From NCBI GenBank assembly GCA_964252035.1, contig OZ176200.1: a stretch of 64,000 bases of DNA; one strand, given 5' to 3'. Source of the stretch: Podarcis erhardii (taxonomy: Eukaryota). A model generated the notes under the pieces. That model was given only the letters and a program-made list of their open reading frames with translations, made no database searches and had not been told where the DNA came from. A program made the translations under genes and the position numbers. Shown here piece after piece: positions 1 to 64,000 of the stretch. The number at the start of each line of letters is the position of its first letter. The stretch's first letter is position 1.

Positions 1-362
1 TTTAGGTGAAGTTCCAAGCAGGAGACTCCTCCGCCGCGTAAAGAAATGAAATGCCGCTTGTCGTAATTGGATTCAGCGGACTAACTTGTCAGGCCCGCAG
101 CTTGGAGGCAAAAGGGACTCTAAAGGTGCGTGGAATGGGGCGGGGGTGGGGGTGGGAAAGTCGCTTGCTTCGAAACCTCTTCTGATAGAGACCAGCGCAG
201 AACATTTACCAAAGTGCTGCTTTCTTCCCCTTTCCATTGTTTAGCGAAAATAATACGAATTAACACTATGTGTAGGATGTGCGGAGTGGTGGAAACTTGC
301 GTGGGGGAACGACATAAAGATCATGTGTCTATTCATTCCTTTTCTACATGATCATACGATGA

Positions 363-945
363 GCTGAAAGCTATGCATTACTTCCTAGGGAGCAAGTCCC
401 ACTGAACTTAGTTGGACTTAACTTCTAAGTGAACGTCCATTAAGACTGGACTGCATGAGCAGAACGCTGCACGCTTACGATGCAGCAAGTTTTCATTGAA
501 ATCAGTTCGATTATTCCAGGTAAAAATGCTGTGGATTCAAGAATACCGGGATGCTATTCGCAGTGCTAGTTGTAAATTCCCACTGAAATCATCTAGACTG
601 AAATCCAAGTAAGACAGCGATCCTTTCCTTACTTACCTGGGAGTGATCTGCATTGAGTTCAATGTGCAAGATTGCTCTCAAAGTGGATTTAAACCGGAGT
701 GGCTTTTAAGGCCCCTGATTTTAAACAGGATCGAGTTTCTTTGGATGTAAAGAAACGGAGTAAAAGACAAATGAGCTATCTACCCGCTCGATATTTTTAA
801 TAATGTGATCCCTGCTTGATGGCAATTGGCCGCAGTCCAGCACAGAGCTCAGTACACCTGTGTTGCAGTCCCAAAGGCACCTAGTGAGTAAGTCCCGTTG
901 AATTCAGTGGGATTTACTTCCGAGTAAACAGGCGGCGCAGATGCG
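363..945 (+). mobile_element. Three decayed copies (~363-452, ~615-677, ~861-945) of a ~90 bp palindromic MITE-like element
   Basis: Each shares parts of the consensus gctgcaatcctatgca-cttacctgggagtaagtcccactgaa-tcagtgggacttacttctgagtaaacatg-ataggattgcagc. Confidence 0.65.
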
Positions 946-1300
946 GCTGCACTGTTTGTTACTATATGTGGGATTGGTTGCGCCTAACTCTGATGAGTTG
1001 TAGCTCTTATTTATTTCGATTATGGGGTGGTTCATACACACAGGCAGATACACAGACCCTAGGAAACGCCGCTGTAGATGGAGCCATGAAAAATATTTCA
1101 GAAGTATGACAAAAAAGTGGTTCCCCACCCCCACCCCCCAGCATTTTGCTTTTGTTTGTTTCTTGCGGGAGGGAACAATTCAGAGAAGGTGGCAGATTCA
1201 TTGTAAAACAAACGCGAAGTATGAAGGGCGAGTCAACGTTTCCAGAAAGAGCCACCAGAAGCAATAGGCAGTGACACGATTTCCACTAGTTGTGTTTAGA

Positions 1301-1306
<6 letters not shown>

Positions 1307-1351
<45 letters not shown>
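1307..1351. repeat. (TA)n microsatellite
   Basis: Direct reading. Confidence 0.95.
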
Positions 1352-1354
<3 letters not shown>

Positions 1355-4300
1355 TGTGTATATACACACACACAGTGAATGAGAGAGAATTCCATTAAGT
1401 CTGACAGTCCGAGGCTAACAGAGCAGTCTAGAGCCATTGAAATACATAGGATGCTTGCCATAGGACATGAATCCTAACCCAAACTGTTACTTTTTGGTTT
1501 CTTGTTTGAACACAAATATATGTCTTCCTTTGAAGTGCCTAATGGAAAATCCTCTTTCCCCCCACTTCCAGGTCACCCCAGCACTTGATGTCTTGGGTTG
1601 GGGAAATGCAACGCAGAAAAGCCCTAAGTTTACTACCACTACAGCCTCCACAACAACAAAACATATTATTACGTCTATACATGCATATATATAGTTCTAT
1701 AGACTACTAGCACGTTCTATTTCATCTCCCATTACCTTGGTGGTGGGGAGTGGGGGGCGGGCAGAAAAAAAAGGGGATCTGGGATTCAGGATTCCATCTT
1801 TGTTCAAGCTCATGCAGTCGCTTACCTGTATCCTAAAACTGTCCTCTTCGGTCAGAAATTGCGCGCTTTCAGCTTGGAAGATATAGCCTTCCTCCTTTGT
1901 TCTGTAGACAATACACTCCTAAACCTGATCTTGCGGGTCTGCTCGAGCATTTCCATAGACCAGTATTCCCGGTAGAATATATTTTTTTTCAAGAGCAAGC
2001 CAAGATTGCAGCAGCTCCAATAAAAGAGGGCGAATGGATTCTGAGTTCGTTAGGTTTAATAATAATTTCGGAAATCCTTCACAATCAACCCCATGGAATA
2101 AAAAAATAAAGCCAGCTGGTCAAGCTTATCGTTTTGCTTTGTTTGTAAATAACAAGCGATGAGGCCACATATGCATCATCTTTTCAATTATAGCTATATA
2201 TATTTTATCTTAAAAAAAAAAAAAGAGCCGCCGAAGAAGCCTTCGGTAATAAGAAATACAGGCGCTGCCTTAAAATATAAGCATATTTGTTCACGTGATC
2301 CTGAGAGAGGAGATGGTTCTGATTAAGGCTGGAACTTTCACTCGGGTTATCCTCTGTAAATCCTCCCCCATGTATCCTCGGTCTAGGTGGCTGCGGAGCT
2401 GGGGTGGGCTAACCCACAGGGCCAAAGGCACCCACAAAACCTTCCTAGGTGGGGCGGGGAGCGAGTCGTAATAACCTGCTCTAGTCAAGGTGTCCATTCA
2501 CTGTCCAAGTGCCCAGGGGCATCACACACACAGCGTAGTTTTCAGAGCCCTCTTTAGAAATCCACATTGGCTTCATCACCTTAGCAAACTATTTCACAGA
2601 GTAGGTAGGGATGGTGATGAGGAGGAGCGGGCGTGGGGGGCGGCGGCGGCGGCGGGAGGGAGGGAGAGATTGGGGTTGAGGTTGGGGAGGGGGTTTGCAG
2701 ACCTTGTCGGATATTCGCGGCAAGTTGAACCAACATCACAGCAAATTTGGCTCCAGGATCTCTATAGGGTTATAATAACCCGCGATCACAACGAATTGCG
2801 GGGTGGGGGGGCCTCATGTTAATAGTAGGGGTGGGGCTTGTTCCCCATTGCTCCTCAAAATAATTTTTATAGTTTCATAATGAAGGAAGATGTGTGGGCT
2901 TGCCTTGCTTTGCTATTTCTGTAAAATCCACTGACGATAGAGGGTGGCTGTAACTCTGTCTTAGTTACCCTTCCATTGTATAGAATAATCTCGTTCTTTT
3001 CACCTTTCTTGTTGTTGTAGGGGACAAACAAATTCGGCAAAGTTGGGTTTGGTCTACGATGAAGGTTGAAGATCAACCTTGTCTTCATGGCTTAATAGAG
3101 AGCTCCTGGTGTTGGGGAAGCATCTGATCTCTGTCCTACTCTGTCCTAAGTCTCGCTTGTATTTATGTCTGTGTAGAAACCTTCTTCAGATACAACCATC
3201 TCGCGAGTTTGTCACACAAATAATGTCCGAAGCAAGTCAGATTATTTCGCAGCGTTGTTGTTGTTACTATGATGATGATGATGATGATGATGACGATGAT
3301 TACTATTACAGCTCTTTTGTCTAGTGTCTCTAAAAGTAACTTGGAGCTATAAAAGCGCCCAACCTAATCTAGAATCTCCTAAGATTTCATTACCATCCAA
3401 AGCATGGGGAACTTGACAGTAATGTATTACCTTACAATACGCACCATAAGTGTGTGGTAGCATTTATCTAAATTACTCTGCTTTATCCTGACTTTGCAAA
3501 CCAGTCTTTTTTTTTTTAAACACAAACACACACACACCACACACACGGGGTGGGTGGGTGGGTGGGTGGTGGAAGAGGAGATAAATTGTAGTCCTGTTAT
3601 CAAAGCTCAAGCAGAAACTCATATTCAAGAATCTGCTGTCACTTAAAACCTGCGGGCACAGGATCCAGCCGCGTTTTATGCATTTCTGGAGTCTGACTAC
3701 ATGCATGCTCACAGGGGAGTAAGCTCCTGAGACATAATTCCAGGTAAATCCCAGGTACTCAGGATTGCATCCCATTGCCTCCGATGGTTCCAGTGGGAAC
3801 GAAGCATATGAGCTGAATTGGGAGCCCTCTATATAGTTCCTGTCAGATGTCTCTTCGTCTAGCTGTAAAACCTGTCGCGTCGGAAATAAAAGCTGGTTCC
3901 AAAAATAATTTAACCTAAGAAACGCATACTAACAAAATCAAGCAGAGATAAAAGGAATAAGGATGCTGAAGAAGAAGCGGGAGAAGCGACTTCTAAATAT
4001 TTTCAGGGGGGTGGGGTGGGGTGGGGTGGAGATCGCACCTTCCAGAAGGGCCACCTATAAATTATGCGGCTAAAACAAACAAGCAAGCAACAACCCTACG
4101 AAATTAAGGCTGAAAACGCTGCAAGCCAAGTGTGAAGCTCACCGAGAGGGCGGGAGGTGAGGGGGACTCCCAGTTTGGCCGAGATGTGCCTGCGTAAAGG
4201 ATCTAAGGCTTTTTCAGTCCAAGCATATGTTCATAGAGCAATAAAATGGAAAGATTTACAGTCCTTGCTGGGCCTCCTTCTTTCTCTTTCTCCCCCTTCC

Positions 4301-4588
4301 ACGTCGTACCACCCCTCCATCACACACACACAAACGCAGGCGATCAGCATCGCACCCTTCCAGGAATTACTTACGATGATTTATAACAATAAACCCGGCA
4401 ATTGTCAAACTGATAAAATATACTGGGCGATACGCAGGAATCAGCGTTATCATTAAAGGGCCTTTTCCGTTTAGGTTCGGAGTTTCTTTGCCTCTCTCCC
4501 TCTCTGTGTCTGTGTCTCTTGCTCTGTCTCTTGTGTAGTTTGGGATTCTTTCTGGGACAAACCAGAAAGATATATATAAACTTTGCTC

Positions 4589-4621
<33 letters not shown>

Positions 4622-4630
4622 CGCGCGCGT
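4589..4630. repeat. (GT)12(GC)8 compound microsatellite
   Basis: Direct reading. Confidence 0.95.
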
Positions 4631-4796
4631 GGACAAATTCGGAAAGAGCAAATCTGATTCTTAAGTCACTATCCCAAACCAAAAGCATTTGTCATCTTTG
4701 AATAATTGAATTAATGCGTTATTGTTTGAATGTATAATTCATAACGCAGGAAACTCTGTCTTTGTCCTGACACATAGCGGAAGTAATAAAAAATAT

Positions 4797-4836
<40 letters not shown>

Positions 4837-5565
4837 ACAAGCTCTCCAAGTAACGCGTAAGAAAGACCACACCGCTTGCCAGAAACAAAACAAAGCATTT
4901 CCAAAGAGCCAAAGGCTTAGGAAGATAGCTCTTGGCTTTGTGATATACACACCCATATATGTATATGTGCCTATGTATTTGCGTGCATAGTTCTATCTAT
5001 GTGTACACACACAAATGCATAGACAGACACACGCACTGCAGTTCAAAATTCCCATTTGCTAAAGCGAGTCTTTTCCCCGCCACCCAAAACAAAACAATAC
5101 CCAGACTGGCTGGGTGTCTTCTACAAAATATCCAATGCCGACTCCAGTGGGACTGTCCCCATCTTCAGGTATCCCACCCCTCAATGGTTCCAGAACGCCA
5201 TCCCTCCCCACAAATATAATGCCGAACGGAACATCTGAAATCACCCACGTCTTTGTGTGACGGCACCATAGTGTATAGCCTAACCGGGTCGGGAGGGTGG
5301 CGGCGGTGGAGTGCCCTTAGAATTCATTATCTCTTGCTTAAAGTCTGCCTTGGGTAAAATTTCAACTCCGTTTTATAGCCTTCTATTATGACGCAAAGGA
5401 AAAAAAAATTTACGACCCTCGCTTGAAAAGAAGATCAGGGCCTTTTCTCACCATTTAAGAATGGGGCAGCAGATGCCCTGACAGCTATCATTGTTCCCAG
5501 TAAGATATAAACAACCAGTAAATCTTCACCCATTTCCCCACACAAGCAGCTTTTGGCCAGACCTC

Positions 5566-5568
<3 letters not shown>

Positions 5569-5620
<52 letters not shown>
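5569..5620. repeat. (CT)n microsatellite
   Basis: Direct reading. Confidence 0.95.
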
Positions 5621-7042
5621 CTTTCTCTTCTGCTGTGGAACATAGAAAGATCATTTCCTTATTCAGTACCGGAATATCTCATAATAAAGAGTAAACATTG
5701 GGGTGTCTCTCCCCCCCGCAATATGCCTACTACAGCTTCTGACTAGGGCAGAGTTGCAAATCAGGAGGAGAAGGGCCCCTATTTGTCAAACATTTGACAG
5801 CTAAGTTCATTAAGGATTTCGAAATATAAAAGGAAAGAAAGAAAATGTGTACCTACCAAGCTCCGCTTTCTTTCTTTCTTTTATTATTGGTAATTTCCCC
5901 CCCTTCGGCTGTAGCCAAAGAGCTAGGTGTGCATAGAAAGAGCCTGCGCCCCTTTGTATATTATATTCTTGGGATCTCTTCAGTTTTCAAGTCTGATAGA
6001 GTCCTTTGCTTGGCAGATTAATGACGACTCCGTGTTTCTTAAGGGACGCGCTGAATTAATTATTTCGCCCATCACGTGGTCAGGACTTGGAGAAAAATCT
6101 ATTCTTATCATCTTCCTTGCACTTTGAGAGGCTGTCTGCTGTGACTCTTCCCTAGCAAAAGATGATTTGGGTCTACATGGTTAGATTTAACCCTCTCCTC
6201 CTCCTCCTCCACCTCCTCCACTACCACCATCTTCCTGACACACACACGCACGAAAGAAAATAAAAGAAATCGGGGGTGGGGGGAGCTTTGGCAAACATGG
6301 CCGATGGAAGCTACTTGAGGGGCTCCATTGAAAAGTCCCTGTTTACTATACTGTAGAGAGGATTTGTTCTGGATCCTGCCTCTCACCCCCCCCCAGCCCC
6401 GCCCCGCTTCCGCACCATAAGGACTAGCGGCGAGGCAATATACAAACTGGAATTGATGGCAACGGGAGGAGCACAAGGCAGCTGAGAAGCCTTCAGCGTA
6501 AATTTGTGTCCTGAATCTTTACCACTCGTGGCTGTGGCGGTGCGCTGACAAACAAACACACAACAATCCCTCATCAGTCTCTCCTGTCTAAAGGTGGGGG
6601 GGATCATACTTCGCTCCAATACATGGATGGGGGTTCCTTGTTTTCATTCTTCCAGGCTGGATGATTTGGTTTTGGATTCCAGTTTTGGCTGCTCTTCCAA
6701 GAGAAGACAAGTCAACATGTGTAAAAGGGGGAAGAAGGCGGGGGAGCGAGGGGGAAACAAATCAAAATACATCCGATAAAAATAGCGCCATCGACCTCCT
6801 AGACAGATAAATGCTTTATTGCTGTCAGGGGTGTTTATGTCGGAAGGAAGGAGGAGCCTTTCATGTTAGAAGTCTACAGGAACTTTCTGAGTGCTCAAGT
6901 CGTCTACAGATTGATTCCTAAGGAATATAAGATAATAGGTTCCTAGGAACAAAAAAAGGGGGAGGCCTGTTTCTATCTGCAGAGTGTGGACTTCAAGTTT
7001 GGGCGGTTATTCCTCCACAGAATGATTCTGATTCATATACAG

Positions 7043-7177
7043 CAGGCTTTCCCAAACTTGGGTCTCCAGCTGTTTTGGACTACAATTCCCATCATCCCAG
7101 ACCACTGGTCCTGCTAGCTAGGGATGATGGGTGTTGTAGTCCAAAAGCAGCTGGAGACCCATGTTTGGGAAACCCTG
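7043..7177. mobile_element. hAT-type palindromic MITE (135 bp)
   Basis: Termini CAGGCTTTCCCAAAC...GTTTGGGAAACCCTG with ~56 bp inverted arms. The 8-bp flanks atatacag/ctatatag match 6/8 (hAT-sized TSD). Confidence 0.85.
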
Positions 7178-7324
7178 CTATATAGCAATACCACCTATCA
7201 CACAGAAACAAGTACGATGGGTCCAATTGACCTTACCTTCTATCAGTTAACACAGCAACGATAATGTGGGATAAGGCTATCAATGGCTACTAGTCAAGAT
7301 GGCCATGGGCTATGTACTATCACT

Positions 7325-7500
7325 GGTGTCAGAGCAGTATGCCTCTGAATACTAGTTGCTGGGAATCTCAAGTGGGGAGAGTGCTGATGCAACCAGGTCC
7401 TATCAGTGGGCTTCCCATAAGCCTCTGCTTGGTCACTGTGAGAACAGGATGCTGGACTAGGTGGGGCTTTGGTCTGATCAGCTATTACTGTGCTCTTAAG
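7325..7500 (+). mobile_element. CR1/L3-like retroelement 3' tail
   Basis: gcctctgaatactagttgctggga...gagaacaggatgctggactaggtgggg...ggtctgatc; same family as 25981-26155. Confidence 0.7.
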
Positions 7501-7954
7501 TACAACAGAAGGCAATTGATATCCATGTGTTGAAGGCCTCGATTTTTGATTGTGACTCCTGTGTTGCCAGCACATTATTAAGCCACATTAATTCTGGAAC
7601 TACTCCATTCATCAACTGAGTGAGACTAATCCCAGCACCATTAAAACTGTTAAAACCATTAAAGCCAAGGTGAGTTCTGCCATACTTTTCAGCGACATGT
7701 AGGTTACATCTCGGTTTTGTGGATTCTTGTCTAAAGTTGCAGTCCAAAAAAAAACACCAAAAAACAGCTAGAGAATAAATTCCACTTATTAGTTAATTTT
7801 GCTAGAATTCTAATATCCAAATTCTGTGTGTGTGTTTGCTCTCAAGCAAGTGAGTTCAGTGGTGTTCAGTTAAACATATGTCCCAAGTAAGCAGGCATTG
7901 GATTTTCAGCTGGGGAAAAAACACCTATTAAAATCCATTACTTATAACACATCC

Positions 7955-8038
7955 ACTACCCAGTTACCTGGGAGTATGTACAAATGAACCCAGTGGAACT
8001 TACCTCTAAAAAGACATCTACAGTATAGGATTGCATTT
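7955..8038 (+). mobile_element. Copy of the ~90 bp palindromic element
   Basis: ttacctgggagta...gaacccagtggaacttacctctaaaaagac...taggattgca. Confidence 0.6.
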
Positions 8039-8817
8039 ATGGGAAGCAATTCACCTGAGAGCAGGGAAGGCAAACTTTTTAAGTCTGAGGGAGTGTGTTT
8101 GCATCTTTTGCCAATCAAATATGAGATGTGGTGTGTAGAGCAATGTACCATAATATTCAAAGCTTGTATCAGCCATGAGCTCATCAGGAGGCCTTAGGGA
8201 TACCATCACCTTTCATCCTCAGGCTCCCATCTGTGACATTTAATAATGATATTGGGCTACCCTTACAGCTACTCGTGTGCCTTACAGTATATCCATACTG
8301 AGAATACAACCACCCACCCACTATACTCAGAAGTAAGGTAAGTGAGTATGGGTTTTCAGACTGAGACTTGATGCCCTAAAAATTGACTAAAAGGCTTTAG
8401 CAATAATTGGGACTCTAATCTTCAATACACTGGACCAGATCCAAAGAGCTTAATTAATCTCACCTAGGTGCTTTGTTGAGCTGGAGGGAAATTCCTGTTT
8501 TTAAGTTGGGAGAGTTTGCATACAAACACACACAAAATGCTTTCAAAATCCCTATCAGCTTGTTATGAGATTGGAGGAGGGCCTGCTGTCTGAGAAAGGC
8601 CACCCAAGCTGCATATGCACTTAAGGAATTAGTTACAAGTTTTTTGGGATCATGGTGAAAACTTGGAAGTAAGTCCAACTGAAATAAGTAGGATACTGTC
8701 AAATATATCTGATAATATTAAAGGCTTAGGAAAGAGAGTGAAAGGAGGCAAAGTCACAGCCTATTTTAACATGCTGTCACCTATTATATATTTTTATTTC
8801 CCCCCTTCCTTTCTCCT

Positions 8818-8880
8818 ATTTTTGTAAACCATCCTGGGAGCCTGGCTGAAAGGCGGGATAGAAATATGTAAAATAAATAC
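8818..8880 (+). mobile_element. L2-like 3' tail fragment
   Basis: ttgtaaaccatcctgggagcc...aaaggcgggatagaaatatgtaaaataaata. Confidence 0.55.
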
Positions 8881-9029
8881 ATTTAAATGTAAATGGCGGT
8901 TGCCACAGCTTTTGATACACATGCCCCCCCTCCCTATCCACAATTAATCAGCCATAATCTCCACTGAAAACAGTGAGGTTTCATTCCAAATCTGACTGTG
9001 TCCCTAAATAAATTTATTTGGAAGCAACT

Positions 9030-9250
9030 GCAGCTGGGATTAGTGAAATTTACTTCTGAGTCAATATGCTTGGGCTGAACTATAAAAGGTCCTATGCAAA
9101 CTTACTTGAAAGCAAGCCTGTGGAACCCAGTGGGTTTAATATAAACATAATTGGGTTTCCAATGTAAGGCAGCAAGCCTTTGCACCCTTACTTGGAAATG
9201 AGCCCTATTGAAATCAGCGATACTTACTTCTCAATACAGGATAGGATAAG
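9030..9250 (+). mobile_element. Three adjacent decayed copies of the ~90 bp palindromic element
   Basis: tttacttctgagtc; tcctatgcaaacttacttgaaagcaagcc; gcacccttacttggaaatgagccctattgaaatcagcgatacttacttctc. Confidence 0.55.
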
Positions 9251-10112
9251 ATAGGTTCTTCCTGCATACTTCATTAGCTACTGTTTGTAGAGTTCTACTA
9301 TGAGATGGCAAACATGTCAAGGGAGGATATTAGAAGATAGCACGCCTCTCTTGGGTCGCTATCAATTCAAAGCTTTTTTTGATCGAGGTACAATAGAATA
9401 CCAGTATTTATTTCGGTGTGTGCGTGTCAAACATGTATGCTTAAAAAGGACTTAGACGGAAAACAATTTGTATAAATAGTTCTTTAATCAGAGGCAGCAA
9501 AAAAATTTGGCAAAGTCTAGAAAACATCTCAGGGTCACAACTGCCGTAGAGACAACGCAGCTTAATCACAGAGGTCATGGTAATAATATACAACTTTGTG
9601 TCTCCAAGGGGAAAAGAAAAGATTCCCCTACAATCTTCAGTGTGGTAGCAGGACGATCTCTGCATAGTTCAAAACAAGTACCATCATTATAATTACTTTC
9701 ATCAACAACTCCACTCACCCCCAGAAAAGTGAGAAGAGTTTGTAGGAAATGAATGGGATGGTAAGGTTGTGTGCGTCGTTTTCTTTTAAAATCATTTTTG
9801 GCCAAATGTTTACATCAAGCAGAAACCCTTTGATACTCTCCCACTTCCATCACTCTCTTTCAAGAGTGGACCAACATCACTGCGACCAAGATTTAAGACT
9901 TCAAGAAGAAGAAGAAAGAGCTCAAAGGGTTTTTTTCCCCCCTAACACAACTTTAAGAGTTTGAACCAAACATTTGTCCAGAGGACATTTACATTACAAA
10001 AGGACTTTGGCGGAGTTCTGCCCCCCACCCCTTTCTTCTTCACACGTTCTTCAGTTCACGTCATTTGGGTTGGGGATGGATGAGCTACATTCTGAAGTCA
10101 AATTTGTCCTAC

Positions 10113-10575
10113 TGACAGCCCCACTGGAAACATGTTTACTCGGAAGCAAGTTCCACTGGGTTTAATAGGGATTGTTTCCTTGCAAGCAGTCCTGGAGCAT
10201 TACTGCCTCTTCCCTTTTGCTAAACCAACCTTCAGCGGCAGAGTGGCCATATTTGCCATAGATTGAGCCCCACTGAAATCAGTTACACCTACTTCTGAGT
10301 AAATATACAAAGGATTCGCGAACGCAATCCTGAGCACGTTTAAGGAAGAAGTCCAAGCCAATAAAGTCAATGGACCAGAACTTCCCAGTGAAACGTGTTC
10401 AGGATGGAGAGACGCGCAGACACACAAAGGAAATCCATTTTCTCCTTCCCTCCAGTTTCTCAGATTATCCCCACCACCGACACCAACCTTACTTACTTTC
10501 TAGGATATTACTCTGCGCGGTTACTAGAGAATACCCCACTGAACGCAGGATTTACTTCCGAATCAACGTGCCCAG
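10113..10575. mobile_element. About four decayed copies of the ~90 bp palindromic element, mixed orientation
   Basis: catgtttactcggaagcaagttccactg (reverse); ccccactgaaatcagttacacctacttctgagtaaa; gcaatcctgagcacgttta (reverse); ccccactgaacgcaggatttacttccgaatcaac. Confidence 0.55.
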
Positions 10576-11036
10576 GGCCCAGACGTTTACTAAGCCCCGC
10601 GAAGCTCAGGCAGTCTTGCCTTGGGCTTTAGACTGCAAGGAAGCTAGGGTTGTTGACTTCTCTTTCCCAAACAACACGCTTCCATGGGACAAAACGACTC
10701 AACACAGGCCATATGTAAACAACGGTTGGTTTCCCTTTTTTTTAAATCAATCTAACCTAGAGCTTCTGTTGAGAGGAGGATTTCGAAAGGGACTTGATGA
10801 AATCTGAGCACAGTGAAAATCTGGGGTTAGAGAGGATGCTTCCCCCCTTTTAAAAAAATGATTTTAGGGTTTAGATCTCCAAATTTGAGGCTAGGTCTTG
10901 ACAACAAGCCCTGTTTTTCTCTTGGTACTTTTTTCGGTGCCAGCAGAAAAGGAAGGGGAACTCCAGGTCCAAGAGGTTAAGGGTTCAGAGGTCATTCCTC
11001 CCGGCTGAAATACGGCGAATCGAAGGGGGGAAAACG

Positions 11037-11053
11037 TGTCCTCTGGATGAACC
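11037..11053 (-). promoter_or_regulatory. DR5 retinoic acid response element of the Hoxd4 3' neural enhancer
   Basis: Minus strand reads GGTTCA-TCCAG-AGGACA, about 2.5 kb 3' of the Hoxd4 stop. Matches the half-sites I recall for the mouse Hoxd4 3' RARE. Confidence 0.8.
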
Positions 11054-11726
11054 TGTTTCTACAATTTAGCTCGAACTTCAGTTAAATACCTTTTCAGCCT
11101 CTCAACGTGAAGGCGTCAGAAAAGAAGACGTCTCCACTATGTATGAATTGGGCGCTTTTTGTCATAGACAATGACGCGCAGTGAATGCAGGAATATCCAT
11201 CTTTAATATCACGGACGGGCAGATACTCAAGGGGAGCCCCCGTAAGAGTCTGAGAAGTAGACTCAACTAAAAAGAGAGAGGAGAGAGAGAGAGAACAAAG
11301 AAGGGGCTCCAGGACCCAACACAAAAGAACACAGCCTTCTAAGACCCCGATCCTAAATACCTCAAAGTAAGCCCTACTGATCGTCTAAGGACTGTCTTCC
11401 AAATAAGCCTGCTTGGTTACTTTGGTGGGAAAAAAGCACAAAAGAAACTGCCAAACTGCCGTGACTTCCATGATCCACTACATTAAATATGTGCCTCTCG
11501 TCCTATTATTTAGACACATCCATCTCTCTTCTTCTCTCCCCTCCCATCTCTTTTTCTAATCAAGGAAAGCCTTCAGAACTTGGGCTATGCGATTATAAGA
11601 TGAACCCAATGTGGCTATTTGGCATGGAGGAAACAACACAGACCACGCTAAGACCCCATTCTAGAACACAGAAATGTCAATTCTTGGAATTCAGAATTCT
11701 CTTGCAACACTCGGTAGGCTGAGTGG

Positions 11727-11813
11727 GTTGGCGATCCTATGCACCCTTACCTGAGAGTCAGTCTTATTGACTTCTGCGGGGCTTACTTCTGAGTAGGGAG
11801 GTCTAGGGTTGTG
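11727..11813 (+). mobile_element. Copy of the ~90 bp palindromic element
   Basis: gcgatcctatgcacccttacctgagagtcag...ggggcttacttctgagtag...tagggttgtgc. Confidence 0.65.
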
Positions 11814-13141
11814 CTAGAATTCTCGTCGAAATCAACATGCCTGGGCATTGGCTGTTCATTTAAGAGGGATGCGAACTTAACAAACAAGCTGATCTACCTT
11901 TCTTCTTTTTTCAGTTTCCCGAAACTTAGCATACTGATTGCGGGGAGGCGTGTTATATTTACTTCGTTCCTATCCAAAGTTGTAATTGGAAAGGACGGCG
12001 GTTTTAGCATCGTTTATGTAAGGTTTGCATTGGTTCAGATACTTTCAGCCAAATCTGGGTTGATCTACACAATAGTATAAAAGGCATGGATGCATGCCGA
12101 GCTATGCTATTAGAGCATATTCTTCCCTCACTAAGCCTACCGGCTTCCTCTGAAATTATATTAAACGGATCCAATATTTCTTATTTAGGTGTGAATAAAA
12201 AAGAAACACAAGCATTTCCATCCGAAACATGCAGTTCATTCCTGGGCTTTTGTTTCGTCTGTTTTGCTTTGAAAAACCAGCACGATGGTTTAATTCAAAA
12301 CATTATAGTAATAGTAAACACCACGCCACTTTGTTTGTTTGTTCCCCATATCACAAATCGCTTGGAATATTCACTTCATTTTTCTCGTTTTGCTTTCCTT
12401 TTGTTTATAATTTGCCCTGTCCCTCCTCCCACTCAACACCCCTCCCTCCAACCCCGCCTTGGCTCAAAGTATAACGCGTGAACAAAAGGAAACGTTTTTA
12501 ATCCATTTCATTTAAAAACGATAATAATGTTTTGCTCCTCGTCTCTAAAAGCTAGAAAACATTTGCCTATATACAGAAGATTTTTTTTAAAAAAACGGGG
12601 TCAGGGAGGGGGGGGAGAGAAAGATCTCTATTTTATGGGAGATAAAAACACTGAATAACATTGAAAGGAAGGGAGAGTACACACTTGCGTTCTCTCTCTC
12701 TCTCTCTCTCTTTTTGGTTTGTCTCTCTAACTTTTTCTTTTTCCTAAACAAGAAATAAATAAATACGCTAATACAGTACAAAAAAATAACAATAAAATAA
12801 CCCGTTTCACATCATATTTGTATTAAATATTTCTGAAAAGTTAGAAGAATGGAAACGCTTTCCCCTCCCCTTAAGAAACAAACAAAAAAAATTAACGGTA
12901 TCAGCGGAGATGAGCGGGGGACGAGGGGAAGAGTTCACAGGTTTTCAGAGACTTCGGTTTAGGATTTACCCAAATGCACAACCCGGAATGGCATTGGGGG
13001 CTGGGGAGGAAGAAATAACGAAATTAAGGGAATCAATTCCACCACCACCCCAAAAAACCTCTCTCCTTGGAGATCCCAGACGAAACAACACAATACGATT
13101 CCGTTTGTAATGGTGCAATAGCTGTGTGTCGGCAGAGGAGT

Positions 13142-13147
13142 TTTATT
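13142..13147 (-). terminator. Possible Hoxd4 polyadenylation signal
   Basis: AATAAA on the minus strand about 360 nt after the stop codon. Confidence 0.45.
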
Positions 13148-13505
13148 TTAAAAATACTTTTATCTGTCTTTCTTTCTTTCTCTTTCTGTATATATATATA
13201 TCTATATATCTATTTATAATTATCACTTTCTCACCACCTGGATGCAGAGTTTGTTTGAGTGTGAATGGTTGTGCTGTTTTGCATTATTCCTACGAAGTCC
13301 ATAATATCGTTGGGTTTGTCTTCAGTACCTTAAAGCAGGATGAGGACAATTTGGGAGTTGTTGGCTGCTACGTGCAGGTTTCTGCTTTTAGCCGGCATGT
13401 GCGTTTGTTTGGGTGCTTGTTTGTATATTTGTTTGTTTGTTTGTGTATCCTGGACAGTTCAGTTCCGAATCAACCGGGTCTGAAACGGACCATCTTCCAA
13501 GTTCC

Positions 13506-13816
13506 CTACAAAGTTGTCAAGTCTGTCTGATGCTCCTTGGAGACAGTCTGTGAGTGTTGGCTGGGGGCCGAGGAAGAGCTAGAGGACCGGCCCTTGGTGT
13601 TGGGCAGTTTGTGGTCTTTTTTCCACTTCATCCTCCTGTTCTGGAACCAGATCTTGATCTGGCGTTCGGAGAGACACAACGTGTGGGCGATTTCGATCCG
13701 CCGGCGCCGAGTCAGGTACCGGTTGAAGTGGAATTCCTTCTCCAGCTCCAGGACTTGCTGCCTCGTGTAGGCTGTCCTGGAGCGCTTCGGTTCTCCTCCG
13801 GTGTAATTAGGATTCA
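13506..13816 (-). CDS. HOXD4: Homeobox protein Hox-D4, coding exon 2 (homeodomain)
   Basis: Acceptor ctcag|TG at 13817/13816 restores [83 protein letters not shown], ending in the HOXD4-type C-terminus TDLTTL. Intron 13817-14365 (549 nt). Confidence 0.97.
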
Positions 13817-14010
13817 CTGAGCGGGGAGAGACAAACCACAGGCAGGGCTTAACAACCAACCCTCCAAAACAACAACAACAGCAAACCCACAGCCTAGTCT
13901 TGACTTTCTCATTAGGCGTTAAGGAAGAGAGAGAGAGAAAGGAGTCTCTGGTAACCATGTGGCCGTTATATACACCATTACATTTGCTAATAACAGATGG
14001 CCATGCTTTC

Positions 14011-14011
<1 letters not shown>

Positions 14012-14078
<67 letters not shown>

Positions 14079-14079
14079 A
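14012..14079. repeat. (CT)n(CA)n compound microsatellite in the Hoxd4 intron
   Basis: Direct reading. Confidence 0.95.
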
Positions 14080-14194
14080 CTAACCCCCCCTTCTTCCCTT
14101 ATAGAAACAGCGGACCTTTAAATATCTCTAGCATCTTTCTGAAATGGAATATTCTCATGCCCACAACCACATGACCAAGAGGCCTATTTCCCCG

Positions 14195-14225
14195 GCCATA
14201 AAAATTTATGGCGAGTGTAATTGGC
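14195..14225. promoter_or_regulatory. Hox4 intron HB1-type element (clustered homeodomain/Cdx sites)
   Basis: gccataaaaatttatggcgagtgtaattggc: two inverted TTTATGG sites plus a TAATTG in the 5' part of the Hoxd4 intron. Confidence 0.75.
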
Positions 14226-14365
14226 TACCTCGATTTCAACCCGCGTCGCGAAGCCTGGAAAGGACTTTGGCGGGGTGGGGTGAGGTGGGGTAATGAATCA
14301 AGAAGGGGGAGGCGGAGTGGGGTGGGGTGGGGTGGGCGAGGTGGGTAGCAGAAGGGGATGCTTAC

Positions 14366-14795
14366 CTGAGTTAACGTGGACTTTCTTCATCCAAGGGTAA
14401 ACCACCGCTGGCTGCTTCATTGCTCCTGCTGCTGTTGGTGGCGATGACCCGTTGGGGCTTTTGAGGCTGGGCTGCTGGTTGCAGGTCCTCGTGGCGGGCA
14501 TTGGAGGCGGGGGACAGTGCTCAGCCTGCCCGGGGAAGTGGCTCGCTGGGCCGGATTGCTCCTGCCCGTGACCCCGCGGCTGCACTGCCGAGCCCTGGGC
14601 ATTGCAACAACCGTAGGGCTGCTCGCTGTAGTTTGACCGTGGATAGATTCCCTGGTGCTGGAAGTCAGAGCCTTGCGAGGCACCGTAATAGTCTGAGCTT
14701 TGCTCAGCAAGGTAGCTGTTCTGCAGATATTCCTCGCAAGGGGGGAATTTGGGGTCCACATACTTAGAGTTCACCATATACGAACTCATGGCCAT
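14366..14795 (-). CDS. HOXD4: Homeobox protein Hox-D4, coding exon 1 (join 14795-14366 + 13816-13506, 246 aa)
   Basis: Starts [23 protein letters not shown] (paralog group 4 N-terminus) and contains the [11 protein letters not shown] hexapeptide region. Donor TCAG|GTAAG at 14366/14365, phase 1. Confidence 0.97.
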
Positions 14796-14896
14796 TAATT
14801 TCGGAAGGTAGAAAATACTAATTTTTCTCGTGTTGTCTTTTTTTCTCCTTCCAGAGAGCCCTCCTACTTGCTGTCAACTGAATAAAGTTAGGCGCC

Positions 14897-14917
14897 CATG
14901 TGACCTGCTCAGCCAAT
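14897..14917 (-). promoter_or_regulatory. Hoxd4 proximal CCAAT + E-box cassette
   Basis: Minus strand ATTGG-ctgagcag-GTCACATG about 100 bp upstream of the ATG. Confidence 0.65.
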
Positions 14918-15075
14918 CGGGAGGCAGAGAGGTTTATCACCGGATTTGTGTGTGCACCTCATAATTTCCACAAATTTCACTAAATAATATACGGGTAATC
15001 AAGTGGACCCACATGCTGTCTGATGATTCGCGTGGTTTCCCCCCCTCTCCCTCCCTCCAAAAGGAGATATGAATA

Positions 15076-15105
15076 CCATAAAACACGATTCATCAATAGA
15101 TGGCC
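15076..15105 (-). promoter_or_regulatory. Candidate Hoxd4 autoregulatory element (PBX-HOX TGATGAAT plus TTTATGG)
   Basis: Minus strand ccatctattGATGAATcgtgtTTTATGG about 300 bp upstream of the ATG. Confidence 0.5.
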
Positions 15106-16049
15106 GTCTCCCTGACACCCACGCCCCAACCCCATCTGCCCTCTTCCCCCCCTCCCCCAGGTAAATCAAAGCCTTTTGTCTCATCTGACTTTCTTAACCT
15201 TTGATGCCCTTTAGTTTACAGTTTCGGGGATCATATGAAAACATTAGTTGGTTACATTTCAGCAATCAAGAGCCAAAGCGTTAAGTTCAGGCAAGGGGAG
15301 CGAAGGAAGCGTCGAAAACCAGGGAAAGGACAGAAAATCAGAAGAAGACATCAAACAAGAGGGCAATATGATGTACAATGGATCTCCTCTGCCTTTGTTT
15401 GGCAGGGGTCAACCAAAAGTTACCAGCATCTAGTTGGGCATAACAAAATTAGGCAATAAGTAACTAGCTTCGAATTTACATTGCAAGTGTCGAAACAATC
15501 TGTTTTTGTAAACTCCATGCAGATAACAAACTATCCTGAGACCTCTAAAGTTCAACCTATTTTTTTTTTTAATAAAAATAATGGCTGTTTTTTTTTAAAA
15601 AAATGGCTTTTTTTAAAAAAAAAAAAGCTTTAATAAGATAATTCCAATATTCAAATTGTTCATAGCCTTATTTCAGAGTACAAGAAAACGAGGCGACTGT
15701 TTCTATTGGCGTCCAACGTTAACATAAAAATCTGGAGAAAATTGGGGCATGGGAACGAATACAGAAATCGGTATTATCAAAGTTACTTTAGCCACCCTTT
15801 ATTATTATCTGCAAGCACATATTAACTGGCCAATTAGCATTTTCACAAATTCTTTGCAGACTAATTATATTAATACGAACAGGTTTATGGTGAGATATAA
15901 ATAACTGTAATATTTTTTTTTTAATAAGCAACAAATATAGAACTATTTTTTTTAATGTCCTAGTATACCAGAGTGAGGCAATAGCATCCAGCATGCATGT
16001 GTCTTTGAGCATCTTCTATGTTTATAACTTATAACCATTTGCAGAAAGG

Positions 16050-16155
16050 TGAAGTTTTTGCATCGACCATATATTCCCCTAGAATCGAATCTGTGACTAT
16101 GTAAACACCACACAAATTCGGTTCTACAGGGTATATATAGACAACGTAATAACAT
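16050..16155 (-). ncRNA. MIR10B: microRNA mir-10b precursor hairpin
   Basis: Exact reverse complement of miR-10b-5p UACCCUGUAGAACCGAAUUUGUG at 16111-16133 and of the 3p arm ACAGAUUCGAUUCUAGGGGAAU at 16073-16094. Canonical position just 5' of Hoxd4. Confidence 0.98.
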
Positions 16156-17552
16156 TTTGCTTTCGTCTACAGAGGGTGGGTAACAAAGGCAGCGTCACTG
16201 TAGCGTCGTGATCCCTCTGACTCGCTCGCGAGGAATTCATACTACTCTCTGTTGGGGTAAAGGTCTGAAATTATGGATTTGAAAAATATAATGATTTCAT
16301 AGGAAAGCATACCAAAAAAGTGTCATTTTTGTGACTTTGGTCTTTTTCAAGATGTAACGAGTTCTCACGACGGGTTTTTCAGATAATCTACGTGACAATA
16401 GCTCTGGATTCTTCAGCATTTAAAGCACTTGCGCTTAAAAAACACACCATTCAAATAATAACTGTACAGTTTCAATAAAAAGAAAGGCTGTCAGCTAATT
16501 TATTTTTTGTCAATAGCATGATGTTGATCTAAACAATCCGCCTTTCAATCCCATAATAAAACTCTTGATGCAAAGGGACCTTTATATAGGCGAAAGCTAA
16601 CTATTCGTTTCTGAAAACAACTAAATGGAATTATTTCTATTTCTATTTTTGTATTTTTACCTTGATGCCACTACCCTCAAGCTGAATATTCTCCTAACTG
16701 CGGAGAGTATCTGAGCCTTATAAAAAGAGGGGGGGGGGAACCTCCACACCACTGTCCTTTGGTTTTCATGCAATAGTGTTGATGGTGAAGGGCAGGGCAA
16801 GAGGTCATCTTAAATCATTTACAAACATATCCCAGCGTTTCATTATTTCTACTTTGTCGACGGCAACACACAGGATTCCAAAAGTTCATGCATTGTGGCT
16901 GACCCGGTTCCTCTGTGTTGTCTTGCGGTCAGCTCCCTTCCATTCTCCCTCTGTTGGGTATTCTAAGCAAACCAACTTGGGATAAATCAGAGCGAGAGTG
17001 AATGGGAATATATGTACGTGTCTGCGTGTGTGTACATATATGTATATGTGTATGTGTGTGTACACACATATATGTATCTATAGACATGTATGCATATATA
17101 TCATTAAGCATCTGTGAGCAAATGGCTTTTTAAGCAACGACCTGCTCCTTTTCATGGAATTAGGGGTGGCTTTTTCTTTCCAGAAGGTGGTCTCCTTGGG
17201 ACAGAAATGGAAGAGCAAGTGGATTACTTTACGGATTTCTGAATCAGTACCTGCTCTCTGAGTTGGCTAAAGAGGCATTCTTATTTCTAATGAGAAGAAT
17301 GCGTGGGTACTCCCTACTCTTGCTCCCTTTGATGAGTAAGTATTTAAGCAAGAAATGCAAAACGGTCCAATTCTACAGAATATACGGTTTCAAATGTTAC
17401 TTCTAGGGGAAAGCGGAATTAAGGGGTGGCCTGGGACAGGACTAATCGGAGAAAGGGCTTTCTTTAATTTAAACAAAACAAAACATTTTTTTTAAAAGAA
17501 TCGTTCGAATATTTTGTGCAATAGCCCAGATTTTCATATTTGTTAGACGCTG

Positions 17553-17569
17553 TGACCTGCGTTTCACCT
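17553..17569 (-). promoter_or_regulatory. DR5 retinoic acid response element 5' of Hoxd4
   Basis: Minus strand reads AGGTGA-AACGC-AGGTCA, 2.76 kb upstream of the Hoxd4 ATG. Matches the known mammalian Hoxd4 5' RARE half-sites and position. Confidence 0.87.
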
Positions 17570-20254
17570 TATTGCGCGACTTGCTCAGACAGGTCAAAGC
17601 CAAAGGAGTTATTGATGAACAAAAGCGTTAAACATTCACCTCGTGCTCAACTGCCCGTACAAATTCTTTTGATCCACCAGGCCGTTTTTGTATTCTGGTT
17701 CATAATCAGTATGCTGCAGCTAAGTTTAAGTAATATTTTTTAAAAGAAGAAGAAGGAAGGAAGGATAGAAAATGAAAAGGTGGTGCTTATTTTCTTGTTA
17801 AGTTTTAAGGCTGGCCAAAGAAAACTGAGGCAAGGGCAAAAAGGGGGGGGGGTATTTCAGTAGGAAGGAAGAAAATGTGGGAAATCCCAGTCACCCTCTT
17901 AGTGGTTTAAAGCCATCCAAAAGCCATACACAGCACAATATTGTGATTTTAAAACAGGCAGATCGATGTATCAGGCTGGGATTTAAAATTAGCAAAGTAA
18001 ATGGCTCAGAGCTAAGGAAGGAAAGCATAAAGGAGACAGAAAGATGTTGTGCCGAAAATAATCGCTTTTAGAGGTTGAGTAACATATGGTTATACTGGTT
18101 TCCCTTTTTTTCTAAATAGGGAGGTAATGTATTGTATCCCAGGACAGCAGGCTAGAACTCATGCTCCACATATAATTATGCCACATATACTTGCAACCAT
18201 TGAACTAATCATAGCCTTTCTTCTTTTCCCCTTTATTGAAATCCAACCCTCCCTCTCGTATTATTTTTACCTCCTGTTTCCCCTACGTTCAGACAGCAGT
18301 CTGTATCTGCTTTCTTCCAGTATTTCATATAAATGTCAACCACTCTATCTCGGGAACACTTCACTGACGCCTAACAATAACGTCATTAACACAGCCTTGG
18401 TTGCGATCCTATGCGTATTGACTAGGAGTGCACCTTTCCATTGCAAGCAGCAGGCCTTTATGCCCAAAATAAAAGGGGAGGAGATACAACAGCATTTAGA
18501 GCATAACTCCTCGTTGGAGCATTAGTTCATCCTCAAAGGCTGCAGTACCGAGAGGGCAAGCGCAATCCGTATTTTGGATCTCCACCAAAAGAGGAGCCAA
18601 CCAGTAGAAGTGCTTGCCCTGGTACATGATAGATTCAACATTTGCACAGGGAAACGCGGCATGACTTTATCCTGTTAAAATGCTAATCCTGCTCGTTAGC
18701 TGGAAAGAGCTTAAGAGAGGCACAAGATGGGCACCTTCACCTGCAATTATCTCCCCAGAAACTGCACAATCAGCGTTTGCTGTGATCTGCAGCTACAGAC
18801 CGCAGGAGGATGGGAGAGGGAGACAGAGAGAGAGAGAGCAAGCTTGAAGCCCCACGAGCCGTCCAGTACAAAACAGCCTTGCAGAAACATCAGAAACACA
18901 CCATCTCTGTTTACAAACTCAAACGTTGACAAGGCGATGTTTGCACACACGAAAAGGAGAGGGAAAAAAGTGCACTTACTGTAGACGCCCTTCCATTGTC
19001 CCGAACCTGTTGCAATGGGGGGAAAGAGGAGAAAGAAAATAAACAAAACCATTTCGTATTGTTGTTTTTCCATGTATAGATAGTTGGGGGGGGGCGGAAT
19101 GCACGCATTGCGTCTCTATTTAGCTATGAGAATGTTAAGGACACAGGCAGGCATTGCATATAAAGGTGACAAATCAACACAATCCCCCCTCCCAATTGCT
19201 GATTTGCCTCTTTTGTTAAATTCTTTTTGTAATAAAAGCCAGCCAGATTAAATATTTCAGTCAGAGTTATCATGTAATTGTATACGATCATCCTTACTGC
19301 TAGTTTCAACTATGTTTCTATAAAATGTTTTATCTGATAAAGATATAAAGGATTCTTCCTCCAACTGGGTTAATCCCAGAGTGACAGAAACCTTACCAGC
19401 GTATCCCTGAAGCTCCCTGGCCAGTATTTAGTCAGTAACCCGCTTGCTTAAAAATCTATACCATTTCCCCAACATGAACTTGTAAATATCATCATTATTA
19501 CAGTAAATCTATTTTATTGTTTACTTAAACAGATTTCCCTTTTTCTGTCTGTGTCTTTCTTCTCTTATTGTAACAAATAAATTCTACATTATCACCCACG
19601 TGGAGAGAGAGAGAGACTGTTTAAACAATGTTTTCAAAAAGAAACAACCAAGGTTGAGCTATTTTGCAAAACATCCCCTTCACTTTTGCCTGCGCTATCC
19701 CTGAGAAGGGCTGTATATACACCCAGACCAGCTTAAAGCAGGGCGCAATCATTCCATCGATGTATCATCTTATCTCTCGTTCCGTTCCTCCCTTCACTCT
19801 CCTTCTAGAATAACAGCCAGAACGCAGTGCCCTTGAAATCTCTGCAAATTAAACACGTAATGAAGGATCTACCGGCTTAAACCGAGGTTGGTTTCTTTCA
19901 CAAAATTAAAATTAAAACCGTCGACGTGCGATTTACTGACAGCTCTCTTAAAACTTGGAGCAAATCCAATGGAAACGCTATTCCTATAATACTTCCGGGC
20001 TTCCCTGGATCTGATCTTTTCATTCATATATACAGTTCCAGGGAACACTCAGACACACGGTCACTGGAGAGAGGGACTCGGTCACATATGGAGCGCAAGA
20101 AGAGACTTACTGTGAGCTTTGCCAAAGGGAAGAGGAAGGTACCCCCGGGAGAAGCAGAGGTCCTGGGCGCTTGGTTTCAGCCAGAGGTCTCCTGCCTAAC
20201 ACTTTCCCTGTCACTGCTCCCAGGAACTAAAGCATCTGCACTTGTATGCTCTTA

Positions 20255-20395
20255 AACTAATTTATGGTGGGAATTATATTTTGGCTTGTCAACTCTCAAG
20301 CCATAAAACAAAGTTTATTGGAATCACGTGCTTCGAAAGAGCCACTCAGGACTTATCTCGACGGAACAATAAATAACCTCTAGCTTTAAACTTTT
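20255..20395 (-). promoter_or_regulatory. Distal promoter-like block (probable Hoxd4/mir-10b upstream promoter; Hox5-promoter-like)
   Basis: CACGTG at 20325-20330, TTTTATGG and CATAAATT motifs, and a downstream GTAAGT donor at 20110. Lies 5.5 kb upstream of the Hoxd4 ATG, similar to the mouse P2 promoter distance. Confidence 0.6.
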
Positions 20396-20985
20396 ATTCA
20401 CTTATATAAAGAGGGCCTGGAAGGAAGGGGGGTTAAAGAGAAGGGGGGAAAGGGGGTAACCCCGCCACACATCCTGCGTTCTATGAAATTTAAAGTAGTC
20501 CAAAATAGCGAGGGCCAGGCACTGGAGGCCTTGCGTGGCTGTAGCGTTTAGGCCAGGCTCTTTTTATTAAAAATAATAATAATGAGTTGTGCCAGGACAG
20601 GCCCCAGTGGCAGTTTAGATCTCCCCTTTAATGAGGAAAGGAACGTGTGAATTTCGCTGTGAGTACCGATTCAAAATTTATTTGAATGAATATGTATGTG
20701 GAGTGGTGGGAGGGAGGGAGAGAAGGAGGGAAGGAGGGACGAATTTAAGCAACACCAAAGGCCACCACGTTTGTGGGATCCTCCCAGCTAGCCCACGCCC
20801 AGCCTCGTCTCTATGGTCAGGCCCCAAGCACTCGGGTTACGCGACCATCCAGACGGCTGCGATGCACACACAACTTTGGAGCGAATGGTGCCGTTTTACA
20901 GGATAAATAGTTCTGTTGTCTAGGGTTTGTCAGAGGAAGAACGTGTTTATCTATGTCTGTTTGCTAAGCAGCTACGGAAAGTGCT

Positions 20986-21025
<40 letters not shown>
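20986..21025. repeat. (GT)n microsatellite
   Basis: Direct reading. Confidence 0.95.
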
Positions 21026-21027
<2 letters not shown>

Positions 21028-23204
21028 AATTGACCGATAGCAAAACCTCCATGTGCAGGAGCAGCGCAGCAGACGTTGGGTGGGCGCAAAAGAGAGAGGA
21101 AGGTCATCATTTTCAGCTCCTGCTTAGGAGCTTCCAAGAGGGATCTGGCTGGCCACCATGAGATCCAGAATGGATCTAGCAACACAGTTCAGCAACTCTT
21201 TATCAGGCGGCCTTTTCTGGGCCCCTTCACACTAACCAAACTGTTTCACAGCGCAAGGAGATACACGGGACTTGTAAAAGTGACAAAAGAGCTCAGCCTA
21301 TTCGTGTCGTCGTCCCCCTCCGCCGCCTCCCGAAAACTTTGATAGCTGAAGCTTTAAGGAGGGGAGTCATAAAGCAATAAAAAGTAGTCTGGTGTGAAGG
21401 AAAGGTAGGAGGGAGCAGAGAGAGAAGGGGGGAGAAGGAGCGGGAGAGTAAGTCAAATTGGATTTTAAAGAAACTAAAATTCTGAGACACCGGAAGTCAA
21501 ATGTCCCTGGGAATAACCTTTTGCATGCAAAGTTGTGTGTGAGAAAGAATCTGTGTAGATATATAGATATAAAACTAGGGGTGGCAGGGATAAATGCTTT
21601 TCCAGTTGTGTAGGTCAATGGAAAAAAAAATTTGGTAAACAATACTCCCAAATGAAACAAATAAGATAAAACGGCAAGGCAAGATAAAGGCAAGTACCTT
21701 CTGACATTTAAAATGAGCAGAGCAGAAATGTTTGAATGGAGAAGGCCCCGCCCGCCACTTGGCTCTCCTGCCATGTGAATTGATCTTATTATTACAGGGA
21801 AATGATTTATGAAAATGACTCCAAAGCATGGGTGTGCATGCGTCGCTGTAAGGCTGTAAGGTTCAGCCGAGGAGGAAGGTATCCGAAGTCATTTAGGTGA
21901 GCAGGACTTTTGTCATATCCTCCAGGGGAGGCCAGGATTCTTAGGAACAAATGCAACTGACGTTCACCTGCTGGAAAGGCTAGATTCTTTCTAAGGTTCC
22001 TCGGACCAGAATAACTTCCCTGCCTCTAGTTCAGGCAAAGTGTTTGGAAGTTTCCATACCATTTTAAACCAACGTTCTCTCACCCCCACCCCCTAGTATA
22101 TACATTACTTTAAAATAGTAAATCTCCCAATGGGGGTGGGTGGGAATTAAGAGGGATTTTCATGTGTGGTGGAAGGGTGTTATTTTACTGCAATGTGTGC
22201 AGAAACTCAAAACATAAATTAGGTCTCTCGGTTTAACAGGATTACCAACCACTTATGTTGAAAAAGTAGCCACACTCAAATCCTAATTTTACTTTACGTG
22301 ACACCTTCGGTAATATCGTGGAATACGGGTTCAGAATTTCGGTCTCTCGCAGTTTTCTAAGATGTTGTTCAAACGGTATAAATATTTTTTAGAAAAAAGT
22401 AAAAAATATCGTTCCAATCCAAGCGAAATTCTGCTCAGCTTTCCAGAGCAAATGAAGACTCAGATAAGCCAAACGGGACAAAATTATAGAAACTTTTTCC
22501 AAGGGACGGGGGACACAAAAAGAAAAAACACAAGCAAATATTTATGGGGCACGGATTCGGATCACTAAGCCGCCACGAGGCTGCCTTGCAAATCAGGCTC
22601 CCTGTTACACTCAAATCCCCAAAAATGGTAATCTGGAATACTTGAATTATAGACAGTTTAAACACGATCCATGTGGATCATGTGCATTAACGGACATTAT
22701 TGATTGATTAGACTTTAATTTTGATGGAAGTTGCCTTCAGAAAAGTGTGCTTAAAGGCTTGCGTCTGCCGTTTAGTTCAGCTGCTTTAGCTATCAAACTG
22801 AATTGAAGCTCCAGTGACTTGCATTAGTATCCTAAGTACCTCTCTTGGGGTAGAGTCCTACAACTGGACTTAAGCAGCTCAACTGCGAGAAGGACTAACA
22901 TTGTTCTCAGTGTGTCTGGTTTCAATGACACAAGTTTAGAATACACTTTCCATTCAAGTACTTCCTCTTACCTTGGTTATTGATTCTGTGTGCACTCCTG
23001 AAGATGAGGATTTGTTCTGAGAACATATTATTGACATTATCACTAAGGTTTCTACTATTGGACATTGATTCTAAATGATGGCCCCCTTTCCTGATCTTCA
23101 TTTGGATAGTGTGTCCCGACCACTTAACAAAGTAGTATTTTGTCCCTTCTGCAAAAAATCCTTCTAGCTGTGGTCCAGGTCCCATGACATCAAAGTTCCA
23201 AGCC

Positions 23205-23332
23205 AAGGTGCTCAAGGAGCTGCTCTCCATATATTTTGGGCTACCACTCCCATAAGTCCCAGCCAGCATGGCCAAGGGCCATAGATGATAGGAATTCTTA
23301 TTCATAACACATTGAGGACACCACATTGGCCA
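23205..23332. mobile_element. Decayed hAT-type MITE of the same general class
   Basis: ctaccactcccataagtcccagccagcatggccaa...gatgataggaatt...ttggccacccctg; only the right TIR is clear. Confidence 0.45.
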
Positions 23333-25419
23333 CCCCTGTTCTAAATGGACACATGGACATCTGAGGTGCTTGATTCCTGCTTTACTCAATGCTCAACTTG
23401 TGTCTGGGCTGTACTACTTTAGAGTCCTAATCACATGGGGGCTCAAGTGATTGAACATACCTCCATACCCTCCACCCAAAACCTGTGTAGAAATGCTAGG
23501 ACCCAAAAGAAAGTTTGCTACTTTCTGTGATAAGTAGAACAGAGTCAAACGGTACCGTAGAACTGTGTTAAGTAGAAGAGTCAAATGGTACAGTCTGTGA
23601 ATACAGAGCCAGTAAGATTCATTATCTAATGCACAAGGCTAGCAGCTGGTTTGTCTCCTGTTTTTGCACACCACAGAGATTGGTCACTCAGTGTAGGTCT
23701 CCCATACAATGCACTGCAAAACACCTTAATTAGCCAAGACATCTTCCTGCCTGGTGTGCACAGCAGCATTTTGCCAGCTCCCACTCCCCCCATCCCAGTG
23801 AAATTACTTAATACCCAAGACCAGCTATGGTTTTTTGGACCTGAATCAGGAAACCCCCTTGCATTAACACCCCCTTGCACACACCCCCTTGCAATAACAG
23901 CAATAATGTAAATAATTTAAATAAACACTTTGCTGCACCTTCATGACATCCAAAGCCAGCTGCCTGAGGCTGCTGCATCATTGTATCCAATGGCAGGCCG
24001 GTCCTACCTTCAGTGCTAAAATTAGAGGCGCCGGGTTTCAAATCCCTTTGAAACTCACTCGCTGCCCTAGAATCACCTCTTCCTAAACTCATACTTGTAC
24101 TGGTTAGTTGTTCCTCGGTGATTAAACAAATGTCCTCTGCACATGTTGAGAGACATTCAGGTCTTCACATTTTCCTGGCTCATCCAAAAAGCTCTGTTTT
24201 CCAGCCCTGGAGACTGGCCTCAAATCAAATGCTTTGTGACTATAAAATAGCATTTAGACGTGTTTCTGTTTTCTCAAAGTTATAGGAAGCACATCACGAA
24301 GCTAGTAAAAAGTTTTAATCCGCAAAAAAAAGAAGAAGAAGAAACAGGGGAAAACATGCATTTTACATTGAGTGCCACAACTAAGGAAATGACCTGCCAT
24401 TTTTTAAGTGGTCATCAAAGATAGCATAGGCTTCACTGGTGACGATATGCACCTAGAAGGGAAATGAGCATAGAAAATCAGATTAGGAACGGAGGGGTCC
24501 AGTTCGCAGGTGCAAAGCCTTCTTTAACAGGCAGGAAGAAATACGGTCAGAAATAGATTCCCCCGTGTGTCCCCCCCCCCTTCTTCTTCTTCTGTACAAA
24601 CTTTGCACTAAATCAAAATAAACTCGTACTGGACCGTGATCAAAATGCCAGCACAGATTACTTGGTTATTTCTCAAAACGAGAAGTACAGAAGAAGTCTG
24701 TTTCAGCTCCTTGGCGCTAGCCCATACAATTTAGGATAAATGCATCCACTGGAAATTGGCAAGGGGTTTAATGCCCCGAAACCACAGAAAGGAGGAAATA
24801 AGGCAAATGAGCTGTGGGAGGAGATGACGTGGCCTTTCATTAAATGTGGTCAAGGATACATCAGCAGAGAGGGAAAACGGGGAGCGTTCTCAGGTGAAAA
24901 ATTAGAAGTCTGCAAAATGGCTCGGTTCAAAGCGGGTTAGCGCTATGCGGAGCCTTCAAAAGTCCTGGCCCCAGAGAAGGCGCGTGCAAAGGAGAGAATA
25001 ACTTCGCTTTTATCCCGATTCTCTGCAAGGAAGCAGAACAGAAGCCCCTCACCCCCGGATATGAACACAGTAAGATCGAGTCAAACTCAAGCCAATAACT
25101 TGCATTTAATGTAAACAGGACTCAAAGTAAGAACTCTTATTCAAGAGATTGATACATTTATTTACCACTCGGTAGCTCCATCCCGAATACATTTCACCTG
25201 GAAAATAAGTCCTTTGGTTTTAACTGCCGTCAGAAACCTGGGGTTTTGCACCTCACAACCTGCTCTTCTTTTGCGAGCGGTGGGTGGCAAACAGGGGTTG
25301 TAGCCAACTAAGTCATACTCCGAGTAGAACCACTGAAGTCAATGCCCTTAACTTACTTTAATGATGTGATTTCAAACCGTCTATTCTTGGGATATCACCC
25401 CAGATCCAAAGTGTGCATT

Positions 25420-25537
25420 CATAGCACCATAGAATTGAAGAATTGGAAGGGACCAAGAGGGTCATCTAGTACAACTATCTGCAAAGCAGGAATTGTTTTT
25501 GCCCAACGTGGTGTTTAAACCCATGACTTTGAGATCC
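25420..25537 (-). mobile_element. 5'-truncated tRNA-Lys-like SINE with CR1-type tail
   Basis: Minus strand ...catgggtttaaacaccacgttgggc (decayed B box), then tagatgaccctcttggtcccttccaatt...attctatg. Confidence 0.65.
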
Positions 25538-25980
25538 TTTGCTGACGAACTTCTACAGCTGCAAAGAGGGATGAGTTGAGTGAAAGTCCTACTGAAGCGT
25601 CGTTTGCCTTTTTTGCCCTTTGTAGGACCTGATTTCACCTCAAGCAGCTGTCATTCCCCTGATTTAAATTCTACAATCTGATTTCATCAGCCATACACAT
25701 TCGCCTCAAAAATGTGTGCTGCCACCCTAATCTTAGCTACTAAGAAGTAAACTCAATGGGTTTCAATTCTTAGGATGGTGACCCACGACAGGAATGATAT
25801 GGGAATAGGTTCATTTGGGGAAGTTGGGTTAGCCTCTGATTGAACGTGCATGGCTGATCGGGCAGGATTCTGTAGCCAGAAGAAGGAGACAGGTAACCTT
25901 TCTTCATTGGAAAATATTAGGCAGGTTTGGGGCTTCACAGAGCTCTTTCTCATTCCAAGAACTTTTGATAAGAAGGCAGC

Positions 25981-26155
25981 ATAAGAGACATAAGAACATA
26001 ATGCAAGTCTGTTGGATCAGGTCAATTGGCCCATCTGGTCCAGCATCTTGTTCTCAAGGTGGCCAACAAGATGCATGTGGGAAACCAGCAAACAGGATTA
26101 GAGCATGAGAGCACTTTGCCCACCTGCAATTCCAAGCAACTGATATTCAGAAGAA
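25981..26155 (-). mobile_element. CR1/L3-like retroelement 3' tail
   Basis: Minus strand gagaacaagatgctggaccagatgggcc...gacctgatccaac...ttatgttcttatg tail repeat. Confidence 0.75.
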
Positions 26156-26186
26156 CCCATATACAAAAGCCCTGTACAGTATAGAG

Positions 26187-26322
26187 CAGGCATAGGCAAA
26201 CTCCGGCCCTCCAGATGTTTGGGACTACAATTCCCATCATCCCTAGCTAACAGGACCAGTGGTCAGGGATGATGGGTATTGTAGTCCCAAACATCTGGAG
26301 GGCCAGAGTTTGCCTATGCCTG
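26187..26322. mobile_element. hAT-type palindromic MITE (136 bp), young
   Basis: Termini CAGGCATAGGCAAACT...AGTTTGCCTATGCCTG with 58 bp arms and 2 mismatches. Flanks gtatagag/gtataggg match 7/8. The core is shared with 7043-7177 in the opposite orientation. Confidence 0.9.
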
Positions 26323-26334
26323 GTATAGGGAAGC

Positions 26335-26445
26335 TTTTTAAGGTTTAATGCTTTACTATGTTTTTATATAAGCTGGAAACCACCCGGAGTGGATGGGGTA
26401 AACCAGTCAGATGGGCGGGGTAGAAATAATAAATTATGATGATGA
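26335..26445 (+). mobile_element. LINE/SINE 3' tail (L2-like stem-loop plus AAT/GAT tail)
   Basis: ggaaaccacccggagtgg...cagatgggcggggtagaaataataaattatgatgatgatt. Confidence 0.6.
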
Positions 26446-26542
26446 TTCCTCTGACAGTGAAGGCAGTGACCAGTAACCGTTGACAACCTTCTCCTTCATG
26501 AATTTGTCTAAGCCTCTTTTAACTTCATAACTTCAAAATGTA

Positions 26543-26803
26543 CAGTGGTACCTCGGGGTTAAGAACTTAATTCATTCTGGAGGTCTGTTCTTAACCTGAA
26601 ACTGTTCTTAACCTGAAGCACCACTTTAGCTAATGGGGCCTCCCGCTGCTGCTGCTGCTGCTGTTGTACGGTTTCTGTTCTCATCCTGAAGCAAACTTCA
26701 TCCTGAAGCAAAGTTCTTAACCAGAGGTGATATTTCTGGGTTAGCGGGGTCTGTAACCTGAAGCATATGTAACCTGAAGGGTATGTAACCCGAGGTCCCA
26801 CTG
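26543..26803. mobile_element. Tc1/mariner (Tigger-like) MITE, 261 bp
   Basis: TIRs CAGTGGTACCTCGG...CCGAGGTCCCACTG flanked by TA on both sides, with internal repeated (t)aacctgaag units. Confidence 0.88.
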
Positions 26804-26929
26804 TAGTGTATTTGACCAACAAGAATTTGTTTTGATCACCCAGACACATGGGAAGGAACCTTGCATTTCTTCAGGATACTGTAGAATCATGTCTTGACTG
26901 TGGTGGCCATTCATGTTGATCAAGACCAC

Positions 26930-27120
26930 TTTCTCAGGACAAATGACCTGCATTGCTCAATTAGACTAAGGTGTTCTGTTTCCAACAGTGACCAGGCTAT
27001 GAAAACTCATAACCAAGGGATTAAAATCTTGGCATGTCTCATAGGCACCTGGTCCAACACCTGGTACTCAGAAGTATGCTGTTTGAACATGGAGAATTTC
27101 ACATAGCTAGGAAGATAGCT
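26930..27120 (-). mobile_element. Decayed copy of the same CR1/L3-like tail
   Basis: Plus strand gttctgtttccaacagtgaccagg...ggtactcagaagtatgctg...gaacatggag...catagcta aligns by eye with 7325-7500 reversed. Confidence 0.5.
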
Positions 27121-27192
27121 GTGCAATGCCTACCCAACTAAATGAAGAGAGAAAGCCAACTTAGTGTGAGATGTGACATTTTAAAGATCATG

Positions 27193-27265
27193 GGGCTGCA
27201 GTCCTATGCACCCTGAAGTAAGCCCCATTGAACTCAGTCTAGCTTACTTCTGAGTAGACACAGGA
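27193..27265 (+). mobile_element. Copy of the ~90 bp palindromic element abutting the SINE tail
   Basis: gggctgcagtcctatgcac...gtaagccccattgaactcagtctagcttacttctgagtagacac. Confidence 0.7.
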
Positions 27266-27266
27266 A

Positions 27267-27425
27267 GGCAGGAAGCTGCTTTATATTGAGTCATTCCAGT
27301 GATCCACCTAGCTCAGTATTGTGTACACTGCCTGGGAGTGACAGAGGACATTCCTAGCCCTTCTTGGAGATGCCAAGGATCTTCTGGGTGCAAAGCAGAT
27401 GTTCTGCCACTGAGCCATAGCCTTT
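27267..27425 (-). mobile_element. tRNA-derived SINE (Squam3-like, family name from recall)
   Basis: Minus strand ggctaTGGCTCAGTGGcagaacatctgctttgcacccagaag (A box and tRNA-like head; B box deleted), then caatactgagctag...gcagcttcc tail. Confidence 0.72.
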
Positions 27426-28223
27426 CCCTGTGTATAGTATTGTGTTGTATAAGTTTGTGTTATGAAGGCAGGTGCTCTGACTCAGGAAAGAAGAAGATGG
27501 CACCATGGATGGAGACCACAAGTGTGAAGAGGAGGGCAGTGCATATCTATTACACATGCCAATGGGAGACAGGGAGACAGAGAAACGGGGGGGGGGGGGG
27601 AGATGGTTGTGTGGCACAGAAGGTCAGTCTAGGCCAAGTACTTGTGTCATGACTGTGGAAGGTGAACCTTGAAAGAGTCCAGTGAATGAGGTTGGGAGTT
27701 GTGGGGGTAGGGAAGGCAGACAGAAAGAAAAAGCTAGACATGCAATTTGCTTTTATCACCTACAATTGGGAAGACTACAAGCCAATGGACTGGATGCTTT
27801 CAACCCTGTTAGAAGTAAGAGATTTTTGAGAGGAATGGCTACCATTTTAGGGGCCATCAGAGATCAAAGGGAAAGCAAAGGAAGCAGGAGAAGAACAACA
27901 TCAAAGATCAGACAGATGATGGTCCCCTGAAGTAACTAGCTGTGACCACTTGTTTGCTATGGTACAAAAGGCTGTCTATACAGCCCCATAAACAGGGACT
28001 GCACTTGAGGGTGAGGAGGCTGGCTGATGGTATTTTAAATGGCACTGGTCTGTGGGAGACCCGGGGAGTGTAGTGAGATGATTATGGGCCATTTCAACTG
28101 TGGTTTTTAATAGGTAGCTGTAATATGTCTTTTGTCTGGTCTAAAGAGGTCTGGCTGACTGGCTGCACCCACAGGTATGTGCATAAGACTGAAAAGAAGG
28201 GGTGGGATATGAGCACTACTTGT

Positions 28224-28589
28224 GGGGCAGTCCTGTGCACCCTTGAATTCATTGGGATTTACTTTCAACTGAACATAGATAGGATCAGGCTGTGAAGTGC
28301 ATGAAGGCCTAGCAGATGAACAAATATGTAGCCCTCCATTGACCTCAATAGCTTGCCTTGGTAGATCTAGCCTTAAGATCTCAACTCTGACTGATCCTAT
28401 CATAGTTACTCAAAAGTAACTTTCATTGGGATCTACTCTCAGTGCAGTGCATGTAGGATTGTAGCCTTCCAGATCAGTCTTGCAAACTCAGTGAGATTCA
28501 GGCTGCAATCCTATTCCCATTTACTTGAGAGTAAGACCCTCTGAGCTAACTATTACTCACTTCTGGATAAACATGTGTAAGATTGCCCT
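28224..28589. mobile_element. Three copies of the ~90 bp palindromic element (+, -, +)
   Basis: Approximately 28224-28292, 28389-28466 (reverse, ends taggattgtagcc) and 28501-28589 (begins ggctgcaatccta). Confidence 0.65.
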
Positions 28590-28789
28590 GTTAATAATAC
28601 AACTTCCTTGAGTAGAGTGCAGCTGGCTTCCAGTTTCAAATGTTGGGTCAGAACTAGCCAAGTGAAATTCAACAGAGATTGAAGTAAAGTCCTGTATTTG
28701 TGTACCAAGAACGAAAGACACAAATATAGGATCGAAGCAGCCTGCCTTGGCAGCAGTACATAGGGAAAGGATCAATAAAGAATCAATAA

Positions 28790-29457
28790 GTTGATCATAA
28801 ACTAAACATAAGCAGTATAATGCAGTTGCTAAAAACCCCCAAAAAACCTAAATGCAATATTAGGATATTTTTAAAGAAGCATAATGTCCAGATTAAAAAA
28901 AAGCAATAGTTCCACTATATTCCATGTTGGTCAGGCATAGGAATGTATAAGTATGTTGTATAAGTATGTGTTATGAAGGCAGTACTGGAGTACTGACAAA
29001 ATGCAGCATGGCCAGAGGAAGGGGACCAGGAGGATGAGCAGCATGGTATCCAAGTCTCATGAGGAACCATAAGAGAAGTTGCCTAGTTTTAGTCCGGAGA
29101 AAAGAGAATTAATGATCACAGTCTTCAAATATCTGAAGGACTGTCATGCAGAAGAAGATGGAGCAGGCCTGTCCTCTGTTGGTCCAGAGGGCCAGACTAG
29201 AACTCATGGGTGGAAATGGCAAGGAAGTAGTCTTTATCTAAGCATTAAGAAAGAATGGCAAGTGCTGTTCAAGAGTGCAATGGGCTGCCTCCAGAGGTGG
29301 TAGCATCTGGGGTAGCCCCTGCTGGAGGTCTTTAAGTAGAGGGTGGACTGCCATCTGGCAGGGATCCTGTCAATGAATCCTGCACTGCAGATACTGCACT
29401 GACCAGGAGACTGGACTGGATCACTTCAATATTCCCTTCCAATATTATGGTTCTATC
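28790..29457 (+). mobile_element. CR1 LINE 3' fragment (decayed ORF2 C-terminus and 3' UTR)
   Basis: Residual frame MITVFKYLKDCHAEEDGAGLSSVGPEGQTRTHGWK resembles the CR1 ORF2 end. Ends ggactggatcacttcaatattcccttccaatattatggttctat. Confidence 0.82.
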
Positions 29458-32400
29458 AGGGTCAAGAAATGTAGAGCGTTCAGAAACTATTTAGGCTCCT
29501 CCCCTTCCCTAAAACGGTTGTAGCTTGCTTTCCAGAATGCTGAGAGTCAAGAGAATCAAGAGTGCCTTAGCTCTCATGTGAAATTGTTGAACATGTAGTT
29601 TAAGCATAAGATTACATTAGCCACGTATAGGGACTGTTGTTGTTGTTGTTGTTGTTGTTTCATTTGATCTCTTGTGACAATTGCTTGGGGAGGGCAAGAA
29701 AGTGTCGCAGAGAGCTAGAATTTCGTGATCACTTTCTTCCTCGAACCCGCTTGCGCGGGGCGGGCTAAGAGAGGCTTTCTGGGCTGCCCTTGCAGATTGC
29801 GGGTCCCTGCCATCAGCAGAGTCACTGCAGCCGCTCTCTGGCTGAGGGCAGGTCTTAAGATGCACAGGGCTGCGAGGCTTGTCCTACAGCGCCTTCTCCT
29901 GGACGAGCGGCCAGACGACAAAGTGACTCTTCACATCACAGGGGCTGGTGGGCGGGGAGGGGGAGGGAGGAGAGGGGCAGGGTCTCCATGTGACATCTGC
30001 TCCCAAATCAGATAGAAGAGGATTAGGGAGAGGGGGAGAGAAAAGGAAATTAGAAGGAGTAGGGAATCCCTTCTGGGAAATAACGACAAGGATGAGTCGC
30101 ACCTTTGTGGCACCCCTCGACTCAAATATCAGATGTACAGAAGGCCTTCTGATTACTGTATAGATGGTGTCCCTTCAGACTCTGAAAGGTTCCTACCATC
30201 CTGAGCGCAGTCATGCGAGTGTGCGCGCGTTTGCACAGTTGCAGACTTCACTCTCAAGGGATCTCCTTACATAAAGCACGTATACGTAATATTAAACAGT
30301 GTTTTGATGTTGAAGAAGGGGAGGCATCCCGCCTTAAGTCAATATTAAAAGAGCTATTTATTTAACTGCTGAAACTGAAAGGCACGCCCGCCCCCACCGC
30401 CTCTGAATATGTTTGCTGGACAGGAAACGCGGAGCTGAGCTGTTTTGTTCTTGGCCCAGGCTGAGGGTCTGAGAAAAGCAGCTGAGAATATGTGGAGGTT
30501 GTTTAAAGGGACGGGAGAAAAGGAAGCTGGCAGTGTGGACGGAGATCTGAGGCTGCATGGGGGAGACTGCTCTAGCCAGGCTGTTCTGCGTCCAGCACAG
30601 GAATGCAGAGGGACACAATAAGAAGGAACATAACGAGCGACTTGCAAACAGGAAGGCAGAGTGGGCTGGCAACGTTTCAAAGGCAAAACGAGCCTCTGAC
30701 ACCACTCAAGGCGAGACCCCAGACTCTTAACATCCTTCCTGATCCTTGGCTGGTTCTTTGAGCAGAACCATTGGCCTCAATAGCAATGCACGGTCGGTGA
30801 CTAACAATGTGGGAGTTTTCTGTTCTGCTCAGAGTGAAGAGAGGCCTGTTGCTTGGCCGATTTCAGAGCCAGTCGGCCAGACAGAGACAACAAACCAGTT
30901 GCCAAACAACCAACAAGCCAGCATGGATTGCCCATTTTCTCTTTCTAGCTAAAGATCTTATAAAATCGGTCTGGCATCCAGGAGTTTTAACCCAGGCCTA
31001 GCCTTGTGCCGGATTGTGGCTAAGGGCTGCTCCATGAAACCCGGTGACTGCAGCCTGGAAGCCACATGGATTTTAAAGGAACTGCGCCGACCTTGTTCTT
31101 AACCCACATAGCTCCTGCCTCCACGTCAGGTCTACGTCTTCCTGGTGGTGCTTTGAAACGGTCCAACATAAAAAAAGGTCTCTGATTATTCTTCTTCTTA
31201 AATCTCAAAGCTCGGCTGATTCATTCCCAAAGCGCAGATTGCTATCAGTTTGGAAGAACTGGTGACTATCCTGGGAGCCAACCCAAAGCCGCAACTCTAC
31301 CTTGATACAGCTAACCATTTTTTCATTTTCATTTCATTTTTTCATTTTTATGTCTGCAAACAAGAGGAAACCGGAGGGCAATAATGTTCTCCATAGAAAG
31401 CTTTGCCACAAAGAGCTCTAAAACAATGCGTTGCCTTTCCTTCTCCTTAAAGTGCTTGGACCCTCCTCTCACTTCCACCTTTTTTTTATTTAATGAAAGC
31501 CCCTCAACCCGTTTTTCCCCTTCCCATGCTGAGATCATGCAAGTGTTTGTGTCCTCCCCACGCACCCCCTCCCTCAAGCACTTTCACTCACACATGTTTC
31601 ATGTTTGCTGCCCTCAGCTTCCTACTTGGAAGATTTTGAAAGGGGAGATTTTCTCCCTCGCATCCAATTAAACTATACTTCCTCTTTAGGAAAAAGCAGG
31701 TTTTCAAAAGCCACTCGGCGTAAGGATTTTTAGGGAGATATTTATCCCCAATGTGGTGTTATTCTCTGTCTTAAGCTCTGTCCCACTGACCAAATGAACT
31801 GTTTATGGCGATTCCTTTTTCCTCTCCCCCTCACCACCCCACACTCACTTCCTGTTTTTTAGCTCTTAACACTAGCAGTAGCAGCATTCAGTGCCGCAAT
31901 GCAGTAGAGCTGTAAATACCTTTAACAGCTGCCTGCCAACCAAAGAGTGAAATACTGTCTTTGTTCGGATTCTCTCTCCCACCCCCAGCTCCAAGCACTC
32001 ATACAGAAGCCCCTGAGAAATATAGTTCACTGGTGGGTGGGTGGGTGTACACACCACGATTAGATTTTTAGAGCTTTGGGTGAATGGGTATTTAAGGGCA
32101 CTGAACCCACCACAAAAGATCTAGGCCACAAATGAACGAGTGGGTTCTTCTTCACTAAGAACATGACCATTTCTGGGATTATTTTTCCTTAAACAAATTA
32201 TTGCCTTGTTCTGCATTTTCAGCTAGAAGTGATTAAACTATCCACGTTTGACCACTGGATGAATTCTCCTTTCTTGAGGGGGTCCTAACGTGTCTATTTA
32301 TGAACTCTCTCCTTTTTTAGGGGGAAATGAAATGAGCAGCCCCAAATACAATACCCCCCCAATCAATTTTATTTCAGTGAGCTTGGGGGCAAACTCTCAT

Positions 32401-33307
32401 AAAACTCAGCGGAATTCACAATGGTAGGGGGGTCGAGCCTAAAGCTGTATGCCTAAAATTTGCAGTTTAAGGTGGAAAAATGCGCTGAAATCAGTGCCCC
32501 TTTCTTCCAATGAATCGAATGCATTTAGAATCAAGAGTCTGGGCTTTTCAGCACCAAGCACTCTGGCACTTTAAGTCGAAGAACATGAATATATTCTGTA
32601 AAAAGAACAGTCATCCAGCATACGTGATTTGGTTTTGTTTTATTTTATTTCTTTAAATCCACGTACTTTGTATTGGGTTACGGATCTACGATGGGTTAAA
32701 TCTTATGGTTAAAAAAAAAGATGCGGAAATTAAGATTTCAAGAATGCAAAGGCAAACAAACCAATCAACAATGTGTCTCCAACTTAGCTATAATAAATGC
32801 AGTCTAACTGGGAGGGAGGGAAAGGGAGAAGCAATATACCAGAGAGGAAAGTGGGCGGACTTATATATGCACACATGATTTTTTTTATTTAGGATGGTTT
32901 GCGACTTTCTGCTATAAACTGTAGCCATTAAACTGTAATCAACAATCACCTTGCAAGATTGTGATGGTATTTTACTCCCACCCAGCACCCAGCCCAATAA
33001 TTTTCCCTAGACTGATTGCTAGAAAACCAGAACTCCATATTCTGTAGACTTGATCGAAAAAAGAGGGGAAACCGGATTCGAGTGATTCAGTGTTGACTTC
33101 CAACAAGTCGCAAAAAGGATATACGAAGTAGTCATTCTTTATAGAATAAAATTTGAGTGCATTACCAAGATTGAAATTTATTCCTATCACCGATAAGTTA
33201 TTTTAAATTGTGGGATGATCAAATATTTATGCATAGTAAACAAAACTGGTGTATAAGCAACATTACATTAATATATTTAATGCATGTATAAATCACATTA
33301 TGCAAAC

Positions 33308-33477
33308 NNNNNNNNNNNNNNNNNNNNNNNNNNNNNNNNNNNNNNNNNNNNNNNNNNNNNNNNNNNNNNNNNNNNNNNNNNNNNNNNNNNNNNNNNNNNN
33401 NNNNNNNNNNNNNNNNNNNNNNNNNNNNNNNNNNNNNNNNNNNNNNNNNNNNNNNNNNNNNNNNNNNNNNNNNNNNN
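33308..33477. other. Assembly gap (170 N)
   Basis: Run of N. Confidence 0.99.
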
Positions 33478-34469
33478 GATAATCGACCGTTTTTTTAAAA
33501 AAATGATTTGTCTAGACCGGACAACAGCCCTGCTTTAAAAATAAATAAATGAGGTGATGATTCAGCGTAACATTTTAAATAGAAATAAAGACGCCTAAGG
33601 CTACATAGCAACAACAGCAAAGTTATAGGGGAAATATATTAGATATTTGTATCCAGGCTGCAATATTATGCCATATTTACTTAACAATTAATTCCCACTG
33701 TAAGGAATTTATTCACTGCCAATTAAACATGGATAAGATTGGACTGTCTTGAGCTATATGGATTATTCCCCTTCCCATAATTGTTGCTATGAAAATAAAC
33801 GTATTGAATCCTCATGTCACCCCGCTCACAGCCAGAAAGACAGACAGATAATCTCCCTTGGTTCAATTAGGCCTGATCGATATAAAATATATTTTTGAAA
33901 ACGTCTGAGCACCACGGCGATGTCATCCTCCCTCTAGACCACAATAATCCGCAACGCCTTTACTCCAGAAGTCGCTGTCTTGCTACATAAGAGTAAGTAC
34001 CCGCTACGTTGCAGACATATTGGTGTCTGCTTAAACCTTCCACGCGTTAGCTACCGTGGAACACGCCACATGCGTCTTGCTCTTTATGACAATGCACACT
34101 AGGAAGTGTTTTGACCGCCCTAGAAAAAACCATCTAGCCGCTGCTCGATCCATTCCAAAACTGTTATATATATCCGACAGTATGACACGAACATTCCTTG
34201 CCATCCCTCCCTCAAGGTACAGTTTTAACAATCCCCTGATGTTTTCACGACTGCAAACATTTGGCCTTCGCTTTGCAAGACAGGGTCTTGTTTTCTGTTT
34301 AGGATTTTCCCCCCTCCTCCTCCCCGCCCTCCCAGTCATCTTGGTAGGATTAATCGGATGAAAAGTCGGACTCCCCAGCACAGAAGAAACCACAGATCGT
34401 AAGCCAGTCTCCCTGCAGCAAATCTGGTCGTAGGAGCGCTCAGCTTTGCTCATTATTAGTGACCCGGAT

Positions 34470-34472
<3 letters not shown>

Positions 34473-34518
<46 letters not shown>
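34473..34518. repeat. (CA)n microsatellite
   Basis: Direct reading. Confidence 0.95.
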
Positions 34519-34520
<2 letters not shown>

Positions 34521-34816
34521 GTTGATAATGAAAGGCATGCGGATGGAATCCTGCTGTTAAGAAAAACCACTAAAAGGGGGGGGGGGACGAGGCAACAGCG
34601 CACAAGTAGAAATTCAGGACATCTCGGTCCAAATAGTTTTGCTAGTAGTTTTTGTTTGGGAATATTTTTTTAATTCTGCTTCGGCAGTTTCTCTTGCTTC
34701 CAAACCTACTCTTGCCTCCCCAACCTCAGAGGCATTCAATTCCACTAGCGAGCTACGCTAGTGGGGCGGGGAGTGCCTATCTCAGCCTTGTTCTCCGTGG
34801 CATGGAAGCCTCAAAA

Positions 34817-34834
34817 GCCAGGCAGGTGGCAGCA
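34817..34834 (+). promoter_or_regulatory. Candidate CTCF motif in opposite orientation
   Basis: Plus strand gccaggcAGGTGGCAGCA. Confidence 0.4.
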
Positions 34835-35650
34835 GAAGGCGGCGAAGCGCTTCCAAGCCTAACCCACCGCACCACCTCGCCTCTGTTGCCTCAGCTTGGG
34901 CGAAGAAGAAAAAACCACAGGCGCTTTCAGTGATGGGCGCCCGCCTTGCCCACTTTCTTTTATGACTTACGGAGTCATTCTCCGGCGCCTGAGCGAAAGT
35001 AGGAAGCCCTGCAGCGATGCAGACGAGTCAGGAATAAAATGGGGGGAAGGAGGAGGAGGTGGTGGTGGTGGTGGGAAACGAGAGCTGAAAAATCCCTTAC
35101 CCGTTCGCTGCCCCGGTGGAAGGGCGTGGAGCCCAGCCGCATCCCTGTAATCCATTAGGGGTCGCGTTCGGTAGCAATCCGAGTCCCATCCCGATCGGAA
35201 AAGCCAAAGGAGGCAGGCAAGGCAGGCAGGCAGGTAGGGCTGAGAGGAAAGAGAGCTCGCTAGATAAACAAGCTGCCTTGCTGGCAAAGACAAGGGAGCT
35301 CTGCCCCCCCTCCCAGTCCCTCCCCGCCCACCCTAACCCTTCACCGCACTCCGCGTCTCTGCTATGACTGGAAACTGGCAGGGTAGCAGCGGAGGAGGGT
35401 GGGCGTTTGCGTGTGTGCGCGCGCGTGTGTGTGTGCGAGCGCGTGTTGTTTTTAAAACCCTTGGACCGGACTGGATCGGTACTCAAACATCATAGCGAGC
35501 GCAATGTACCTTATCGGAGACAAAGGTTAGAAAAAGAAGGGTTGAGGCTGTGGGAAAGACAGAATGCAAAAAAGCGGGGGGGGGGGAGATTCGCCGGGGA
35601 AATCAGGAAGGGAAAAGGAGGGGGAAGGCCGTGAAAGCCATCAGCGCTCG

Positions 35651-35718
35651 CACATGACCAGGCGCAGCCAATGACGTGCCCAAATAGGTCATAAAAGGTC
35701 TATTACGAGTTGTAAATT
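35651..35718 (-). promoter_or_regulatory. Orphan Hox-type promoter cassette (Cdx/Abd-B sites, CRE, CCAAT, E-box)
   Basis: Minus strand TTTACAACTCGTAATA...TTTTATGACC...ACGTCATTGG-ctgcgcctg-GTCATGTG inside a CpG-rich region, with no Hox ORF downstream. Confidence 0.65.
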
Positions 35719-38278
35719 CTCTTCAAACAAAAAGGAATTTACTGCAATTCCTTGCGGATTTTTTTTTAAAACCCAGGCTGCTACAAACAGTGGGTTTTGT
35801 TTTCCTGGGTTCATTTCTTTCTGCCATCTCTCTCTGCTGTTTGTCTTTACGCGCTACCAAGGCTCACCACCACCACCTTTCTGTTGCCTTGGCCTGTCTC
35901 AGGGAGCAGTAGATCGGTGGGAATCTTCTGAATGATTGACGCAGCCCAGTCCTCAGCCCCCTTAACCCGGAGGCCAAACGCTGCCGAGTAGAGGCCCTGA
36001 TTCGATTCGGAAGCGTTTAGCCCAAACATAGGGGCCTGAACCCACACCCTACCACTTGCCTGTGAGCAACGCAACAGTGCGTAAAAGTCCATTTGCTGCG
36101 GGGGCGGGAGAAAGTCCAGCAGGCGAGGCCCCTTTTGCTAGGTCTACATTATGTCTAGGCCGCTGGGCTTTAGAATTGCACTGCCTCACTCCGACCCCCC
36201 TTGCCCTGCGCTGGGAAGGCTGAAGGGGTTGGGAATGGGGAACATCGCAATGAAACTCAGCTCCTGCAAATCTCGAATCTACTTTACTCCAAAGGCTCGT
36301 CACGTTCCGGAGCTCCCGAAAGCTCCGTTTGGAGTAGCAAATTAAAACCACCCGCTTGCGCGAATTAATGAGCGTCTCTTCCTTGTTGCAGGAAAAAGCC
36401 TCCCCAAAAGCTTTTCCGGCCCTGGCTGCGGATGGAACGTTGACGAGAGACAAAGCCTCCCTTGGCTGCGGATCCATTGATTTGTAACGTTCTAGAACGC
36501 GCTGGGAGTTCTGCGCTCTGGAGGAGTAACCAGGCGTTCTACCGGATCTGCAATGGCAAAAGAATTCGAGACATGGAAGGAAGGGTGGACGAGGGAGACA
36601 AAGCATGCCTCCAGTGTTTAAAACGGCCTCCCCTTTTTGAACTTTAAATCGAAACCGACATAAATACACCCAGGGACGTTTATTCTGGTTCCGTTTTCTT
36701 TCATGCAGCAATTGGGACTGACTGACTGCACACTTAAGGGTACTCACTTAAGGCCCCCCTGGACTCAGTTGCATTATTTGGATGTTCAGTGCGGTTCACT
36801 TTCTTCCGCTGAAGATAAGCTGGAAGTGGTGGGGAAATTTGCCGTTGTCTGTAGTGTGGGATCCAAACTCTGTTCACTTGAATTTTGTTGCTTCCCTCCA
36901 TAACCCAAAGGCCGTCTTTAATAACTGGCGAATTCATCCAATTATTTATGGCCATTTATGTGGGATTAGGGTTTAAGCGCCTTCTGTTGGAAAGCGACGT
37001 TCCGGGCGGCTTGACAGGTTCAGACTCACTTGAGATTTGCTTCCAAGTCAGCTATGTCACTGGGGCCGGTTTGAATATCTAAGATGTGGGTTTCTCGCCT
37101 TGAAGGACCGCATAGCGACTCCGCAAGCTTGATTTCCACCCAATTCCAAAATGGCCGCTTCCTCGTAAATAATCAGGATCGACAAACTCTAGGACAGTGT
37201 TATGTTTGATGGTATTAATTAGATTCGTCATTCATGATGAATTGTGGATGTTAATATATTGATTAAATACATTATAAAGCATACTGCATTGCAATGTGCA
37301 CGTATATACAAATATATTCAGGAGAATGTGCGCAGCAAATATTCGGATTTCCCTCCTCCAGAATCAATTGTCTTCAGACATTTTAATCCAATTTTGGAAT
37401 TAGCGTTGGATAAATATCGGATAATACTTTTTTCTAGTTGAAAGGGATTATGGTTTAAGATGCTCAAAATGACCCCTCCCTCCGCTAGGGCTCAATTGAA
37501 CTAAGGCTTTGCCCTTCGTTGCAAAGGTATTGCTACTTTACCAATAATGTCTGCAAATATTTAACTTGTATATTTACATTTAAAATAAAATCAAATCACC
37601 ATCCCTTCTATATAGGTTTCTGGAAGTTTGCTTGTCTTAGACCCGCATAACCAATCCCAGACTGACCACTGAGACGTTTTGCCGCATTTATGCAAATCAA
37701 TGCACCAAATTGTTTTGCTTCACAGTTTTTGCCGCAGTTCCTCTACGTGAACGGGTTCCCAGCCCACTATGGCGCTTGTAGAGGAATGCGGTGGCCAAGG
37801 AAGGCGTTTCCGGCGGGGAGGGGCTATTTTCTGAATTCGAAAAGAGCCTCGAAAATTATAGGCGCTGAAAGTATATTCTGCTCTCTTCTTAGCTAGCTGA
37901 TTTCACAGCTAAAATAATTAGACCAGAGCGAATGGTAACACAAACATGCACAAAGCAAGCAAAACAAAATGAACAAAATGATCCCTTTCTCACCCTCCGT
38001 GTGTGCGTATGTAGGTGTGTGTATGTCTATAGAGGAATCTTCTAGTTAAGGCTAAATCCTCCGGATTCTGGTTAGATGAGAGCAGACTTTGACCTGGTAT
38101 CTGTTCACTCATTTCGCCTTATTCCACTTCACCCTCTCTTTAAAGATTTAAAGTGAATTTGTTTCGGGGGCTTTGATATGGGCAAACAAGAAACTATTGA
38201 CTGTCTCCAAGACTGATAATAAGAACAATGGGAGAGATTCAGCCACAGGACTTCAACACATTTCAGTTCTACTGGTCT

Positions 38279-38296
38279 CGCGCGCGCGCGCGCGCG

Positions 38297-38337
<41 letters not shown>
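38279..38337. repeat. (CG)13(CA)16 compound microsatellite
   Basis: Direct reading. Confidence 0.95.
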
Positions 38338-38339
<2 letters not shown>

Positions 38340-40597
38340 AAAGAAGTCCTTAGGACTTACAGTGACCTAATTTTGGTTGATAAAAGTGGTCCAGTTAACA
38401 CGCCTTGCAGCGAGAAAAAGGCTCGATTAACTGGTGGACAGGGTACCAAAACGGTGATGGAGGATTGATGCAAATATAATGCCTCTCAGTTTTGAGAACT
38501 CTGTTGTTCTACATGTTACATATAAAAGGAGCTACCAAGAGGTTGCTGATTTCCTGCCCTTTGGGGTCTTTCGGGGTTTCTGTCTACAGTCACCCATCTA
38601 ACAGGATTTGGTCCCGCGGAAAAGCGACAGAACTGGGCTTAGTTGTAACTAACTGAACTCGATTTCTTATCCACTACTAATTTTTGATGAAGTGTGGCTT
38701 CTTCTGCATATATGGGCCACTTCATACACAATTCCTCTTAGGCCTCTGTGTGTGGTTTCTGGGGGCTGCGGGGGGAGGGCTCCCCATACCATTTGAAGGC
38801 CGTTATTTCCAGCGACAGACAATTTGAGGTTTCTTACGTGAGAAGGCTCTACCTTTTAATTATCTGCATGATTTAAGATTGAGAAGCCACCTCTTTGAAA
38901 TTGCCAGGAGAATTCTGGTGGTTTCCTTGCACTTTGATGTGGAGATATGATTACCTGATTCAAGCCAGCGCCCGTGTGAAAGTCCTTAATAAATCCCGTT
39001 GAAGTGAATGGGATTTGATAGCATTAAGGGCAGGCAAGATCACCCAAAAGCCGAGAAATAAAATCACACACACACCCCCTCAGTTTTCTCACCAACTAAG
39101 CGATGTGTGTGTTATTTTATTTTATTTTTTTTACTGGGGAGAAAATGTCGAAAATAAAGCTAATAAAGTTAATGTGTAAAAAAAAATGTGTAAGCCAGTG
39201 GGAATCTCACGCGTTATTCAGAACCTGGGACAGTTTTTTGTTGTTTTGCTATCGCTCCATGAAGTGTTTTCAGTCATCTGCAGGACTTCCATGCTTTGAT
39301 AGTCTTAAATTGCCCGTTTTCTGCTGAATAACACCTACAACAACAAACCTACCACAGACATTGGACAAAATCCATAGAACGCTGGCACGCCTGGACCCCA
39401 CTGGAATCAATGGAGTTCTGATCGCAAGTGTACTGCACACGCGGACCGCAATCCAGCGATGAATTAAGTACTCTTGCACAGGTGCCTTATTTATAGTGCT
39501 TAAGCACTCTGATCTTCATCCTGGGATTATAGGCATTAACAATGCATAGGCCCGTTATATCTTGGGATTCTATGAACTAATGAACCCAAATAGCGGTGTG
39601 TGTGTCCCCCTCGCAAGTTATATCCATCTGCAGCAATTTCAGAGTTGGCTTCTGCAGCGGCGCAGGGCTGAATCCCATCCCTGCCGTTAACTCAGACCTC
39701 GTTCCAATCCCGTTGCAGCCACTAATACCGCTCAGTCTCATCTCCTTTTTACTGTGGGGATAACACGGACCTCCTGCCTTACAGTGCTGTTGCATGTATG
39801 GCACAGACAGCATGTGAAAGCCTACTGCTCAGGGTGATTTTTATTACTCCTGTAAACACTAATTATCGCGACAGCTAAAGTCTGACCAATATGAGGATGA
39901 GAAACTGCACCTCTCCAAATGATGGGAAGAACACGAAGACAGTCACTGCTGCACACACGATTTTTAAAATAATAATAATTCAGCCATAGTGTTAGTAGTA
40001 AGAACGGCAAGTTTTTTTTTATAAATATAGCACAGGCACCTCTGGGAAATCCTTAAAGTTTTAGATGGCCAATTGACAAAATAATGCTACTAATCAAACT
40101 TCCGCTTTACTTCCAACCCAGACTAGAGATATGCAGGGATGTTGCACGAATGACATAGCATAGTGGGGGGGGGGGGTCTTGCTGAATCCAGGTAGCCCGC
40201 CATGCTTTCTTCAGAGAGCGGCCTGAGCAGCTTACATCAAGCAAGGCATGAAGAAATGGAAAGAGGCATCTCGTGCTGTTTATCTAGTAATATGGTAGAC
40301 TACTCCCTTATGACGGGGATGGGTGGGGAAGGTTTCTGCAACACCAGGCTAGGACTTTCCATTAATTTTAAACCTCCTTGCTTTGATGGGTGTCACACTG
40401 TGCTCACTGCAGCTTACTCGCAAGTGTCCATAGGACTGCAGCCTCTGGGACCCAGAGCAGAGAAAGCTGGTTGCCCCCTTAAGCCCCTCACTGAGACCAA
40501 CATTGCTCCATTGCTTCGTATTGAATTTATTTGCGATTAATTTTAAACTGGACTGGGACCGTGCCATATTCGGGATAGAAACATCACGTGCCTTGTA

Positions 40598-40677
40598 GCA
40601 CAATCCTAGGCATGTCTACTCAGAAGTAAGCCCCGTTGGATTGAGTGGGGTTTACTTCCAAGTCTAGGATTGTAGCC
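40598..40677 (-). mobile_element. Copy of the ~90 bp palindromic element, 3' of Hoxd8
   Basis: caatcctaggcatgtctactcagaagtaagccccgttggattgagtggggtttacttccaagtctaggattgtagcc. Confidence 0.72.
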
Positions 40678-41874
40678 TGGACGACCTGATCGGCCTTCTT
40701 CTTCTTCCTGTACTTGGCAATGCAACCACTTCCAAGGGTCAAGCCTAAAGCATACTTCCTTGAAAGAAACCCGGTTGAAAACTGAAACACACACGTCTGT
40801 GGAAGTAATTGGACTGAAAACAACAGGACTCCACTTCATGTGTACAGGGCAGGCGTTTTCCACAGAGAACCGAATAAGCTTCCCATAGCAGATAACTAAA
40901 CGCTCGAATACTTTTCATTTATTTTTTCAGTAGCTACCATAAGGCTAATGCAATTCGGGGAATGCTGCAGCAAATGCGTAATGAAGCTGCGCGTTACAGC
41001 TGTACCCAAATCCTGCCCGCTGAGCGCCGAAGGAAAAACCTTCGTGCAGTCAATGCAGGCAAAAGCGAACGCTGTATCCTTGAACGCCTCGGCCTCCTAG
41101 CTGTTGGACGGTTGGGCTATTCTCTCAGCAAAAGCGCGTAAGTTTGCTTGGAGTAATTTGACCTACGTTTTCTAAGTCCCGCTGCACTTTTGGGCTCCAC
41201 AGAGAGGTGGTTGTTGTCGTTTTTATTAAAAACAAACCAACCAGCCAACAACAGGAACGTAGGAAGAAACCTGACCATGGATATTACAGTGGAATCACTT
41301 TTGTTTTATTTCGATCAATTACCGATCATTCAGTATCAATGTGCCATTGAAATATCTCCTTCTTCTTCCCCCTTTCCCACACCCCCGCAAAAAAAATCAT
41401 TATAATGTCTAAATTAATTTACTTTACAAGAAATAAGTTGGAAGGAAAGTTTTGAGATTACAAGTGCACTTGCTTGATTCGAGCATTTGGGTTGGGTTTT
41501 GGCTTTTCTGTGCTTGGGGACAGGAGAGGAGAGGAAGAAAGGAAGGAAGAAAAAGACCGAGGAGGGGACGCGTACAAAATTGCTATATAGTTTTCGGTAT
41601 CAAATTCCACGTGAAGGGCGAAATGGAGAAAGATGCAGCAGCAGCAGCCAGCTGGGACTCGGCTTAGGGCGTCCCGGGTGCAGTAACAAATAAAATAAAA
41701 CTCTCACCTAAGTACAGAAACATCATAAGGTAGCTTTAAAAAACAAACAGACTGACAAGGTCGGGCCCTTGTGAAAAAGGTGCCTGAATAAGACCCGTGA
41801 AGGCCGGGAGGAGAGGCCGCTGGTGCCCTCGCGCGCCCGCTCTTCCAGGCATTGTCTTTGGCCAAGGAGAACCT

Positions 41875-42176
41875 TCAATTCGTCGGGCCTTCTGCTCCTT
41901 CTTCTAGAAGGTCCTCCTGGACTTCTGTCTTGGCCTCCTCTCCTTCCTTCCCCTCCTGCCTGCCGGCTGGGAACTTGTCTTTGTTGTTCTCCTTTTTCCA
42001 CTTCATCCTCCTGTTCTGAAACCAGATCTTGACCTGCCTCTCCGTGAGTCCGAGGGCATGGGAGACCTCGATCCGCCTTTTCCTGGTCAGGTAGGGGTTA
42101 AAAAGGAACTCCTTCTCCAGCTCGAGAGTCTGGAAGCGGCTGTAGGTCTGTCTCCCTCTCCGCCTACCAGGAGCTG
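41875..42176 (-). CDS. HOXD8: Homeobox protein Hox-D8, coding exon 2 (homeodomain); alternative start at 42173
   Basis: TAG-CAG tandem acceptor, then [70 protein letters not shown]. Stop TGA at 41877-41875. The intron contains an N gap. Confidence 0.97.
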
Positions 42177-42802
42177 CTATTTGAGACGAAACAAAAAAGC
42201 ACAGCGTTTCTTTAAAACGAAACGAAACCCCACAAATAAACTGAAAACAAGTAGGACTCCCCCCACCCCGCGCGCACACGACGCGTGCTTAGAGATCTGG
42301 AGAACATCCTAAACTGGTTTACTGGGAAATAAATCCCACGGGGGTCTTCGTGACGCCCTAGGGAATAAATGTCATCTAACTCCGTGGGATGTGCTTTCTA
42401 CTGCATGACCAGAGGCTGAGGCAAGTCTATTCGATCCAGCTGTATTCCAGCGAACAAATTTAGCGCAGGCACGTTTATCCAGAAATAAATCCCACTGCAC
42501 TCAGCAGGGCTTCCTCTCCAGGGAGGAGGTTGAGGAATCCCCTTTAAATCAAAGTACTCCGAGTTATCTGGTCTAGGGTTGTTTGCCTCGCTTGCGCTTA
42601 ACGCGCCACAGCAGCACCTCCCTGAAAGGAGACTACTTCTAAAGACTGGTCGAATTATTTGTTTGTTTGTTTGTTTCATCCCACTATTCATAACATTTGT
42701 GGCTTAACGGCCTTCAGTCCGTGGTGGGGTTGATTATGGGAGGGGGTGGAGGGAATAGTGGAAAGTGTGCTGGAACCTGGAAGTTATAACAGCACCGCAA
42801 TA

Positions 42803-42949
42803 NNNNNNNNNNNNNNNNNNNNNNNNNNNNNNNNNNNNNNNNNNNNNNNNNNNNNNNNNNNNNNNNNNNNNNNNNNNNNNNNNNNNNNNNNNNNNNNNNN
42901 NNNNNNNNNNNNNNNNNNNNNNNNNNNNNNNNNNNNNNNNNNNNNNNNN
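42803..42949. other. Assembly gap (147 N) in the Hoxd8 intron
   Basis: Run of N. Confidence 0.99.
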
Positions 42950-43133
42950 AGGGATAGATGCTGGGTTGTAATTTGTTTTGGAGAGGAAAGTCTTGAGACT
43001 CACAGAGGGAAAATGGGGCTGCTGTAACAAAGGCAGGAGAGGAAAGTAAGAAAGAGAAGAAAGAAAGGAGGCAGCGACTGGGTTGCCGCGGCGCCAAAGG
43101 CAAAGGGAAGCGGGGGTTTCGCTCGCGTCCAAC

Positions 43134-43734
43134 CTTGTGGTCTCATCCAGGGGAACATTGGAGAAGGAGACGCGCCCTGATTTAAGTGCTCTGGGTCCTC
43201 GCCAATATTAGCACTGGACGATTTACAGTCAGGATACTGGACCAGCTCGGCCTCTTGGTGTGTCGTAAAAATCGGCTGTCTCTGTAAGTTATCGTATCCG
43301 TAAAACTTGGCAGGCTCTCCCGGACAAGGCAGGCCGGCGCAGGGGCCCTGCGGGGCCAGAGGCGGCGGCGGCGGCGGCGGCTGGTGGTGGTGGTGGTAGG
43401 CTGAGGGGCTTCCTCCGGCTAGGTGCCCGTGGTGCCCGTGGTGCTGCTGGTGATGGTAGTATTCCGGGCCGCTGCCGCCCGAGCCAGGCCCAGGTGGGGG
43501 CTGCGGAGGGGGGAAGCCCGAGGTGGCGGCGGCGGCGGCGGCCGCTGCAGCAGCGCTGTTCCCGTAGAGCAGGGCGGCCGCGGCCGCGGCGGGCGCAAAG
43601 TGACAGTCGTAGTAAGCGGGATTGATGGGCTGCTCGCCCCCTCCTCCTCCTGCTGCTCCTGCCGCCGCAGCTGCCGCCGCCGCCGCCGCCGCTTTGTACT
43701 TGGAGTAGAGCGGATTGACGAAGTAGGAGCTCAT
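43134..43734 (-). CDS. HOXD8: Homeobox protein Hox-D8, coding exon 1 (join 43734-43134 + 42176-41875, 300 aa)
   Basis: MSSYFVNPLYSKYK start, followed by YYDCHFAP, GEPAKFYGYDNLQRQPIFTT and MFPWMRPQ. Donor CAAG|GT at 43134/43133, phase 1. Confidence 0.96.
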
Positions 43735-44575
43735 CGGAGGGCGGCGGCAGGGGGGGCGGCGAGCGGAGGCGCCACCACCAGCAGCTGCAAGAGAAGGAGG
43801 AGGAGCAGCAGCAGCAGCTGGGCCAGCCGAAGCCCACGAACCACTGCCTCGCTACTCCTTCCTTACTCCTACTTTACTCAGCCGGCCCGCCGCCGCTGCC
43901 CCTGCCACCACTGCGGACGGCAGCGCTGGTGAGGTCCGGAGCTGGGATCTAACCGCTGCCCGACTGACTGACCTGCCTCACTGCTTTTACTATTTCCTAT
44001 TAGGCACACACAGGCAGCTCCGCCGCCGCCGCCGCCGCAGCCACACACTCACATGGGCCGGAGTTCAGGGCAAGGCAGGAGAGCCTGTTGGCTTCGGTTT
44101 ACACTCACCTCCCGGAGGCAGAAAACGAGCCCCGGGAAATAAATAAATAACAGCGCAGCAGCCCCATGCAGCCATCCATGCAGCCGAAGCTTGCCCCACC
44201 GGCTGTTCAGGCAAGCGGCCTCTTTTTCTCTCTTTCTTTCTTTTTCTTTCTTTCTTTCTTCCTTCCTTCCTCCTTTCCTTTCTCTCCCCACCCCCCACCC
44301 GCTTCAGCCTCCACACCCGCAGCCGTATGCATATTTTCTCGAAAACTCACCAAGCAGAAAGAAAGTAGGAGAGATCAAGGTGAGATAAAGCGCAAGCACG
44401 GGGCTGTTGGATGGAGAGGCCTAGTGGAGTCCAGCTTGGGGTGGAGGGAAGGGAAAAGAGGTGATTTGGCTGGTTTGGTGACAACCCCTGCTGTAAGTTC
44501 TACTTTTATTTTTATTTTTAAACTGAGACTATTTCTAGGCCAAGCCATGAACCATACCCTCCAACATTTCTCCGA

Positions 44576-44844
44576 NNNNNNNNNNNNNNNNNNNNNNNNN
44601 NNNNNNNNNNNNNNNNNNNNNNNNNNNNNNNNNNNNNNNNNNNNNNNNNNNNNNNNNNNNNNNNNNNNNNNNNNNNNNNNNNNNNNNNNNNNNNNNNNNN
44701 NNNNNNNNNNNNNNNNNNNNNNNNNNNNNNNNNNNNNNNNNNNNNNNNNNNNNNNNNNNNNNNNNNNNNNNNNNNNNNNNNNNNNNNNNNNNNNNNNNNN
44801 NNNNNNNNNNNNNNNNNNNNNNNNNNNNNNNNNNNNNNNNNNNN
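44576..44844. other. Assembly gap (269 N) upstream of Hoxd8
   Basis: Run of N. Confidence 0.99.
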
Positions 44845-46571
44845 TGACTGCTACTTTAGGAGGCTTCCAACATACATTATATAAAAGCATAATAAAACGT
44901 TGAACACTGAACAACTTCCCTATGCAGGGCTGTCTTCAGATGTCTTCTAAAAGTTCTATAGTTACCTTACTTCTCTCCTTGGCTGGGGGAGGGGTGGTGT
45001 CGCATAAGCTATCATTAGATCCTTAGAGCCCTGAGACATGAAAACATCATAAAGGAGGACACGTGTCTCTGGACGTGTACAGAGTTTTGACCCAACTTCC
45101 ACACACACCAGAGCTTCCACTTCCGGGATCAAAGGGCATGGCTTTTAGGCAAGCCCTGAGCAGTGGGGCCGCTTCCTCACCCCCATAAACCCATTATCCA
45201 CCGGCATTGGAGGAGTGGGTGTCCTTCCTGCGCTCAAATCCAATGGTATTGGCAAAGTCCAGGCCCAGAAGGTCATAAACCATCAAAGGCTGGAGGGGGC
45301 AAGGGCAGGGGGGGAGGCCCAGGCAAAGGGGGAGATGCTGGGCAGCAAAACTAGGCGAAATCAATGGGTGTTTTGCCATTGATCTCAATGGAATGTGGAT
45401 TTCCATTAGACAAGCAAGTAAATAAGTACAGTAAATATAAGTAAAATAAATGAGGCTGGGAGAAGCGAGCTCAGGCCAGCAGGCCGGTTTCAAACGCGGT
45501 GCCCATTTACCCTTGACCCACTGCGCGCCTGGCTGCAGATCCCGGATTAATTGATACTTAATGGAAGTCATGTCCATGAATATGCTTTCCATCATTTCAC
45601 CCTTGGTGGACGTCATTAGCCAAGCCGAGCCGAGCGAGGGAGAGTGGCGGGTGGATGGCAGTGAGTGAGTGAGCGAGTATGGGGAGCAGTACCGGCGAGC
45701 GCTAGCACAGCTGGCGGGGCCGGAATCCAAAATAAATGAATATTTTCCGAAGTGGAAGGGACGCAGAGAGGGAAGAGGCCGAGGAGGAGGAGGACAGCAG
45801 CAGGATCGCGCAGTAGCCTTTCCCCAACTCCCTGGATAGTACAGGCCGCTGCCCGCATTTAAGCGCCTTCCTTTCCAGAGCGGGAGGTCGAAATTTTGGC
45901 CAAGGCTGGCTCCTCTTTTCTTGGTTTTGGGGAGCCACCCGAGAAGGTCGCGTGGGACTTTCCTGTTTTCCCCTGATGCTTGGGGTGGACCGAGGAGTCT
46001 GGTGAAAGGGACCGGCGTGATTCAGCCTGTTAGATCCGAGGCAGGAATTCGAATACACACGACCTTTCTTTTCGGGGCAGTTTCCCTGTGGTTAGAACCA
46101 AAGCGGCTGAACAGGGGTAGCCCCGTGTGGAATGCAATCGTGTGGACAGATTGCAAGATGCAGTCGCGTTTGCCCTCATTATTTTAGGAAGGGGGAAAGG
46201 GACGGGGCGGAGGCCATTATTATTATTATTATTATTATTAATTAACCACACACTTCTTTATCTCACAAAATAAATGCCATTGCGTTCTGGACTCACTGCA
46301 AAACTAAACTAATAATAAATGATATGGGTGAAATAGTGTACAGAGCCGGACAGAGAAGCGTGAGAAGACAGAGACGACAGTCTGGTGTGAGTTCAATAAA
46401 ATTATTGTGGTTACATGACATGTCTCTTTGTCGTTGTCCTTTCACAAGAAGTTGTCCTTTTTTTTTTTTTCCCCAAATACTAGCATCTATCCCCCGCCCG
46501 CCACGTTTATTCACGTAACCCAGCCGCATAAAATGTACGCTGTGTAGTTTCCATTTTGCGTTTCCCTTTTG

Positions 46572-46645
46572 TAGTTTTATGTTGTGAACCGCCCTGTGAT
46601 CTTCGGGTGAAAGGCGGTATACACATTTTTTAAATAATAATGATT
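46572..46645 (+). mobile_element. L2-like 3' tail fragment upstream of Hoxd8
   Basis: ttttatgttgtgaaccgccctgtgatcttcgggtgaaaggcggtatacacattttttaaataataat. Confidence 0.6.
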
Positions 46646-47997
46646 AAAATGTACAGCATTTAACTTTAATAACAAAAGACATGGGGTGGGGAAAAGAAAA
46701 TTCCACAATAATTCAAGGACTCGAACATTGGAGTGTAACTTGGGAGACGCGAGAAGAAGAAGAGCGTTTTGACGAAGCTTCCGCATCCAGTTGTGTTGAG
46801 GAAAGAAGGTTGCAGTAATGCTGAATCACTGCTGTGGTGGAGCTTAGATCAACCAAACTCTGCTACTTACGCTGTGAAAATACGTTCCCGTCTATGCAGT
46901 AAAACAGGCACCCTACTGATACAGATGGAATCATTTTTATCTGCAGAAATAGATCCGGGCCTTATAAGCTTTTTTCCAGCGTTGACAGTGTAGAGTTCGC
47001 TCGAGTGGAGTTACCTGGTCTCTTCAGCTGTTGCAACTATTTCAGATTCATCAGAGAGAATGTTGAAGCGCGGAATGAAAGACCAAATCCAGCGCTTTCT
47101 TAGGATACAGGGAGGTCCAAATTCTCCAGTGAATTTATTTTCTCCTATTGACTTTCTATAGTCTAAAGAAACCCCCTTTCTGTTTATTAAGCATATCTGA
47201 TAACACCCTTTTGAGATGTTTTGTTAAGATGCATAACTGTGCGCGCATCTTTTTAGATTCTGAAATCCTACCTAGGGGGTAGGAGGGATGGATGTGTGCG
47301 TGGGAGGAAATCAAATACAAGTTTAATGGCAATGCAATGGAAAAAGAGGTTTTAGAAAAAGAGAGGTCCCATGTACGTTTCCACGTCGAAAGAGAGGCCT
47401 CCTCATTGTTTCTCTTCTTTCCTTGTGTAGTTCTTAAACCTAATCCGAATCTATATTTCCTGGGTTTGAAAAAGGAGGGTAAGAACAGACGAGAAATATA
47501 CTAGAATACCTTCCTGGATTTAGAATACTTTCTGGTGGTAGTTAGAATAACAATCAGAAAACAAGCTGCGGCCGTAAGATGTTCGATCAGCATTAATTCT
47601 TCCTTTTTTGTAAAACGTGCTTTCTATACGCATACATATTTATAATTGAAATGAGGTGTTCTCGTCGAACTTTTTGTAGAAATTCTAATCATAAAAAGAA
47701 TGAATTGATTTCGCCTGTAGACAGAAAGAGCCCCCCGCGCGCTTTTATTTTACATGCCCATACTCTGCAGAAATTAAATTTGGTGTCACTGGCAAATTTA
47801 TACGGGTGGATACTTTTTCAGGGGCTGACTGCGTACATCTCGCCACTTAATTAGTTAGATCATAGTAAAGGACGGTCATGTTCGTTTATTTTTAGCTACA
47901 AACACAAAATTCATTGATTAAAAGAAACAGCCTGTACATATTTTAAATAAACAAATAATCCTGGCCGAATACAGAAAATTATCAGAATATGGAGCAA

Positions 47998-48016
47998 CAC
48001 CGCCCTCTAGTGGTGA
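47998..48016 (-). promoter_or_regulatory. CTCF motif (Hoxd8-Hoxd9 spacer)
   Basis: Minus strand ACCACTAGAGGGCGGTG is a near-consensus CTCF core. Confidence 0.75.
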
Positions 48017-50077
48017 GATGAAATCTTGTTCGACAACCCGGTTGACGCCACATGTTTATGCTTTTTCTACGATGAATGTGAAAGAAAGATATTTGCAAGG
48101 GACACTTGGTTGTTGTTTCTAATAAAATATTTCTTTTTCGTTGGCTAAAGACGATTAAAGTCATGCAAAAAGAAAAAAATTCGAAGGAGCGTGCAATTGT
48201 TACAAAGAATGAGAAATATCCTTCATATTTACAAGTGAGAAGGGGTATATGCCAAGTCCTATATCTTGAATGACGGGGAAATGTTTACAATGACTACACA
48301 ATGCTGCCTTTTGTTATCAAGAGCACAGGACTTTAATCATAGGGATTTTGCTTAACCAAAGAAACGACTTCTTTATGCCTAATGAAGTCAGATTAAGTGA
48401 AAACACGAACGAGGAAGCACGTTGCTGTTCCAGTGCAGTTTGCATAAAACCAAACCTCCCGTTTCTGCTTCGTCTGTTTCTGTTCTATGCTTCGATTTCA
48501 AGCTCAGAAACCTTCCTGCCTTGAACTTGCTTATGTCATTTTATTTCTCCCTTTCCCCATCGGAGAACTGGTCAGTTTCGGCTTGCGCACTTACACTTGG
48601 AATCATAACAACATCCACGTTTCTGCTTTATTGTGTGACACTCAACATATCCAAAAAAGAAACGGACTCAAGCAAATGTTACTCGGCTTATTGGAAGCGG
48701 AGGGCTAGTGGTTTGGGGATGGCAGCGTTTCCATGTTTCCAAGCAGATCCAGCTACATAGCTGGGCTGCAATGGCATTTTGAAATAAATAAACGTGGACT
48801 TGGGTTCAAACCTCGGCAAGGTTAGATTCGGTCCCGTTCCAGCCAAGGTGGACCTTCCCCAACGCTAAAGTCTCGCCCGTTTCAAGTTCTATGTGTTGCC
48901 CTAACCTTTACGGGTGTTGTTGCTCTTGCACTTTTTGCACACCAAGATCTTCGTCTTTTTTGTTTTTTTGTTTTCAAAGGAACCCCTGACTTTCTAATAT
49001 ATGACTACTTCCAGGTCCATTGGCATACCCAGCCGAATTGGTCTTAATCTCCTCATTTTTCAGACTTCAGCGGCGTCCAAACTGCTGTCTCGCCCAGCCG
49101 GGGTGACATATTGAAATTTATAGTACGGATTTTAAGACCTGGTTTTGTCTGCATCGGTGTTCTGTCCTAACAAACGCAAACATCAAAATAAGATGGTCTC
49201 AAAGAGAGAAAAGCGCCATCGCATATCGTAAACTCATTAGGTCCAGACGTCTAGCCTTCTCAATGGTTTTATTACGCCTCGGTTCTTCCTGTTTTAAAAA
49301 GAATTATAGGTATAGGGTTGACAATGAATGGGGAAGCAAGGCAACACCTTTTCCTAGGCCTTAATCGCTGTGGGTCTTTCTGAGGGGAAGGGGGAAGTGA
49401 TAGCATCTACAGACCCCCAGGTCTGGGTGCCTGTTTCCCTTCACCTTAAATCTTCTTTCAAATGGCTTGAGAGGCCATGTTTTCCTCGAGACGCTTAATT
49501 AAAATAGTGTCTCACATCAGAACAACGCTCCTCTCCTTCTCTAAAATATCCCAGAAGCCTGCCGCCCACACCTCAATTGCATTGTGTGTGTGTGTTGGTG
49601 TATTTAAATACAATGTACATACATGATTCAGCTAAAGTTTAACGCTTGGACATTCCATTTATTTCCATCGACGAGTTATGCATGTGCTGAAATCTCTACA
49701 TCAGGGTGGCTTCAAAGTCCTTATCAGAAATTCACATATGCACACACACACACACACAACGCGCATATATCTGGTGATATATGCCGATAACCGTATGATC
49801 GAAAAGGACGTACATACTAAAGCAGCTCTTGACAAATACCGACAGAGCTGATCATCATGTCTATCAAGTGTCTTTAAATGTCCAAGAATTTGAATGAGCG
49901 ACATGGCATGATAATTATGAACTAACTTCAGTCTTATTTGAGGACCTCTATGTTTTCCTTACAGATCCCCACACCCCACCCCTGAAATTGCTACATGAAC
50001 TTTTCGGGGGTTTTGTGGGGGGTTTTGGTTATGTTCCGGATTTATTTTTTAAGAAAGGCTACGAAGCTTGCGCCACG

Positions 50078-50094
50078 CACCGCCATCAAGTAGG
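50078..50094 (-). promoter_or_regulatory. Candidate CTCF motif (3' of Hoxd9)
   Basis: Minus strand CCTACTTGATGGCGGTG, about two mismatches to the core. Confidence 0.45.
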
Positions 50095-50770
50095 TGCGTC
50101 CACCACTCACAATTGCAACCAGGAAATATTCTCAGAAAAGAAGGTCGTAGAGGCTATGAACCCGGGGCAAACGCTCTCGACCTGTCTTAGGATGTATCTC
50201 CGCATATTTAGATCGTGGCTTAAAGACCAGCTCTTTTGCTCGGTTGCTGGCAGAGGTGGGGGGGGAGAGAGAGAGAGAGAGAGAGATTTGGGAGCAAGTC
50301 AGGTTCAAATAGAAAATATATCTAGGAGGAGTGGGGAAGGGAAGGAAGCAGGGCGGGCGGGGGTCATGCAGGCCTGCTCTGTACTAGCTGTTACACAGTT
50401 GACCTGCTGAAACCCTTCCTTCATGTCCACGATTTGTATAATAATATTCAGGAGTGGAGAATGATGAACCTGTGTCGATGGAGACCGCCTGCCTCTCTAG
50501 GAACAGAGGAAGCGTCCCTTCGTCTGCAAATGGCTTCCTGCGGGTTATATGCGAGGCATCTTTATTACAGAGAGCGCAGAAAGACTGGGGTTTTCTTTTT
50601 TTCTTCTCTCTCTCTCTCTCTCTTTGGAGGGGGCGGCAGTTTCGTTTATAGTCAGGCGCTGTCTGTTTATTTCCACTTTGCAGAGAGAAGTCAAAGGCAA
50701 ACCTCGGGCGCGTTTGCACGCACATTACATCTTATTTCCCAGCACACGCAAACCCCCATCTTCCCAGTCA

Positions 50771-50773
<3 letters not shown>

Positions 50774-50818
<45 letters not shown>
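50774..50818. repeat. (ATT)n microsatellite
   Basis: Direct reading. Confidence 0.95.
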
Positions 50819-51750
50819 TGTTGTTTCACCAGCTCAGCCTTTATTATAATAACCTATGACAATTACATTATTATTATTATTATTATTTTAAAAATTAAGT
50901 CCTTAGGTAGAGTTCCAGGCCTCGGGCAATGGGGACGGGTGCTCAGAACTGTTAAGCCGCGGGGCCTGTGGAAGTTAATACTGTTTCAAGTACCGCTTTT
51001 AATACAGTGCACTGGAGAGGATGAAACGGGCAGCCAGGGGGGAGATAATAAAAAATATTTTATATATATATATTTAAAAAAAAAACATTTCACAGCCTTG
51101 ATCTGGCAAGACTCTTGCTAAGCATAACCTGCAGAAGGAAAGCGATGCACAGGGGTCTGGAGTCCCCCCCTCCCCCTCCCCGCTTTTCCTTTTTGGAAAG
51201 TCCGAGGTAAACGCACTATTGCCATCAAGGTAATCCTCGCTGTCATTCAATATTATCGTCTTCATCGTCGCCTTTGCCTTCAGTTTGGAAACGCGACTGT
51301 CCCCCCTTCTTACAACCCCGCCACCCTCTCTCTCTCTCTCTCTGTCTCTCTCTGTCTCTCTCTCTCTCTCTCTCTAGTCTAGGGTCACTTGGAAGTAGCA
51401 TGTCAAACATTTAGTATTTAGTATTTAGATAAATCCCCCCCCAAAAAAACCCCTAACGTGCACTCACAATATCTTAAAACCAAACTGGAGGCGCGGGGAA
51501 AGAAGCAACTTTTACCAAATACATTCTCCACACCCAGCCCTTTCCTTTCCAAAATACCTGACATCGACCACATTACTGCTATCTAAAGAATAAACCCACC
51601 AGTTCAATAGGAAGTTTCGAGCCAGTGGACCTGGCAACATAATAATATTAATAATGACAATGACAATAATTAATATCGATACTTTTGTGTGTATCTTCAT
51701 AGAAAGCCCAGCACATTTCCACAAACGCACGCACACACACCCTCAAGCCG

Positions 51751-51992
51751 CTAGTCCCCTTTATTCCCTTTTTCCTTGTTCATCTTTTTCATTTTCATTC
51801 TTCGGTTCTGAAACCATATTTTAACCTGTCTCTCGGTCAGGTTTAAAATCCTAGCCACTTCGTAACGGCGGTCGCGGGTGAGGTACATATTAAAGAGGAA
51901 TTCCTTTTCCAGTTCCAGAGTTTGGAATTTTGTGTAAGGGCAACGCTTTTTCCTGGTGGAACGAGCGTGAATCCAGTTCGCGGCGGGATTAT
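51751..51992 (-). CDS. HOXD9: Homeobox protein Hox-D9, coding exon 2 (homeodomain)
   Basis: Acceptor ctccag|AT gives [74 protein letters not shown]...KGD. Intron 51993-52414 (422 nt). Confidence 0.97.
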
Positions 51993-52414
51993 CTGGAGAA
52001 GGGAGAGCAAGAAGGGAGGGAGAGAGAAGGTCAGGGTTCGGAGGGAGAAGAGGGGCAGGCATTGAAGTAGGGGAGAGGGTTGGGGAGGGGAGAAAGGTCG
52101 TTAAATTAATTTAACGGAGGATGCCTGCTCTTTTCACAATTGAGGAGGAATTATCATAAAACCTTGAATGGCCCGGTCTGTTTACTGTACAAATGATGTC
52201 TTCTTGATGGCCGTAGGTGGTTATGGGGAGCCTTTTTTATGGCTGCTTGTTGCCGCTTGCGCTCGAGTAGGCGTCTAGACGTTTTTATAGGTTAGTAAAA
52301 CTATCGGTTTTGCACATTGGAGCCTTACAGGTTGGGGTAATAAATCAAAGCGGGTGCAATTTCTTTTCTTTCTCTCTCTGGCTCGGATTTTTTTTATTTT
52401 TTTTTTAAACTTAC

Positions 52415-53369
52415 TTGGGTCAAGTTGCTGCTGAGGCTTCTCCTCCTTCAGATCGCTGCTGGGGCTAGCATTGCGGCTGCAACCAGACGCTGGCTTGGCC
52501 GGGGTGGCGGTACTGCCGTTGCTGCTGCTGCTGGTGATATTGCTGGTGGCTGCAGCTACGGCGGCCGCAACCGGGTGAGAAGAACCGTTGCTCACTGTTG
52601 CTGCCGCCGCCGCCTTCTCGCGGGGCTCTGCCAGGAAGGAATTGCACGTGTACTCGGGCCCATTGACCCCCGAGGGCTCCCTAGACGGCGCGCACTCAGT
52701 TCTTTTGGAAGGAGAATCGGCGCTGCAAGACGAGGAGGAAGAGGAAGAGGAGACGGTGGCAGAGGAGGAGGAAGGAGAGGGCCCCACCGGACCGGTGGCG
52801 GCGGCGGCGGCGGCGGCTGCCCCGCTCTCCGGCTTGACGATCCCGTAGTGGCGCGCGCTGGAGGAGCCACCGCCGGCGCCGTTGGAGGCGATGCTGGTCG
52901 TCGCCGCTGCAGCAGCCGCAGCAGCCGCGGCACTAGCGGCGGAGACGTTGCTGTTGCCTCCGCCGCCGTTGCCGGGGCTGCTGGGGAAAGAGGCGAAGGG
53001 CTCGATCCAGGAGCGCACGTATCTGCCTCCGCCGCCCTCGCCCGGTCCGCCTAAGTGCGGCTGGGGCATGTAAGGGTGGTAAATGCCGGGCATGGGCGCC
53101 GGAGGCTGAGGGTGCACGGCGGGCCACGAGGCTGGGAAGACGGCCGACTTGGGCGCGAAGCTGCAGGAGGAGAAATCCGAGCCCTCGGCCACCACACCTG
53201 AGGATGGCCTGGGGGTCGCATGGTGACCTGCCTGCAGGAACCGGGCAGCCCCTCCGACGCCGCCGACGCCTCCTCCTGCTCCTCCGACGCCGCCACCGTA
53301 CACTTCCTCGCTGTCGTGGCCTATGAGGGAATCGACATAGTAGTTACTGAGGGTGCCGCCGGTCGACAT
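52415..53369 (-). CDS. HOXD9: Homeobox protein Hox-D9, coding exon 1 (join 53369-52415 + 51992-51751, 398 aa; 408 aa from in-frame ATG at 53399)
   Basis: [18 protein letters not shown] start, with [17 protein letters not shown] and QQQLDP motifs. Donor CCAA|GTAAG at 52415/52414. Confidence 0.95.
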
Positions 53370-53497
53370 TTTTGGGAGGCTCCCTCCGTAGCAGGGCATA
53401 TGATGGGGGGAAGGCAAAAAAGGTTACTCTGTTAACTGTAGATGATCGCCTGGCCCGGAGAACAATCGTAGTATTTTGCAGGCGGCCAGGCTCAGCC

Positions 53498-53530
53498 ATT
53501 GGTCCCTCCGCCCACGTGATCATATTTACC
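53498..53530 (-). promoter_or_regulatory. Hoxd9 proximal promoter (E-box, GC box, CCAAT)
   Basis: CACGTG at 53513-53518, CCGCCC, and ATTGG at 53498-53502, about 130 bp upstream of the ATG. Confidence 0.65.
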
Positions 53531-53983
53531 AATACTCCAAGTAAATCAATCCGCTAAACTGAAGGGGTTGCTGTGATTCAAGCGGAGGTGGTGGGGGGGA
53601 AAGAAGGGAGAAGGAAAAAGGAAAAACCCAAGAAGGCAACAAGCTAAGACAACCTCCTCCCGCCTTAAAACAAAACTTAAAAAACAAACAAAAACCCCTC
53701 ATTCCCATCCTCTAAAGAAAACACTAGTCTCCAAAACGTGTAATTGTATACAGGCAGAGAGAGAGAGAAAATCCTTCCACTCTCTTGCCTTAGGCTTAGC
53801 AGGACTCCAAGCGGGCGTGGCGCGCTACTAGCAGAAGCAAGTTCGGGGACTATTTGTTCGCCTCCTTTGAGAGGTTCCTGCCATTCATTCCGCTGCCATC
53901 AGCCTCAAGCACGGAAGTTCTGCGAAGGCTTGGCTTGTCCTTGTCTTTGGAAGCTGCCGAGGAAAACCCCCATTGAAATCATA

Positions 53984-54018
<35 letters not shown>

Positions 54019-54248
54019 GGAGGGGGAGGGGGGAGCCCAGCGAGATCCCCGCCTGTGAAAACAAACCCTGCCAAAAACTGAGAGTGTGTAACGACTCCTC
54101 ATAAAATAGGGAAATGTTACAGTAAAAAAAAAAAAAAAAGGCGCAACAATGCAGGAGAGGGCCACTTTTCCAGAGCAGCTCTTGGTGTCATTTCCTTTAA
54201 AAGGAAAAAAAAAGGAAAAACAGCAACACAGGGGCAGAATTGAATGAT

Positions 54249-54282
<34 letters not shown>

Positions 54283-55954
54283 GGAAAGAGCTGCCCATTG
54301 TGTTGTTTTAAAACAGGTGGAAGACCTCTCCGCAATGATTTTATGCCTTTCAATAAAAATTTTATGAGGTGCATTTGATTATAGATTAATGTGTCCCTCT
54401 AATAAAATGGACTGATGGCACACGAGGAAAAAAAAAATCTAAATCTCTCTCTCTTTCTTTCTCTCTCTCAACACCAGTCTTTACTACAGTTTTCAAACTT
54501 TGGATTCAAACGGGGGCGTTGTCATTACTTCCAAGGTACTCCAGAGTTTGGGAGGCTGAAATGCACGAAATAATGAATGAATGAGCCCCGAAACGCCGCA
54601 GCCCCTTGGACAAGATCTCATTGTAAATCGAGCCCGCTTTGCAAACATTCTGTGAGAAATACAAACTCGAGGCACCAGTGGCTAGAACTTATTCCCCCAC
54701 CTCAACACCTTCCATTCCTTAATTTTATTTCCTGGATATTTCCTAGTAAGCACAAACTCCTCCTCCGCCAACCCCCAACCCACCCCCGCACCATAGAAGT
54801 CAAGGAGATTCAATCTGGTTCAACCACCTTTATTATTTACTATCAGAGACTAAGTATCCACAGTGGGTTTTGAACCTGAAGCAAACGCTACGCCGAAGAT
54901 TTCAAGCCAACTGGGCCATTTATTATCATTCCTCCTTTCCCCCCTCCTGCTCCTTCTTCTTCTGTTTGATTCTGAGAAAGCCTAATATGATTGACTGAGG
55001 AGAGAACGTGCAGGGCTACTTCAGATCCAAACCTTTGCTTGGAACAAAACAAAGGAAGACGAGAAACGCAGCGAGGGAAGGAGACAGGACTGCGTTACAT
55101 ATCTGGAAGCTGGAACCAGATTTGTAGGAACCCATCTCTCTCACTGTTTGGTCTCTTTGGGTTTTATTTATTGTAACTTACTGTTTTCTTTATGTGCGAT
55201 GGAACTCACGCCCCCTTCCTTACCTCTCTCTTTCTCTGTGTGTCTACATACACTCAATGTTCATGCTCACATACCAGTTCAAAACAACCTAAGTATGTGG
55301 AAGCCCTCGATTTCAGCTGAATATACTTTCAGAGGAAAACGAGTTTGAATCATAGCCGTAAGTGCCATTTTCTCACGGCAACATCACGGAGTGTTTATTA
55401 AGAGCGAGTAAAAAGGAAAGAAAAACAACACCAAATATCTGTAGTTGTCACAGTGAGGGAGAGACGCTTTTATACTGAAGTTATGGATATTACAAAACAA
55501 AAACACAAACCCACAGCTCTGCAAAACATCTCACAAATACCCAACGACCTGGTGTTAGCAAAGACAGAGAGAGTATACCTATCATCTGTGTACATGACTA
55601 TATACAAATACATACACAGGTTTTGTGCGCGCGCGTGCTTACATGACATCTTTTGTACGCCCTTTGAATTTAGATACACACAGTTTACTATTGGTAAATC
55701 AGTACCCCCCAAAAAGCATCCATCTATATAAGAACAACTTTATCAGACAATTAACCAAAACACTGGGGTCGGGTTGGAGAGATGTGATGTCACTCGTTCT
55801 TTCATGAACTGTCTGGGTGTCATTAGGTTAGCAAATATTTCCAACATGTTAGAGGCAATTTCCTGATTTGGAAGTCAAGGAGGGGCATTTGTTGTTAGTT
55901 ACGAGCCCATTTCTCCAGAAGCTGAGCCGGCAGTTTCTCAAGCTCTCCCCCCCC

Positions 55955-55985
<31 letters not shown>

Positions 55986-56397
55986 TCCTTCTTTCTTTCT
56001 TGAAGGTGAAAGCATTCCCAAGTATTTGGACTTCAGCCTGGAGTCATGTTCATTTGCAAACTCCTTTTAAGGGACTTTCTGCTTCGGATCTTCCCAACCC
56101 ACCCCACCCGACCCCCACCCCGCCTTCCTAACCCCTTCCCCAAGATAAAGTGGCTGTGAGCAAGATTTCGCAGCGATGTCCGGGGAGGGCGTTGCAGAGA
56201 GTCGTGAACTTCATTATCCTGATGTGGGCTACAACGAAGGAACCACAGAAAACAAACACACGCACAAAGCAAAATAACTCGGGATTGTCAGGAAACCAAA
56301 ACGTGTGAGCGTTTGGAGACGAAGCGGGGAAAGGCCCTGTAGAGAGAGACTCGGCAATATGGCTTCCTTTATTTTTTTTACAGCACTGCAAGTAGGA

Positions 56398-56398
<1 letters not shown>

Positions 56399-56460
<62 letters not shown>
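56399..56460. repeat. (AAT)n microsatellite
   Basis: Direct reading. Confidence 0.95.
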
Positions 56461-56461
<1 letters not shown>

Positions 56462-57050
56462 TGTCTAGGGTGCATGAAAAGCAAGGGAGGTGAAATGGAA
56501 TAAAACAACTGAATTTATTTCGCACGCTGTATTTGTAACGATATATACAAACTGCAGTAAGGATTTGCAGTAAGAGCACATTTAGGCTGGCAATCGGGGC
56601 TCTGGGCGAAGGCTCGTTACGGCTTCCGTTTTCCTTCCTAAAAGTCAACTTACCGTTTATGATTGGGTGGGATAAAGGTGTCCACTTTCGGTCATAACAT
56701 TTCACTAGCGTTTTGGCGCTCCCTTGTCAAGACTGTCTGTTCCCGACGCTCTAGGCCATTTCCTCGCGACCCTAGCAATTGCTAAAGGTATTATTAGGAC
56801 TGACTGACACAGACAAATCTACCCCCCTTTTTTTAAAAAAAAATATATATCTACGAGCTCCCACACTAGTAGGAGGATTTGGGTTGGGGGTGTGGGGTGA
56901 TGGGGGGGTGCGCGGGAGGGAGAGTCTTTGAGCGCAAGGGAATGGCAAGGAGAAGCTGCTGCGAAATGGGCGAAATGGTAGCGTTTTCTGGTTCGGTTTG
57001 GATTTGGATTTGTAAAGACCAACCAAAGGAGCCTCGTGAACTTTACAGAG

Positions 57051-57056
57051 TTTATT
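57051..57056 (-). terminator. Probable Hoxd10 polyadenylation signal
   Basis: AATAAA on the minus strand about 880 nt after the stop codon, following an AU-rich 3' UTR. Confidence 0.55.
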
Positions 57057-57560
57057 GCATTATACATGCGAATAGGACATGCACAAAGAAGAAGGCGTAG
57101 GAAAAAGAAGAAGAAGACATATTGCTTGTTATACCACTACGATTCCACGTATGCACCACAAGGGGAAGAGAGAGAAAAAAATGTCTACAGTTGAGGAAGA
57201 ATGAAGGATTCCATTGCACGCACGAAGGACAAGTTTGACGCACACGGGAGAAACGGGAGTGTTACATCTTAAAATGTGCTTTTTAAAATTCCTTTTCCTC
57301 TCACTCTCGCTCTCGCTCTCTCACTCGCTTTGCCTCCCTCCCCCCCACATCTCTCAAGGAAGAAAAAATGCTTATTTTTCTTTCTTTTAAATAATTATTA
57401 AAAGTATTGTCATCTACTCAAAATGGCATGGCCCGTGTAACAGCCGCCCCCCCATAAATACCACGTGGTGAGTTTAAAAAAAACATGGAAAAAGTCACAT
57501 TATCTGGATGTCCAACAGCTCCAATAAGTTAAGACCAAATGATCATATTGAATCAGTGTT

Positions 57561-57567
57561 TACCCTG
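57561..57567 (-). promoter_or_regulatory. miR-10 7mer-A1 target site in the Hoxd10 3' UTR
   Basis: Minus strand taatgCAGGGTAaac is complementary to the miR-10 seed ACCCUG with an A opposite nucleotide 1. HOXD10 is a reported miR-10b target. Confidence 0.7.
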
Positions 57568-57608
57568 CATTACAGTGAGAAAAATAATAATAAATTACAC
57601 GTGCTAGG

Positions 57609-57609
57609 C

Positions 57610-57687
<78 letters not shown>

Positions 57688-57691
57688 TATA
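57609..57691. repeat. (TA)n/(CA)n compound microsatellite in the Hoxd10 3' UTR
   Basis: Direct reading. Confidence 0.9.
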
Positions 57692-57936
57692 CTCGTCGTA
57701 GGAACATACATAAACACTTGCAGCACTAAAAAGAATGACAAAAGGTCACATTCTATCAGAAATTAAAAAAATGGAAAATGAAGGGGGTCTACTTTTGTCC
57801 CCCCCCTCTCTGTCTCTGTTCCCCCCAAAGTCTTTCCTACATATATATATTTATTATATATATATATATTTATATATACCAACTGGTGGTAACTGAGCCC
57901 AGGTCTCAATCCTTTCAAGCCCCCAGCTGAACCGGT

Positions 57937-58214
57937 TTATGAGAAGGTCAGATTGGCGGTCAGTTCTCGGATCCGGTTCTCTCTGCTCATCTTCTTGAGC
58001 TTCATTCTGCGGTTTTGAAACCATATTTTGACCTGCCTGTCAGTGAGGTTTACGCTCTTACTGATCTCTAGGCGGCGCTCTCGAGTGAGATACATATTGA
58101 ACAAGAACTCTTTCTCTAATTCCAGTGTTTGATGTTTAGTATAGGGACACCTCTTCTTTCTGCCACTCTTTGCAGTTAACCAATTGCTGGTTGGAGTATC
58201 AGACTTGATTTCCT
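57937..58214 (-). CDS. HOXD10: Homeobox protein Hox-D10, coding exon 2 (homeodomain)
   Basis: Acceptor ctag|AG gives [92 protein letters not shown]. Confidence 0.98.
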
Positions 58215-59795
58215 CTAGCAACATCAAAGGAGAAGGAAAGAAGGAAGGAAGGGAAAATAAGAAAGAAAAAGAAAAAAGAAACACCTCAGTCTGTTATAGA
58301 GTACCCTTGGCCATGAACCTACTATATCCATTGTGTCTGGCAGATATGGTGGCTTGTGGGTATTAAACATTGCTAACGGAGGTGTGTACATTGGGGCAGG
58401 GCGGGTTTTTTTTTAATATAATGATAATGATACAAAAAATGGTCTCCACATTCGAGTTAAACAATGCCAGCAGCAACACTATTTTCCACTCTCTGGGTTA
58501 TTTCTGCAGCTTTCCCAAACATTATCTCTATGCATTTTCCCTGCTAATCCACATATTTCAAAATAGCCTGTGACATTGGGAGCAATATGAATACTGTCAT
58601 CTTCCCACTGGTTCGCATTTTAGTGGATGTGAACTGAACAAACCAACCCCCGCCTTATAAAGCCACTTGTTTGGGAAATGCCTCAGTTAAAAATAGTACT
58701 ATCCCCAGTCATGTTGAAAGAGATTCATCTGCATCACTCATGAAATTAAGCAAACACCCAAGGCGCGGGGGGGGGGGGGAGTGGCCTTTTTAGTCCTCAA
58801 CTAACACCAATATGGAAGGGGGCGAATACCTAAAAATCAACTGTATTTATCTTTTTCACTTTTAATTCTCTATCTCCTATTAGATGCAAATGCCAGACCT
58901 GGGCTGAATAAACATGGTCTGTATTGTTCTGCACTTACTAGGAGTAACCAATGCACAGTAGAGATTGACAAGTTAATTTTTACTAAAGGCATGGTTGCTG
59001 AGGGGCCCCCGCCCCGCTCTTCCACCATATTCTCCTCTCTCCAAACGAAGCCCCTGCTGTCCTCCCCCATCTTGAAATAAACAATGCAGTTCCTTCCATT
59101 ATTTCATAACAACCTTCAAAGCCTAGTGAAATTAGGAGACCCAAACTTGTTTTATCTGTAGCACCTTATCCCAAATTTAGACTTCCTTCGAAGAAAGGGC
59201 CTTGCCTTATTCTCATCATACTTTATATGGGCTCTGCGGCACCTCCCTGTTTTATTTTATCTCGTCAAAAGAAAAACAGCAACCCCACAACTTTTTATTA
59301 CCATGCTTAGCAATCGACTGTGCTCTTCACAGAGAAGATCTACAGGAAATATTTGATCCCAATTTGACCAAGGAGGGGTGGGGGAGAGTAACAGTGGGTG
59401 TAATTTAAGAACCTCTAATCTGAAGGAGCTGCTGGAGCAGTTATAGTGCAACAGCCTTGGCAAGAGAGAAACGAAAACACCCTTTTCCTGGCTGAATCTC
59501 TGGGATTCAAAAGGCATGAAACGATGGGTGTCACCAGCATCGTGGCCAGGTCCTAAGGCATCCATGCCCTTCTATTTCCTTTTTGTTTTTCCAATTGCAA
59601 AAACAACACATACCCAGCACCTGCAGCAGCAGAAAGAGGTGACGGGGGGGGGGGACCCTGTCTGCTGAGCAGTTATGGCTGAGCTTAAAGCATTAAATGC
59701 TCCTGTGGTTTACGAGACTGGCGTGCCCAAGTTAGTCTGCCACCACGTTCGGGTATCTGCCCCCCACAGCCGCCAACTTCTGCGATCATACCGAC

Positions 59796-60597
59796 CTTTG
59801 CTTTCCTTCTCTTGGGTTTCTGGGCTGGAAACGGAGGCTTCAGCCAGGCAGCTCCTGTCGTCTTGCAGCGTGGACTTAGACTCGGGACTTTCCACTTGAG
59901 AGACTTTGGCAGAGTTGTCTGAATGGTGGCTGCTGGTGCTGCTGCTGGTGTTGGTGGCGGCGGCGGTGGCGGCGCTGCTGCTGTTGGGGTTTTCATTCAT
60001 TTTCTTCTCCATCGGAAGTTGCGAAGCTATCTGCGGTTTGGAAGCGCCGCGAGGGTTTAACTGCAACATGACAGTTGAACTCGTTTCGGGGCTGTTATGG
60101 TACTCTTGGGTTTTCCCAGTGGCGTAGGTCTGGCTGAGCCTGAAATATCCTGGGACGGGGACCTCGGGGTTTTCAATGGAGCACGAGTCAGAGACCAGCC
60201 TCTGGTATGAAGGGACGTCGGACGAAGACACCAGCTTGGAGCGCTTATCGGAATACATGCAGCAATTGGTTTCTTCCTTAATATTTGTCGTGAAGGAGCA
60301 GGTGGGGACCTGCTGAGTAACAGGTTGCTCTATTCGGCAGGACCTGTTCGGATCAGTCCAGTTGTCTACTTGAGGTATATAAGGGTGTACATTCATACCC
60401 ATATTTTGGTGGTTGACTTCTCTCTTGGCCAGAGACGGTAGAAGTCCACAGGTTTGCATCCCATAAGTCCCAATGTCTGTGCTAGGTGGCATGTACATAC
60501 TGGCGCTGTTGGAATAGAAACTATCGCTCCTGCAGGCACTGATCAAGGAATCGACTAGGAAAGTGTTGGCGGCAGGAGAGCTGTTGGGAAAGGACAT
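59796..60597 (-). CDS. HOXD10: Homeobox protein Hox-D10, coding exon 1 (join 60597-59796 + 58214-57937, 359 aa)
   Basis: [29 protein letters not shown] start and [14 protein letters not shown] motif. Donor AAAG|GT at 59796/59795. Confidence 0.97.
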
Positions 60598-60693
60598 TTT
60601 GGGGAGGAATTTGAAGAAGAGAGATTGTGTCCTTTGTAGGCTGACATCTCTACGAAAACATTCCCTGTGTAATTGTGGATGCCTCTGCACAAC

Positions 60694-60760
60694 CACATGA
60701 CAGCTAAGCCAATGAGATTTGAAAATGGCCTTGAGCCGCTACCTCCCCGCCGGTCACGTG
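60694..60760 (-). promoter_or_regulatory. Hoxd10 proximal promoter (E-boxes, CCAAT, YY1-like)
   Basis: CACATGAC at 60694-60701, CCAAT at 60709-60713, AAAATGGC at 60722-60729 and GTCACGTG at 60753-60760. Confidence 0.65.
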
Positions 60761-63700
60761 CTCCGCGGGACACTCCGGGCTGCGGCGCAAAGGTGGTCAA
60801 CAGCGACATCTAGAACGTCGAGGAGAAAGTGCGCGCGCTCCTCCAAGCCAGGGAGCTCCAGCGGCGGCGGCGGCGGCGGCAGCAGCAATATTAGTAGCAA
60901 CCTTTTTCTTTTCTTTTTTTTTTTGTCCTTTTGCAAAGCCAGCCCTGGCGCACTGCGCTGATTTAAAACAAGGAGATGCGTTGAACTGATCTGACCCCCC
61001 CATACCCCCCCATCTCGCAACTCTTTGGTTGTTGCTGCTGGGTTGTTGTTTTGTTTTGTGTTTTTTAACACCACAAAGGAGTTACTGTCCGAATTCAGGC
61101 TGATCCTGAGCCATGCGCCTTTGCTCCAGTATCAATATATATATATATATACATATATATGAGACAGGTACTTCAGGAAAATCCCTGGCTGGCTTCAACA
61201 GAGGCAAGAGGGGTGGGAGATGGACGCAGAGGCGCGCGCAGACACACAGAGAGATGGAGGGAGTGGGAAGGGGAGACGCATGCAATCCTACAAGGCGAAA
61301 TATGTGGGTCTTCTTCTCATTCACCCCACCTGTGAATAGTAATGGTGATGATAATATTGATAAAAGTGGTTTTCCCCATCTCCAGTCCTCATGGTTGCCC
61401 AACATCTCCTTCAAGTTACATGAATTGGCGGCAACTGACGTCCTCAGAAGAGACGTCCCTAAGTCTCAGCCCTGGAAAACACATCCTTCTCTTCTCCACT
61501 ACTTCCTCCTTTCACTTCATAATCAAACACTTTCTAAAACAAAAGCCACAACATATAATAAAGGTCCCAAAAAAGTTGTGTGTGTGTTGTTTGTTTTTTG
61601 AGGGTGGACAGCTGACTATGTCTGAAGTGTAGGCGATCTCCCAACGTGTCATAATTTGGGGAAGATACAAAGGGGTGGTGGTAGCGGTGGAAATAATGTT
61701 ACCTTTTATGGATTTTGTAAAAGCATTGGTTCCTGACAAGTGCAAGGTACAAAAGGTTGTGGAATTTATTAATACAGATTAAGAAGAATCAGAGCGATCA
61801 ATAAAATTCTCATCTACATTCTTGAGCCACTTGGTAATTTTCTTGCTTCTGAAGCTTTTTCAAGAGTTATACCCTCTGTTGCCACACACGGGAAGATATT
61901 TTATTAACAAATCAATCGAGACTTTGTAAAGGATAAGATTAATAGTTAAGATTTAGCATAATGGTGTTCGCGTTATGAATTATTGAAAATTATACTATTG
62001 ATTTTTCCTCTTCGCTGCTAACCAAGAAGGTCAATTTTTGTTTTAATACAAATCGTCAAATATTAAAAGCTAGAAAAAAAAATTTGGTCATAAGTTTGGT
62101 TTTATAGCTCCAGCAGATTCCTAAAATAAAATAATTAATAAATAAGATGAGGGTCCTTTTCTCATAGTACATATGTGAAGAAATTCTCTTTGCCCACGAA
62201 AATGGCACCAGAGAAAAGGTAAAGTTTTCGTAGACGATGTTGCTGAACTTCACACAACCCCCCCCCCCCCATATGCACTCAGAACGCGGTAGCCCGCATC
62301 CCACAACGGAATCTGCTGGCTTCTTACATTATTTCATTACCCAACTTCATATCTATTAAAAAGGGCGATAATAAACACCTGAGTCCACCCCTCCCTAGTT
62401 CTTGACCACAGGAATCGTGGGCAACTCTACCTATGGAGAAATTTGGACGCTTCTTTCAAAATAGATTTCCCCACTTCGATGTTCATCCTTTCTTTTCCTT
62501 GTATTTATACCCGCATCACTCCCTTTTCCTGAAACACAAGGGGACACATATCCTTGAAATTAAGGACTGTTCTCCCCCCCTCTCACCTTCGGGACTTTAA
62601 AAACATTCATATTTTCCCTCTCCTCCCCACATGTTTGGCAGTGTGTTTTTACTCCAAAGGTGTCTCTTTATTCATAAAATGTCACACGCCGCACGCCACA
62701 CAGGAACCATCTACTTGAGGTTAAATGTTGCCTTGAGTCCATCTATTTATTCCAGGCCTTGAGCTCATCCCTATCAGCAAACCTTCCTTCTCTCCTTTGA
62801 AATAAGAACCTCGGGGAAACCAAAACAGACCCTTTGAAATGGCACCCACGGCCTCTCCAATGACTGCAAGAAGCTTAATTTTCCGTCCTGGTTTTTTCAC
62901 CCTTATGTCTTTGGCACTTTGGGGGGGGGTTGCTTCACTTTCCCCCCTCTTCTTCTTCTTCTTCCTCCCCTATCCATTTGCCGAAACCAACCCCCTCACC
63001 CCAGTTTGAAATCTCGCTGTGGCAATGAGACAGACCCTTTTTGAAAAAGCTTATCGCAGCTGTTCAAATACAACATCATTGTCAGGTTAAGAGCCGGTGG
63101 GTTTTACGGCTCCAGCCGCCTCTCTTCTCTCCCTCTGTCTCGCTCTCGCTCTCTATGGCTTCTGTGTTTGCCGGGGAGTCTCCAGCTTACCTTCGTCAAA
63201 TAAGCTACATTCCACCATCACCACCCCAGATAAACATTTTCTCTCTTTCTTCATGGACCCCTTTAAATTGCGAGTCCATAAGCCATGCCCTTGTCCTGGA
63301 TAGGGGCTTAGAAATAAGGGACACAGCACCGCAAGGAAACGGTGGTGGTCCCAGTGTAGGAGAGAGGATTTTTGTCCCCCCCCTCCTTTTCTCCAATTTG
63401 AGATCATTATCAGAGCCATTGCTAAGATTTTGTCTGAGCTGGGGAACAAACAAAAGTGGAGGTCACGATGCTCCCTCTTTGGGGGCCGGCTTTTTATGTG
63501 CTTTCCAGCAATTTCCCTTCCTCCCCCCCCCTCTCTTTCCCTCTCCCCTCAAAACAAGACGCCAGACAACCCACCGAGTTTAAAGCAACCCAATACTATT
63601 TTCTGGTCTGCATTTTAAGACTTGACTGTGAAATCTAATCAGGTTTTTTGAAAATAATAATAATAATAACAATCCCCCTTCAAACGGCCTTCCGTAATTC

Positions 63701-63924
63701 TTATTTACACTTTAAGAAGTGCCCTAGAAATCTCCCAATGGCCACATCCTCTTTATTTTATTTTATTTTATTTTGGCTATATGTTGCCCAGTTGTAACAT
63801 TAAAGCAAGCCAGACTTTCCCCCCCTGTTTTCCATCTCAGGGGTGTGTGTTGTTTAATGAACTGACTCCGAGTCCTCCCTTTAGAGTTAGGACATTTCGC
63901 TAGATTTGAGGCGCAAGATACTAA

Positions 63925-63943
63925 TGCCGCCATCTAATGACCT
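63925..63943 (-). promoter_or_regulatory. Candidate CTCF motif (Hoxd10-Hoxd11 spacer)
   Basis: Minus strand GGTCATTAGATGGCGGCA, about two mismatches to the core. Confidence 0.55.
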
Positions 63944-64000
63944 CCAATTATTTTGTTAGATAAACCATGTGTACGGTTAAGGCTCTCCAGTTCTGAAGCA

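What the first reader, a model, noticed from the sequence alone, without database searches (positions are those of the whole stretch)
20100..20410. Possible ghost promoter of the lost Hoxd5 gene, reused for Hoxd4/mir-10b
Seen on the minus strand, in order: GTTTAAAGCTAGAGGTTA, GAAGCACGTGATTC, TTTTATGG, TATAATTCCCACCATAAATTAG, then a GTAAGT donor at 20110, with no Hox ORF. From recall, the human HOXA5 promoter/leader has the same ordered motifs: GTTTACCTCTAGAGGTCA, AAAGCACGTGATTC, CATAATTCATCATAAATTG. Known: tetrapods lack Hoxd5, cartilaginous fishes retain it, and mouse Hoxd4 has a distal promoter about 5 kb upstream. Inference: the distal Hoxd4 promoter is the surviving Hoxd5 promoter and leader, now spliced to downstream exons.
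Basis: partly seen in the sequence, partly recalled or inferred. Interest (0 to 1): 0.7.

Follow-up and report, generated by a model that had tools for sequence, protein, structure and literature searches.

The report
Ancient Hoxd4/miR-10b promoter, not Hoxd5's
This lizard sequence is the deeply conserved upstream promoter and first non-coding exon of the Hoxd4/miR-10b transcript; sharks, which still have Hoxd5, carry the same element downstream of that gene, so it is not a leftover of the lost Hoxd5 promoter.

Summary
They are far from chance: the block is 88.5% identical to rhino over 218 bp and 79% identical to sharks over 183 bp.

It lies at the position of the mouse Hoxd4 upstream promoter P2, which also makes pri-miR-10b. 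The predicted start is 4177 nt (lizard) and 4114 nt (rhino) from the Drosha site, against 4066 nt published for mouse.

The "ghost Hoxd5 promoter" part fails. In two sharks that keep Hoxd5, the element lies about 1.55 kb 3' of the Hoxd5 stop, and Hoxd5 has its own leader. Paralogous copies lie 1.35-1.85 kb 3' of Hoxa5 (frog, ray, lizard) and Hoxb5 (shark, platypus), with a weak copy 3' of a lamprey Hox5. A Hox5-leader profile finds every real Hox5 leader (E down to 1e-82) but nothing in this window. The window holds no Hoxd5 coding relic.

The Hoxa5 resemblance reduces to one shared 22-nt composite, ACTGG-N10-CACGTG, which brackets Hox5 in every cluster examined.

HoxC was not tested.

The parts
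20097..20414 (-). Whole conserved element: promoter plus predicted first non-coding exon and donor
   Evidence: An nhmmer profile of the element family hits window 20414-20097 at E 1.8e-72. Orthologues: rhino L006 4568-4870, gar L009 5683-5946, sharks L001 2861-3182 and L002 12599-12918.
20369..20401 (-). HoxD-specific upstream block (GTGAATAAAAG...GGTTATTTAT), which contains an AATAAA
   Evidence: Conserved in lizard, rhino and both sharks but not in the HoxA/HoxB copies; only partly kept in gar. Function unknown. Whether its AATAAA serves shark Hoxd5 polyadenylation is untested.
20325..20346 (-). Composite site AGTGGCT-N9-CACGTG; the E-box CACGTG is at 20330-20325
   Evidence: A[CG]TGG-N9-11-CACGTG occurs 16 times in 273 kb of held Hox DNA (0.4 expected). 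All hits are on the coding strand, and all are either Hox5 leaders (7) or copies of this element (9).
20301..20307 (-). TTTATGG, a Cdx/posterior-Hox-type site
   Evidence: Lies exactly +23 from the E-box in 10 of 10 copies across HoxA, HoxB and HoxD. The factor assignment comes from general knowledge of Cdx/Hox motifs and was not tested.
20285..20291 (-). TGACAAG, a TALE (Meis/Prep)-like half site
   Evidence: TGAC[AG] lies at +39 to +41 in 9 of 10 copies. The factor assignment is inferred.
20273..20280 (-). TATA-like box (AATATAAT)
   Evidence: An AT-rich TATA-like box lies at about +50 in every copy's sequence. The strict regex matched 5 of 10, and the others read TTATATA or GTATATT at the same place.
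20111..20250 (-). Predicted non-coding exon 1 (the start near 20250 is inferred, not observed)
   Evidence: The start is placed about 30 nt after the TATA-like box. From there to the Drosha site is 4177 nt in lizard and 4114 nt in rhino, against 4066 nt published for the major mouse P2 start. The exon body is not conserved between clusters, but its length is.
20105..20110 (-). Splice donor GTAAGT
   Evidence: A donor-like site lies at +186 to +248 from the E-box in 10 of 10 copies. The background chance is 0.051 per 100-nt window, which gives 1.3e-4 for three independent clusters. Its use in lizard RNA was not observed.
16066..16140 (-). mir-10b hairpin; the Drosha 3' cut equivalent is at 16071
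   Evidence: Rfam RF00104, 75.3 bits. The mouse P1-start primer from Phua 2011 matches 16071-16050 exactly.
14298..14795 (-). ORF holding Hoxd4 coding exon 1 (ATG at 14795)
   Evidence: ORF list. The nearest Hoxd4 is Zootoca vivipara, at 99% in the homeodomain exon.
13506..13808 (-). Hoxd4 homeodomain exon

Best explanation
Window 20414-20097 (minus strand) is the lizard orthologue of the upstream Hoxd4 promoter, called P2 in mouse, together with its short non-coding first exon. In mouse, transcripts from this promoter carry miR-10b in an intron and are both the pri-miR-10b and a Hoxd4 mRNA precursor. The core is a fixed array: a CTGGCT box, an E-box (CACGTG), TTTATGG at +23, TGACA at +40 and a TATA-like box at +50. 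A start is expected near 20250, and a conserved GTAAGT donor ends an exon of about 140 nt at 20111.

The element is older than the vertebrate cluster duplications. The same array, with a donor at the same distance, lies 1.35-1.85 kb 3' of Hox5 in HoxA, HoxB and shark HoxD, and probably in lamprey. When bony vertebrates lost Hoxd5, its coding sequence and its own promoter vanished without detectable trace, while this neighbouring promoter stayed under strong constraint.

Shown here: sequence orthology and paralogy, position, and the motif and donor architecture. Inferred: that it fires in the lizard, the exact start, the factors that bind it, and what exon 1 splices to.
For: Position: the E-box lies 4259 nt from the Drosha site and 5.5 kb from the Hoxd4 ATG. 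Mouse P2 lies 5.2 kb from the coding region and 4066 nt from the Drosha-cut end (PMC3185001). The rhino orthologue lies 5.2-5.4 kb upstream of the Hoxd4 ATG at 88.5% identity, and the predicted start-to-Drosha distances are 4114 nt (rhino) and 4177 nt (lizard).

Sharks: the element lies at L001 2874-3170 and L002 12612-12790, 1549 and 1568 nt after the end of an intact Hoxd5 CDS named Hox-D5 by NCBI.

Paralogues: frog HoxA L003 12639-12919, ray HoxA L005 12793-13076, lizard HoxA L008 13636-13853, shark HoxB L004 13074-13325 and platypus HoxB L007 13200-13353, with nhmmer E from 1e-24 to 1e-67. The lamprey copy is at L010 13990-14036, E 0.006.

Architecture: TTTATGG at +23 in 10 of 10 copies and a donor in 10 of 10. 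The copies group by cluster: 75-98% identity within D, 91-96% within A, 61-79% between clusters.

Literature consistent with promoters at the paralogous places: Hobbit1, a coding-strand RA-induced transcript between Hoxb5 and Hoxb4 (PMC4510006), and a distal Hoxa3 exon in the Hoxa4-Hoxa5 intergenic region (PMC2868907).
Against: There is no transcript evidence from this lizard or from any non-mammal. I had no mouse genomic sequence, so identity with P2 rests on position, on the published distances and on a rhino orthologue, not on an alignment to the mapped mouse start. Folberg 1997, the mapping paper, is not held. The links to Hobbit1 and to the distal Hoxa3 exon are positional inferences. HoxC was not examined. 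The lamprey copy is only weakly significant on its own.
Confidence: 0.85

Rival explanations
1. One reading: the element is the promoter and leader of the lost Hoxd5 gene, kept and re-used to drive Hoxd4/miR-10b.
For: The lizard element and Hoxa5 leaders share a CACGTGAT box and an ATAATTC..CATAAATT box in the same order. A gap-tolerant chaining score against the frog Hoxa5 leader is slightly raised (z 3.1).
Against: In two sharks the element lies 3' of an intact Hoxd5, which has its own leader. That leader aligns to the Hoxa5/Hoxb5 leaders at z 14.9 and E 1e-68 to 1e-82. The element also lies 3' of Hoxa5 and Hoxb5. Chaining against the real shark Hoxd5 leader gives z 0.0, and the unrelated Hoxd8 leader gives z 3.4. 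The Hox5-leader HMM gives E 7.4 at the finding.
Confidence: 0.02
2. Deep serial homology: the element is the original Hox4 promoter and is related to the Hox5 proximal promoter through the ancient tandem duplication that made Hox4 and Hox5. The resemblance the reader saw would then be real but paralogous. This concerns origin and does not conflict with the best explanation.
For: The composite A[CG]TGG-N9-11-CACGTG is found only at Hox5 leaders and at this element in 273 kb of Hox DNA: 16 hits against 0.4 expected, and none at Hox2, 3, 4, 6, 7, 8, 9 or 10 promoters. E-box-anchored profile similarity upstream of the E-box is z 5.3. Both have an AT-rich box 50-70 nt after the E-box. The lamprey has both.
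Against: Similarity stops at the E-box: z is -0.6 and 0.2 downstream. The HMMs of the two families do not find each other. The pattern and the anchored test were chosen after I saw the similarity, so the statistics are optimistic. A shared binding site for one factor complex, acquired independently, explains the same data.
Confidence: 0.2
3. The block is not a promoter but an enhancer, a boundary, or a 3'-end (polyadenylation/termination) element of the upstream gene.
For: In sharks it lies about 1.5 kb after the Hoxd5 stop, and the HoxD copies begin with a conserved AATAAA. No transcript data were obtained here.
Against: It is kept at 88.5% identity between lizard and rhino although Hoxd5 is gone. 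It has a TATA-like box and a positionally conserved donor in all ten copies. Capped mouse transcripts start at the equivalent distance from miR-10b (PMC3185001). The AATAAA block is absent from the HoxA/HoxB copies.
Confidence: 0.07
4. It is a promoter, but its main products are long Hoxd3 isoforms or a non-coding RNA and not Hoxd4 mRNA.
For: Distal Hoxa3 exons lie in the Hoxa4-Hoxa5 interval (PMC2868907). Hobbit1 in HoxB is described as non-coding (PMC4510006). The splice acceptor used by exon 1 is unknown here.
Against: In mouse, P2 transcripts were shown to include Hoxd4 coding exons and miR-10b (PMC3185001).
Confidence: 0.15

Closest known systems
Mouse Hoxd4 upstream promoter P2 / pri-miR-10b promoter (Folberg et al. 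1997, cited in Phua et al. 2011, PMC3185001)
   Same: Same strand and same place: about 4.1-4.2 kb 5' of the miR-10b Drosha site and 5.2-5.5 kb 5' of the Hoxd4 ATG. It is followed by a short non-coding exon with a donor. A mammalian orthologue at that position is 88.5% identical.
   Different: Function is shown only in mouse. Here it is a sequence orthologue in a lizard, with no transcript data.
Hox5 proximal promoter/leader (Hoxa5, Hoxb5, shark Hoxd5)
   Same: Shares the composite ACTGG-N10-CACGTG and an AT-rich box some 50-70 nt further on.
   Different: The rest does not align. The true Hox5 leader has ATTTACGACTGG, CCCATATTTGG, TACGTAG and CCACAAATCAA boxes and abuts the Hox5 ATG. This element lies 3' of Hox5 and coexists with that leader in every cluster examined.
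Hobbit1 (HoxB4-B5 intergenic transcript; De Kumar et al. 2015, PMC4510006) and pri-miR-10a
   Same: It is a coding-strand transcript arising between Hoxb5 and Hoxb4, where the HoxB copy of the element lies (L004, L007).
   Different: I did not map the Hobbit1 start onto the HoxB copy. The link is positional only.
Paralogous conserved non-coding sequences of Hox clusters (Matsunami et al. 2010, cited in PMC3595034)
   Same: Non-coding blocks conserved between paralogous Hox clusters since the two rounds of genome duplication.
   Different: That paper is not held, so I could not tell whether this element is one of its three four-cluster CNSs. I tested A, B and D only.

Membership tests
Hoxd4 P2 / pri-miR-10b promoter | Lies about 4.07 kb 5' of the miR-10b Drosha cleavage site and about 5.2 kb 5' of the Hoxd4 coding region, on the Hox strand | tested here: met
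   E-box to Drosha site is 4259 nt. Predicted start to Drosha site is 4177 nt (lizard) and 4114 nt (rhino), against 4066 nt in mouse. The E-box is 5.5 kb from the ATG.
Hoxd4 P2 / pri-miR-10b promoter | Sequence orthology to the mammalian block at the P2 position | tested here: met
   Rhino L006 4571-4784, 88.5% over 218 bp, E 5e-74. The mouse sequence itself was not available.
Hoxd4 P2 / pri-miR-10b promoter | Capped transcripts start here | not testable with these tools
Hoxd4 P2 / pri-miR-10b promoter | A first non-coding exon is spliced from a donor downstream of the start | tested here: inconclusive
   GTAAGT at 20110-20105 is conserved in rhino and sharks, and a donor lies at the same distance in all ten copies. 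Its use was not observed.
Hox5 proximal promoter/leader | Lies immediately 5' of a Hox5 coding exon, or of its relic | tested here: not met
   The window has no Hox5 coding relic. In sharks the element is 3' of Hoxd5, not 5'.
Hox5 proximal promoter/leader | Matches the profile of Hoxa5/Hoxb5/Hoxd5 leaders | tested here: not met
   The leader HMM scores true leaders at E 1e-45 to 1e-82 (the lamprey leader at 2e-20). The finding scores E 7.4, and the best hit in the window is E 2.4.
Hox5 proximal promoter/leader | Similarity specific to paralogue group 5 and not shared by other Hox promoters | tested here: inconclusive
   Whole-element alignment is no better than to the Hoxd8 and Hoxd10 leaders. 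The 22-nt composite, however, is specific to Hox5 leaders and this element.

The most novel reading that the evidence does not exclude
The P2-type promoter and the Hox5 proximal promoter are serial homologues, both descended from the promoter of the ancestral Hox4/5 gene. On this reading P2 is the original Hox4 promoter, with mir-10 in its first intron since before the vertebrate genome duplications. The ACTGG-N10-CACGTG composite that brackets Hox5 in every cluster is the surviving trace, and possibly the handle by which Hox4 and Hox5 share enhancers.
Probability: 0.2. Interest if true: 0.6.

Novelty: new member of a known kind. Interest (0 to 1): 0.4.

Why it matters
It settles a tempting evolutionary story. 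After Hoxd5 was lost, no trace of its promoter or coding sequence was detected, and what looks like a Hox5-style promoter is the neighbouring Hoxd4/miR-10b promoter, which was there all along. It also shows that this promoter, studied only in mouse HoxD, belongs to a family with fixed motif spacing and a positionally conserved first-exon donor. The family sits 3' of Hox5 in HoxA, HoxB and HoxD from shark to mammal, and probably in lamprey. That gives a concrete, testable candidate for the promoters of pri-miR-10a/Hobbit1 and of the distal Hoxa4/Hoxa3 transcripts. It also yields one specific shared site to mutate in order to ask how Hox4 and Hox5 are co-regulated.

Tried and rejected
- Hoxd5 relics: tblastn of shark Hoxd5, chimaera Hoxd5, frog Hoxa5 and shark Hoxb5 against the window found nothing in the Hoxd4-Hoxd8 gap (best E 0.12). 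Window homeodomains as queries also found nothing there.
- True Hoxd5 leader relic: the leader HMM's best hit in the window was E 2.4 at 22565-22534, which is not significant.
- Look-ups that failed: the coelacanth Hoxd4 (P0059) and Mustelus Hoxd5 isoform X3 (P0121) were not on record.
- Papers: Folberg 1997 is not held. Phua 2011 gives no P2 exon-1 primer and no supplement is held.
- A second GCACGTGAT at window 40583-40591 lacks the architecture.
- HoxC could not be reached because no Hoxc5 id appeared among the listed hits.
- Spliced models: I searched Hox proteins exon by exon by reference and left out any joined exon model.
- I used no human sequence and did not touch the N runs.
- The only typed DNA queries were the 22-nt mouse primer printed in PMC3185001 and a 9-nt motif.
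Full report
**What the window is.** The window is a HoxD cluster on the minus strand.
- Hoxd10: exons at 59710-60696 and 57937-58284.
- Hoxd9: 52275-53417 and 51751-52062.
- Hoxd8: 43000-43734 and 41875-42279.
- A gap of about 27 kb without any homeobox follows.
- mir-10b lies at 16066-16140 (Rfam RF00104, 75 bits).
- Hoxd4 has its ATG at 14795 and its homeodomain exon at 13506-13808.

The nearest Hoxd4 is that of Zootoca vivipara (99% in the homeodomain exon), so the genome is a lacertid lizard or a close relative. Other agents' notes on this genome say the same. Three N runs (33308-33477, 42803-42949, 44576-44844) were left untouched.

**The observation.** No Hox ORF or homeobox relic lies between Hoxd4 and Hoxd8.

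**It is the P2 promoter region.** Phua et al. 2011 (PMC3185001) place the mouse upstream Hoxd4 promoter P2 5.2 kb from the coding region. [quoted passage not shown]
- Their P1-start primer matches the window exactly at 16071-16050.
- The E-box of the finding is 4259 nt upstream of that site.
- A start placed 30 nt after the TATA-like box is 4177 nt upstream in the lizard and 4114 nt in a rhinoceros orthologue.
- The rhino block (L006 4571-4784) is 88.5% identical to the lizard over 218 bp and lies 5.2-5.4 kb 5' of the Hoxd4 ATG.
- Gar has the element as well (L009 5683-5946, E 1e-36), with mir-10b between it and Hoxd4 and no Hoxd5 within 10 kb.

**It is not Hoxd5's promoter.** I fetched Hoxd4 and Hoxd5 loci from two sharks.
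- The gene 5' of Hoxd4 in both is Hoxd5. Its product begins MSSYFLNSF..., has the hexapeptide IYPWMKKMH, and NCBI names it Hox-D5.
- All named Hox-D5 hits in two searches came from cartilaginous fishes.
- The lizard element matches the sharks at L001 2874-3056 and L002 12612-12790 (78-79% identity, E 1e-31 to 3e-36). The GTAAGT donor is conserved too.
- These positions are 1549 and 1568 nt after the end of the Hoxd5 coding sequence.
- Hoxd5 has its own leader just before its ATG. That leader is plainly paralogous to the Hoxa5 and Hoxb5 leaders (chaining z 14.9; blastn E 2e-27 and 2e-78).

**The same element lies 3' of Hoxa5 and Hoxb5.** Copies occur in frog HoxA (L003), ray HoxA (L005), a cordylid lizard HoxA (L008), shark HoxB (L004) and platypus HoxB (L007).
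- Each lies 1353-1853 nt after the Hox5 stop, and each cluster also has a separate true Hox5 leader.
- A profile of seven copies finds exactly those copies in all held DNA, plus the three fetched later, at E 1e-24 to 1e-82. It finds no Hox5 leader.
- A profile of five true Hox5 leaders finds all true leaders but nothing in the window better than E 2.4. The finding itself scores E 7.4 on the E-box alone.
- Plain local alignment of the element against Hox5 leaders gives z 0.6-1.9, no better than against the Hoxd10 leader. Against the region 3' of frog Hoxa5 it gives z 8.4 (lizard) and 13.3 (shark).
- A gap-tolerant chaining test gives z 3.1 against the frog Hoxa5 leader, z 3.4 against the Hoxd8 leader and z 0.0 against the real shark Hoxd5 leader.
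- A lamprey Hox5 locus has the leader (E 2e-20). It also has, 2.65 kb 3' of Hox5, a weak copy of the element core with the same motif order (E 0.006).

**Anatomy.** Taking the E-box as position 0, the layout is as follows.

| Feature | Position | Copies |
|---|---|---|
| CTGGCT box | about -16 | shared |
| TTTATGG | +23 | 10 of 10 |
| TGAC[AG] | +39 to +41 | 9 of 10 |
| TATA-like AT-rich box | about +50 | seen in all; strict regex matched 5 of 10 |
| Donor-like site | +186 to +248 | 10 of 10 |

- The sequence between the TATA-like box and the donor is not conserved between clusters.
- The chance of such a donor in a 100-nt window is 0.051, or 1.3e-4 for three independent clusters.
- The copies group by cluster (75-98% identity within D, 91-96% within A, 61-79% between clusters), as expected for paralogues from the cluster duplications.

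This is the signature of a promoter with a short non-coding first exon. Lizard coordinates are given under parts.

- The CTAGAGGT match is peculiar to the lizard: rhino, gar and sharks differ there.
- One feature is truly shared. The composite A[CG]TGG-N9-11-CACGTG occurs 16 times in 273 kb of Hox DNA (0.4 expected). All hits are on the coding strand, and all are either Hox5 leaders (7) or copies of the element (9). None lies at a Hox2, 3, 4, 6, 7, 8, 9 or 10 promoter.
- Anchored on the E-box, the two family profiles are alike upstream (z 5.3) but not downstream (z about 0).
- I chose this test after seeing the pattern, so it is a lead and not a proof. It could mean deep serial homology of the Hox4 and Hox5 promoters, or a shared factor site. 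In either case the two sites coexist and bracket Hox5, so the resemblance does not show that one descends from a lost gene's promoter.

**No Hoxd5 remains.** Hox5 proteins find nothing in the Hoxd4-Hoxd8 gap (best E 0.12), and neither does the leader profile. Between the block at 35692-35761 (orthologous to shark L002 3727-3797, 5' of Hoxd5) and the element at 20402, no shark-lizard similarity was detected. The gene and its promoter have decayed beyond recognition.

**Limits.**
- Mouse genomic sequence and Folberg 1997 were not available.
- HoxC was not tested.
No human contig was used.

**Literature context.**
- Hobbit1, a coding-strand RA-induced transcript between Hoxb5 and Hoxb4 (PMC4510006), fits the HoxB copy by position only.
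- A distal Hoxa3 exon in the Hoxa4-Hoxa5 interval (PMC2868907) fits the HoxA copy by position only.
- Matsunami et al. 2010 reported three CNSs shared by all four clusters (cited in PMC3595034). I could not check whether this is one of them.

**Verdict.** The identification as the distal Hoxd4/miR-10b promoter is supported. The ghost-of-Hoxd5 origin is refuted by position in genomes that keep Hoxd5 and by profile tests. The element is a lizard member of a known promoter, and it belongs to an old paralogous family. Interest is moderate.

Noticed in passing
window 17527-17662 (minus strand): A highly conserved block between the element and mir-10b: 91% identity to rhino and 85% to sharks. It holds a DR5-type retinoic-acid response element. 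Short paralogous matches lie between Hox5 and Hox4 in frog and ray HoxA (L003 17901-17940, L005 20003-20042) and in shark HoxB (L004 20949-20987). It is probably the known Hox4 5' / DE-RARE family.
   Followed up: partly
window 16794-16847 (minus strand): Another block conserved with rhino (86% over 79 bp) and sharks (about 80%), between the RARE block and mir-10b. Function unknown.
   Followed up: partly
There it lies between Hoxd8 and Hoxd5, about 6.2 kb 5' of the Hoxd5 ATG. It also weakly matches frog HoxA between Hoxa7 and Hoxa6 (L003 2397-2494, E 2.5e-5). So it too predates the loss of Hoxd5-7 neighbours.
   Followed up: partly
window 40583-40591 (minus strand): The only other GCACGTGAT in the window, about 1.3 kb 3' of the Hoxd8 stop. 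It lacks the TTTATGG/TGACA/TATA architecture, so it is probably unrelated.
   Followed up: yes
L010 16617-17611: The lamprey Hox5-Hox4 interval holds a tandem array of about 24-nt units, each with a CACGTG E-box: some 40 E-boxes in 1 kb.
   Followed up: no
P0001 (Cricetulus griseus 'Hox-A5', 222 aa) and P0121 (Mustelus Hox-D5 isoform X3): The hamster model joins the Hoxa5 C-terminal half to a Hox4-type homeodomain exon. The shark isoform replaces the Hoxd5 N-terminus with an upstream exon. They are either annotation artefacts or signs of read-through splicing between neighbouring Hox genes.
   Followed up: no
L001 10001-28028: The Mustelus Hoxd4a gene model spans 18 kb and runs up to the start of Hoxd3, which suggests annotated transcripts shared between Hoxd4 and Hoxd3.
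   Followed up: no
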